A stretch of DNA of 48,886 nt from Candidatus Nanopelagicales bacterium (GCA_030728405.1 JANQZS010000099.1:15281-64166); one strand, 5' to 3'; numbered from the stretch's first letter, positions 1-48,886 are shown. Program-made: numbers and translations. The notes: generated by a model not told the origin, from the sequence alone.

Positions 1-1
1 T

Positions 2-1471
2 GCTCGAGTGCACGTCAAGTTGGTATCTGAAGTGGGTGTGGGAACGGTCGCCGCAGGCGTGTCTAAGGCCCATGCGGATGTTGTGCTGATTTCAGGCCAC
101 GACGGAGGCACCGGCGCTTCTCCGCTGACGAGCTTGAAGCACGCCGGCACTCCTTGGGAACTGGGTCTTGCAGAAACCCAGCAGACTCTTCTCCTGAACG
201 GTCTTCGTGATCGGGTGGTAGTTCAGGCTGATGGTCAGTTAAAGACTGGTCGCGATGTCATGATGGCAGCGCTTTTGGGAGCGGAAGAGTTTGGGTTCGC
301 AACGGCTCCATTAGTGGTCATGGGCTGCATCATGATGCGGGTGTGCCACCTTGATACCTGCCCGGTCGGAGTGGCGACCCAAAATCCGGTTTTGAGGGAG
401 CGTTTCTCGGGACAACCCGAATTTGTCGAAACTTTTTTCGAATACATCGCCGAAGAGGTCCGCGAAATTTTGGCGTCTTTAGGTTTCCGAACCCTTGATG
501 AAGCTGTGGGTCAGGTCGAACTTCTTGATACCGATCGGGCAATCGAACATTGGAAGGCGGCAGGTCTTGACCTAACTCCGATTCTGCACGTGCCCAATGG
601 CGAGGGCGCAAGGCGCCAAATTGTGGAGCAAGATCACGGCCTTGAGCGAGCACTCGATCAGGAATTGATTACTTTGTGTGCTCCTGCTTTGGAGTCGGGT
701 GAGCCGGTTCGGGCTCAATTAACCGTCCGGAATATCAATCGCACTGTGGGAACAATGCTTGGTTCTGAAGTCACCCGGAGGTACGGTGGCGATGGATTGC
801 CCGATGGCACCATTGACCTGACCTTTATCGGCTCAGCCGGTCAATCATTTGGTGCTTTCATGCCTCGGGGAATAACGCTCAGGCTCGAGGGCGATGGCAA
901 TGATTACGTCGGCAAGGGACTTTCTGGTGGAAGGATCGTTGTTCGCCCGCATCGCAGCGCCACTTTTCTGCCACATGAGCAGATCATTGCCGGCAACGTC
1001 GTCGGCTACGGAGCTACGAGCGGAGAGATTTTCATCTCAGGGCGAGTAGGCGAGCGGTTCTGTGTGCGAAATTCCGGAGCAATCGCCGTCGTTGAGGGTG
1101 TCGGTGACCACGCGTGTGAATACATGACCGGTGGCACTGCTGTGATCCTCGGTTCTACGGGCCGCAATCTGGGTGCTGGTATGTCAGGGGGAGTTGCGTA
1201 CGTTCTCGACATCCAAGTGAATCGGGTCAATCCGGAAATGGTTGATCTAGACCCGCTCACTGATGCCGACATCTCTGAATTGCACGGCATCATCGCTCGT
1301 CATGAAGAAGAGACCGGTTCACTGATCGCGGCAGAACTACTCACTGATTGGAATGACAGTGTCCAAAGGTTCACCAAAGTGATGCCCAAGGACTTTAAGA
1401 GGGTGATCTTGTTGCGTGAGCAGGCGGTTGCACGAGGCGAGGACCCGATCCTCGCGGTTATGGGAGGCTGA
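2..1471 (+). CDS. gltB: Glutamate synthase large subunit, C-terminal part (5' truncated by window edge)
   Basis: FMN-domain motifs [17 protein letters not shown] and DGQLKTGRD; [3Fe-4S] motif [15 protein letters not shown]; GXGXG domain [10 protein letters not shown]...[10 protein letters not shown]; directly followed by gltD. Confidence 0.97.
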
Positions 1472-1472
1472 C

Positions 1473-2927
1473 ATGGCTGATCCGAAGGGTTTTTTAACTA
1501 CGAGCCGTGAACTGCCGACCCGGCGTCCAGTCGACGTGCGGATCAAAGACTGGCGCGAGGTCTACGAGGAGTTCGACGTTCAGTCTTTGGAGAAGCAGGC
1601 CGGCCGATGCATGGACTGTGGCATTCCGTTCTGCCATAACGGTTGCCCTCTTGGGAACCTCATCCCGGAATGGAACGATCTAGTTTTCGATCGGGACTGG
1701 GGCCAAGCGATAGAGCGCCTGCACGCCACGAACAATTTTCCAGAGTTCACTGGCAGGCTATGCCCGGCACCCTGCGAGGCCGCCTGCGTTCTCGGCATTA
1801 ATGCTGAGCCGGTCACCATCAAGCAGGTTGAGGTGGCAATCGTTGATCGGGCCTGGGATTCGGGGTGGATCACCCCGGAATTACCAGAGCGTCTTTCCGG
1901 CCGCACGGTTGCAGTCATCGGCTCGGGGCCGGCAGGTCTGGCTGCAGCGCAACAACTCGCTCGAGCTGGCCACACCGTGGCTGTGTACGAACGCGCAGAT
2001 CGCATCGGTGGGCTCCTGCGTTACGGAATTCCGGAATTCAAAATGGAAAAGCATCATGTGGACCGGCGATTGGCACAATTGGAAGCAGAGGGAGTGAAGT
2101 TCCGGCCCGGTGTCGATGTGGGAACTGACATCACCGGTTCGGATCTTCGGCGCCGCTATGACGCGCTAGTTATCGCCATAGGAGCTACGCAAGCCCGCGG
2201 GTTGGCGGTACAGGGGAGTGAACTCAAAGGCATCCACCAGGCTATGGATTACCTGCCTCTCGCCAATCGGGTTCAAGAGGGCGACCTCTCAACCTCACCC
2301 ATTGACGTTGCTGGCAAGCATGTGGTGATCATCGGTGGCGGAGACACAGGGGCGGACTGCCTTGGTACTTCGCACAGGCAAGGTGCGGCGTCCGTTACCC
2401 AGTTGGAAATCATGCCCACCCCGCCCGATGCGCGGCCAAGTTCACAGCCGTGGCCGACCTACCCCATGGTTTACCGCACAACGAGTGCTCACGAAGAAGG
2501 GGGCGATCGGATGTTTTCGATCTCCACAGAGCGCTTCGAAGATGACGGGAATGGACGAGTTTGCGCGCTTCACCTTGTCGAAGTGGAACCACATGAAGGA
2601 GGATTCAGGCCACGTCCAGGGTCAGAAAAGCGTATCCCTGCCGATTTTGTGTTTCTAGCAATGGGATTTACCGGTCCAGAAAAGAGTCCGTTGTTTGAAC
2701 AACTCGGGCTCGAGACTGATGAGCGTGGAAATCTTGCGCGTTCTGCAGATTATGCAACGTCGGTTGAAGGCGTCTTTGTTGCCGGAGATGCCGGCCGAGG
2801 TCAGTCGCTCATTGTCTGGGCGATTGCCGAGGGACGGGCCGCAGCAGCCTCGGTTGACGCGTTCTTGACGGGCTCCACAAACCTACCTTCGCCGATCAAG
2901 GCCACAGACCGTCAACTCTTGGTGTGA
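1473..2927 (+). CDS. gltD: Glutamate synthase small subunit
   Basis: Starts MADPKGF at ATG 1473 after GGAGG; RCMDCGIPFCHNGCP Fe-S motif; GSGPAG and GGGDTG dinucleotide-binding motifs. Confidence 0.97.
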   Translation: MADPKGFLTTSRELPTRRPVDVRIKDWREVYEEFDVQSLEKQAGRCMDCGIPFCHNGCPLGNLIPEWNDLVFDRDWGQAIERLHATNNFPEFTGRLCPAPCEAACVLGINAEPVTIKQVEVAIVDRAWDSGWITPELPERLSGRTVAVIGSGPAGLAAAQQLARAGHTVAVYERADRIGGLLRYGIPEFKMEKHHVDRRLAQLEAEGVKFRPGVDVGTDITGSDLRRRYDALVIAIGATQARGLAVQGSELKGIHQAMDYLPLANRVQEGDLSTSPIDVAGKHVVIIGGGDTGADCLGTSHRQGAASVTQLEIMPTPPDARPSSQPWPTYPMVYRTTSAHEEGGDRMFSISTERFEDDGNGRVCALHLVEVEPHEGGFRPRPGSEKRIPADFVFLAMGFTGPEKSPLFEQLGLETDERGNLARSADYATSVEGVFVAGDAGRGQSLIVWAIAEGRAAAASVDAFLTGSTNLPSPIKATDRQLLV

Positions 2928-2963
2928 TGAATTTGTGGTCGCTCGGCTTGTCATAGTAAATCG

Positions 2964-2985
2964 TGTAACCGCTTACGGGTAGGGT
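2964..2985 (+). promoter_or_regulatory. pyk promoter region: -10 TAGGGT (2980-2985) 7 nt before the ATG (leaderless), preceded by an imperfect palindrome TGTAACCGCTTACG
   Basis: TANNNT hexamer at leaderless spacing and no SD; palindrome GTAA-C-CG-C-TTAC at 2965-2976. Confidence 0.5.
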
Positions 2986-2992
2986 TGTCCTC

Positions 2993-4426
2993 ATGCGCAG
3001 AGCAAAAATCGTGGCCACATTGGGTCCTGCCACATCATCCTTCGAGCACATACAAGCGCTCGTTGAGGCCGGAATGGACGTTGCCAGACTCAATCTGTCT
3101 CATGGGGATTACCCCGAGCACGAGCAGGTTTACGCCCATGTTCGGGCAGCATCGGATGCAACGGGTCGCGGCGTAGGGATCCTTGTTGACCTGCAGGGCC
3201 CCAAAATTAGGTTGGGTCGCTTTGCTGATGGTCCAGTGGTCCTGGAAAACGGGGCTGAATTCATCGTTACAACCGAAAATGTGCCCGGTGATGTGCACAT
3301 GGTGTCGACCAGCTTCACCGGTCTGCCAGCAGATGTGACAGTCGGTGACATGGTGTTGGTCGACGATGGTCGCATCGAACTCAAGGTCACCAAAATTGAC
3401 GGTCCTCGAGTTCACACCAAGGTGATTGAAGGCGGACCAGTTTCGGACAACAAGGGCTTCAATCTGCCTGGCGTCGCGGTCAGCGTTCCGGCAATGTCGG
3501 AGAAAGACATCGATGATCTTCGCTGGGCCCTGCGCATCGGGGCCGACATGATCGCCTTGTCCTTCGTGCGCACGGCCGCTGATATTGCCGACGTGCATGC
3601 CATCATGGATGAGGAGGGCATTCGTCTTCCGGTGTTGGCAAAAATTGAAAAGCCTCAAGCCATAGCCAATTTGGCGGAAATAATTGATGCCTTCGACGGC
3701 ATTATGGTGGCCCGCGGTGATCTCGGCGTGGAATTGCCCTTGGAACATGTTCCACTTGAACAAAAACGTGCAATCCAATTGTGTCGCGAAGTAGGTAAGC
3801 CGGTCATCGTGGCAACGCAAATGCTCGATTCGATGATAACCACCAGTAGACCTACACGAGCAGAAGCCAGCGACGTCGCAAACGCCGTTCTTGATGGCGC
3901 AGACGCCCTCATGCTCTCCGGTGAAACCAGCGTTGGTGTCAATCCAACGCTGGTGGTGAGCACCATGTCACGAATCATCGAGCACGTTGAAGCAGAGGCA
4001 CTTTCGAAACTTCCCAAACTTGAAGACCGGCCTAACCCTTCCACGGCGAGAGCTCTCACTCATTCAGCTGTGAACGTAGCAATCGATATTGACGCCAAAT
4101 ACTTGATCGCCTTCACTGAGACGGGCCGATCTGCCCGGCTTATTGCTCGGTGGCGTTGCGAGACCGGCTTGTTGGCCTTCACGCCGAACCCACGGGTTCG
4201 CAGCCAACTAGCTTTGGTATGGGGAGTGGAGACTTTCCTCGTGCCGCAGGTGCAGCACACCGACGACATGGTCACTCAAGTCGATAAGGCGTTGCTCGAC
4301 ATTGGACGCGCCTCTGTCGGTGAGCGTGTGGTTATCGTTGCTGGAGTTCCGCCCGGTGTGCCAGGAACCACGAACGGGATGCGCGTGCACAAAATGGGTA
4401 GGGCCGTTGCGGGGAGCGGCGTCTAA
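2993..4426 (+). CDS. pyk: Pyruvate kinase
   Basis: MRRAKIVATLGPA, RLNLSHG, DLQGPKIR, AKIEK, MVARGDLGVE, ATQMLDSM and MLSGET motifs. Confidence 0.98.
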   Translation: MRRAKIVATLGPATSSFEHIQALVEAGMDVARLNLSHGDYPEHEQVYAHVRAASDATGRGVGILVDLQGPKIRLGRFADGPVVLENGAEFIVTTENVPGDVHMVSTSFTGLPADVTVGDMVLVDDGRIELKVTKIDGPRVHTKVIEGGPVSDNKGFNLPGVAVSVPAMSEKDIDDLRWALRIGADMIALSFVRTAADIADVHAIMDEEGIRLPVLAKIEKPQAIANLAEIIDAFDGIMVARGDLGVELPLEHVPLEQKRAIQLCREVGKPVIVATQMLDSMITTSRPTRAEASDVANAVLDGADALMLSGETSVGVNPTLVVSTMSRIIEHVEAEALSKLPKLEDRPNPSTARALTHSAVNVAIDIDAKYLIAFTETGRSARLIARWRCETGLLAFTPNPRVRSQLALVWGVETFLVPQVQHTDDMVTQVDKALLDIGRASVGERVVIVAGVPPGVPGTTNGMRVHKMGRAVAGSGV

Positions 4427-4454
4427 CCTGCAGTAGTGTTCGTCCTGCTCGACA

Positions 4455-4487
4455 ACCTTTAAGCCCGTCCAGTGAGGCGGGGAAGGG
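4455..4487 (+). promoter_or_regulatory. PyrR-binding RNA element (pyr leader) overlapping the pyrR ribosome-binding site
   Basis: CCTTT-AAG-CCCG-TCCAGTGAGG-CGGG-GAAGG has the conserved UCCNGNGAGG loop within a CCTTT/GAAGG + CCCG/CGGG stem; its 3' arm is the SD for GTG 4496; candidate -10 TAGTGT at 4434-4439. Confidence 0.88.
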
Positions 4488-4495
4488 GGTCCCCA

Positions 4496-5038
4496 GTGGA
4501 TTCTGATCGCGTCGTCCTTGACGAGGCCGACATCGCTCGTGCTATTCGTCGCATTGCCCACGAAATCGTGGAAAAGGCCAAAGGTCCCGAGGACCTGCTT
4601 CTTCTCGGAATCCCCACGCGAGGTGTATTCCTCGCTCAGCGAATCGCTGATGCGATTACCACGATTGAAGGCGTTCAGGTTCCATGCGGCGCACTCGATA
4701 TCACTTTGTATCGTGACGATTTACGATTGCGGACAGTGCGTGCCCTTGAATCAACGTTGATACCCACATCGGGAATCGATGGCCTCACTATCGTGCTGGT
4801 GGACGACGTTCTTTTTTCGGGACGGACGATCCGCGCTGCACTAGATGCGCTCAATGATTTAGGGCGTCCGGCGGCTGTTCGGTTGGCGGTTCTTGTCGAT
4901 CGAGGTCATCGGGAGCTCCCCATCAGGCCGGACTATGTGGGCAAGAACTTGCCCACGTCGCTTGCGGAGAACGTTCGGGTTTTGCTCGCTGAAGTCGATG
5001 GCGCGGATTCCATCGAGATCATTGGCGGTGGCACCTGA
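4496..5038 (+). CDS. pyrR: Bifunctional pyr operon regulator / uracil phosphoribosyltransferase PyrR
   Basis: [36 protein letters not shown] and [17 protein letters not shown]; start set at GTG 4496 after the GAAGGGGG SD. Confidence 0.96.
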
Positions 5039-5976
5039 TGCAACATTTACTATCTGCCGCTGATCTCTCTACAGAGGAAGCTGTGCTGATCCTCGATACT
5101 GCCGCTCAATTAGCTGAGGTGACCGACCGGTCAGTCAAGAAGCTACCAACCCTGCGTGGTCGCACCGTTGTCAATCTTTTCTTTGAAGACTCAACCCGAA
5201 CGCGAATTTCTTTCGAGGTGGCAGCAAAGAGGCTCTCGGCCGACGTGATTAATTTCGCCGCAAAAGGCTCATCGTTGTCAAAGGGTGAAAGTTTGAAGGA
5301 CACTGCGCTCACATTAGAAGCTATGGGCGCAGATGCCGTGGTCATTCGTCACGGCGCGTCCGGTGCACCTCATCGATTGGCAGCCTCGTCCTGGACTGGA
5401 TGTTCGGTAATTAATGCTGGCGATGGCACACACGAGCACCCCACCCAAGCGCTACTGGACGCCTACACAATCAGGCGTCATCTTGCAGGTGGTACGGGGG
5501 ATCTCTCTGGGTTATCGGTTGCGATTGTCGGCGACATCTTGCATAGTCGAGTTGCTCGCTCGAATGTTCTGCTATTGAAAACCCTTGGGGCATCAGTGAC
5601 GGTGGTGGCTCCACCAACTTTGCTGCCCTATGGGGTTGATTCGTGGCCCTGCTCGGTCTCTTATGACATAGATAGCGTGTTACCGCAGGTAGATGCGGTG
5701 ATGATGCTACGCGTTCAAGCAGAACGGATGCAGGCCGCCTTCTTCCCGTCTGCGCTTGAGTATTCAAGGCTTTACGGACTCGACAGTGATCGCTTCACGT
5801 TGCTACCGGATCATGCGATTGTGCTTCATCCGGGTCCGATGAATCGCGGAATGGAAATTTCCGCCGATGTGGCAGATGAAACCAGATCGGTCATTGTGGA
5901 GCAGGTTGCGAATGGAGTAAGCGTTCGGATGGCGGTCTTGTATTTACTGCTCGGTGGAATGGCGGAGGTCGAATAG
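5038..5976 (+). CDS. pyrB: Aspartate carbamoyltransferase catalytic subunit
   Basis: [22 protein letters not shown] and HPGPMNRG motifs. Confidence 0.97.
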
Positions 5977-7262
5977 TGAGTTCTCAAGTGCTCAAGAGTG
6001 TGCACCCATTCGGTGAAGAAGCCGTAGACATTGTTATCGACGACGGTCTCATCGTGGCCATCGTTGCTCCTGGGAGTGGGGTAGGAGATGTCATCTTCGA
6101 ATGTGCTGATCTGATTGCTTTGCCTGGATTTGTTGATTTGCACACCCACCTCCGCGAGCCCGGTCGAGAAGATGCGGAAACGATTCTCACTGGATCCCAG
6201 GCTGCGGCTCTGGGTGGCTTCACCTGTGTTCATGCCATGGCGAATACGTCCCCCGTTGCAGACACTGCCGGCGTGGTTGAACAGGTGTGGAGACGAGGTA
6301 TCGAGACTGGCCTGGTCAACATTCGTCCCGTGGGTGCTGTCACTGTGGGCTTAGCCGGCAAGCAATTAGCTGAACTTGGCGCGATGGCGCAGTCTGCTGC
6401 GCTCGTTCGCGTGTTTAGCGACGACGGCAAATGTGTTCATGATCCCTTGCTGATGCGCCGAGCTCTTGAATATGTCAAAGCTTTTGATGGCGTAGTGGCT
6501 CAGCACGCCCAAGATCCTCGCCTCACTGAGGATGCGCAGATGAATGAGGGGGTGTTGTCCGGCCAACTTGGTCTTGCGGGATGGCCTGCGGTCGCTGAAG
6601 AATCCATCATTGCGCGCGATGTGCTGCTGGCTAAGCACGTCGGATCGCGATTGCACGTGTGTCATCTCTCGACGGCCGGTTCGGTCGATGTGATTCGATG
6701 GGCCAAAGCGCGAGGAATAAACGTAACTGCTGAGGTAGCACCTCACCACCTTTTGCTTACCGAGGATCTTGTTGCTTCTTACGATCCGATGTACAAAGTA
6801 AACCCGCCTCTGCGACGGCTGGACGATGTCACGGCCCTGCGTCAGGCGGTGGCTGATGGCACTGTCGACATCATTGCCACCGACCATGCACCGCACCCAC
6901 ATGAGGACAAGGATTGTGAATGGGCGGCTGCAGCGATGGGAATGCTTGGCTTGGAGACCGCGTTTTCGATAGCACTGCTGACTCTCGTGGAGCCCGGCCT
7001 GTTGACGTGGCGGGAACTCGCTGATCGCATGTCTATTGCCCCTGCAAAAATTGGTCGAGTGTCAGATCAAGGACGCGATCTGGCTGTGGGTGAACCAGCC
7101 AACATCACTGTGGTGAATCCCCGTGCACGCACCGTGGTGGATCCGACACGCATGGCATCAAAAAGTAGAAATACGCCCTATGCAGGCATGGAATTGCCCG
7201 GTCAGGTGATGCATGTCTTTTACTCTGGCCGCTGCACAGTTCGTGACGGGGAACTCGCATGA
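5976..7262 (+). CDS. pyrC: Dihydroorotase
   Basis: PGFVDLHTHLREPG, FSDDG, KVNPPLR and IATDHAPH amidohydrolase motifs. Confidence 0.96.
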   Translation: MSSQVLKSVHPFGEEAVDIVIDDGLIVAIVAPGSGVGDVIFECADLIALPGFVDLHTHLREPGREDAETILTGSQAAALGGFTCVHAMANTSPVADTAGVVEQVWRRGIETGLVNIRPVGAVTVGLAGKQLAELGAMAQSAALVRVFSDDGKCVHDPLLMRRALEYVKAFDGVVAQHAQDPRLTEDAQMNEGVLSGQLGLAGWPAVAEESIIARDVLLAKHVGSRLHVCHLSTAGSVDVIRWAKARGINVTAEVAPHHLLLTEDLVASYDPMYKVNPPLRRLDDVTALRQAVADGTVDIIATDHAPHPHEDKDCEWAAAAMGMLGLETAFSIALLTLVEPGLLTWRELADRMSIAPAKIGRVSDQGRDLAVGEPANITVVNPRARTVVDPTRMASKSRNTPYAGMELPGQVMHVFYSGRCTVRDGELA

Positions 7263-7804
7263 TCTTGCTGCAGGAATTCACAGAACAGGCTGACGTCACC
7301 AACTGGCCAGCCCGAATTGGCCTCGTGGCAGGGTCAATCGCTCTTATTGCGTTAGCCCTCTGGGGTATGCGCAAGGGATGGCTGCACCGTGAAGCTCGCC
7401 AAAGCGACATTCCTGCTCCGCTCGATGTCCCGCCCGGTGCCGATCTCGACGCCGAAGGCGCCTCAGGGCTTTATCTGGGTACGGCCGTTCATGGTGACTG
7501 GACCGATCGCGTAGTCGTTCACGATTTGGGCGTCCGAAGCCGTGCAGGCGTGGTCGTCTCTCAATCCGGAGTCTGGCTGCGCCGAGTGGGTGCTCGCTCG
7601 CTATTCATCCCGAGTGCCGACCTCGTGGCCCTCCGCATCGATCGCGGCACCGCGGGCACTGTGCGAGCAAAAGACAGCGTCATCGTGCTCACCTGGCAGC
7701 TTGGCGATCGCACCCTCGACACTGGTTTCCGGGCGGATGAAAGCTCGGCACATGAGGCCCTGTTGGATGGTCTCATGTCTGCGCACGGATTGGCCGTCTC
7801 ATGA
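7259..7804 (+). CDS. Conserved actinobacterial membrane-anchored protein of the pyrC-carA junction (N-terminal TM helix, PH-like domain)
   Basis: Hydrophobic helix [18 protein letters not shown] followed by W..R..RQ, YLGT...DW.DR...LG.RS and W.LG...LDTGFR; ATGA-coupled at both ends; occupies the usual position. Confidence 0.8.
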
Positions 7805-8958
7805 GCGCTTCCGATGATCATGTGGGCAAAAATCATCGAGGCAAGCGCAATGCCGTGCTCATGCTCGAAGATGGTCGAGCCATGCGTGGATTTGCCTACG
7901 GCGCTGAAGGCACAACCTTCGGTGAGGCGGTCTTCTCAACTGGTATGACCGGCTATCAGGAGACCCTGACCGACCCGTCCTACCACCGGCAGGTGGTCGT
8001 CATGACTGCCCCGCACATCGGCAACACCGGGGTCAATCTCGAAGACGGCGAATCGAGCCGGATCTGGGTTTCTGGCTTCGTAGTCCGCGATCCGGCTCGC
8101 CGGACGTCGAACTGGCGGGCCTCCAGCTCTCTTGAAGACGAATTGCGCGAGCAAGGAATCGTGGGTGTCAGTGGAATCGATACTCGGGCCCTCACCCGGC
8201 ATCTTCGCGAGCGCGGTGCGATGCGCGTAGGAATCTTCAGCGGAGCGGCTGCAGAAGCCCCAGATTCAACATTGCTTGAGGTAGTGCTCGCATCGCCGCT
8301 CATGCAAGGGGCTGACCTCACCAGTGATGTCACAACGGCTGAGCCGTATGTGATCCCAGCGCTCGGTGGGCGCCGCTATACGGTCGCGGCCGTTGACCTT
8401 GGAATCAAATCAATGACCCCCCACCGGATGGCGCAGCGCGGAATGGAAGTGCAAGTGGTACCGGCCAATTTCGATTGGGATCAGATTTCCCAGCTCGCAC
8501 CAGATGGTGTCTTCTTCTCCAACGGACCCGGCGATCCAGCCACCGCCGAGCATGCAGTCGATGTGATGCAGGCCGCAATCACCGCGGGGGTTCCAGTATT
8601 CGGAATTTGTTTCGGCAACCAGATACTCGGCCGAGCACTTGGCCTTCCCACATACAAGTTGCGCTACGGCCACAGAGGGATAAACCAACCTGTGCAAGAC
8701 CTATCGACAGGAAAGGTCGAAGTGACCGCACATAACCATGGATTCGCTGTTGATGCACCGCGTGAAGGGCCGTTTCGCACTCCTTTTGGCAACGCTCGCG
8801 TTTCGCATGTTTGTTTGAATGACGACGTAGTTGAGGGCCTTGAGTGCCTAGACGTTCCCGCATTTAGCGTGCAGTACCACCCAGAGGCCGCAGCCGGACC
8901 GCACGATGCCGATTATTTGTTTGATCGATTTGCCGATCTAATGGCGCAGGCTCGCTGA
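7801..8958 (+). CDS. carA: Carbamoyl-phosphate synthase small subunit
   Basis: [35 protein letters not shown] (catalytic Cys) and SVQYHPE. Confidence 0.97.
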
Positions 8959-11900
8959 TGCCAAAACGCGACGATATTGCCTCGGTGATGGTGATCGGTT
9001 CTGGACCGATCGTGATCGGCCAAGCATGTGAATTCGATTATTCCGGCACTCAAGCCTGCCGCGTATTGCGTGCTGAAGGCCTACGCGTGATTCTTGTGAA
9101 TTCCAATCCCGCGACCATCATGACTGACCCTGAATTTGCTGACGCTACCTATATCGAGCCGATTACCCCTGAATACGTCGAGCGCATCATCGCCAAGGAA
9201 CGCCCGGATGCATTGCTTCCCACGTTGGGCGGACAGACCGCACTGAACACTGCAATCGCATTGCACTCGGCTGGTGTGCTGGAGAAGTACGGCGTTGAGT
9301 TGATCGGTGCCGATGTGGAAGCCATTGAACGTGGTGAAAACCGGGAGAAGTTTCGCACCATCGTGTCTGAAATCGGTGCCGAAAGTGCGCGCTCATGGAT
9401 CTGTCATTCGATGGACGAATGCCTTCAGGCGGTTGAGGACTTGCAGTATCCAGTGGTGGTCCGGCCCTCTTTCACCATGGGAGGAGCTGGATCTGGAATT
9501 GCTTACGATGAATCGGATCTGCACCGAATCGCTGGTGCCGGCCTGCAGGCAAGTCCTACTACAGAGGTGTTGCTCGAGGAATCGATCATCGGCTGGAAAG
9601 AGTACGAGCTTGAACTGATGCGCGATAACAAAGACAACGTTGTGGTCATCTGTTCGATCGAGAACTTAGACCCCATGGGTGTTCACACCGGTGATTCAAT
9701 TACCGTCGCGCCGGCTTTGACATTAACCGACCGTGAATACCAGCACATGCGTGATGTGGGTATCGACATCATTCGTGCGGTCGGTGTTGATACAGGCGGT
9801 TGCAATATCCAGTTTGCGATCAACCCTGACGACGGCCGCATGATCGTCATCGAAATGAATCCGCGGGTTTCGCGCTCGTCAGCACTGGCATCGAAGGCGA
9901 CAGGATTCCCGATCGCCAAGATCGCTGCCCGGTTGGCGATCGGATACACCCTCGATGAGATTCCCAACGACATCACAAAGTCGACTCCTGCTTCATTTGA
10001 GCCCACATTGGATTACATCGTTGTCAAAGTGCCGCGGTTTGCCTTCGAGAAATTCCCGGGTGCCGACACGACTTTGACCACCAACATGAAAAGTGTGGGG
10101 GAGGCCATGTCGATCGGCCGCTCCTTCCCAGAAGCTTTGCAAAAGGCGCTTCGATCACTGGAGAAAAAAGAAGCGATCTTCTCCTGGCCCGCCGATCGTG
10201 CCGAGGTGGACTGCGCTGACTTATTGAACTTAATGAAGCGTCCACATGATGGCCGGCTTTCATTGGCGCAGCTCGCATTGTGGGCTGGCTCAAGCCTTGA
10301 ACAGGTTCACGAAGCAACAAATATCGACCCCTGGTTCCTCGATCAAATCATGCAGATCAACGAAATGGCTGACGTCATTCGTGCTGCGGATTCCCTCGAT
10401 GCCGAGTTTCTTTTCGCGGCTAAGTCAATGGGCTTCAGCGATCGGCAGATTGCGCAATTACGAAATTCAACCGAGACAGAAGAGCGCCGTCACCGTCATT
10501 CGCTGGGAATCCGTCCGGTATACAAAACCGTCGATACGTGCGCGGCCGAGTTCGAAGCCAGCACCCCGTACCACTACTCCTCATACGATGAAGAAAATGA
10601 GGCCTTTCCAACAGATCGGGAAAAGGTCATAATTCTTGGATCTGGCCCAAACCGGATTGGCCAAGGGATTGAGTTCGATTATTCGTGTGTGCATGCGGCC
10701 CTGACTCTCAGCGAAGCCGGCTACGAAACCATCATGGTGAATTGCAACCCCGAAACAGTGTCAACGGACTATGACACGTCTGATCGTCTCTATTTTGAAC
10801 CACTGACGTTAGAAGATGTTTTGGAAATCGTGCATCTGGAAGCGCAGTCCGGAAATTTAGTAGGTGTGGTCGTTCAATTAGGTGGTCAGACGCCACTGGG
10901 GCTGGCGCAAGCACTCGCCGATGAAGGCGTGCCGATTGTGGGAACCTCCCCAGCTGCGATTCACCTCGCTGAAGAACGCGGTGCTTTTGGTCAGGTTCTC
11001 GCCCGAGCCGGATTGCCGGCTCCCAAGCATGGAACTGCGAGTTCTTTTCAGGAAGCGCAACTTATCGCAGTCGATGTGGGTTATCCAGTTTTGGTGAGGC
11101 CGAGCTACGTTCTCGGGGGCCGAGGTATGGAGATCGTTTACGACGATTCGATGCTGGCCGATTACCTCGAGCGATCCACAGAGATCAATGCTGATCACCC
11201 CGTGCTGGTCGACCGATTCCTTGACGATGCAATCGAGATCGATGTCGACGCGATCTTCGACGGCACCGATCTTTACCTTGCCGGTGTGATGGAACACATT
11301 GAAGAGGCTGGAATTCACTCAGGCGACTCCGCCTGTGTGCTTCCCCCCATCACGCTGGGACCGTCAGAAATCGAGCGAATCCGGGAATCCACTCGCGCCA
11401 TAGCTGAAGGTGTCGGGGTGATTGGCCTGCTTAACGTCCAATACGCACTGGCAGATGGCGTGCTCTATGTTCTGGAGGCGAATCCACGCGCGTCTCGGAC
11501 CGTACCTTTTGTCTCCAAGGCAACTGCCGTACAGGTGGCGAAGGCTGCCTCTCGGGTGATGCTTGGCGCATCTATCGCTGACCTTCGTACTACAGGTTTG
11601 CTGCCCCTTCACGGCGATGGCGGCACATTGCCTGAAGGAACAGCAATCTCCGTCAAAGAAGCAGTCCTTCCTTTCGGTCGTTTCCATGGCGTGGATACCG
11701 TCCTCGGTCCTGAGATGCGTTCCACGGGTGAGGTCATGGGAATCGACGACACATTCGGGGTGGCATATGCAAAATCACAAGACGCTGCTTACTCCGGCGG
11801 ACTGCCATCCTCTGGTGTCGCATTTGTTTCCCTGGCTGATCGGGACAAGGACGCCGCGATTGGTCCAGTTCGCCGGCTCAGCGAGATCGGTTTCACCATC

Positions 11901-12269
11901 GTTGCCACGTCGGGCACGGCTAAATTTCTCAGGGGGCACGGAATCGAGGTCGGAGTTCTCCGCAAACAGCACGAGGGTAGAGGCGCTGATGGTGAACCCA
12001 CCACGGTCGATGCCATCATGAACGGCGACGTGGATCTCATCGTGAATACGCCTTATGGCGTGGGGCCTCGGGCCGATGGCTACGAAATCAGAACAGCCGC
12101 GGTCACCAAAGGAATTGCGTCCATAACGACCGTGCAAGGTTTATCCGCAGCAGTGCAGGGAATCGACTCGATGCAATCTATGCAACCAGGAGTGCGGTCC
12201 ATGCAAGAGCACGCGTTAGATGTGGCTCGGCTGCGGGCTGAAGCTGATGTGCTCGATGGTCGGGGGTGA
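8958..12269 (+). CDS. carB: Carbamoyl-phosphate synthase large subunit
   Basis: [25 protein letters not shown]; duplicated ATP-grasp domains; C-terminal MGS domain. Confidence 0.98.
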
Positions 12270-13132
12270 TGAGTGTGACGCTGCAAGTGAGCTCGGAAGT
12301 ACTCGACGTGCGTAGAGCCGGAAGTTATTTTGTCATTTCTCTCACTGCACCAGGAATCGCCGAGATCGCCAAGCCTGGGCAATTTATCACGATTGCGATG
12401 GGCGGGGAAGAGTCAAGCATGATGCTCCGTCGCTCCTTTGCCATTCATCAGGTGCAATCGCGGGGTGTGTACGGCGGCACTTTAGACATCGTCGTTTCTG
12501 TCCACGGAAAAGGCACCAAGTGGTTATCTGAACGACGACGTCATGACACTCTGGCCGTTGTTGGTCCTTTGGGAACACCATTCTCTCTGCCTAAGTCACC
12601 GGTTTCATGTGTCATCGTTGGTGGTGGGTATGGCAGCGCGCCGCTATTTGTGTTAGCCGAGCAACTTCGCGACCGCGGCTGCAGGGTTGATGCGGTACTG
12701 GGTGCCAGCACCGAAGAAAAGCTCTTTGGCGTTTTGGAATTGAAGCGACTTGCGACCGCCATCACTGTCACGACTGACGACGGATCCAGCGGATTCAAGG
12801 GAAACGTTGCCGACGTCCTCCCGGAACTCATAGATCGTGTCAACGCTGACGTTGTGTACGCGTGCGGGCCGATGGGGATGCTCTCGGCCGTGGCTGAAAT
12901 TGCTACGCGTAAGCGTGTGTTTAGTCAGTGTTCGGTAGAGGAAGCGATGGCGTGTGGAATCGGCGTGTGCATGACCTGTGTTCTTCCAGTCATTGGCGAT
13001 GACGGAGTGACCCGCATGGTTCGTTCATGCACTGACGGGCCCACCTTCCGCGGAGATCGGGTGCGTTGGTCTGACGTCGGAACGATTCCCGAAGATACCT
13101 ATGGCGCACCGGTGAGTGGTGTTCGCTCATGA
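12266..13132 (+). CDS. pyrK: Dihydroorotate dehydrogenase electron-transfer subunit
   Basis: PGQF, LRRSF, GPLG..F, GGGYG, YACGP and the [2Fe-2S] motif [11 protein letters not shown]...C.DGP. Confidence 0.93.
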
Positions 13133-14175
13133 GTCGCGCACTATTCGTTAAGCCGTCGTCTTTATCTGGCCCCGCCTTGTCGGTAGACATGACCGCGTCA
13201 TTTGCCGGTTTAGAACTTCCTAGCCCCATGCTCACCGCTTCTGGCTGCGCAGCAGCTGGGAAAGAGTTGGACGCATTCTTTGACATCACTGCGATCGGTG
13301 GTGTGGTAACGAAAAGCATCATGATGCAGCCGCGGTCGGGGCGAGCCACTCCTCGAATGGCTGAAACCCCCAGCGGAATGCTTAATTCCATTGGCCTGCA
13401 AGGTCCAGGCCTTGATCGATTCATCGAAGAAGACTTGGCGTGGCTCAACAATCGCGGCGCACGCACGATCGTGTCCATTGCCGGAGAAACCGCTGAGGAA
13501 TTCGGCAAGATCGCTCAACGGTTGCGCAATGTGGGTGGGTTTGAAGCGATCGAGGTCAATATTTCCTGCCCCAACGTGGCTGATCGGGGTCAGGTTTTCG
13601 CCTGTAATCCAGTGAGCGCTGCTCAGGTGGTCCAGGTAGTTAAGCGAAACTCTGATGCGCGCATGCCGATCTTTGCAAAGCTCTCACCGGATGTCACAGA
13701 CATCGTCGAGATTGCAGATTCGGTCATCAAGGCAGGTGCAACCGGTGTTTCACTGATCAATACCTTGCTCGGAATGGTCATCGATCCCGTAACGATGCGG
13801 CCGGCGCTGGCTGGAATCACCGGTGGCCTTTCGGGTCCGGCGATTCGGCCCGTGGCCGTGCGGTGCGTGTGGAGTGTTCGGCAGGCATTTCCTGATATCC
13901 CGATCATCGGAATGGGAGGGATCAGATCGGGTACTGATGCACTGGAATTCATCCTCGCCGGAGCAAATGCAGTGTCCGTAGGAACCAGTATTTTCAATGA
14001 CCCATCAGCACCATTCCGTATCCATGGCGAATTGCAGGTGGCATTGGCTGAGCGTGGTTTCTCCTCGCTTGCTGACGCAGTGTCCTACGCGCATCGGCCT
14101 GTCGATACCACTCGCGAAGACCCGATCACCTCAGAGCAGTCATCTGATGATGACTGGGATTTCATTTCCGAATGA
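13129..14175 (+). CDS. pyrD: Dihydroorotate dehydrogenase (class 1B) catalytic subunit
   Basis: ASGC, TKS, GMLNSIGLQGPG, EVNISCPN, KLSP, INT and GGLSGPAIRP. Confidence 0.95.
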   Translation: MSRALFVKPSSLSGPALSVDMTASFAGLELPSPMLTASGCAAAGKELDAFFDITAIGGVVTKSIMMQPRSGRATPRMAETPSGMLNSIGLQGPGLDRFIEEDLAWLNNRGARTIVSIAGETAEEFGKIAQRLRNVGGFEAIEVNISCPNVADRGQVFACNPVSAAQVVQVVKRNSDARMPIFAKLSPDVTDIVEIADSVIKAGATGVSLINTLLGMVIDPVTMRPALAGITGGLSGPAIRPVAVRCVWSVRQAFPDIPIIGMGGIRSGTDALEFILAGANAVSVGTSIFNDPSAPFRIHGELQVALAERGFSSLADAVSYAHRPVDTTREDPITSEQSSDDDWDFISE

Positions 14176-14912
14176 GTTCCATGCGTGTGACTTTCCCCCG
14201 TGCACCCATCGCGGTGGCGCTCGATGCGCCTTCGCTCGCAGATCTGCGCACGTGGGCCGAAGAGACCGCTCCGTTCGTTTCGTGTCTGAAGGTGGGACTT
14301 GAAGTTTTTTATCGAGACGGCCGCGAGGCAGTGGTTGCTGCGCGCGAGGGTGCACTCTCTGCGGGAGTTACCGATTCCATGCTCTTTCTCGATGTGAAGT
14401 TGCACGACATTCCCGCAACGGTTCGCGGAGCGGCAGATGCCCTTCGCGACATTGCTCCTGATTTTCTCACGGTTCACGCATCCGGGGGCCCAGACATGAT
14501 CGCTGCGGCCTGCGCGGTTCTTCCGAATACGCGGATTACTGCCGTCACGGTCCTGACCAGTTTGGGCCCTCGTGATCTGGCCTCGCTCGGTCTCGATGGT
14601 GCACCGGAGGAGATCGTGGTGCGGTGGGCAGCGATGGCCGTTGATGCAGGTGCCCGAGCAATTGTGTGTTCCCCCTTAGAAGTCGCCGCGGTGCGGGCGG
14701 CAGTTCCCGATGATGTCGTGCTGATAACCCCAGGCGTGCGCCCAGCCGGGGTAGGCACCGATGACCAAAAGCGGGTCACCACTCCCGAGGACGCCATCCG
14801 CATGGGTGCTGACCTTCTCGTGATTGGGCGACCCATCACCGGGGCCGCAAAGATGGCTGATGCGGCCCGATCTATCGGCCTTTCTTTGACCGAGGTTGGC
14901 GGCACTTCATGA
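14172..14912 (+). CDS. pyrF: Orotidine-5'-phosphate decarboxylase
   Basis: VALD, LKVG, FLDVKLHDIPATV, TVHASGG, VTVLTS, PGVR...DDQKR and VIGRPI. Confidence 0.96.
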   Translation: MSSMRVTFPRAPIAVALDAPSLADLRTWAEETAPFVSCLKVGLEVFYRDGREAVVAAREGALSAGVTDSMLFLDVKLHDIPATVRGAADALRDIAPDFLTVHASGGPDMIAAACAVLPNTRITAVTVLTSLGPRDLASLGLDGAPEEIVVRWAAMAVDAGARAIVCSPLEVAAVRAAVPDDVVLITPGVRPAGVGTDDQKRVTTPEDAIRMGADLLVIGRPITGAAKMADAARSIGLSLTEVGGTS

Positions 14913-15232
14913 CGATGCCAGTGCGGACCAACGAAGAGCGCGATGCCGCCCTTGTCTCGGCGCGCGCCGTTCGACGAGTCAGGGCGCAATTGCGTGATGA
15001 CATCAGGAATGGCCAATTGAGTGCATGCGAGGTGCTCACCGGATATCCCACCAATGAGGAATGGGCGAGAGTCAAGGTGAGGTGGCTCCTCGAATCCATC
15101 CCCGGAATGGGCCAGGTCAAGGTTTCATCACTCATGGATCAGCTTCGCATCGCGCCGAGCAGGCGCGTTCGTGGATTAGGGATTCATCAACGGGCAGCCC
15201 TCGTCGATTCACTCAAGGATCGCAATGTCTGA
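14909..15232 (+). CDS. mihF: Actinobacterial integration host factor (mIHF/sIHF family), divergent
   Basis: H2TH signature KV..LLESIPG.G.VK...[15 protein letters not shown]; conserved position between pyrF and gmk. Confidence 0.85.
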
Positions 15233-15788
15233 CCTCGCGCCGCTGATTGTGGTTTCTGGCCCTTCGGGGGTAGGCAAGAGCACTGTGGTCACTGAAGCGC
15301 TGCGCCTTGACCCGAGTATTTGGTTATCCGTTTCCGCGACGACTCGTTCACCTCGGCCAGGTGAAGTGAATGGCGAGCACTATTTCTTCCTATCCCAGGA
15401 GGAATTTGATGAACTCGTGGCAACCGGGGGTTTGCTGGAGTGGGCCGAATACGCCGGGAACAGGTACGGAACCCCTCGAGAGGCCGTGGCTGCGCATCGA
15501 ATGGCCGGTCAGCCCGTATTGCTTGAGATTGAGGTTCAAGGTGCCCGCCAGGTGCGCAGCAGCGTCGCTGATGCCACTTTGGTGTTTCTAGCACCGCCAA
15601 CTGCCGAAATCCTTGAGGAGCGTCTTCGCAATCGAGGTACCGAGGAGGAGGCTGTGGTCGCCGCCCGATTGGAGGTGGCCACGGCTGAACTCGCTGCTGC
15701 GGGGGAGTTCGATGTGGTCCTGGTGAATGCCGAGGTCGGCCAGTGTGCCCAGGCATTGCTAGACTTTGCCATTCGAGGCATTGGCTAG
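15225..15788 (+). CDS. gmk: Guanylate kinase
   Basis: [11 protein letters not shown]-loop, SVSATTR.PRPGE, YGTP and LEIEVQGA. Confidence 0.97.
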
Positions 15789-15845
15789 GCGCTTGATGTA
15801 GCTAGTGGCCCTGAGACCCATTCGTTTCCCACCTGCAGATGAGGC

Positions 15846-16184
15846 TTGACCGTGAGCACAGGACGCCCCGAAGGCATCACCTATCCGTCCATCGATGCCT
15901 TGCTTGAGAAGACAGATTCCAAGTACTCGCTGGTGAGCTACGCAGCCAAGCGCGCGCGGCAGATCAATGCTTACTATTCCCAGCTCGGCGAGGGCCTACT
16001 CGAATACGTCGGCCCCCTCGTTGAAACCCATGTTCAAGAGAAGCCGCTCTCCATTGCCCTCCGTGAGATCGATGCAGGTTTGCTCACTGTTGTTCCTTTT
16101 GATCCAGCCGAGGAGCAGGTTGTCGTTGAAGGTGTCGCGGCAGCCGATCCCTTCGTAGTTGTTGAAGAGGAGACGACCGACTAG
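15846..16184 (+). CDS. rpoZ: RNA polymerase omega subunit
   Basis: [10 protein letters not shown]....[34 protein letters not shown]...[11 protein letters not shown]; start could be TTG 15846 or GTG 15852. Confidence 0.96.
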
Positions 16185-16195
16185 TTCGGTCGTCT
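16171..16195 (+). terminator. Perfect 10-bp hairpin centred on the rpoZ stop codon (possible terminator or mRNA stabiliser, no U tract)
   Basis: AGACGACCGA-CTAGT-TCGGTCGTCT. Confidence 0.45.
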
Positions 16196-16203
16196 AACGC
16201 CCG

Positions 16204-17427
16204 ATGGTGCAGGAGTCACCTGTCGTCTTGGGTGTTGCCGGCGGCATCGCCGCTTACAAAGCCGTCGAACTACTCAGAATCCTGCGCGAATCCGGGATTG
16301 ATGTTGTCGTCGTGCCTACCGCTAATGCACTTCGCTTTGTCGGGTCACCCACATGGGAAGCGCTTTCTGGCCGACCAGTAGCGACCGATGTGTGGGCCAA
16401 CACCCACCAGGTGCCACACGTGCGATTAGGACAACAGGCACGCGCAGTGGTTGTTGCACCGGCCACCGCCGATCTCCTTGCTAGGGCAGTATCGGGAATT
16501 GCCGATGATCTCCTCACCAACACCTTGCTCACTGCTTCGTGCCCCGTGATCATGGCCCCAGCAATGCACACTGAGATGTGGCAGCACCCGGCCACCCAGC
16601 GCAATGTGCAGATATTGCGTGCGCGAGGGGTGATCGTGCTGGAACCTGCTGTGGGCCGACTTACAGGTACCGACTCTGGCCCTGGTCGCTTGGCGGATCC
16701 ATCGGCCATCGCCCATGCAGTGCGCGATGTTCTGCGCCGCCGTCCCCAACCAGATTTGCTCGGAGTGCGGGTGCTGATTAGTGCAGGTGGCACCCGAGAG
16801 TCGTGGGATCCCGTTCGCTTCATCGGCAATCGGAGTAGCGGTCGGCAAGGTATCGAATTGGCCCGAACCGCAATCAGCAGGGGAGCCGAGGTCACACTCG
16901 TGGCCGCCGCCATCGAAGTTGAGCCACCTGCCGGGGCTTTGGTCGTACGAGTGGAGTCCGCTGAAGATCTCCGAGCTGCCATGCATGCTCATGCGCAAGT
17001 TGCTGATGTGGTGGTCATGGCGGCGGCGGTCGCGGATTTCCGCCCTGCCGACATTGCGAAAGACAAGATAAAGAAGAGCGACTCCGGCTCCGTGCCAGAA
17101 TTAGCCCTCGAACGCACTACCGATGTGTTGGCTGAATTGGTAGTGAAACGGGGTGAATCCAGGGCACCTTTCATCGTGGGATTCGCGGCTGAGACCGCTC
17201 GCGATTCCGAAGATCTGCTCACCCTCGGGCAAGAGAAACTCGCGCGGAAGGGCTGTGATCTGCTCGTCGTCAATGACGTAGCCGCCCACGACGTTTTTGG
17301 CTCGACGCACAACTCAGTGCTGATTTTGAGTCGAGCTGGCGAGCCGGTAGTTCTTGTTCGCCAGCCCAAAGAGGACTTAGCCGATGCGCTCTGGGACACG
17401 GTGCGCAATCGGATCCCGGCCAGATAG
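16204..17427 (+). CDS. coaBC: Bifunctional phosphopantothenoylcysteine decarboxylase / phosphopantothenate-cysteine ligase
   Basis: GGIAAYK, APATA, PAMHTEMW, GGTRE..DPVRFIGNRSSG.QG, AAVADF and VGFAAET. Confidence 0.97.
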   Translation: MVQESPVVLGVAGGIAAYKAVELLRILRESGIDVVVVPTANALRFVGSPTWEALSGRPVATDVWANTHQVPHVRLGQQARAVVVAPATADLLARAVSGIADDLLTNTLLTASCPVIMAPAMHTEMWQHPATQRNVQILRARGVIVLEPAVGRLTGTDSGPGRLADPSAIAHAVRDVLRRRPQPDLLGVRVLISAGGTRESWDPVRFIGNRSSGRQGIELARTAISRGAEVTLVAAAIEVEPPAGALVVRVESAEDLRAAMHAHAQVADVVVMAAAVADFRPADIAKDKIKKSDSGSVPELALERTTDVLAELVVKRGESRAPFIVGFAAETARDSEDLLTLGQEKLARKGCDLLVVNDVAAHDVFGSTHNSVLILSRAGEPVVLVRQPKEDLADALWDTVRNRIPAR

Positions 17428-17452
17428 CCGGTGCTCGTGTAGAGTTTGGGTC

Positions 17453-17557
17453 GGTCAAGAGCACCAGCGTTAAGTCCCGGCTCGCTGGTCGGCAACCCTC
17501 CTCCGCGGTGGGGTGCTCCGGGAGCAGACCAGGCCTCATCCGAGGCAAGCGCGAGTC
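17453..17557 (+). ncRNA. SAM-IV riboswitch upstream of metK
   Basis: GGTCAAGAGCACCAGCGTTAAGTCCCGGCTCGCTGGTCGGCAACCCTCCTCCGCGGTGGGGTGCTCCGGGAGCAGACCAGG...GGCAAGCGCG follows the SAM-IV architecture (P1 GGTC/GACC, P2 CCAGCG/CGCTGG, GGCAAC, pseudoknot TCCCGG/CCGGGA, 3' AAGCGCG); -10 TAGAGT at 17440-17445. Confidence 0.92.
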
Positions 17558-17601
17558 CTGACCGCAGGGCTGCGAGGAGCCTGATCTAGGGAGAGTTACA
17601 C

Positions 17602-18852
17602 GTGTCAAACCGCTTGTTCACATCAGAGTCAGTCACTGAGGGTCACCCAGACAAAATGGCGGACCAGATTAGTGATGCCATCCTTGATGATCTTCTGCGC
17701 CAAGACCCACGTAGCCGGGTGGCGGTTGAGACGATGCTCACGACCGGTCAGGTGCACGTTGCTGGCGAGGTGACCACCGAAGGTTTTGCAGATGTCATGA
17801 AATTAGTGCGCGATACCGTCATGGAAATTGGTTATGACTCGTCGGCCAAGGGTTTTGATGGCGAGTCGTGTGGCATCTCGGTGTCGATCGGCAAGCAGTC
17901 ACCAGATATCGCGCAGGGTGTCGACGATGCAATCGAAGAGCGCGAGGGTGCAAGTTCTGATCCGCTTGATCGTCAGGGCGCGGGGGACCAAGGTTTAATG
18001 TTTGGGTTCGCGTGCACTGACACAGTCGATTTGATGCCGCTGCCTATTTCCTTGGCGCAGCGGTTGGCACAGCAGCTCACCTCCGTTCGCAAAGACGGGA
18101 CCATGCCGTACCTGCGGCCAGACGGCAAAACTCAGGTCACCATTGCTTACGACGAGAACGATCGACCCATCAGGATCGACACGGTTGTGGTGAGCAGCCA
18201 GCATGCCCGTGACATCAGTTTGGAAAACATGCTGACCCCGGATGTGCGCAAGTACGTTGTCGAGCCCATTTTGTCGACAATCGATCTTGATTCCAGCGAT
18301 TACCGTCTGCTGGTGAACCCCACCGGTCGCTTCGAAGTCGGCGGCCCGATGGGTGATGCTGGCCTGACCGGTCGCAAAATCATTGTTGATACCTACGGTG
18401 GCATGGCCCGACATGGTGGCGGAGCGTTCTCTGGCAAAGATCCATCAAAGGTGGACCGTTCGGCGGCATACGCGATGCGCTGGGTGGCCAAGAATGTTGT
18501 GGCTGCGGGGCTTGCTACCCGCTGCGAGGTTCAAGTTGCCTACGCGATTGGCAAAGCCCACCCGGTGGGAGTATTCGTGGAGACTTTTGGCACGGGGGTA
18601 ATCGCCGACGAAGCAATCCAAGAGGCGGTACTTCGAGTCTTTGACCTTCGCCCGGCTGCGATCATCCGCGATTTGGATCTCTTGCGGCCCATTTATCGAG
18701 TGACGAGTGCCTACGGACACTTTGGGCGTCCACAGGGAACCAATGAGCTTCTCGACTCTGATGACCCGACCAAGCGCACCAAGGTTGGCCCCACGTTTAC
18801 TTGGGAAAACACCGACCGCGCAGAGGATCTCCGCTCGGTCGCCGGTATCTAG
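17602..18852 (+). CDS. metK: S-adenosylmethionine synthetase
   Basis: [28 protein letters not shown] and [16 protein letters not shown]. Confidence 0.98.
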
Positions 18853-18865
18853 TCAGGGGGACAGC

Positions 18866-20848
18866 ATTCCCGACTCGGATCAACTCACCCTGATCGGTTC
18901 GCCTTCCCGAAAGGCAAAACCGGTAAAGGTGGCTGAGGCGATTGCTGCCATCGACCCGGTAGCGGTGGTGCGCATTGATACCCCGGTGCCACATCTGGAT
19001 CGGGACTTTGATTACTCAGTTCCAGCTCGGTGGTCGGATCTAGCTGTTGTGGGGGCTCGCGTTCGGGTTCGATTCGCCGGTCGATTGATGGATGCCTGCA
19101 TTGTTCGACGAGAACCCACGTCAGACCTTGCTGTCCTCAAACCCATCGACCGCGTTGTCGGCACCGTGCCGATGTGCACCCCGGAAACTCTGCAGTTGAT
19201 TTCGGCAACTGCGCACCGTTACGCGGGAACCCTGTGGGATGTGATGCGAACAGCTGTGCCGCCGCGGGATGCCCGTGCAGAGGCAGTGTTGCCAGAGGTG
19301 AGTGACTGGCGCAGCTCATCGGCTGTCACTGAGTCCACCTGGTCGGGCATATCGCACAGTGCGGGCTTGATGAAGCGGATCGAGGGGGCAGAACCGGTCA
19401 GAGCGGCCTGGAACAGCGTGCCCGGAACTTCCTGGACCGAGCAGGTAGCCGAGTTGATCAATCAAGTGACTGCAACTGAATCCGGTTCGGTGTTGGTGTT
19501 GGTACCGGATGTGAGCGATGTGGAGCGCGTGTGTCGTGCAATTCCGGATGCATGTGATGCCGGTGCGGTGGCGGTCATCGGTGCACACGTGGGCCCGCAA
19601 GCTCGATATGCAGCTTTTCTTCGCGCCATGTTCGGAGCTGCGCGCATAGTCGTAGGTACTCGCACCGCTGCTTTCACACCCATGCCTGACCTGCGGCTCA
19701 TAGTCATGTGGGATGACGGAGATGATGTGTACGCCGATCCGCATGCGCCCTATTGGGATGCGCGCGAGGTCGCAGCTCTTAGATCACATCTTGCCAACTG
19801 CCATCTACTCGTAGGTGGACCAGCGCGCACGGTGGTTGTGCAGCAGTGGTGTGAGTCTGGATGGGCAACATCACTCGCCCCAGAAAAGAGCGTTCTTGCT
19901 GCAGTTGCCCCTCGAGTGCAGGCCGTCGAGCCAGATGATTTCAAAAAAGACGAGGCTGCGGCGTACGCCCGGATTCCCAGTGCCGCATGGCAGGTAGCGC
20001 AAACTGGGCTTAAGGCCGGACCTGTTCTTGTGCAGGTGGCCCGTCGAGGTTATGTGCCGCTCTTGGCGTGTCAGAAGTGTCGAACTCCTGCAGAGTGTTC
20101 CTGTGGGGGAGCCTTCGCACTCGTTGCTGGTTCGTCAATCCCGGTGTGTTCGCGGTGTGGCTCACTCGCGTCGAGTTGGCGGTGTAGCCATTGCGGTGGG
20201 AGCGATCTTCGGGCGATGTCCGTCGGTGTCGAGCGCACGGCTGAAGAACTAGGCAGAGCATTTCCTGGGGTTCGGATTATTTGGTCGCAGGCCGAGCACA
20301 TGGTGCGCGAGGTCTCCGCTGAGCCCGCACTCGTTGTTGCTACACCCGGAGCTGAGCCCGAGGCCGCAACTGGCTACGAAGCCGTGATTTTGCTTGACGC
20401 TCATTGGGCCGGAACAGGTCTTGGTGCGGGGGAGGCCCAGGTGCGCAGGTGGTTCCATGCTGTCGCCCTTGCTCGGCCAAAGGCGCAGGTTATGGTCACC
20501 GCTCCCATTAACTCGGCCACTGTTCAGGCATTAGTGCGATGGGATTCGGTGTGGTTCGCAGCGCGCGAACTGGGTGAACGCAGAGTTACCGGGTTACCCC
20601 CGGCTAGCCGGGTTGCGGCGCTTGAAGGCGATGCCACCTCGGTTCGAGAGGTGGAGCAGTCGATCGAGGTCGCGCACCGAACGTTAGGGCCGGTGGAATT
20701 GGGTGAGGAGAAAGTTCGTCTACTCGTTCTCGTTGACCGGGCTCATGGGACGGTGCTCAGTGAAGAACTCATGCGGATCTCGGTGCGTCGATCTGCCGAT
20801 AAGGCTGCGGCAAAGGTGAATGTGCAGCTTGACCCGCGGGAGTTGTGA
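18866..20848 (+). CDS. priA: Primosomal protein N' (PriA), actinobacterial type; start uncertain (ATT 18866 or first canonical GTG 18929)
   Basis: HLDRDFDY, G.RVRVRFAGR, IVVGTR.A.F.P, four CxxC zinc-knuckle-type motifs, G.ERTAEELGRAFP; follows metK as usual. Confidence 0.9.
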   Translation: MPDSDQLTLIGSPSRKAKPVKVAEAIAAIDPVAVVRIDTPVPHLDRDFDYSVPARWSDLAVVGARVRVRFAGRLMDACIVRREPTSDLAVLKPIDRVVGTVPMCTPETLQLISATAHRYAGTLWDVMRTAVPPRDARAEAVLPEVSDWRSSSAVTESTWSGISHSAGLMKRIEGAEPVRAAWNSVPGTSWTEQVAELINQVTATESGSVLVLVPDVSDVERVCRAIPDACDAGAVAVIGAHVGPQARYAAFLRAMFGAARIVVGTRTAAFTPMPDLRLIVMWDDGDDVYADPHAPYWDAREVAALRSHLANCHLLVGGPARTVVVQQWCESGWATSLAPEKSVLAAVAPRVQAVEPDDFKKDEAAAYARIPSAAWQVAQTGLKAGPVLVQVARRGYVPLLACQKCRTPAECSCGGAFALVAGSSIPVCSRCGSLASSWRCSHCGGSDLRAMSVGVERTAEELGRAFPGVRIIWSQAEHMVREVSAEPALVVATPGAEPEAATGYEAVILLDAHWAGTGLGAGEAQVRRWFHAVALARPKAQVMVTAPINSATVQALVRWDSVWFAARELGERRVTGLPPASRVAALEGDATSVREVEQSIEVAHRTLGPVELGEEKVRLLVLVDRAHGTVLSEELMRISVRRSADKAAAKVNVQLDPREL

Positions 20849-20889
20849 GCCCAGGCTGGTTTCCAACGGAGCGGACCTAGAATGGTCAT

Positions 20890-21435
20890 ATGCCCGTGCA
20901 GCCCATTAGGTTTTTTGGAGACCCAGTGCTGCGCACTCCGGCAGCCGAAGTCACCACCTTCGACAAAGAACTTCGCAAGCTCGTCGCAGATCTCACCGAC
21001 ACCATGATGGATGCCCCTGGGGTCGGACTCGCAGCCCCGCAAATAGGGGTGTCTTTGCGGGTCTTCACATATTGGGTCGATGAGGAACCGGGTCACCTGA
21101 TCAACCCCAATCTAGATCTTTCCGAAGAAGTGGAAGAAGGCGATGAAGGCTGTCTCTCCATTCCTGATCTGTCCTATCCCACATCGAGGTCCCTGAGTGT
21201 TGTAGCGAAAGGGATGAATATGCACGGCGAGCCGGTGGTGATTGAGGGCAGCGATCTACTCGCCCGGTGCGTGCAGCACGAGACTGATCACCTTGACGGC
21301 ATCATGTTCATTGATCGGCTTGATGCTGCGACCAGAAAGATTGCGATGAAAGATATTCGCGAATCTGAGTGGTTCGCCGAGGAACCGGCCACCGTCAAGA
21401 TCAGTCCGCACCCGATCTCGCAGCGCTGGCTCTAA
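20890..21435 (+). CDS. def: Peptide deformylase
   Basis: GVGLAAPQIG, EGCLS and QHETDHLDG; leaderless -10 TAGAAT at 20878-20883. Confidence 0.97.
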   Translation: MPVQPIRFFGDPVLRTPAAEVTTFDKELRKLVADLTDTMMDAPGVGLAAPQIGVSLRVFTYWVDEEPGHLINPNLDLSEEVEEGDEGCLSIPDLSYPTSRSLSVVAKGMNMHGEPVVIEGSDLLARCVQHETDHLDGIMFIDRLDAATRKIAMKDIRESEWFAEEPATVKISPHPISQRWL

Positions 21436-21442
21436 TGTCGTT

Positions 21443-22387
21443 ATGCGCCTGATCTTTGCCGGAACGCCTTCTCCTGCTGTTGTGGCTTTGGAGGCTTTGC
21501 TTGCCTCGCACCATGAAATTGTTGCGGTGGTCACACGCCCAGATGCCCCTGCGGGTAGAGGAAGAACGCTGGTGCCGAGTCCGGTTTCGGAATTGGCCAG
21601 CTCGCGTGGAATCGAAGTCCTCACACCGACATCACCGGGAGATCCTGATTTCATTTCCAGGTTCACAGAGTTCGCGCCAGATTGCGCTCCGATCGTTGCT
21701 TTCGGCGGTCTGATCACGCCCGCTTTGCTCAATGTTCCAAAGTTTGGCTGGGTGAATCTGCACTTTTCGCTGTTGCCCAGATGGCGGGGTGCGGCGCCAG
21801 TGCAACATGCGATGTGGAATGGCGATGATGTAACGGGCGCCACAACCTTCGTATTGGAGCAGGGGCTAGATACGGGGCCAATTCTGGGTCAGGTCATCGA
21901 GGAGATTGACCCACGAGATACATCGGGGGCGTTGCTGGAGCGGCTCTCTGTGGTGGGTGCACAACTTTTGGTCGACACCCTCGACTCTCTCGAAAACGGA
22001 ACTGCGAGGGCCATTGAACAAAGTAGTGACGGAGTCACAACGGCCCCAAAGATCACTGTGGCAGATGCGCAGATTGACTGGCGCAGTGATGCGGAGTCAA
22101 TCGACCGGCAGATTCGCGCCTGCACACCTCATCCCGGTGCATGGACCTCGTGGGGAGATCAGCGAATCAAGATTGGTCCTGTGTCTGCTTCAGCTCAGAT
22201 GGTTGAAGTGAGTCTCTGTGCTCCAGGTAGCGCTCCAGGTAGCGCTGCGTTGATTGGCCATCACGTGGTGGTTGCCACCGGCGGTATGCCGGTGCAATTG
22301 GGTCTTGTGCAACCACCCGGAAAGAAGTTAATGCCAGCGATTGACTGGTGGAGAGGCTTGAGGTCAGAAGATGTCATCTTCACCTGA
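21443..22387 (+). CDS. fmt: Methionyl-tRNA formyltransferase
   Basis: MRLIFAGTP, TRPDAPAGRG, NLHFSLLPRWRGAAPVQ and GLDTGP. Confidence 0.97.
   Translation: MRLIFAGTPSPAVVALEALLASHHEIVAVVTRPDAPAGRGRTLVPSPVSELASSRGIEVLTPTSPGDPDFISRFTEFAPDCAPIVAFGGLITPALLNVPKFGWVNLHFSLLPRWRGAAPVQHAMWNGDDVTGATTFVLEQGLDTGPILGQVIEEIDPRDTSGALLERLSVVGAQLLVDTLDSLENGTARAIEQSSDGVTTAPKITVADAQIDWRSDAESIDRQIRACTPHPGAWTSWGDQRIKIGPVSASAQMVEVSLCAPGSAPGSAALIGHHVVVATGGMPVQLGLVQPPGKKLMPAIDWWRGLRSEDVIFT
22220..22246 (+). repeat. In-frame 12-bp tandem duplication within fmt (APGS-APGS-A)
   Basis: GCTCCAGGTAGC GCTCCAGGTAGC GCT. Confidence 0.8.
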
Positions 22388-23735
22388 TGCACCGCGGCTT
22401 GCCGCCATGGAAATGTTTCGTGCGGTGCGCGATGACCAAGCGTATGCGAACCTATTGATGCCGTCGCTGTTAGAAAAATTCGGGCTAGATGGTCGCGATG
22501 CTGCATTTGCTACGGAATTGGCATATGGCTCAATGCGAATGCAGGGCTTGTACGACGCGATCCTGGCTCGTTGTTCAAAAAGGGCCATGGCTGACATCGA
22601 ACCCGGAGTCCACGACGCCCTGATTCTGGGCGCCCATCAACTGTTGAGCATGCGGGTCCCAGATCATGCCGCGGTTGACACCTCATGTGCTCTTGTCCGG
22701 GCTGTTGGCGCCCATGCGCGCGCCGACCTGCGTGCAGGTTTTGTGAACGCCGTATTGCGTTGTGTCGCTAAGCGGGATCTTGATGAGTGGCTCATTGAGT
22801 TGGGCATCGACAACGCATCAACGGATGCTCAATTGGCTGTTCGCTATTCCCACCCCGAGTGGATCGTGACTGCGATGCGTGCTGCCAGAGGCGAGCGAGG
22901 TGAAGTTGCGGCGTTACTCGCCGCCGACAACGAGGCTGCCCGCCCAGCATTGGCGGTTCTCGAAGGCGACCGCAGAGAAGTCCTTGATCAACCCGGCGTC
23001 AGCATTGGTCAGTGGTCGGAGTGCGCTGTGATCGTGGATTCTGGGGTACCTGGGCTGGTGCCTGCAGTACGAGCAGGTCGAGCCATCGTGCAAGACGAAG
23101 GCAGCCAATTGGTCACTCAAGCACTCATGCTGGTGCCGGTTCCTGGACCCGAATCGGCCTGGCTTGATATGTGTGCAGGTCCTGGCGGCAAAGCTCGTCT
23201 GCTGGCTTCGCGACGACCCTCGCCGTCGATCCACCTCACAGCATGTGAAATGCACCCGCATCGCGCAGAGCTAGTCCGTGAGGCACTTCTGCGGGGCAAC
23301 CCAGATTCAGGCACCTTCGATGTAGTGGTGGGCGATGCCCGTACCCGGCCGTGGGGTAATCGAACTTTTGACCGAATCTTGGTCGACGCACCCTGCACAG
23401 GCTTGGGGGCATTACGCAGAAGGCCCGAAGCGCGATGGCGCAAATCCCACGAGGATGTCACTGAGTTAGCTGGTCTGCAGCGCGGGTTGCTCAATGCCGC
23501 CATCGACAGTCTTCGCAAGGACGGCGTTGTTGCCTACGTAACGTGCTCACCGCATCTTCGAGAAACAGTCGACATCGTCGACGATATCGTGATGCGTAGA
23601 GACGACATCGAAGTTATTGATGCCCGACCGTACCTGCCAGGTGTACCCGATCTGGGTGATGGTCCCACGGTGCAGTTGTGGCCCGATGTCCATGGCACTG
23701 ATGCGATGTTCCTCGCTTTGATCAGGCGCGTCTAA
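22371..23735 (+). CDS. rsmB: 16S rRNA m5C967 methyltransferase RsmB/Sun (NusB-like domain plus NOL1/NOP2 domain)
   Basis: AYANL, ATEL.YG, VQDEGSQL, LDMCAGPGGK, LVDAPCTGLG.LRRRPE and YVTCS. Confidence 0.92.
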   Translation: MSSSPDAPRLAAMEMFRAVRDDQAYANLLMPSLLEKFGLDGRDAAFATELAYGSMRMQGLYDAILARCSKRAMADIEPGVHDALILGAHQLLSMRVPDHAAVDTSCALVRAVGAHARADLRAGFVNAVLRCVAKRDLDEWLIELGIDNASTDAQLAVRYSHPEWIVTAMRAARGERGEVAALLAADNEAARPALAVLEGDRREVLDQPGVSIGQWSECAVIVDSGVPGLVPAVRAGRAIVQDEGSQLVTQALMLVPVPGPESAWLDMCAGPGGKARLLASRRPSPSIHLTACEMHPHRAELVREALLRGNPDSGTFDVVVGDARTRPWGNRTFDRILVDAPCTGLGALRRRPEARWRKSHEDVTELAGLQRGLLNAAIDSLRKDGVVAYVTCSPHLRETVDIVDDIVMRRDDIEVIDARPYLPGVPDLGDGPTVQLWPDVHGTDAMFLALIRRV

Positions 23736-23769
23736 GCCCACAACAATCGCCGCGAGTAGGCTTGTACAT

Positions 23770-24435
23770 GTGGGTGTTCTGATGTCGCCAAGTGTTCTTG
23801 ACTGTGACCTCACGCGCCTGCATGATGAAATCAGTCGCGTATCAAATGTCGCGGACATGATCCATCTCGATGTCATGGACAACCATTTTGTCCCAAATCT
23901 CACGTTCGGCCTACCCATCGTTCGTAAGGTGATTAGTGAATGTTCGATCCCAGCTGATTGCCATTTGATGATTGATGATCCTGATAGGTGGGCGCCGGAA
24001 TATGCTGAAGCGGGTGCTTACAGCGTCACCTTTCATGTGGAGGCAGCGACCGATCCCATTCGGGTAGCCCGGGATATTCGCGCAGCGGGTGCGCGCTGTG
24101 GTGTGGCGGTAAAACCTGGAACCTCTGCCAACGCCATTGAGGATCTGCTGCCTTTCGTCGACATGGTTTTGGTCATGACGGTTGAGCCTGGTTTTGGCGG
24201 TCAGTCATTTATGGCCGATCAATTGGCGAAGGTGTCAACCATTCGGTCCTGGGTCAATAAGTCAGGTGCAGACATCTGGGTTCAGGTTGATGGGGGTGTT
24301 GGGCCCTCCACAATCGAACAATGCGCGGAAGCAGGTGCAAACGTGTTTGTTGCTGGTTCGGCTGTCTATCGTTCACCAGATCCCGCAGCCATGGTCACCG
24401 CTCTTCGCTCGATGGCAGAACTTTCCAGCGCGTGA
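23770..24435 (+). CDS. rpe: Ribulose-phosphate 3-epimerase
   Basis: HLDVMDNHFVPNLTFG, DCHLMI, VMTVEPGFGGQ and VDGG; leaderless -10 TAGGCT at 23757-23762. Confidence 0.96.
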   Translation: MGVLMSPSVLDCDLTRLHDEISRVSNVADMIHLDVMDNHFVPNLTFGLPIVRKVISECSIPADCHLMIDDPDRWAPEYAEAGAYSVTFHVEAATDPIRVARDIRAAGARCGVAVKPGTSANAIEDLLPFVDMVLVMTVEPGFGGQSFMADQLAKVSTIRSWVNKSGADIWVQVDGGVGPSTIEQCAEAGANVFVAGSAVYRSPDPAAMVTALRSMAELSSA

Positions 24436-25451
24436 ATCACTTCGATCCTCCGGCGCAGTGGCTCGCCCACATGCGTTCTGCACTGCTACTTGCAACGGAC
24501 CCGAGCGCACCTCGGGGTGAAAATCCGCGGGTCGGTTGCGTGATCGTTGATGACAGTGGTCATGTTGTCGGTACTGGGTTTCACCTCGGGGCTGGAACGG
24601 CTCACGCGGAAGTGGTGGCTCTTGCTGTCGCGGGGGAACAGGCACAGGGTGCAACAGCATTTGTGACTGTGGAACCATGCCGGCACTCCGGGCGAACCGG
24701 TCCGTGCACTCAGGCGCTCATCGAAGCTGGCGTGAGTCGGGTCGTGATTGCGATGCTTGATCCCACGGAGCAGGCGGGGGGCGGTTCGGCAGAACTTGAG
24801 GCCGCTGGCATCGAAGTATTCAACGGGGTCCTGGAAGCTGAATCAAGCGCCATCAACGCCGAATGGGTATTTGCATATCGAACTGGTCGACCTTTTGTGA
24901 TTGCTAAAACGGCGATGAGTCTTGACGGACGAGTTGCCGGACCGGGTGGCTCGCCTCTCGCCATCAGTGGTCCCGACTCTTTGAAGTTTGCCCATGCATG
25001 CCGGTCTGAAGTTCAGGCGATACTCGTGGGGACCGGAACCGTACTTGCAGATGATCCTGAGTTGTCGATCAGACATGGAGCAACGATCGCGGGTGAACCG
25101 CCCCTGCGGGTCGTAGTTGGGGGGCGTTCAGTCCCGCCCAATGCTCGAATTCGAAACGATGCCGCTCCCACGTGGATTGCCGGAGCTATGTCCCCGCAGG
25201 CGGTCTTGACCGAACTCTTCAGTCGCGGAGTGCGAAGTGTGCTTATTGAGGGCGGCCCGCACCTGCTTCAGTCCTTTGTGGACGCAGATCTCGTAGACCG
25301 ATTTCTGTGGTTCATTGCACCAATTCTCATTGGCGAAGGCCCCACGGCACTCAATGCCATGGAAGGAGCAGTGGGAGTCAATGTGCAGTCGGTTCGCATG
25401 CTCGGGGAGGATATGTGCATCACCGCCGAACCTCGGCGGCCCAGCACCTGA
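24432..25451 (+). CDS. ribD: Diaminohydroxyphosphoribosylaminopyrimidine deaminase / reductase
   Basis: NPRVGCV, HAE, TVEPC.H.GRT.PC, SLDG, VGTGT..ADDP and IEGG; GTG 24432 overlaps the rpe stop (GTGA). Confidence 0.94.
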   Translation: MNHFDPPAQWLAHMRSALLLATDPSAPRGENPRVGCVIVDDSGHVVGTGFHLGAGTAHAEVVALAVAGEQAQGATAFVTVEPCRHSGRTGPCTQALIEAGVSRVVIAMLDPTEQAGGGSAELEAAGIEVFNGVLEAESSAINAEWVFAYRTGRPFVIAKTAMSLDGRVAGPGGSPLAISGPDSLKFAHACRSEVQAILVGTGTVLADDPELSIRHGATIAGEPPLRVVVGGRSVPPNARIRNDAAPTWIAGAMSPQAVLTELFSRGVRSVLIEGGPHLLQSFVDADLVDRFLWFIAPILIGEGPTALNAMEGAVGVNVQSVRMLGEDMCITAEPRRPST

Positions 25452-25468
25452 TCAATTCAAGGAGTGAC

Positions 25469-26065
25469 GTGTTCACTGGCATCGTCGAGGAGATTGGCAT
25501 CGTGGAGGCCATTGAGCCTCTGGATCAAGCCTCGCGGATTCGAATCCGAGGGCCAATCGTCACCTCCGATGTACAGCCGGGCGACTCCATCTCGGTCAAC
25601 GGGGTGTGCCTCACTGTCGTTGACCCTGTGGAGGGCACTTTCGCGGCCGACGTGATGGCTGAAACGCTGTCGAGGAGTTCCTTGGCTGCCATTGAGGTTG
25701 GCGCGGCGGTCAACTTAGAGCGAGCCGCACGGGTCGATAGTCGATTAGGCGGGCACATTGTTCAGGGCCATGTGGACGGGATCGGACACATCTCAGGTAT
25801 TCAGCAGCAAGAGAATTGGACCTTGATGACCATTGAACTTCCCCATGAGTTAAGTCGTTACCTCGTCGAGAAGGGCTCCATCACCGTCGACGGAGTTTCG
25901 TTGACAGTGGTCTCTGTCACTCCCCATGAGTTCGTCATTTCCTTAATACCCACCACTCTGGCGGAGACCACCCTCGGATCTAAATCGACGGGGGATACGG
26001 TGAACCTTGAAGTGGACGTCATCGCCAAGTATGTCGAGAAAATGCTGGAAGGGAGGGTCGGATGA
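25469..26065 (+). CDS. ribE: Riboflavin synthase (alpha chain)
   Basis: MFTGIVEE N-terminus (GTG 25469 after AAGGAG); [29 protein letters not shown] and [13 protein letters not shown]. Confidence 0.96.
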
Positions 26066-27378
26066 TTCCCGCTGAAGAGTTGTTCGCTGGAGAGCCAACC
26101 GCATCCGACTCGGCTATCGCGGTTTTGCGCAACAGAAGTCACTCCTCCGACGACGGTGTCGAGTTAGACACCATCGAGAGTGCTCTTGATGAACTGCGAA
26201 AAGGACGACCGATCCTCGTCATTGATGATGCAGATCGTGAAAATGAAGGCGATATGATCTTCGCTGCCCAATTGGCCACCCCCGAAATCGTCGGCCTCAT
26301 GATCCGCCACACATCGGGCTACATCTGTGTGGGTATGACAGGCGAAGACCTCGACCGGTTGGGACTCCCGCCGATGACCGCGGTCAATGAAGACCGCAAA
26401 CAGACCGCGTACGCGGTTTCGGTTGATGCCCGCGATGTCAAAACGACGGGTATTTCTGCCGAGGATCGGGCGCGCACCATCAAAGTTCTTAGTGATTCAT
26501 CGACCGAGCCGTATGACCTCACCCGCCCCGGCCACGTCATGCCACTGAGGGCTGTTCCGGGAGGCATTTTGCGCCGGCCGGGTCACACTGAAGCCGCCGT
26601 AGACCTCACCCGACTTGCCGGGTTGAACCCCGCGGGCGCACTGTGCGAAATGGTCAACGACGACGGCACCATGATGAACGCGGTCCAGTGCCGTGAGTTT
26701 GCCGATGACCACGGTTTGGTTCTCATCTCAATCGCCGATCTCATTCGCTTTCGTCGTCGTGTCGAGTCCCAGGTCACGCGTGTCACCGAAACCCTGCTTC
26801 CTACTGAATTCGGAGACTTCGCGGCCTTCGGCTTCCGCAGCGAGGTTGATGGAACAGAACATGTGGCACTTGTCGTTGGCGACATTGGCGACGGTGAGTC
26901 TGTGCTCGTCCGGGTGCACTCGGAGTGTTTGACCGGCGACGTCTTCGGCTCTTTGCGGTGCGATTGTGGTCCGCAATTGCACGTTGCCATGCAAAGAATC
27001 GCTGCGGAAGGTCGTGGCGTCGTTCTCTATGTCAAAGGTCATGAAGGTCGGGGGATTGGACTTCTGGACAAACTGCGGGCATACACCCTGCAAGACGGTG
27101 GTCTCGATACCGTTGATGCAAACATTGAACTCGGCCTTCCCGCAGATGCGCGTGACTATGGAACTGGTGCGCAGATATTGGTCGATCTGGGCGTGCGCAG
27201 CATGCGGCTGCTCACAAATAATCCAGCCAAACGGGCCGGACTTGAGGGCTACGGACTTTCGATCATCGATCGAGTGCCACTCGTGGTCGGTCACAACGAC
27301 GTCAACCGGGATTATTTGGATACAAAGGTGCGGCGAATGTCGCACGACTTTGCTGCTGACCAGGAGATAGTCGAATGA
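26062..27378 (+). CDS. ribBA: Bifunctional 3,4-dihydroxy-2-butanone-4-phosphate synthase / GTP cyclohydrolase II
   Basis: [45 protein letters not shown] and LLTNNP. Confidence 0.97.
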
Positions 27379-27851
27379 GCGGCCTTGGCTCACCCATTAT
27401 TGAACTTGATGCGAGTGGGATGCAGATTGCGCTGATCGCAGCATCGTGGCACGACCAGGTGATGGATGGTTTGATCGCGGGAGCATTGCGCGCTGCCGAT
27501 CAGATGGGCGCCGTGGCGCAAGTCTGGCGAGTCCCAGGATCCTTTGAACTCCCACTGATCGCACAACAGGCAGCCTTAAGTGGGAAATTCGAAGCAGTCG
27601 TTGCACTGGGAGTGATCATCAGAGGTGGCACCCCGCACTTCGAATACGTGAGCTCTGCGGCAACCGATGGGCTCAATCGGGTGGCACTTGATACGAACGT
27701 GCCCGTGGGCTTTGGCCTCTTGACATGTGACGATGAGGCGCAGGCACTGGATCGAGCCGGCCTCACCGATTCCCGAGAAGACAAGGGCGCCGAGGCCACC
27801 ATGGCTGCAGTGAGTGCGGCTCTCGTGCTCCGCGATCTGCGCTCACTCTAG
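27375..27851 (+). CDS. ribH: 6,7-dimethyl-8-ribityllumazine synthase
   Basis: [37 protein letters not shown] and KG.EA. Confidence 0.96.
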
Positions 27852-27860
27852 GGTTGGCCC

Positions 27861-28124
27861 ATGAAGACCTTTGACGAGTTGTTCGCTGAACTCACTGCGA
27901 AGGTGGCCGCCAGTGATCCGCAATCGGGAACAGTGCGCCTCGTTGAGCAGGGCGTTCACGCGATTGGCAAGAAAGTTGTCGAAGAAGCATCGGAAGTGTG
28001 GATGGCCGCCGAACATGAAGGGCGCGAGCGCTCCGCTGAGGAAATATCTCAACTTCTTTATCACGTGCAAGTACTTATGATCGCCAAAGGCATCAGCCTT
28101 GATGATGTCTACCAACAACTTTAG
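27861..28124 (+). CDS. hisE: Phosphoribosyl-ATP pyrophosphatase
   Basis: [11 protein letters not shown]...[17 protein letters not shown]...EEISQLLYH; leaderless -10 TAGGGT at 27849-27854. Confidence 0.96.
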
Positions 28125-28134
28125 GAGTATTACG

Positions 28135-28980
28135 TTGCTTCGCGTAGCAGTTCCCAACAAGGGTCAGTTGGCTGAGCCAGCCCGTCAAATGCTGTCTGAA
28201 GCGGGCTACTTGAGAAATGCTGGTGTGCGAGATTTGGTGGTGCACGATCCTGACAACGATGTGGAGTTCTTCTTCCTCCGTCCGCGAGATATTGCCATTT
28301 ACGTCGGCGAAGGCACCTTGGATCTCGGCGTGACCGGTCGCGACATGCTGCTCGATTCACGGGCGGCAGCAACCGAAGTGGTTGCTCTTGGATTTGCTCC
28401 TTCAACTTTTCGCCTCGCGGCTCCCATCGGAAGCATCTCCTCAGTGTCGGATCTCAATGGCCTTCGAATTGCCACTTCATATTCCGGCATCCTTGAGGAT
28501 TGGCTGGAACAACAAGGCGTCAAGGCTCGGGTCGTTCGACTTGATGGAGCAGTGGAAAACGCAGTCGCTCTCGGTGTTGCCGATGCGGTGGCCGATGTTG
28601 TTGCGACTGGCACGACCTTGAAGCGTGCAGGTCTGGAGGTGATCGGTGACCCAATCCTGATTTCAGAGGCACTCGTCGTCCGCCCGAATGATGCACTCGA
28701 AACACCCGCGGTTGAAACTTTCGTGCGCAGATTGCATGGAGTTATGGTGGCGCGTTCCTATGTACTCGTCGATTACGACATTCCCAATGGCCAGTTAGAT
28801 GCCGCTTGCCTCATCACGCCAGGAATTGAGTCGCCCACTGTTTCATCACTGCACGATTCCACGTGGTCCGCGGTTCGGGCGATGGTGCCCGCACTGGACG
28901 TTCATCGCGTCATGGATGAGTTGTATGGTCTTGGCGCCCGAGGGATTCTCGTGACTGACATTCATGCTTGCCGGTTGTAG
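28135..28980 (+). CDS. hisG: ATP phosphoribosyltransferase (long form)
   Basis: MLRVAVPNKG (TTG 28135 after AGGAG); RPRDIA.YV, RIATSY, DGAVE, ADVVATG.TL and PG.ESPTVS. Confidence 0.96.
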   Translation: MLRVAVPNKGQLAEPARQMLSEAGYLRNAGVRDLVVHDPDNDVEFFFLRPRDIAIYVGEGTLDLGVTGRDMLLDSRAAATEVVALGFAPSTFRLAAPIGSISSVSDLNGLRIATSYSGILEDWLEQQGVKARVVRLDGAVENAVALGVADAVADVVATGTTLKRAGLEVIGDPILISEALVVRPNDALETPAVETFVRRLHGVMVARSYVLVDYDIPNGQLDAACLITPGIESPTVSSLHDSTWSAVRAMVPALDVHRVMDELYGLGARGILVTDIHACRL

Positions 28981-28990
28981 TCGCGCACCG

Positions 28991-30175
28991 TTAGGCAACG
29001 ACTGCGCCTTTTTTCAATGGCACAATCGCAATGAACTGGGCAGAACAAATGATCGCTATGAGTGTGAAAATCATGGCCCAGGAATCAAACGCGTCGTAAA
29101 TTGTTCCGGCGATAAACGGTCCAGACGCCGCGATGAGATAGGTCACGAAGAACGCCATCGCGGTCAAACGGGCGGCGGCGGCTGCGTTGGGTGAAAGATC
29201 GCTGAGAAGACCCAATGACATAGCGAATCCACCACTGAGAAAGTATCCGAGTCCAAAAAGGACCAGCGGCGGGGCAAAGTCAGGCACCCAAGCAATGCAC
29301 AACAACGTGAGTACCGTCATGAAGATGGTCGAAGCAAAGAGTGTGCGCCGATGAACTATCCGGTGCGATATGGCCGGGAGGGTCAGCGCTGAGGTCACCT
29401 GCGCTACGGCGAACACTGCGAACAGCCAGCCAGCATCGGTTTGGCTCCAACCTCGCTCGGCGTATGAGGGCGCAATCCACGCAAGCGCACTGTAGAAAAC
29501 GATGGAATTTATCGTAAGAAATGCAGTGAGTGCCCAAGCGGTGCGATTTCGCCATGGAAGCTCACGCAGTCGTACCAAGGTAGCTGGGCGCACGTGTTGC
29601 ACAGTGGTTCGTTCTGCCAATTGCCATACCACCAGTGCAATAGCGCCGGGGATCGCCCAGACGGCTAGCGCCAATTGCCAGGAACCCCACCACAATGCGA
29701 GTGGCACCGTGATGGCGCTGGCGATAGCGGCACCACCCATCAAGCTCGACGTCCAAGCGCCGGTGGCTTTGCCCATTGCGTTGGGCATTTGTTCGCGGAC
29801 CAGCCCAGGCACAAGGCCGGTCGCGAGAGCGATGCCAATGCCTGCAAGGGCAGCCGAGAAGAGTAGGACCGTTCCCTGCACAGCAAACGCCCGCATTCCG
29901 ATAGCGATTGTGAGAACGACCAATGCGATCGTTACCGTGCGCGTGCGGCCGACCCGTTGAGCGAGTGCGGGAACCACGAGTGCAAAAAGCCCCATCATTA
30001 CTACCGGAAGGGTTGTCAGCAAGCCAGCGGTGGCGCTATTCCAGCCAAATTCCTCCTGGATTTGCACCACCACGGTCGGCACGCTCGTGAGAGCCGGTCG
30101 CAAATTGACCGCGATCATGATTACTGAAACCCACAGCAACACGCGAGGAGTCTTCGTGGACGTCGTGGTGGGCAC
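28991..30175 (-). CDS. MFS transporter, CynX/NimT (cyanate permease-like) family
   Basis: About 12 hydrophobic segments; A.NLRPA.TS in TM1, AGLLTTLP, W...LA.WA.P and AA.LTAMA..V.YLIAA.GP are typical of the CynX-like family; substrate unknown. Confidence 0.8.
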   Translation of the reverse strand: MPTTTSTKTPRVLLWVSVIMIAVNLRPALTSVPTVVVQIQEEFGWNSATAGLLTTLPVVMMGLFALVVPALAQRVGRTRTVTIALVVLTIAIGMRAFAVQGTVLLFSAALAGIGIALATGLVPGLVREQMPNAMGKATGAWTSSLMGGAAIASAITVPLALWWGSWQLALAVWAIPGAIALVVWQLAERTTVQHVRPATLVRLRELPWRNRTAWALTAFLTINSIVFYSALAWIAPSYAERGWSQTDAGWLFAVFAVAQVTSALTLPAISHRIVHRRTLFASTIFMTVLTLLCIAWVPDFAPPLVLFGLGYFLSGGFAMSLGLLSDLSPNAAAAARLTAMAFFVTYLIAASGPFIAGTIYDAFDSWAMIFTLIAIICSAQFIAIVPLKKGAVVA

Positions 30176-30205
30176 GCACAGAGTCTTGCGCTTTACCCTT
30201 GTGCA

Positions 30206-30658
30206 ATGTCGAGTGGGGATACGCCGAACACACCAGGCGGTGGTCGGACCATCGCCGGATCGGCCTTTGGCTCAGACGACGGTTCTGCAGATCCGGTCTT
30301 GCGCGCGCTTCTTGAAGCTAAATCTGCCTCTGCCCGAGAACTACTGGGGACCGCGCGGCTTCTGGTCGCGGTCATTGCTGTGGCTGATGAAGTCGATCAG
30401 GAGTCAGGTGCCGACAAGGACTCGCACATGGCGGTCGTGTCCATGGTCAATGCAGCAGGGGAGCGCGGCCTCTTGGCGTTCACGGGGCTCGATGCCATGG
30501 CGCTGTGGGATCCGGTCGCACGGCCAGTTCCCGTCACAGGAGCCGCAGCCGCGCAGGCCACCCTTGACGATGGGAACACCGCACTGGTGATTGATGTCTG
30601 CGGCCCTCACAGGTATGTGGTTGCTGGCGAAGAACTGAAGAGACTCGCGAATCAGTAA
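30206..30658 (+). CDS. SseB-family protein (actinobacterial)
   Basis: F.DDDGSADP, ARLLV.V.A, DK.SHMAVV, L.AFT....M..W.P.ARPVP and VID..GP; leaderless -10 TACCCT at 30194-30199. Confidence 0.8.
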   Translation: MSSGDTPNTPGGGRTIAGSAFGSDDGSADPVLRALLEAKSASARELLGTARLLVAVIAVADEVDQESGADKDSHMAVVSMVNAAGERGLLAFTGLDAMALWDPVARPVPVTGAAAAQATLDDGNTALVIDVCGPHRYVVAGEELKRLANQ

Positions 30659-30993
30659 ACTGGGCCGGTCAGGTCTTCCCCTGGTCCCATTCCAGGTGGA
30701 TCCGGGATCACCGACGCCTCACGAAATGCCCGCTGTAGTGAGGAGAGTCCATCTCGGAGTGGTGCCGCATGAATGCTGCCAAGGCTGGGCGCTGCAGCGG
30801 TTACCAGACCGGCTAAAGCCGTGATCAGAATCCTGGCTTCTGCAAGATCTGTTTGGTCGTCGGTCTCGCCCGATTCCCCTCCTGAATCCTCGCCTAAGCC
30901 GCAGGCCACAGCGGAGGCCGACATCAGGTGGAGGGCGACCGTTAGCACGACCTCAACGGCTGGAACCTCACCGATTTCCAAGCGCTCACTCAT
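30652..30993 (-). CDS. DUF1844-family protein divergent from infC
   Basis: EVPAVEV...A.HLMSA.AV.CGL...DL.EAR.LI.ALAGLVTAAAP...H..PLRDGL..LQ.AFREAS..PD.PG.GPGE..TGPV; true start ATG 30993, not the 31413 of the ORF track. Confidence 0.85.
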   Translation of the reverse strand: MSERLEIGEVPAVEVVLTVALHLMSASAVACGLGEDSGGESGETDDQTDLAEARILITALAGLVTAAAPSLGSIHAAPLRDGLSSLQRAFREASVIPDPPGMGPGEDLTGPVY

Positions 30994-31011
30994 GGCTGCT
31001 ACCCTTGCACC

Positions 31012-31198
31012 AATCTCACCCGGCTTCACGGCCGGGTAGTGCAAGCGGAGCTGGCAGCTCCCACCTGATAACCCCTGGTTGTCTAGGTCGAGTGACGGGA
31101 TCGATTCCGTCTGTCTGCCTCCGTGCGCGCTGCGCCGGAGGCTTTTTATGTGGCGTGAGATTGCACGCCAGCATTGTCCCCTCGAGCAAGGAGGCGCC
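31012..31198 (+). promoter_or_regulatory. Structured 5' leader of infC-rpmI-rplT with an internal intrinsic terminator (putative attenuator / ribosomal-protein leader)
   Basis: -10 TACCCT 31000-31005; hairpins at 31018-31037, 31047-31061, 31063-31088 and 31094-31111, then a terminator at 31117-31147. Confidence 0.6.
31117..31147 (+). terminator. Rho-independent terminator about 50 nt upstream of the infC start
   Basis: GCCTCCG-T-GCGC-GCT-GCGC-CGGAGGC followed by TTTTT. Confidence 0.75.
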
Positions 31199-31765
31199 AT
31201 CAGCGTCGAACCACGCATCAACGACCGGATTCGCGTCCCGGAGGTCCGACTTGTCGGTCCTGCGGGCGAGCAGGTGGGAATCGTGCGCATCGAAGATGCG
31301 TTGCGATTGGCAGCAGAAGCAGATCTTGACCTAGTCGAGGTAGCTCCGCTGGCAAAGCCACCTGTATGCAAATTGATGGACTTCGGAAAGTTCAAGTACG
31401 AAGCAGCCCTCAAGGAGCGCGAATCTCGCCGGAATCAGACGCATACCGTCATCAAAGAGATGAAACTGCGTCCGAAGATTGACTCGCATGATTACGAGAC
31501 CAAAAAAGGTCACGTGGAGCGGTTTTTGCGGGCAGGCGACAAGGTCAAGATCACGATCATGTTTCGTGGTCGTGAGCAGAGCAGGCCTGAACTTGGACTG
31601 CGACTTCTCGGCAGACTTGCAGAGGATGTCCAGGAACTTGGCTTCGTAGAAGCCACGCCCAAGCAAGATGGCCGAAACATGCTCATGGTGCTGGCACCTC
31701 ATCGACGCAAGACCGCTAAAGATGGCCTCGCACCTACTGAGGATGAACAACGCGAAACCGCTTAA
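31199..31765 (+). CDS. infC: Translation initiation factor IF-3 (non-canonical ATC start)
   Basis: AAGGAGG-CGCC-ATC; [35 protein letters not shown] and KE.KLRPKID.HDY.TK. Confidence 0.95.
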
Positions 31766-31835
31766 CCACCGTTAGGCGCACATCCAGAAACTTCCGATCT
31801 GAAAGCGGATCGGCCGAAAGCAAGGACACGAAGAG

Positions 31836-32030
31836 ATGCCGAAGCAAAAGACCCATAGCGGCGCCAAGAAGCGCTTCAAAGTGACGGGATCAGGCAAGGT
31901 CACCCACGAGCAGGCCAATCGTCGTCACCTCATGGAGGTCAAGTCGAGCAAGCGCACCCGCAAGCTCATGTCCGATGAGGTCGTGTCCAAGGCCGACATC
32001 AAGAAGGTCAACAGGCTGCTTGGTCGCTAA
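31836..32030 (+). CDS. rpmI: 50S ribosomal protein L35
   Basis: [21 protein letters not shown]. Confidence 0.98.
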
Positions 32031-32112
32031 GCGCGCCCGTGTGAGTCGTCCCCGTTTTTCCCACGATTTTTAATGGATCCTGCACCGGATCCCGCACGAT
32101 GAGGAGATAGCC

Positions 32113-32481
32113 ATGGCACGCGTCAAGCGCGCAGTAAATGCACAGAAGAAGCGTCGCGAGATGCTCGAGCGGGCTTCGGGTTACCGCGGCCAGCGTTCGC
32201 GTCTCTACCGAAAGGCCAAGGAGCAGGTAACGCACTCGCTCGTCTATGCCTACGCAGATCGACGTGCCCGCAAGGGTGACTTTCGCCGGCTCTGGATCCA
32301 GCGCATCAACGCTGGTGCCCGCGCGCATGGCATGACCTACAACCGCTTCATCCAGGGCCTTAAGGCTGCTGGTGTTGAGGTGGACCGTCGCATGCTCGCT
32401 GAACTCGCAGTGAACGATCAGGCCGCATTCGCGACCCTGGTCGATCTCTCGCGTGCCTCGCTCCCAGCAAACGCAGCCTGA
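32113..32481 (+). CDS. rplT: 50S ribosomal protein L20
   Basis: MARVKRAV...[11 protein letters not shown]...[15 protein letters not shown]. Confidence 0.98.
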
Positions 32482-32488
32482 CTCTTCC

Positions 32489-33295
32489 GTGGCTGAGCGC
32501 GAACTCAGTTCACGTTCGTCGGATCACGTCCGCTACCTGCGCAGTCTGCATAACCGAGCAGGTCGGAGTGATCACGCACGACTTCTGGTCGAGGGCCCTG
32601 CCGCTCTCACGCTTTTGCTAGGCGATTCTCGGCCAGTCGAGGTGTTTGATGTGCTCCTTGAGCACGGCCGACACCCGGCTTTGGAGCGGTTGGTCCACGA
32701 ACACAACGACAACATTTCGTGGATCACCGAAGAGGTTTCTCGTGCGCTGAGTGAGACGGAAAACCCGCAGGGTGCCTTCGCCGAAATCGCACTCCCGCAC
32801 TTCGACGTTGCAGAAATCATGACGGGGCCAGGTCCAGTCATCATTTGTGATGGGATCGGGGATCCCGGTAACGCCGGAACCATCATGCGAACCAGTCACG
32901 CAGTCGGTGCTTCCGGCGTCATCTTTCTGGCAGGGTGTGTCGACCCGTTCAACGGCAAGGCCGTGCGTAGTGCTGCGGGGTCGGCGCTGTGCATTCCTAT
33001 CGCCTCAGGATGTTCTTGGCTCGAGGTCCTGGAAGCGGCTCGAGCATCAGGGCGCCCGCTCTGGGCACTGACCGCGCATGGTGAGACAGATGTGATCACG
33101 GCCGCAGCCAGCCGAGTCCCCGGCGACATGGCTTTGGGTTGGATCGTCGGCTCTGAAGCACACGGACTATCACCCGAGGTTGAAGCTGCTGCCGATCTAC
33201 GCGTCTCCATTCCCATGCCGGGCGGGGCGGAATCACTCAACGCCGCTATGGCACTTGGCATCTCGGTCTATCTGGAGCTCGCCGCGAGAAGGTGA
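32489..33295 (+). CDS. TrmH/SpoU-family RNA 2'-O-methyltransferase
   Basis: LVEG, SETENPQG, DPGNAGT.MR, D..N.KAVRSAAG, GSEAHGL and IPM.G.AESLN; usual position after rplT; start estimated at GTG 32489. Confidence 0.92.
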   Translation: MAERELSSRSSDHVRYLRSLHNRAGRSDHARLLVEGPAALTLLLGDSRPVEVFDVLLEHGRHPALERLVHEHNDNISWITEEVSRALSETENPQGAFAEIALPHFDVAEIMTGPGPVIICDGIGDPGNAGTIMRTSHAVGASGVIFLAGCVDPFNGKAVRSAAGSALCIPIASGCSWLEVLEAARASGRPLWALTAHGETDVITAAASRVPGDMALGWIVGSEAHGLSPEVEAAADLRVSIPMPGGAESLNAAMALGISVYLELAARR

Positions 33296-33396
33296 CGCAC
33301 CGCCCACCAACACACCTTGTGTGAGGCCACGGATCTGGTCGGGAGAGTGAAAGACTGAACGTGCACAGTGAGCGTGGATTTCGAGGAGGAGCTGGC

Positions 33397-34212
33397 ATGA
33401 GTTACATCGAGTTGCCGATCATGCAGGAGACGGGCTACGTCGTGGTCGATCAATATGACCAAGCTGCCGATCCCGCTGAGTGGGAAGACCTCATCTACGT
33501 TGACTGGAAATCATCCGGGGATACCCGATTTGCCCCCTTGGCAAGCGCCTATGGCGACATCGAGTGCAACGGTTTCTGGAATCACACCCCGCCAAAAACC
33601 GATAAAGATGGCGTCTGGGTCACAGAGAATGTCGCGATTGCTCCTCACCTCACTGAGCGCGCGATGGAACCGGGTGCAAACGTCGGCCGTTGTCGCGTCA
33701 TTGAACTTAAACCAAATACCTACGGCGAGGCCCTCTACAACTTGCATCGCGATGACAACAACCGGCTCAATCCCGAGGGCACCGGATGGATTGTGCGGGG
33801 CTTTTTCAACCTGACCGACGATGCCGATTCGGTCATGATCCTGCGCTCGGACAAGGATGATCCGTCCACTGAAATGCGTATCTCGCTGCCCGCTGGCCAG
33901 CAGATCGTGATCGACACCCAGCGTTTTTACCACGCTGTGTGGCATCCAGGAGACAAAGTTCGTTACTGCCTGATCACCTCGTGGGAGTCCGGTCCGGAGT
34001 TGCAGGCCTGGATGGATGCGCGCCATCCGGTCTCGTCGATCCCGAACCATCCGATTGATCCCACGGTTCAGGCCGAGGGGGAGAAGTTGGCTGCGGACAA
34101 GCGTGCAGCGCGTGCGGCGGCTTTGGCGGCCGAGGGTAAAGATCCGCGTTTCGGAGATGGGTCGATGGCCCTCGCGGAGTCCGAAACCATGGAAGTACTG
34201 TCAGAAGCCTGA
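33397..34212 (+). CDS. Uncharacterised protein, probable Fe(II)/2-oxoglutarate dioxygenase (AspH / beta-hydroxylase-like double-stranded beta-helix)
   Basis: Strong SD GAGGAG before ATG 33397; 271 aa; pattern R.R...L.P...LH117-R-D119...R...NL...G..I.ID....H179AV.H.G...R189Y.LI. Confidence 0.65.
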
Positions 34213-34246
34213 TCCCGCGAATTACCCCGTTCTCAAGGAGTATCTG

Positions 34247-35182
34247 GTGTCACCTGTGAACTCAAGCGCTCCGACCGTGCCCTACAGCGCTGTCCTGGAC
34301 GAGCTCGAGGCCGAGGCCATCCACATCTATCGGGAGACCGCGGCGGCATTTAAGAACCCGGTCCTGCTCTACAGCATCGGCAAAGACTCCTCGGTGCTTC
34401 TGCACTTGGCCATTAAGGCCTTCGCGCCGGCGCCGGTCCCGTTCCCGCTCATGCACATCGACACCGGCTGGAAGTTCCGGGAGATGATCGAATTCCGCGA
34501 TCGTCGGGCCGCGGAACTGGGCCTGGATCTGCGCATCGCGCAGAATGCGGCGGCGGTCGCCGAGGGAGTGACCCCCTTCACCCACGGCACCCACGAGTAC
34601 ACCCGGCTTATGAAGACGGTCGCTCTGCGCGAGGGCATCGATCGGTATGGCTTCGATGCGGCCATCGGCGGTGCCCGCCGGGATGAGGAACGCAGTCGAG
34701 CCAAGGAGCGCATCTTCAGCCTGCGCGAGCCCGGGCATCAATGGGATCCGCGCAAACAGCGCCCAGAGTTCTGGCGTACGGCCAACACGCAACTCTCACC
34801 CGGTCAGAGCATGCGGGTCTTCCCGCTGTCCAACTGGACCGAGCTCGACATCTGGAAGTACATCCAGCGGGAAAACATCGAGATCCCTGATCTCTACTTC
34901 GCCAAACCGCGCCCTGTAGTCGATCGCGACGGAATGTGGATCATGGTCGACGACGACCGCTTCCCACTGCTCGAGGGAGAGGTGCCGCAGATGCGGTCGG
35001 TGCGATTCCGCACGCTGGGTTGCTACCCCCTCTCTGGCGCGGTCGAGTCGACAGCCGACACCATGGTGCAACTGGTCGAGGAGATGGCTGGGTCCAAGTA
35101 CTCAGAGCGCTCCGGCCGCCTCATTGATGGAGAAGGCGGCTCGGAGTCCATGGAAGGCAAGAAGAAGGAGGGCTATTTCTAG
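34247..35182 (+). CDS. cysD: Sulfate adenylyltransferase subunit 2
   Basis: [21 protein letters not shown]-loop, [33 protein letters not shown] and KKKEGYF; GTG 34247 after AAGGAG. Confidence 0.97.
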
Positions 35183-37071
35183 TGGCTGGCAATAGTGCTC
35201 TTACTCCCGTATTGCATTTGGTGACTTGTGGCTCAGTCGACGACGGCAAATCCACCCTCATCGGACGTCTCCTTGCAGAAACTGATTCGATCCCCATCGA
35301 CACCTTGGAGTACGCAAAGCGCACCAGGCGCGGTGGATCCACGATTCCTGTGGGCGAGATCGACTATTCACTTCTGACTGACGGTCTTGAAGCCGAGCGC
35401 GAGCAAGGCATCACCATTGACGTTGCATACCGGCACATGAACCTGCCAAACGGGCGCCGAGTTCTCGTTGCCGATTCGCCCGGACATGAGCAGTACACCC
35501 GCAACATGGCGGTAGCAGCATCCAATGGCGACGTGTCGATCTTGATGGTAGACGCGGCCCGAGGGGTCCGGCCACAAACCCATCGGCATCTCACCATCAG
35601 CGCTTTGATGGGTGTGAAAACAATCATCGTGGCTGTAAACAAAATGGATCTCGTGAACTACGACCATGCGACCTTCGAAGAAATCGTGGGAACAGTTCGG
35701 GCCACGGCAGCACGGCTCGACGTTGCAGAGGTCATCGCCATCCCGGTGAGTGCCTTCACCGGAGACAACATCACTGCACCGAGCGCATCGATGCCTTGGT
35801 ACACAGGTCCCACTCTGCTTGGCGCTCTCGAGGAATGGGAGCCAGTCGATACCCGCGCAGGTGCAGCCACGGTGGCCACCCCATTCCGATTCCCGGTGCA
35901 GTTCATTGTGCGTGCCGAAGGAAATTTCCGCGGTTACGCCGGAACTGTTGTATCTGGATCAATTCGACCGGGCGACACAGTGGTCATTGCCGATTCGGGC
36001 CGAAAAGCCAAAGTCGATCGGATAGTTACCTACGATCTCCACACCGATGGACACATCGCCGATCTCCCAGTTGCCGTGACTGGTGCTGCAGTGACATTGA
36101 CACTTGATCATGAGGTCGACGTCACCCGTGGAGATGTAATCGCTGGGATTGACAGCCATGTGGTGGAGCCAGCCGATCGGTTCTCCGTCGATATGGTCTG
36201 GCTGGGTGAAGAGCCCCTAGCCCATGGCCGTTCATACCTTCTTGTTTCGGGATCGCGCTCCGTCCCCGCAACTGTTACCAACGTTCGTCATCGACTTGAT
36301 GTGGTGTCGGGTCACGAGCATGCTGCTCGCGTGCTTTCCATGAACGACATTGGTCGAGTTGAAGTTGCCACAGACAAGCCCATGCCGATGGATCCCTATG
36401 CGCTGTGCCGTGACACCGGTGGCTTCTTGCTGGTTGATCGGGTGACCTCAGACACAGTTGCTGCCGGGCTCGTCCGTCACGCTATGCGCCGCTCCACAAA
36501 TGTGGTGCGGCACGAGTACGTCGTAGATAGCGACGCGCGTAAATTGCTGATGGGTCACGATGCAAAGGTGGTGTGGCTCACGGGACTTTCGGGAGCTGGA
36601 AAGTCCACCATTGCTGATGCCGCCGTGAAGCAACTTCACGCACTTGGCGTGCATACCTTCATTCTCGACGGCGACAACGTCCGGCACGGGCTGAACAAGG
36701 ATCTCGGCTTCACTCCTGAGGACCGCGCCGAAAATGTTAGGCGCGTCGCTGAGGTGAGTCGTCTCATGGTAGACGCCGGGCTCGTGGTGTTCGTCGCTTT
36801 AGTCTCACCTTTCGTCACCGATCGCCGTGCTGCCCGGGAACAATTTGCGCCAGGGCAGTTCATCGAGGTATTTGTCGACACCCCGCTGAACGTGGTCACC
36901 GCACGCGATACCAAGGGCTTGTACGCGAAGGCTGCCCAGGGAACCTTGCCGAACCTGACTGGGGTGGGCCAGGAGTATGAACCACCCGTGTCACCAGAAC
37001 TGATCCTTCGCGGCGACGGCGATCTCGATGAATCAGTTGCCGAACTCGTACGCGTCATCTTGGGGGAGTAG
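35182..37071 (+). CDS. cysNC: Fused sulfate adenylyltransferase subunit 1 / adenylyl-sulfate kinase (CysNC)
   Basis: GTPase motifs TCGSVDDGKSTLIGRLL, EREQGITIDVAYR, DSPGH and NKMD; C-terminal APS kinase WLTGLSGAGKST, LDGDNVRHGL and KGLY.KA. Confidence 0.96.
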   Translation: MAGNSALTPVLHLVTCGSVDDGKSTLIGRLLAETDSIPIDTLEYAKRTRRGGSTIPVGEIDYSLLTDGLEAEREQGITIDVAYRHMNLPNGRRVLVADSPGHEQYTRNMAVAASNGDVSILMVDAARGVRPQTHRHLTISALMGVKTIIVAVNKMDLVNYDHATFEEIVGTVRATAARLDVAEVIAIPVSAFTGDNITAPSASMPWYTGPTLLGALEEWEPVDTRAGAATVATPFRFPVQFIVRAEGNFRGYAGTVVSGSIRPGDTVVIADSGRKAKVDRIVTYDLHTDGHIADLPVAVTGAAVTLTLDHEVDVTRGDVIAGIDSHVVEPADRFSVDMVWLGEEPLAHGRSYLLVSGSRSVPATVTNVRHRLDVVSGHEHAARVLSMNDIGRVEVATDKPMPMDPYALCRDTGGFLLVDRVTSDTVAAGLVRHAMRRSTNVVRHEYVVDSDARKLLMGHDAKVVWLTGLSGAGKSTIADAAVKQLHALGVHTFILDGDNVRHGLNKDLGFTPEDRAENVRRVAEVSRLMVDAGLVVFVALVSPFVTDRRAAREQFAPGQFIEVFVDTPLNVVTARDTKGLYAKAAQGTLPNLTGVGQEYEPPVSPELILRGDGDLDESVAELVRVILGE

Positions 37072-37074
37072 CAC

Positions 37075-38184
37075 GTGTCAGCGCCCAACTCATCATTCGA
37101 TCCCAAACAGGTCTCAGCTCTGGGAGAAGATGCCGTCAATCAGATGGTGGCGGCGGCATTGGTTGATATTGCTGGAGCGGCTGATCTTGCGGCGCTGAAA
37201 GAGGTTCGACTTGCGCACGCCGGTGATCGGTCACCCTTAGCGCTCGCCAACCGCGAGATCGGTGCATTGCCACCTGCTGCAAAAGTTGAAGTTGGCAAGC
37301 GGGTGGGTGAGGCTCGGGCGCGCATCAAGGACGCGCTTACCTCTCGCGAAGAAGTCTTGCAGCGCCAAAGGGACGAAGAAGTTTTGGTCGCCGAAGCTGT
37401 TGACGTCACCGTTCCAACAACTCGTCGCTCGCTAGGTGGACGCCATCCGCTCACCACGCTGATGGAGGCGATGGCCGACGTGTTCATCGCAATGGGTTAT
37501 TCGGTTGCCGAGGGACCAGAACTTGAAGCTGAATGGGTGAATTTCGACGCACTCAACGTGCCGGCGGATCATCCGGCGCGCACGATGCAAGACACCTTCT
37601 ACGTGACTTCGCAAGACAGCGGTGCGGTGCTTCGCACGCAAACCTCGCCCATCCAGATTCGCGCGATGCTCTCGCGTGAACTGCCCATCCACGTCGTAGC
37701 TCCCGGACGGGTGTACAGAACTGACGAGCTCGACGCGACCCACACCCCCGTCTTCCATCAGATCGAAGGCCTTGCGGTCGATGAGGGTTTAACTATGGCG
37801 GACCTCAAGGGAACCTTGGATCATCTTGCTGAACAGATGTTCGGCGCTGGCATCGTCACGAGGTTGCGGCCCTCATACTTCCCGTTCACCGAGCCAAGTG
37901 CTGAAGTGGATTTGGAGTGCTTTGTGTGTCGCGGTGAATCAGTGGGAAATCCTGAGCGCCCGTGTCGCACCTGCGGCAGCGAAGGTTGGATCGAATGGGG
38001 TGGCTGCGGGATGGTCAATCCGCGGGTGCTGCGTTCTGTTGGGATTGATGCAGACGTGTATTCAGGCTTCGCGTTCGGAATGGGTATTGAGCGCACGCTG
38101 ATGTTCCGCAACGGAGTTACGGATATGCACGACATGGTCGAGGGCGATCTGAGATTCACCAGAGCTTTCGGAGTTGAGGCCTGA
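37075..38184 (+). CDS. pheS: Phenylalanine-tRNA ligase alpha subunit
   Basis: MSAPN.SFDP, NFDALN...[35 protein letters not shown] and [10 protein letters not shown]. Confidence 0.98.
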
Positions 38185-40697
38185 TGTTGATTTCTGCCAG
38201 TTGGCTCAGGGAACTCACCGGTGTCGATGCAAGTGGTCGTGACATTGCAGCTCGACTCATTGCTGCCGGCCTTGAAGTGGAAGGCGTGCACGTTGTCGGT
38301 GAGGGATTGACCGGCGCCCTAGTTGTCGGTCGGGTTCTTGAAATCGAGGAATTGACCGAGTTCAAGAAGCCGATCCGGTTCTGTCAGGTTGAAGTTGGAG
38401 CGGAAAACGGCGAGGGCAGCACGGGTGTGCGCGGCATCATCTGCGGTGCCCGCAACTTCAACGTTGGTGATCTCGTGGCGGTAGCGCTGCCCGGCACCGT
38501 ACTGCCCGGTGGCTTTCAGATCGCTTCGCGTGAAACGTACGGCCGACTTTCCGATGGAATGATTTGCTCGGAGCGCGAGATGGGCCTGGGCGATGACCAC
38601 GATGGCATTCTGGTTCTCACTCCCGACTCTGCAAACCCGGGCGATGACGTTCGTCCAATTCTGGGTATTGGCGATCAGGTCCTTGATATCGCTGTCACAC
38701 CCGATCGCGGTTATGCGCTCTCAGCTCGCGGCATCGCCCGAGAGGTCGCCATTGCCTATGGCGTTGCTTTCGTTGATCCCGTTGACCTAGCCCCGGATCT
38801 GCCAGCGCCTTCTGCCAGAGCGGTTCCCGTGGAATGCGGCAGCGATGATTTCTCCGCGTGCGACCTGTTCACTCTTTCCACAGTGCTGGGCTTTGACCCA
38901 AGTGCGCGCACGCCGCAATGGATGCGCAACCGACTTCGGGATTGCGGCATGCGCTCAGTCTCACTCGCCGTCGACATCACCAATTACGTGCTGCTCGAAC
39001 TTGGTCAGCCGCTCCATGCTTTCGACGTGGACCGTTTGCAGGGCGCAGTCATCGCGGGCCGTCCAGCTGAGGGGGAGCTGTTCACCACTCTGGATCACGT
39101 TGAGCGCGCTCTGGTTGCAGATGATCTGGTGATTCGTGATGACCGCGGCGCTATCGGTCTTGCTGGCGTGATGGGCGGCCTTGACGCTGAGATTTCAGAC
39201 ACCACCACCAACATCGCGCTTGAGTCTGCGCACTTTTCTGAAACAGTGATAGCGCGTAGTTCTCGTCGGTACCGACTTTCCAGTGAGGCCTCGAGGCGAT
39301 TCGAACGCGGTGTGGATCGCACCCTTGCTCCTTACGCTGCTGCTCGAGCCATGGCGCTTCTCCTTGAACTTGGTGGCGGTGAATATGTGGGGATGACTGC
39401 CGTTGAGGCACCGATGACAGAGACGGTCATTGAGATAGACGCGGACCTTCCCGCCCGCGTTGCTGGTATGTCTATTGATTCGCAGAGATCTATTGAGTTG
39501 CTTCGCGCGGTTGGCTGCGTAGTCACTGAGGTGGCCAATGCTGGCAACTCACTCCGTGTGGTGCCGCCCACCTGGCGTCCGGATCTCACTGACCCAGCCG
39601 ATCTTGTGGAAGAGGTCCTCCGACTCATCGGTTATGAGAATCTGCCGAGCACTCTGCCGGTAGCTCCTGCAGGCACCGGGCTCACGACGTCCCAGCGCAT
39701 TCGTCGCCGGGTGGGAACAACCCTTGCTCATCATGGCTTTGTCGAAGTCTTGACCTACCCGTTCGTAGGTCCAGAGGATCTTCGGCAGCTGCGTATCCCG
39801 GATTCGGATCCGCGTCGCGCGATGCCCGAGCTTGCTAATCCGCTCTCTGATGAAGCACCGTGGATGCGAAGTGCACTGCTCTTCACCTTGCTTCCAGCTG
39901 CGCGGCGCAATATCGGCCGTGGGCATTCCTCCGTCCAGATTTTCGAACTTGGCTCGGTGTTCTTGGGTGAGGTGTCCAACAACGCGATCCCCTCGATGGG
40001 TGTTGATCAGCGACCCACCGCTGAACAGTGGAGTGCACTTGAGTCGGCTCTTCCACATCAACCATTGCATTGCGCTGGTGTGTTGGCTGGTGAAATTGAG
40101 AACAGCAGTTGGTGGGGCGCTGGCCGCGTCAGCGATTGGTCTGATGCCGTTGAGGCTGCGCGCGAGATCGCAGAAGTGTGTGGGGTTGAACTATGTGCAC
40201 GCAACGGAAACGATCCCATGTTCCATCCCGGCAGGTGCGCTGAGCTGTTCATCAACGACGCCGTTGGTGAACCGATCGTGATCGGCTATGCCGGTGAGTT
40301 GCACCCGACCGTGTCTGAGGATTTCGGGCTGCCAACCAGATCCTGTGCATTTGAGGTTGACCTCGATCAGATCATCGCGGCTGCCCCGGCGGTTCGACCT
40401 GCTCCAGTTTTTTCCACTCACCCCGTCGCCAAGGAAGATTTAGCGCTTGTTGTTGATGCCAGTGTGGAGGCAGCCGCCGTGGAGCAGGCCCTGCGTGAGG
40501 GTGCCGGCCCGCTACTGGAGTCCATCCGCCTCTTCGACGTCTACACGGGTCCACAGGTGGGTGAGGGCAAGAAGTCACTGGCCTTCGCGTTGCGCCTGCG
40601 CGCCAACGACCGCACCCTCTCTGCTGAGGAGACCGCTGCCGTTCGTCAGGCTGCGATCGCAGCAGCAGAGGCAGCCTGCGGCGCAACACTGCGATAG
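38184..40697 (+). CDS. pheT: Phenylalanine-tRNA ligase beta subunit
   Basis: SWLRE, ICGARN, SDGMICS..E, TPDRGY, GQPLHAFD, SEAS.RFERG, PTWRPDL and the FDX-ACB domain FDVYTG. Confidence 0.98.
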   Translation: MLISASWLRELTGVDASGRDIAARLIAAGLEVEGVHVVGEGLTGALVVGRVLEIEELTEFKKPIRFCQVEVGAENGEGSTGVRGIICGARNFNVGDLVAVALPGTVLPGGFQIASRETYGRLSDGMICSEREMGLGDDHDGILVLTPDSANPGDDVRPILGIGDQVLDIAVTPDRGYALSARGIAREVAIAYGVAFVDPVDLAPDLPAPSARAVPVECGSDDFSACDLFTLSTVLGFDPSARTPQWMRNRLRDCGMRSVSLAVDITNYVLLELGQPLHAFDVDRLQGAVIAGRPAEGELFTTLDHVERALVADDLVIRDDRGAIGLAGVMGGLDAEISDTTTNIALESAHFSETVIARSSRRYRLSSEASRRFERGVDRTLAPYAAARAMALLLELGGGEYVGMTAVEAPMTETVIEIDADLPARVAGMSIDSQRSIELLRAVGCVVTEVANAGNSLRVVPPTWRPDLTDPADLVEEVLRLIGYENLPSTLPVAPAGTGLTTSQRIRRRVGTTLAHHGFVEVLTYPFVGPEDLRQLRIPDSDPRRAMPELANPLSDEAPWMRSALLFTLLPAARRNIGRGHSSVQIFELGSVFLGEVSNNAIPSMGVDQRPTAEQWSALESALPHQPLHCAGVLAGEIENSSWWGAGRVSDWSDAVEAAREIAEVCGVELCARNGNDPMFHPGRCAELFINDAVGEPIVIGYAGELHPTVSEDFGLPTRSCAFEVDLDQIIAAAPAVRPAPVFSTHPVAKEDLALVVDASVEAAAVEQALREGAGPLLESIRLFDVYTGPQVGEGKKSLAFALRLRANDRTLSAEETAAVRQAAIAAAEAACGATLR

Positions 40698-40779
40698 AGC
40701 ACTCTTCGCAGGAACACATTTCGGACGACAGGCGAGCCAACCAATGGCACGAGCTACTCGGCTAATGGGGAGCACTGTT

Positions 40780-40814
40780 TTTACTTTTTATGCGTGTATG
40801 CGTATAATTAGGGA
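40780..40814 (+). promoter_or_regulatory. SigA-type promoter of the arg operon (leaderless argC) with probable degenerate ARG box(es)
   Basis: TTTACT (40780-40785), 17-nt spacer, TATAAT (40803-40808), 6 nt, ATG; AT-rich tract with repeated ATGCGT resembling ARG-box half sites; argR is in the operon. Confidence 0.7.
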
Positions 40815-41840
40815 ATGATCATTGCAGCGGTCGCCGGGGCATCCGGGTATGCAGGTGGTGAGTTGCTTCGACTCATCGTTGCCCACCCAGGCATGAAGGT
40901 CGGCCCACTCGCTGCGGGGAGCCGAGCGGGGGAGTCGGTCGGGGCGGTCCATCCGACCTTGGTCGAGCTCGCTGAACTGCCATTGGTTGAGACGTCGGTG
41001 GATGCGTTGGCCGCTGCGGACATCGTCTTCCTCGCGCTCCCGCACGGGGAGTCAGCTGCTTTGGCTGCCCAGCTGCCCGCGGGACTGCCGGTCGTCGATC
41101 TGGGCGCGGATTTTCGGCTGTCAGACGCAGCCGCCTGGGAACGGTTCTATGGCGGATCACATGCAGGAACCTGGACGTATGGTTTGCCCGAGCTTCCAGG
41201 GGCCCGGAGTGCCATCAGTGGCAGCCGCCGCATCGCAAACCCGGGCTGCTACCCGACTGCCGTGGCTTTGGCCTTCGCACCCGTGCTCGCAGCCGGACTT
41301 GCACAACCGGATGTCGTCGTCGTGGCCGCGTCGGGAGCTTCCGGTGCGGGACGCAAGGCGACTGACTCTTTGCTTGCAACCCAGGTGATGGGCTCGATGA
41401 GCGCTTACAAAGTTGGCGGCTCGCACCAGCACACCCCGGAGATGGAGCAGTCGCTTTCGTCTGCTGCGGGCGTGGCCGTCACGCTCTCCTTCACTCCGCT
41501 ACTCGCCCCCATGCCGCGCGGAATCCTCGCGACCGTCTCGGCACCGATGCGTGCAGGGGTGTCCGAGTCGGCAGTGCGGGCGGCCCTCGCCGCCGCCTAC
41601 GCCGACGAGCCTTTTGTGCACCTACTGCCCGAGGGTCAGTGGCCGCAGACCTCTTCAGTCAGCGGGTCGAATGCTGCCCACCTGCAGTGCGCGGTCGATG
41701 AGCATGCGGGCCGCGTCGTAGTCGTGTGTGCGATAGACAACCTTGGCAAGGGTGCTGCCGGTCAGGCGCTGCAGAACGCAAACATCATCCTTGGCCTGCC
41801 CGAAGGAATGGGCCTGTCCGTCAACGGAGTAGCGCCATGA
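40815..41840 (+). CDS. argC: N-acetyl-gamma-glutamyl-phosphate reductase
   Basis: GASGYAGGELLR, LALPHG, DLGADFR, YGLPE, ANPGCYPT and IDNLGKGAAGQA.QN. Confidence 0.97.
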   Translation: MIIAAVAGASGYAGGELLRLIVAHPGMKVGPLAAGSRAGESVGAVHPTLVELAELPLVETSVDALAAADIVFLALPHGESAALAAQLPAGLPVVDLGADFRLSDAAAWERFYGGSHAGTWTYGLPELPGARSAISGSRRIANPGCYPTAVALAFAPVLAAGLAQPDVVVVAASGASGAGRKATDSLLATQVMGSMSAYKVGGSHQHTPEMEQSLSSAAGVAVTLSFTPLLAPMPRGILATVSAPMRAGVSESAVRAALAAAYADEPFVHLLPEGQWPQTSSVSGSNAAHLQCAVDEHAGRVVVVCAIDNLGKGAAGQALQNANIILGLPEGMGLSVNGVAP

Positions 41841-43003
41841 GCGTCACCGCAGCTGCCGGATTCGTCGCCTCGGGCGTGTGCGCGGGCATCAAGGCCTCCG
41901 GCAATCCTGATCTTGCTCTCGTAGTCAACAACGGTCCCCGTGACGTGATGGTGGGCGTGTTCACCTCGAATCGCTTCCAGGCCGCACCCGTGCTGTGGTC
42001 CCAGCAGGTGGTTGCCGATCAATCCGGACGCGTCGTTGTACTCAACTCTGGTGGCGCAAATGCCTGCACCGGAGCACCTGGGTTCGCGGACGCGCATCGC
42101 ACCGCAGAGCACGTCGCGAACTCACTGAGCAATCTTGGGCGCGACATCGGAGCGGGTGAGGTCGCGGTGTGTTCCACAGGACTGATTGGCGAGCGCTTGC
42201 CGATGGATTCGCTTTTGGCGGGTGTGGATGCAGCTGCGGCTGTTCTCGCGGCCGATGGTGGCGACGACGCTGCCGTGGCGATCATGACCACCGACACGGT
42301 TCCCAAGTTGGCCGTTCGTCAGGGAAGTGGCTACACCGTGGGCGGGATGGCAAAGGGAGCAGGGATGCTCGCGCCGGGGCTAGCAACCATGCTGGTGGTG
42401 CTCACCACCGATGCTGACGTCACCGGAGAGGTCGCTGAGTCTGTGCTGCGTGCAGCCACCGCCCGCACCTTCGATCGCATCGACTCTGACGGCTGCATGT
42501 CGACCAACGACACCGTTCTTCTGCTTGCCAACGGTGCCAGCGGAGTCGTTCCGGAGAAGGATGAGTTCGCATCCGTTGTGCAGGAGGTGTGCGCAGATCT
42601 TGCCCGTGGTCTCATTGGCGATGCTGAGGGCGCATCCAAGGACATTGTGATCACGGTTCGAAATGCGGCGAGTGAGGCCGACGCTGTCGAATCTGCTCGG
42701 GCGATAAGCCGTAGCAATCTACTGAAGTGCGCACTGCACGGCGAGGACCCCAACTGGGGTCGGGTGCTCTCCGCACTCGGCACCACGTCTGCAGCATTCG
42801 AACCGGAGAACGTCGACGTCATCATCAATGGTGTGCGCATTTGTATCGGCGGTGGCATTGGTGAGCCGCGTGATCTCGTCGATATGACAGGTAGGGAGAT
42901 CGCCATCGAGGTCGATCTTCGAGCAGGAGTTGAGCAGGCATCGATTTGGACCAACGATCTGACCGCCGATTACGTCAACGAGAACTCGGCCTACTCCACA
43001 TGA
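41837..43003 (+). CDS. argJ: Glutamate N-acetyltransferase / amino-acid acetyltransferase
   Basis: [52 protein letters not shown] and YV.ENSAYST. Confidence 0.97.
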
Positions 43004-43824
43004 GAATCAACCCTGAACTCGTAGGCGCAATCGTCGTGATCAAGTACGGCGGCAATGCAATGATCGACGAGAACTTGAAGCGGGCATTCGCCGAGGCAGT
43101 CGTGCGGCTTCGTGATGCGGGTGTTCGACCTGTCGTCGTGCATGGTGGTGGTCCGCAGATCAGTTCAATGCTGAAGCGGCTTGATGTCTCGAGTGAGTTC
43201 GTAGGTGGCCTGCGCGTTACTACTCCTGAGGTGATGGATGTCGTGGGAATGGTGTTGGTCGGTCAGGTGCAGCGCGAGCTCGTGGGCCTCATCAACGAAT
43301 TCGGTCCGATCGCGGTGGGTATGTCGGGTGAGGATGCAAGGCTTCTCACAGCTGAGCGCCGGGCTGCAATTGTTAGCGGAGTTGAAACCGACATCGGTCA
43401 GGTGGGTGATGTTTCGCATGTGCGTAGGGAGTACATCGATGCGGTGCTCGATGCTGGCTTTATCCCCGTCGTCTCAACTGTGGCTCGAGGAACAGACAAC
43501 GTCACCTACAACGTGAACGCGGACACGGCTGCTGCCGCACTGGCGGTGGCACTCGGTGCCCGCAGGTTCGTCGTTCTCACCGATGTAGAGGGCCTCTACC
43601 GCAACTGGCCCACCAGCGACGAGGTGATCTCCACCATTCACGCGGGAGAGTTGGCTGATTTGCTCACCACCCTCGATGCCGGCATGGTGCCGAAGATGGA
43701 GGGCTGTCTGCGGGCGGTTACTGCGGGAGTTCCGCAGGCCCATGTGATCGATGGTCGTCAGATACCCGACTCACTACTTGCAGTGCTCACAGGCACCGCT
43801 CCGGGAACTACGGTGCTGCCATGA
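43000..43824 (+). CDS. argB: Acetylglutamate kinase (lacks the N-terminal helix)
   Basis: [35 protein letters not shown] and GMVPK; ATGA overlap with argJ. Confidence 0.95.
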
Positions 43825-45053
43825 GTCAGAGTTCTTCCACGGAACTACCCACCTCAATCGATGCACTGCGCGAGCAGTGGTCCTCGGTGATGATGTCCAA
43901 CTACGGCGCCCCGTCGATTCGACTCGTGCGAGGCAGTGGTTCGAGGGTGTGGGATGACCAGGGGGTGGACTACATCGACCTCATTGCTGGGATCGCCGTG
44001 AATGCGTTGGGCCACGCCGATCCACGGATCACCGATGCCGTGACTCTGCAATTGTCCACTCTGGGGCATGTGAGCAACCTTTTCGCGACGGATCCGGGTC
44101 TGCAGTTGGCAGCACGCCTAATCGCCATGACCGGATGGGACGACTCCGCCCGGGTGTTCTTCTGCAATTCCGGCGCAGAAGCTAATGAGGCTGCCTTCAA
44201 GATGGCGCGACTCACGGGGCGCACCCACATGGTGGTCGCCCAAAGCGGGTTCCACGGTCGCACGATGGGCGCACTGGCTCTCACCGCGCAGCCAGCTAAA
44301 CAAGATCCCTTCCGGCCACTCCCCGGCGAGGTGACGGCGGTTCCGTTCGGGGATGAGGCGGCGCTGCGCGCGGCCGTGACCCAGGAGACCGCTGCGATCC
44401 TGCTTGAGCCTGTACAGGGGGAGGGTGGAGTCATCCCGGCACCCGCCGGGTATCTCTCCGCCGCACGTCAGATCGCTGACGAGTCCGGAGCACTGCTCAT
44501 CCTGGACGAGGTGCAATCCGGCATTGGGCGCACTGGCACATGGTTTGCCCATCAACATGCCTCACTTGGTCCGGTCGTGCCTGATGTCATCACGCTTGCG
44601 AAAGGACTCGGGGGTGGCATCCCCATCGGTGCCGTGGTTGCGCATGGTCGGGCCGCCGCACTACTGGGTCCGGGGTCACATGGATCCACATTCGGTGGCA
44701 ACCCAGTGAGTGCCTCGGCAGCACTCGCTGTGTTGAACGCCATCGACTCCGATGGGCTTCTTGAGCGGGCCAGTTTTGTTCACGAAAGATTCGCACGCGA
44801 ACTACCTGCGCGATCATCAGGCGTTGTTCGTTCGGTGCGTGGGCTGGGATTGTTAATGGCTGCCGAACTCAACGACGTACCAAGTGCAACGGTCGACCTC
44901 GCACTCAAACAGGCGGGAGTGCTTGCAAATGCAGTCTCACCTGATGCGATCCGCATGGCTCCAGCGCTCAACATCAGTGATGCGGAGATTGACGACGCAC
45001 TTGACCGGTGGGAATTCGCTTGTAGTGCATTACAAAACGGTGACTCAGCATGA
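43821..45053 (+). CDS. argD: Acetylornithine aminotransferase
   Basis: [50 protein letters not shown] and HGSTFGGNP. Confidence 0.96.
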
Positions 45054-45583
45054 ACCGTCAGGTCAAGCGTGTAGAGAACGGCTCGGTTCATGCGTCCCCT
45101 CGGACGATGAATGCTCGCCGGGCAAGGGTGGCCGCGTTACTGGCCGGATCGCCGATTGGCTCTCAAGAGGAATTGGGGCTCTTGCTGGCTGAGGAGGGAA
45201 TTTCAGTTACGCAGGCCACGTTATCCAGAGACCTCGAAGCTTTAGGTGCGGTGAAACGAATGGATGCATCAGGTCAAGTGCGCTATGAAATCACTGATGT
45301 CATAGAGACCGATACCTCATTACCCATGACACTTTCCGAGCAGTCTTTAGCCCGGGCCGCGCATGAACTTCTCTTGCGTGCTGAAGCCGCTGGCAATATT
45401 GCGGTGTTGCACACGCCACCGGGCGCGGCTCAGTTCTTTGCTGGGCATCTAGATCGCAGCGCGGTGTTCGATACCGTCGGCACAGTGGCGGGCGACGACA
45501 CGATCATCATCGTCAATCGCTCACCTGAAGATGCCGTGAAGTTGTGCCAGAGTTTGCTCGACTTAGCAGAAGCGAAGGGATGA
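45050..45583 (+). CDS. argR: Arginine repressor
   Basis: SQEEL...L...[20 protein letters not shown] and GTVAGDDT. Confidence 0.96.
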
Positions 45584-47001
45584 CCATGACAGGCGATGTG
45601 GAGCCAACCCGGTTGTGGGGTGGCCGGTTCGCTAACGGGCCATCTGATGCGATGGCGGCCCTGAGCGCATCTACGCACTTCGATTGGCGTCTTGCTCCAT
45701 TCGATGTAATGCAGACGAAGGCCCACGCGTCAATGTTGTGCCGCGCAGGTCTACTCACCGAGGATGAGTTAGTCAGAGTGCATGCAGCCCTCGCTGAGAT
45801 CGCGATCGGGATTGCAACGGGTGCCATCGTGCCTACGCCAGCTGATGAGGATGTGCATACAACAGTCGAACGAAACCTTTTGGAATTGCTCGGTGACCTG
45901 GGGGGCAAGCTCCGTGCAGGCCGAAGTCGCAATGATCAAGTTTCCACGGATTTCCGGTTGTATACCCGGGCCAATGCGCGTGCGATTGCCCTTGAAATTG
46001 CGAATCTGCAGGAGGCTTTGCTGACACAAGCCATTGAACACACAGACACCTATTCGCCAGGATTCACGCATCTGCAGCATGCACAACCTGTTACTCTTGG
46101 CCACGAACTAGGTAAACACATCCACGCACTTCAGCGTGATTTAGAGCGACTAACCGACTGGGATGTTCGAGCAGCGCGTTCCCCGATGGGCGCAGGTGCA
46201 CTGGCCGGAGCATCACTCGGGCTTGATCCGCATGCAGTGGCAAAGGATCTCGGATTGGGAGAACCTCTCGCTAATTCCATTGATGCTGTTGGAGATCGCG
46301 ACTGGGTGGCAGAGTTCTTGTTCGTTGGAGCGATGATCGGTGTGCACCTCTCTCGGCTTGGCGAGGAAGTTATTTTGATGACGTCACGGGAGTTCGGTTG
46401 GGCAACCCTTGACGATGCGTGGTCCACGGGATCATCGATCATGCCTCAAAAGAAAAACCCTGATGTGGCAGAGCTTGCGCGTGGAAAGTCCGGGCGACTG
46501 ATCGGTAATCTTGCTGGGTTACTTGCCACACTCAAGGGTTTGCCTTTCGGTTACAACCGCGATTTACAAGAAGACAAGGAACCGGTTTTCGACACCGTTG
46601 AGCAATTGCTCTTGGTTCTCCCCGCGATGACTGGGATGATGGCGACGCTTCGTTTCGATAAGGATCGATTAGCTCACAGCGCTCCCGAAGGTTTTGCACT
46701 GGCGACTGACATCGCAGAGTGGCTGGTGCGAAACGGAGTTGCGTTCCGCGACGCTCATGAAATAGCTGGTGCATGTGTGCGCGAAGCGGAGTCTCACAAT
46801 ATTGAGTTGTGGGAGCTGACCGAATCCCAGTTGCTTTCTCTGTCCGAATTCCTTACGCCCGATGTGCAGTCAGTCTTGACACTCGCAGGTTCTGTAGCGT
46901 CTCGGGATTCTTTTGGTGGAACTGCACCGGATCGTGTTCGTGAGCAACTGGCATCTGTTGCTGAAGAGATTGCGAGCACTCGGCGGATTTGGTCCCAGTG
47001 A
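45580..47001 (+). CDS. argH: Argininosuccinate lyase
   Basis: [39 protein letters not shown] and [10 protein letters not shown]. Confidence 0.97.
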
Positions 47002-47354
47002 CGCAAAGGCACATCCGTATTGGTTTCGTGATTGCACTTGTAGTCACCACTTGGGCCCTGCTGACGTCGTCGGACTCCGTCGAAGGATTCGCATTTCTGC
47101 CAGACAAGATCTGGCATGCGGGAGCTTTCGCGATTCTGACAGGGTTGCTGCTGGGGAGCATGGTGATTCCTCGGTACGCCATCGCCGCACTTGGAATGTT
47201 GATCTACGGCGTTGCGATGGAAGCAATTCAGCAGCAGTTAGGAGATCGGGTTGGTGAACCCGGTGACATGGTTGCTAACGGGGTGGGGATCGTCATTGGT
47301 GTCTTTGCGTACTTCGGAATTACCACGTATCGCTTGCGGAATCCCCGTCAATAA
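46998..47354 (+). CDS. VanZ-like small membrane protein
   Basis: DK..H..AFA.L...YG...E.IQ.....R.....D..AN..G pattern with four hydrophobic segments; GTGA overlap with argH. Confidence 0.8.
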
Positions 47355-47967
47355 CTCGCCAGCAATACCAAGCAACCACACTTCGGTACGGTCTAAATTT
47401 GTCTCCTAATGCATCGAGCTTCTTCGGATCTATCTCGGTTCGCATCTTGTGGATTTGTTCCCAGCCACGCCGCATTGCCAAATCACCCACTGGCCACACA
47501 TCAAGTCTGTGCAGTGTGAACATCAAGAACATTTCCGCTGTCCATCGACCGATGCCCCAGAATTTGGTGAGCTCTGCTGCGATGGTGTGGTCATCTTCAT
47601 GATCAGCGGCGACTTGCAGATCCAAATTTCCTGAATGGATCGCGTGTGCCAATTCCTTAATGGTTCGAGTCTTCGCTCCAGACAGTCCAACGCTTCGAAG
47701 TTCATCGATGTGGGCCAGTACGACCGCCTCTGGGGTAACGCTTCCGCCAAAGTGGGCGTGCAGGCGTCCGTTGATCGTGTCGGCTGCCTTGATGGAAAGT
47801 TGCTGACCAACAACAGAGGTGACGAGTGCGGTGAAGTGGTCGGGTTGGGGTCCTGTCTTCCGTCCGATCGTGCAGGGTGGTGATTCTTCAACGATAGGCC
47901 CGAAGGCTGGGTCGACTGAGACTATGAAGTCAGCTGCTTTCCGCATGGTTCGTGCGGTGTGTGCCAT
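47320..47967 (-). CDS. DNA-3-methyladenine glycosylase II (AlkA/HhH-GPD family)
   Basis: F.AL..S.VGQQLS.KAA, LRSVGLS..K, HhH motif L....GIG.WTAEMFL.F.L.R.DVWP.GD and RPYRS. Confidence 0.9.
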   Translation of the reverse strand: MAHTARTMRKAADFIVSVDPAFGPIVEESPPCTIGRKTGPQPDHFTALVTSVVGQQLSIKAADTINGRLHAHFGGSVTPEAVVLAHIDELRSVGLSGAKTRTIKELAHAIHSGNLDLQVAADHEDDHTIAAELTKFWGIGRWTAEMFLMFTLHRLDVWPVGDLAMRRGWEQIHKMRTEIDPKKLDALGDKFRPYRSVVAWYCWRVIDGDSASDTW

Positions 47968-48003
47968 ACGTGCATGATGCCAGCATGAGACAAGATGTAC
48001 CGC

Positions 48004-48886
48004 GTGAGCGACATCATTGAAGAGCTGTTATGGCGAGAGCTGATTGCGCAGTCCACGGACTTGGGCGTGCTGAGCCAGGCCTGTGCCGCTGGACCCATCA
48101 CCTTGTACTGCGGTTTTGACCCCACAGCACCCAGCCTGCACCTGGGGAACTTGGCCCAAATCTTGACGATTCGTCGCTTTCAAGACCATGGGCATCGTCC
48201 GCTGGCTCTGGTCGGTGGGGCAACTGGATTGATCGGCGATCCGAAGATGGCGGGGGAGCGAACCCTTAATCCACGCGAAGTTGTTGACGAGTGGGTTGGT
48301 CGCATTCGTGGTCAGTTGGAGCGGTTCTACTCGTTCGACGGGGAGAATGCGGCGGTCATGGTCAATAACTATGACTGGACCGAAGGTGTTTCAGTTCTGG
48401 AATTCTTGCGCGACATCGGAAAACACTTCAGTGTCAACAGAATGCTGGATCGCGAAGCTGTCGCTGCCCGCCTTGCAAAAGATGGTATTTCATACACGGA
48501 ATTTAGTTACCAGCTGTTGCAGTCATTCGATTATTTGGTGCTGCATCAAAAATATGGATGCGTGCTGCAAACAGGTGGTTCAGATCAATGGGGCAACATC
48601 ACGGCTGGAGTTGACCTCATTCGTCGCGTGGAAAGTACGAGCGTTCATGCCCTCACGACCCCCTTGCTGACCAAGGCCGATGGCACCAAGTTTGGCAAGA
48701 CAGAGTCTGGAACCGTGTGGCTTGACGCTTCTCTCACCAGCCCATACGCCTTCTACCAGTTCTGGCTCAACGCGGATGATCGAGATGTGCCCACGTTGCT
48801 GCGTACTTTCAGCTTTAAGGGCCGTCAAGAGATTGACGCACTCATCGAAAGTACTACCTCTGCCCCGCAGGCCAGGGCTGGCCAGA
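48004..48886 (+). CDS. tyrS: Tyrosine-tRNA ligase (3' truncated by window edge; not in the ORF track)
   Basis: Translating from GTG 48004 (in-frame ATG at 47995): [17 protein letters not shown]...[15 protein letters not shown]...[10 protein letters not shown]...[11 protein letters not shown]...KFGKTE. Confidence 0.96.

Follow-up and report, generated by a model that had tools for sequence, protein, structure and literature searches.

Genes at the locus

The window, by which we mean the whole stretch of 48,886 nucleotides that was analysed (Candidatus Nanopelagicales bacterium, GCA_030728405.1 JANQZS010000099.1:15281-64166), comes from a genome with a GC content of 59%. Within it, three tightly packed genes lie between a SpoU/TrmH-family methyltransferase gene (here spoU) and pheS, and the first of these, a predicted oxygenase gene, is called OXY in the following. 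The features are as follows.

32113..32481, plus strand: rplT, ribosomal protein L20 (open reading frame; 76-90% identical tblastn matches 5' of spoU in relatives)
32453..33295, plus strand: spoU, SpoU/TrmH-family RNA 2'-O-methyltransferase (PF00588, 2.9e-29, and an MRM3-like substrate-binding domain)
33384..33389, plus strand: Shine-Dalgarno-like GGAGGA, 7 nt ahead of the OXY ATG (read off the sequence)
33397-34212, plus strand: OXY, 271 amino acids, ATG start (open reading frame scan)
34247..35182, plus strand: cysD, sulfate adenylyltransferase small subunit (NF009214, 1e-143, 478.5 bits, cut-off 413; PAPS_reduct domain, 6e-53)
35182..37071, plus strand: cysNC, sulfate adenylyltransferase GTPase subunit fused to APS kinase (NF004035, 4.6e-226, 751.9 bits, cut-off 715)
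37075..38184, plus strand: pheS (open reading frame; 65-77% identical matches in relatives, which follow OXY or spoU immediately if cysDNC is absent)

The gene at 32113..32481 is one that we take to be rplT, going by its sequence and by synteny across relatives, and the name pheS was adopted from the original prediction together with the conservation of the gene. The cysD gene begins with a GTG at 34247, 34 nt past the OXY stop and preceded by AAGGAG, its TAG stop overlaps the GTG start of cysNC by 1 base, and the GTG start of pheS follows the end of cysNC after 3 nt. On re-reading the sequence, the reading frames, these spacings and the strong Shine-Dalgarno sequence were as originally described. 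A longer OXY starting at the GTG at 33361 finds no support, because the homologues begin at the position of the ATG. Both P-loops are present in CysNC (GSVDDGKS at 17 and GLSGAGKS at 468), and residues 462-609 form an APS_kinase domain, which agrees with the intact APS kinase that had been proposed.

A scan for promoters and terminators from rplT to pheT gave nothing informative and found no terminator-like site between OXY, cysD and cysNC, which may be co-transcribed. Rfam gave no match near OXY. A single 329-nt RNA contig from one metatranscriptome library lies inside OXY; the rest of the stretch is uncovered, and the contig has no bearing on expression or co-transcription of cysDNC. As the original prediction had noted, no gene for cysH, sulfite reductase, a sulfate transporter or a sulfotransferase was seen within positions 28991-41840 of the window.

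Predicted fold and active site of OXY

The AF2 model of OXY (pLDDT 89.0, pTM 0.86) contains eight strands between residues 96 and 197. A Foldseek comparison with the PDB gave 318 matches at E <= 0.001, and the matches listed were led by 2-oxoglutarate (2OG) oxygenases, the best among them being L-proline cis-4-hydroxylase 4p7x (E 4.4e-7, TMq 0.52), proline 3-hydroxylase 1e5r, SnoN/SnoK and PHD2. The best viral model matches were annotated as Asp/Asn/Pro hydroxylase (TMq 0.61). The model and the motif described below identify OXY as an Fe(II)/2OG oxygenase with a double-stranded beta-helix (DSBH), akin to AspH, LpxO and the proline hydroxylases, as had been proposed.

The H117-x-D119...H179...R189 motif is present at the positions predicted. 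In an alignment of 37 family members, H117 is conserved in 34/37, D119 in 34/37, H179 in 29/33 and R189 in 28/33 sequences, the denominators being the homologues with a residue at that column. When this family alignment was compared with 13 PF05118 proteins, all of them actinobacterial, hhalign returned a probability of 95.0% and an E-value of 3.9e-8 over 170 columns (query 7-209, template 60-238), with the HxD, the distal histidine H179 and the arginine at +10 from it, R189, in register with the conserved residues of PF05118. This supports the assignment of a 2-His-1-carboxylate triad and a 2OG-binding arginine: H117, D119 and H179 would hold the iron, and R189 would bind the C5 carboxylate of 2OG. 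A second conserved histidine, H183 (32/35 homologues), lies four residues past H179 and could be an alternative iron ligand in its place, or a substrate contact.

Pfam PF05118 scores 12.5 bits (E 0.13) over residues 163-194 only, below its cut-off of 22.6, with 12.1 bits in the genome-level scan; no Pfam or NCBIfam family scored above cut-off on OXY, and a profile search of PDB sequences returned only three chance-level matches (E 0.36-1.2).

The protein consists of a catalytic core (residues ~1-215), a helix (222-245), a disordered linker and an invariant C-terminal E-x-[LMY]-S-E-A, and it ends in SEA in 121/121 sequences. The basic Ala/Arg-rich helix and the invariant tail, which resembles a docking peptide, are found in type-A OXY alone, that is, the copy of the rplT-spoU-pheS string. 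OXY is without a hydrophobic stretch (maximum Kyte-Doolittle 19-mer 0.68) and would be a soluble, cytoplasmic, Fe(II)/2OG-dependent enzyme, most likely a hydroxylase.

An unnamed family in aquatic Actinomycetota

With 1873 homologues at E <= 0.001, of which the best 120 are 70-97% identical, OXY is more than a chance reading frame. Homologues from Actinomycetota of other orders and classes are 39-67% identical to it. Blocks particular to the family (FAPxASAxG, DKDG, HRDDNNRxNP and the second histidine at 183) are invariant. By these sequence comparisons, OXY belongs to an unnamed family from aquatic Actinomycetota, highly conserved and a remote sister of PF05118. It was found in all 47 sampled genomes of the window's own family, here f1, and as a single match in the window's genome; in family f7, which has the smallest genomes of the order, most are without it (found in 2/46).

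Ten distant homologues that were looked up were all unnamed metagenome proteins, and our literature search found no paper on the protein family or on a link between an oxygenase and cysDNC. No sequence relative of OXY was detected in phage records (tblastn) or in a scan of viral contigs. Its neighbour cluster in the ESM Atlas consists largely of viral proteins, 17% of its members carrying PF05118, which we regard as a lead only. One 542-amino-acid fusion protein was found; the additional part seems to be a wrongly called frame and gave no functional hint. Around paralogues, and around homologues from other classes, no partner recurred beyond single lineages. The neighbours include genes for a molybdopterin oxidoreductase, ABC exporters, an M14 peptidase, methylmalonyl-CoA mutase and a Leu/Phe-tRNA protein transferase, and alpha/beta hydrolases adjoin the OXY relatives in family f50 and genus g26.

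Sulfate activation and probable sulfation in the window's genome

CysD (ATP sulfurylase) and CysNC, with its APS kinase domain and P-loop intact, make the parts for PAPS synthesis complete. A PF01507 profile search of the window's genome matched cysD alone, and thus no APS or PAPS reductase (cysH), and a NIR_SIR search gave no match in this genome or in the two other genomes of the genus; for the window's genome these absences rest on an assembly that is 93.2% complete and consists of 122 contigs. Three Sulfotransfer_3 genes scored over cut-off, on contigs C104, C34 and C49. One of them lies by genes for a GT4 glycosyltransferase and UDP-glucose dehydrogenase, one by an amine oxidase and an SDR gene, and one by an MFS transporter gene. 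The genome also encodes a SulP transporter and one Inositol_P/CysQ-like protein. This agrees with the suggestion that sulfotransferases are encoded elsewhere.

Judged by these profile searches, CysD-CysNC is the only sulfate-activation system of the genome. Given three predicted sulfotransferase genes and no match to cysH or sulfite reductase, the output of CysDNC here is most likely PAPS for sulfation, which would be used by the three predicted sulfotransferases. Two earlier accounts describe acI strains (PMC5301498) and Nanopelagicales isolates (PMC12817590) as being without complete assimilatory sulfate reduction, and the latter describes these bacteria as dependent on external sulfur sources.

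A NIR_SIR domain was found in 17/60 other f1 genomes. In the f1 genera with such a reductase, the OXY-cysDNC locus holds the only cysD match, which argues that it is the general sulfate-activation locus of the family and not a special-purpose copy. In those genomes the locus may feed reduction as well.

Distribution and synteny of OXY and cysDNC

The original prediction regarded the oxygenase and CysDNC as one dedicated module. Their distribution was surveyed in 201 genomes of the same order as the window's genome. Where genes in relatives were called, the longest open reading frame was taken. OXY was found in 107 genomes and CysD in 158: both occur in 92, OXY only in 15, CysD only in 66 and neither in 28 (counted by hand from two presence tables). 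Outside f1, CysD is present in 44/59 OXY-positive versus 66/94 OXY-negative genomes. In genus g27, 20/20 genomes carry CysD and 0/20 carry OXY; in genus g21 the figures are 22/23 for OXY and 12/23 for CysD.

Within f1, OXY and cysD are adjacent in 45/47 genomes and in the window, the other two being broken by contig ends. Among the best 30 loci the two genes adjoin in 29, of which 28 are from f1 (the window included) and one is from family f9 (G009). They are unlinked in 24 other genomes with coordinates for both, for example 1 Mb apart in G090. Six loci of families f6, f7 and f10 read rplT-spoU-OXY(-OXY)-pheS without cysDNC, and in 4/5 OXY-less relatives rplT-spoU-pheS is contiguous, as had been expected of this gene string. 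Three states are thus found among relatives, namely rplT-spoU-pheS, the ground state, rplT-spoU-OXY-pheS and rplT-spoU-OXY-cysDNC-pheS. The spoU-OXY-pheS rows are basal to the spoU-OXY-cysD rows in a quick tree. Between spoU and pheS, some lineages would have acquired OXY and others OXY together with cysDNC, the two being separable.

In the loci examined at the level of the order, spoU precedes type-A OXY, and 35/36 order-level type-A rows of the tree have OXY between spoU and pheS or cysD; in the exception, G015, the displaced copy adjoins an ABC-F-type ATPase gene. The type-A-like copies of a different order in the class (family f17) have other locations, as do all copies from other classes, and in 19 loci taken from beyond the order neither spoU nor cysD, cysNC or pheS lies within 1.5 kb of the OXY homologue. 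Homologues are rarely next to sulfate-activation genes, an outcome that the original prediction had itself listed as counting against the module, and the adjacency does not recur in independent lineages, being confined to f1 and the one f9 genome. Since the f1 genomes are kin, their shared arrangement counts as about one evolutionary event either way. On this comparison of genomes, the neighbourhood of OXY and cysDNC is a quirk of one bacterial family and not a sign of joint function. A function that they share inside f1 alone might nevertheless exist, because there the adjacency is universal, the spacing is tight (34 nt) and no terminator-like site separates the genes.

Interpretation

Taken together, we consider it probable that OXY is an Fe(II)/2OG oxygenase of an unnamed family, that its adjacency to cysDNC is lineage-specific, and that CysDNC supplies PAPS to sulfotransferases. 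In this respect the enzyme type and the role of PAPS in sulfation that were originally predicted have held up, and the combination of both into an oxygenase-plus-PAPS module has not. The substrate of OXY would most likely be a small polar metabolite, for instance a free amino acid, less likely a protein side chain, and least likely a lipid or glycan; this ranking is weak, as it derives solely from the nearest solved structures, with a TM of ~0.5.

The module would work by OXY hydroxylating a lipid, glycan, peptide or nucleic acid, after which a sulfotransferase encoded elsewhere sulfates the new hydroxyl with PAPS from the adjacent CysDNC. The tight packing of the three genes without a terminator-like site, their adjacency in all resolvable f1 genomes, the presence of three sulfotransferases in a genome in which no reductive branch was found, and the lipid and sugar hydroxylases among PF05118 relatives (LpxO, KdoO) are all in keeping with such a pathway. 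However, 15/107 OXY-positive genomes have no CysD match, 66 genomes have CysD without OXY, 24 have both genes without linkage, three families have spoU-OXY-pheS without cysDNC, no sulfur gene lies near the homologues in other classes, and none of the three sulfotransferase loci has an OXY homologue, since the genome contains a single OXY match. We therefore rate tailoring by hydroxylation and sulfation as improbable. The same distribution data speak against a second proposal, according to which OXY oxidatively frees sulfate or sulfite from an organosulfur compound to feed CysDNC. TauD and AtsK release sulfite or sulfate from organosulfur compounds in this way. Here, the points in its favour are the adjacency to cysDNC in f1 and, according to PMC12817590, the dependence on external sulfur. 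The relatives of OXY, however, are PF05118 proteins and proline hydroxylases, with no TauD-family entry among the PDB matches listed and no Pfam TauD match, and without cysH and sir freed sulfate would not relieve the need for reduced sulfur. Moreover, sulfite is not a substrate of CysDN. Such scavenging is very improbable.

The position of OXY could also reflect an action on the translation apparatus, with a ribosomal protein, translation factor, aminoacyl-tRNA synthetase or RNA as the substrate, which would explain why the gene stays in the infC-rpmI-rplT-spoU-pheST string. The near-constant place of type-A OXY between spoU and pheS or cysD (35/36 rows), the PHD2-type prolyl hydroxylases among the fold matches, the basic helix and docking-like tail of type A alone, and the ABC-F-type ATPase gene next to the displaced copy in G015 would fit. 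Yet the synteny stops at the order, with the f17 and other-class copies elsewhere, vertical inheritance alone explains a conserved order among kin, the presence of OXY in only 2/46 f7 genomes would be odd for a core translation function, and the nearest solved structures act on free proline and not on proteins. On balance we find this unlikely. In a related scenario, type-A OXY would be a hydroxylase that docks via its E-x-[LMY]-S-E-A tail on a macromolecular partner, either a translation component encoded in the neighbourhood or, in f1, the EF-Tu-like GTPase CysN. We give this little credence; in its favour, tail and basic helix are limited to the copy in the rplT-spoU-pheS string and protein-acting prolyl hydroxylases are among the fold relatives. 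If true, it would mean an oxygen- or 2OG-sensing modification on a core process of those actinobacteria that are most abundant in fresh water.

A system that hydroxylates and then sulfates would have been a new pathway, and comparative genomics argues against it. Three points are still of use. The oxygenase family, not covered by any Pfam or NCBIfam model, is a sensible choice for a substrate search in organisms that are dominant in lake bacterioplankton, and the retention of PAPS synthesis and sulfotransferases after the loss of sulfate reduction points to undescribed sulfated cell-surface or small-molecule products. The locus also illustrates that tight spacing within a housekeeping string is weak evidence of shared function.

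Comparison with known systems

TauD and AtsK resemble OXY in their Fe(II)/2OG chemistry and are themselves linked to sulfur metabolism, but OXY has no sequence match to them and neither is among the structural matches listed, so that the kinship is at superfamily level only. The nearest solved structures, 1e5r and 4p7x (E 4.4e-7 to 1.9e-6, TM 0.46-0.52), are soluble proteins of similar size (260-286 residues); identity to OXY is only 14-16%, with no sequence-profile match, and their substrate specificity cannot be transferred because the TM is only ~0.5.

The members of PF05118 include AspH, LpxO, KdoO and the bacterial L-proline cis-4-hydroxylase. OXY shares with the Asp_Arg_Hydrox proteins of this family the predicted DSBH fold, the HxD...H...(+10)R motif in register, and the flanking patterns G-R-x-R ahead of the core and (I/F)-D-T preceding the distal histidine. 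It differs from them in its sub-threshold score, in having ~15% identical residues in the profile alignment, and in its own invariant blocks, H183 and, in type A, the C-terminal tail.

For the neighbouring genes, the closest parallel is CysD-CysNC of Mycobacterium tuberculosis (PMC4373884), with the same layout of two genes, the APS kinase fused to CysN, and the formation of both APS and PAPS. According to that account, the mycobacterial complex stands at a branch point and also supplies the reductive pathway to cysteine. Unlike M. tuberculosis, the window's genome has no cysH or NIR_SIR match, and its CysD-CysNC would serve sulfation.

Gene organization of the oxygenase-cysDNC block

The genes around the predicted Fe(II)/2OG oxygenase gene, whose product is called OXY here, all lie on the forward strand. 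Their order and spacing, read from the sequence, are those described in the original prediction.

Genes of the block (coordinates, strand, description)
32113-32481, +, rplT, an open reading frame in the sequence
32453-33295, +, spoU, SpoU-family (TrmH) methyltransferase gene
33397-34212, +, OXY gene, 271 aa, 101 nt after spoU, GGAGGA ahead of the ATG
34247-35182, +, cysD, 34 nt after the OXY gene, GTG start following AAGGAG; NF009214, 478.5 bits against a cut-off of 413
35182-37071, +, cysNC, 1-base overlap with the cysD stop; NF004035, 751.9 bits against a cut-off of 715
37075-38184, +, pheS, 3 nt after cysNC
38184-40697, +, pheT

Both CysD and CysNC score above the curated NCBI cut-offs, and CysNC contains both the GTPase P-loop and the APS-kinase P-loop. 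The GC content of the block is uniform (0.57-0.64), and neither promoter-like nor convincing terminator-like sites turned up between its genes in a consensus scan. In one metatranscriptome library (run X20), a 329-nt contig matched 33414-33742 within the OXY gene with one mismatch, with no coverage elsewhere in 32400-37100. It gives no more than a hint of expression, since DNA may occur in such libraries and neither the level nor the ends of a transcript can be read from contigs.

Just upstream of the infC-rpmI-rplT string lies a gene for an SseB-family protein (30206-30658, +), divergent from an MFS transporter gene (28991-30175, -); no link to OXY was seen for either. The only over-threshold Rfam match in the window was a SAM-IV riboswitch (RF00634; 17453-17557, +; 99 bits against a gathering score of 38), located 45 nt upstream of metK (17602-18852, +), which encodes an S-adenosylmethionine synthetase with all three Pfam domains.

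OXY belongs to an unnamed oxygenase family

None of the Pfam and NCBIfam models matched OXY at cut-off, the best sub-threshold Pfam model being Asp_Arg_Hydrox (PF05118; 12.5 bits, residues 163-194). Judged by its homologues, OXY is evidently a real and strongly conserved protein: 1873 were found at E <= 0.001, the best 120 with 70-97% identity, and a 50%-identity library contained 316 cluster representatives. The few that are named are called 'hypothetical protein, Candidatus Nanopelagicales'. An AlphaFold2 model based on a 37-sequence alignment reached a pLDDT of 89.0, with values below 50 only at residues 255-271, and a pTM of 0.86. Foldseek returned 318 PDB matches for this model at E <= 0.001, and those listed are led by oxygenases, as expected for the DSBH fold that had been proposed. 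The top match among them was L-proline cis-4-hydroxylase (4p7x; E 4.4e-7, TMq 0.52), with proline 3-hydroxylase (1e5r) also leading, then SnoN/SnoK, PHD2 and the hydroxylase entry 7v4f; the best viral models were annotated as Asp/Asn/Pro hydroxylase (TMq 0.61). The relationship to solved structures is remote, since a profile search of PDB sequences gave no match.

The OXY family alignment was also compared with an alignment of 13 proteins that passed the PF05118 cut-off in a 301-genome sample of the phylum, which gave a probability of 95.0% (E 3.9e-8, 170 columns). H117, D119, H179 and R189 are present in the sequence at the positions originally named for the iron triad and its accompanying arginine, and this assignment holds in the comparison: H117-x-D119 corresponds to HxD, H179 to the distal His, and R189 to the Arg at +10. 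All four are conserved in the family (34/37, 34/37, 29/33 and 28/33, respectively). An additional conserved histidine, H183 (32/35), is without counterpart in the PF05118 consensus. No consistent fusion partner of OXY was found. The fold matches, the motif register and the lack of any hydrophobic segment in OXY point to a soluble predicted Fe(II)/2OG oxygenase in an unnamed sister family of PF05118, which is very probably catalytically active as such.

Two OXY types and a conserved C-terminal end

The OXY proteins of the order split into two groups in a quickly computed maximum-likelihood tree (84 sequences, SH-aLRT support only, one locus from a genome flagged as unpublished left out). One, the clade linked to spoU with a support of 98, is type A, and in it spoU-OXY-pheS rows are basal to spoU-OXY-cysD rows. 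Type B consists of paralogues, approximately 60% identical, that occupy the upstream place in tandem pairs or are located at unrelated sites. The type-A C-terminal extension (34045-34209, residues 217-271) is missing from the shorter type-B proteins and from homologues of other classes. In the AlphaFold2 model it is made up of an Ala/Arg-rich helix (residues 222-245), a low-confidence linker and an invariant end. The motif E-x-[LMY]-S-E-A terminates all 121 proteins formed by the query and its 120 closest homologues, as EVLSEA in 87, with DPxFGDG shortly ahead of it in 100 of the 121. The extension may be a docking or regulatory peptide.

Tandem OXY genes occur between spoU and pheS or cysD at loci L046, L047, L048, L052, L053, L010 and L013, and relatives with tandem copies are G106, G114, G009, G090, G196 and G182; in each pair a type-B gene lies upstream, with ~60-65% identity to the query, and a type-A gene (~67-73%) follows it. 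A small-genome relative from family f7 (G015), which has no CysD match, carries a type-A-like OXY (73% identical) away from the spoU-pheS site (L049), flanked by genes for an ABC-F-type ATPase and a saccharopine-dehydrogenase-like protein.

OXY and cysDNC come and go independently

Of the 30 best OXY loci, 28 belong to the window's own family, f1 (window included), and one each to families f9 and f7. The arrangement rplT-spoU-OXY-cysD(-cysNC) was found in 29, the f7 locus being rplT-spoU-OXY-pheS. Going by coordinates, 45 of the 47 other f1 genomes have OXY and cysD side by side, and contig ends cut the remaining two. Family f6 shows rplT-spoU-OXY-pheS and four f10 genomes show rplT-spoU-OXY-OXY-pheS, with no cysDNC at the site; in these genomes cysDNC is placed elsewhere or has no match. 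One f9 genome has OXY-OXY-cysD-cysNC-pheS, and in 24 non-f1 genomes with both genes and listed coordinates the two are separated by 0.3-1 Mb or do not share a contig. The direct rplT-spoU-pheS order, originally taken as the usual state, was present in four of five OXY-less relatives. The spoU-pheS junction thus has three states, and the differing arrangements across families indicate that OXY and cysDNC were gained or lost there independently.

A single set of 201 genomes from the order was searched for both OXY and CysD (TIGR02039). OXY was found in 107 and CysD in 158; a hand count gave 92 genomes with both, 15 with OXY only, 66 with CysD only and 28 with neither, a pattern rather than a statistical test, since the genomes are related and some are incomplete. 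There is no association outside f1, because CysD is present in 44 of 59 OXY-positive versus 66 of 94 OXY-negative genomes. Whole genera point in opposite directions: g27 (CysD 20/20, OXY 0/20), g22 (CysD 11/11, OXY 0/11) and g21 (OXY 22/23, CysD 12/23).

Across the phylum, OXY was detected in 33 of 401 sampled genomes, including several families of other classes, with 39-67% identity; one of the 33 is flagged unpublished, and no other result rests on it. None of 19 loci outside the order had spoU, cysD, cysNC or pheS within 1.5 kb of OXY. In wider regions recurring neighbours were lineage-specific only, and no recurring sulfur gene was found in those examined. Family f50 has a divergent alpha/beta hydrolase, methylmalonyl-CoA mutase and Leu/Phe-tRNA protein transferase, genus g26 an M14 peptidase and another alpha/beta hydrolase, and other neighbours include ABC transporters and a molybdopterin oxidoreductase. 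The hydrolase genes next to OXY in f50 (L079-L083, L089, L093) and g26 (L044-L045) belong to different sequence clusters; they are the sole hint of a recurring neighbour and may be a chance occurrence.

The recurrent linkage to cysDNC or sulfotransferase genes on which a dedicated module would depend was therefore not seen. With 15 OXY-only, 66 CysD-only and 24 unlinked genomes, and adjacency confined to f1 and one f9 genome, such a module is unsupported, and the neighbourhood probably carries no obligate functional meaning.

Possible substrates of OXY

A small polar metabolite, for example a free amino acid, is our tentative choice of substrate, because hydroxylases of free proline are structurally closest and because metabolic enzymes typically have paralogues whose neighbourhoods diverge. 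The persistence of OXY in the rplT-pheS string and the tail specific to type A speak for a target in the translation apparatus, either protein or RNA, which we nevertheless consider rather unlikely. Of the two roles originally offered, hydroxylation of a lipid or glycan that is sulfated afterwards is improbable, and organosulfur cleavage is highly improbable.

Role of cysDNC

The genome containing the window (2.14 Mb, 122 contigs, 93.2% complete) was searched for sulfate reduction and sulfotransferase genes. Since cysD is the only PAPS_reduct-domain match in this 93.2%-complete assembly, cysH was not found, and a NIR_SIR match was likewise lacking. Three Sulfotransfer_3 genes (L108-L110) are present.

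Sulfotransferase genes (contig and coordinates, domain)
C104:44573-45268, Sulfotransfer_3
C34:32405-33097, Sulfotransfer_3
C49:24521-24940, Sulfotransfer_3

One of the three genes overlaps with the beginning of a gene for an amine-oxidase-like flavoprotein, after which come SDR and DsbA-like protein genes. Another adjoins genes for a 751-aa GT4 glycosyltransferase and UDP-glucose dehydrogenase, which suggests a sulfated glycan. The remaining one lies ahead of an MFS transporter gene, between cinA and recA. The genome also encodes a SulP-type transporter, split across contig ends, and one Inositol_P/CysQ-like protein; no sulfate ABC permease was found at cut-off. With no cysH or NIR_SIR match and three sulfotransferases, cysDNC likely provides PAPS for sulfation, as originally suspected.

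A NIR_SIR-domain protein occurs in 17 of 60 other f1 genomes (g3, g6, g12 and part of g5; 0/2 in the window's genus). In some of these, G034, G092 and G172 among them, the sole CysD match lies at the same OXY-cysDNC locus, which is therefore the general sulfate-activation locus of f1 and not a special-purpose copy.

Taken together, the observation and the enzyme class are confirmed, and an undescribed oxygenase-PAPS system is not supported. According to passages in two papers, one on acI strains (PMC5301498) and one on Nanopelagicales isolates in cultivation (PMC12817590), these organisms are without complete assimilatory sulfate reduction. What is left over is an orphan, well-conserved family of predicted 2OG oxygenases and, in a freshwater actinobacterium deficient in sulfate reduction, a likely pathway that makes PAPS for sulfation; each merits modest follow-up.
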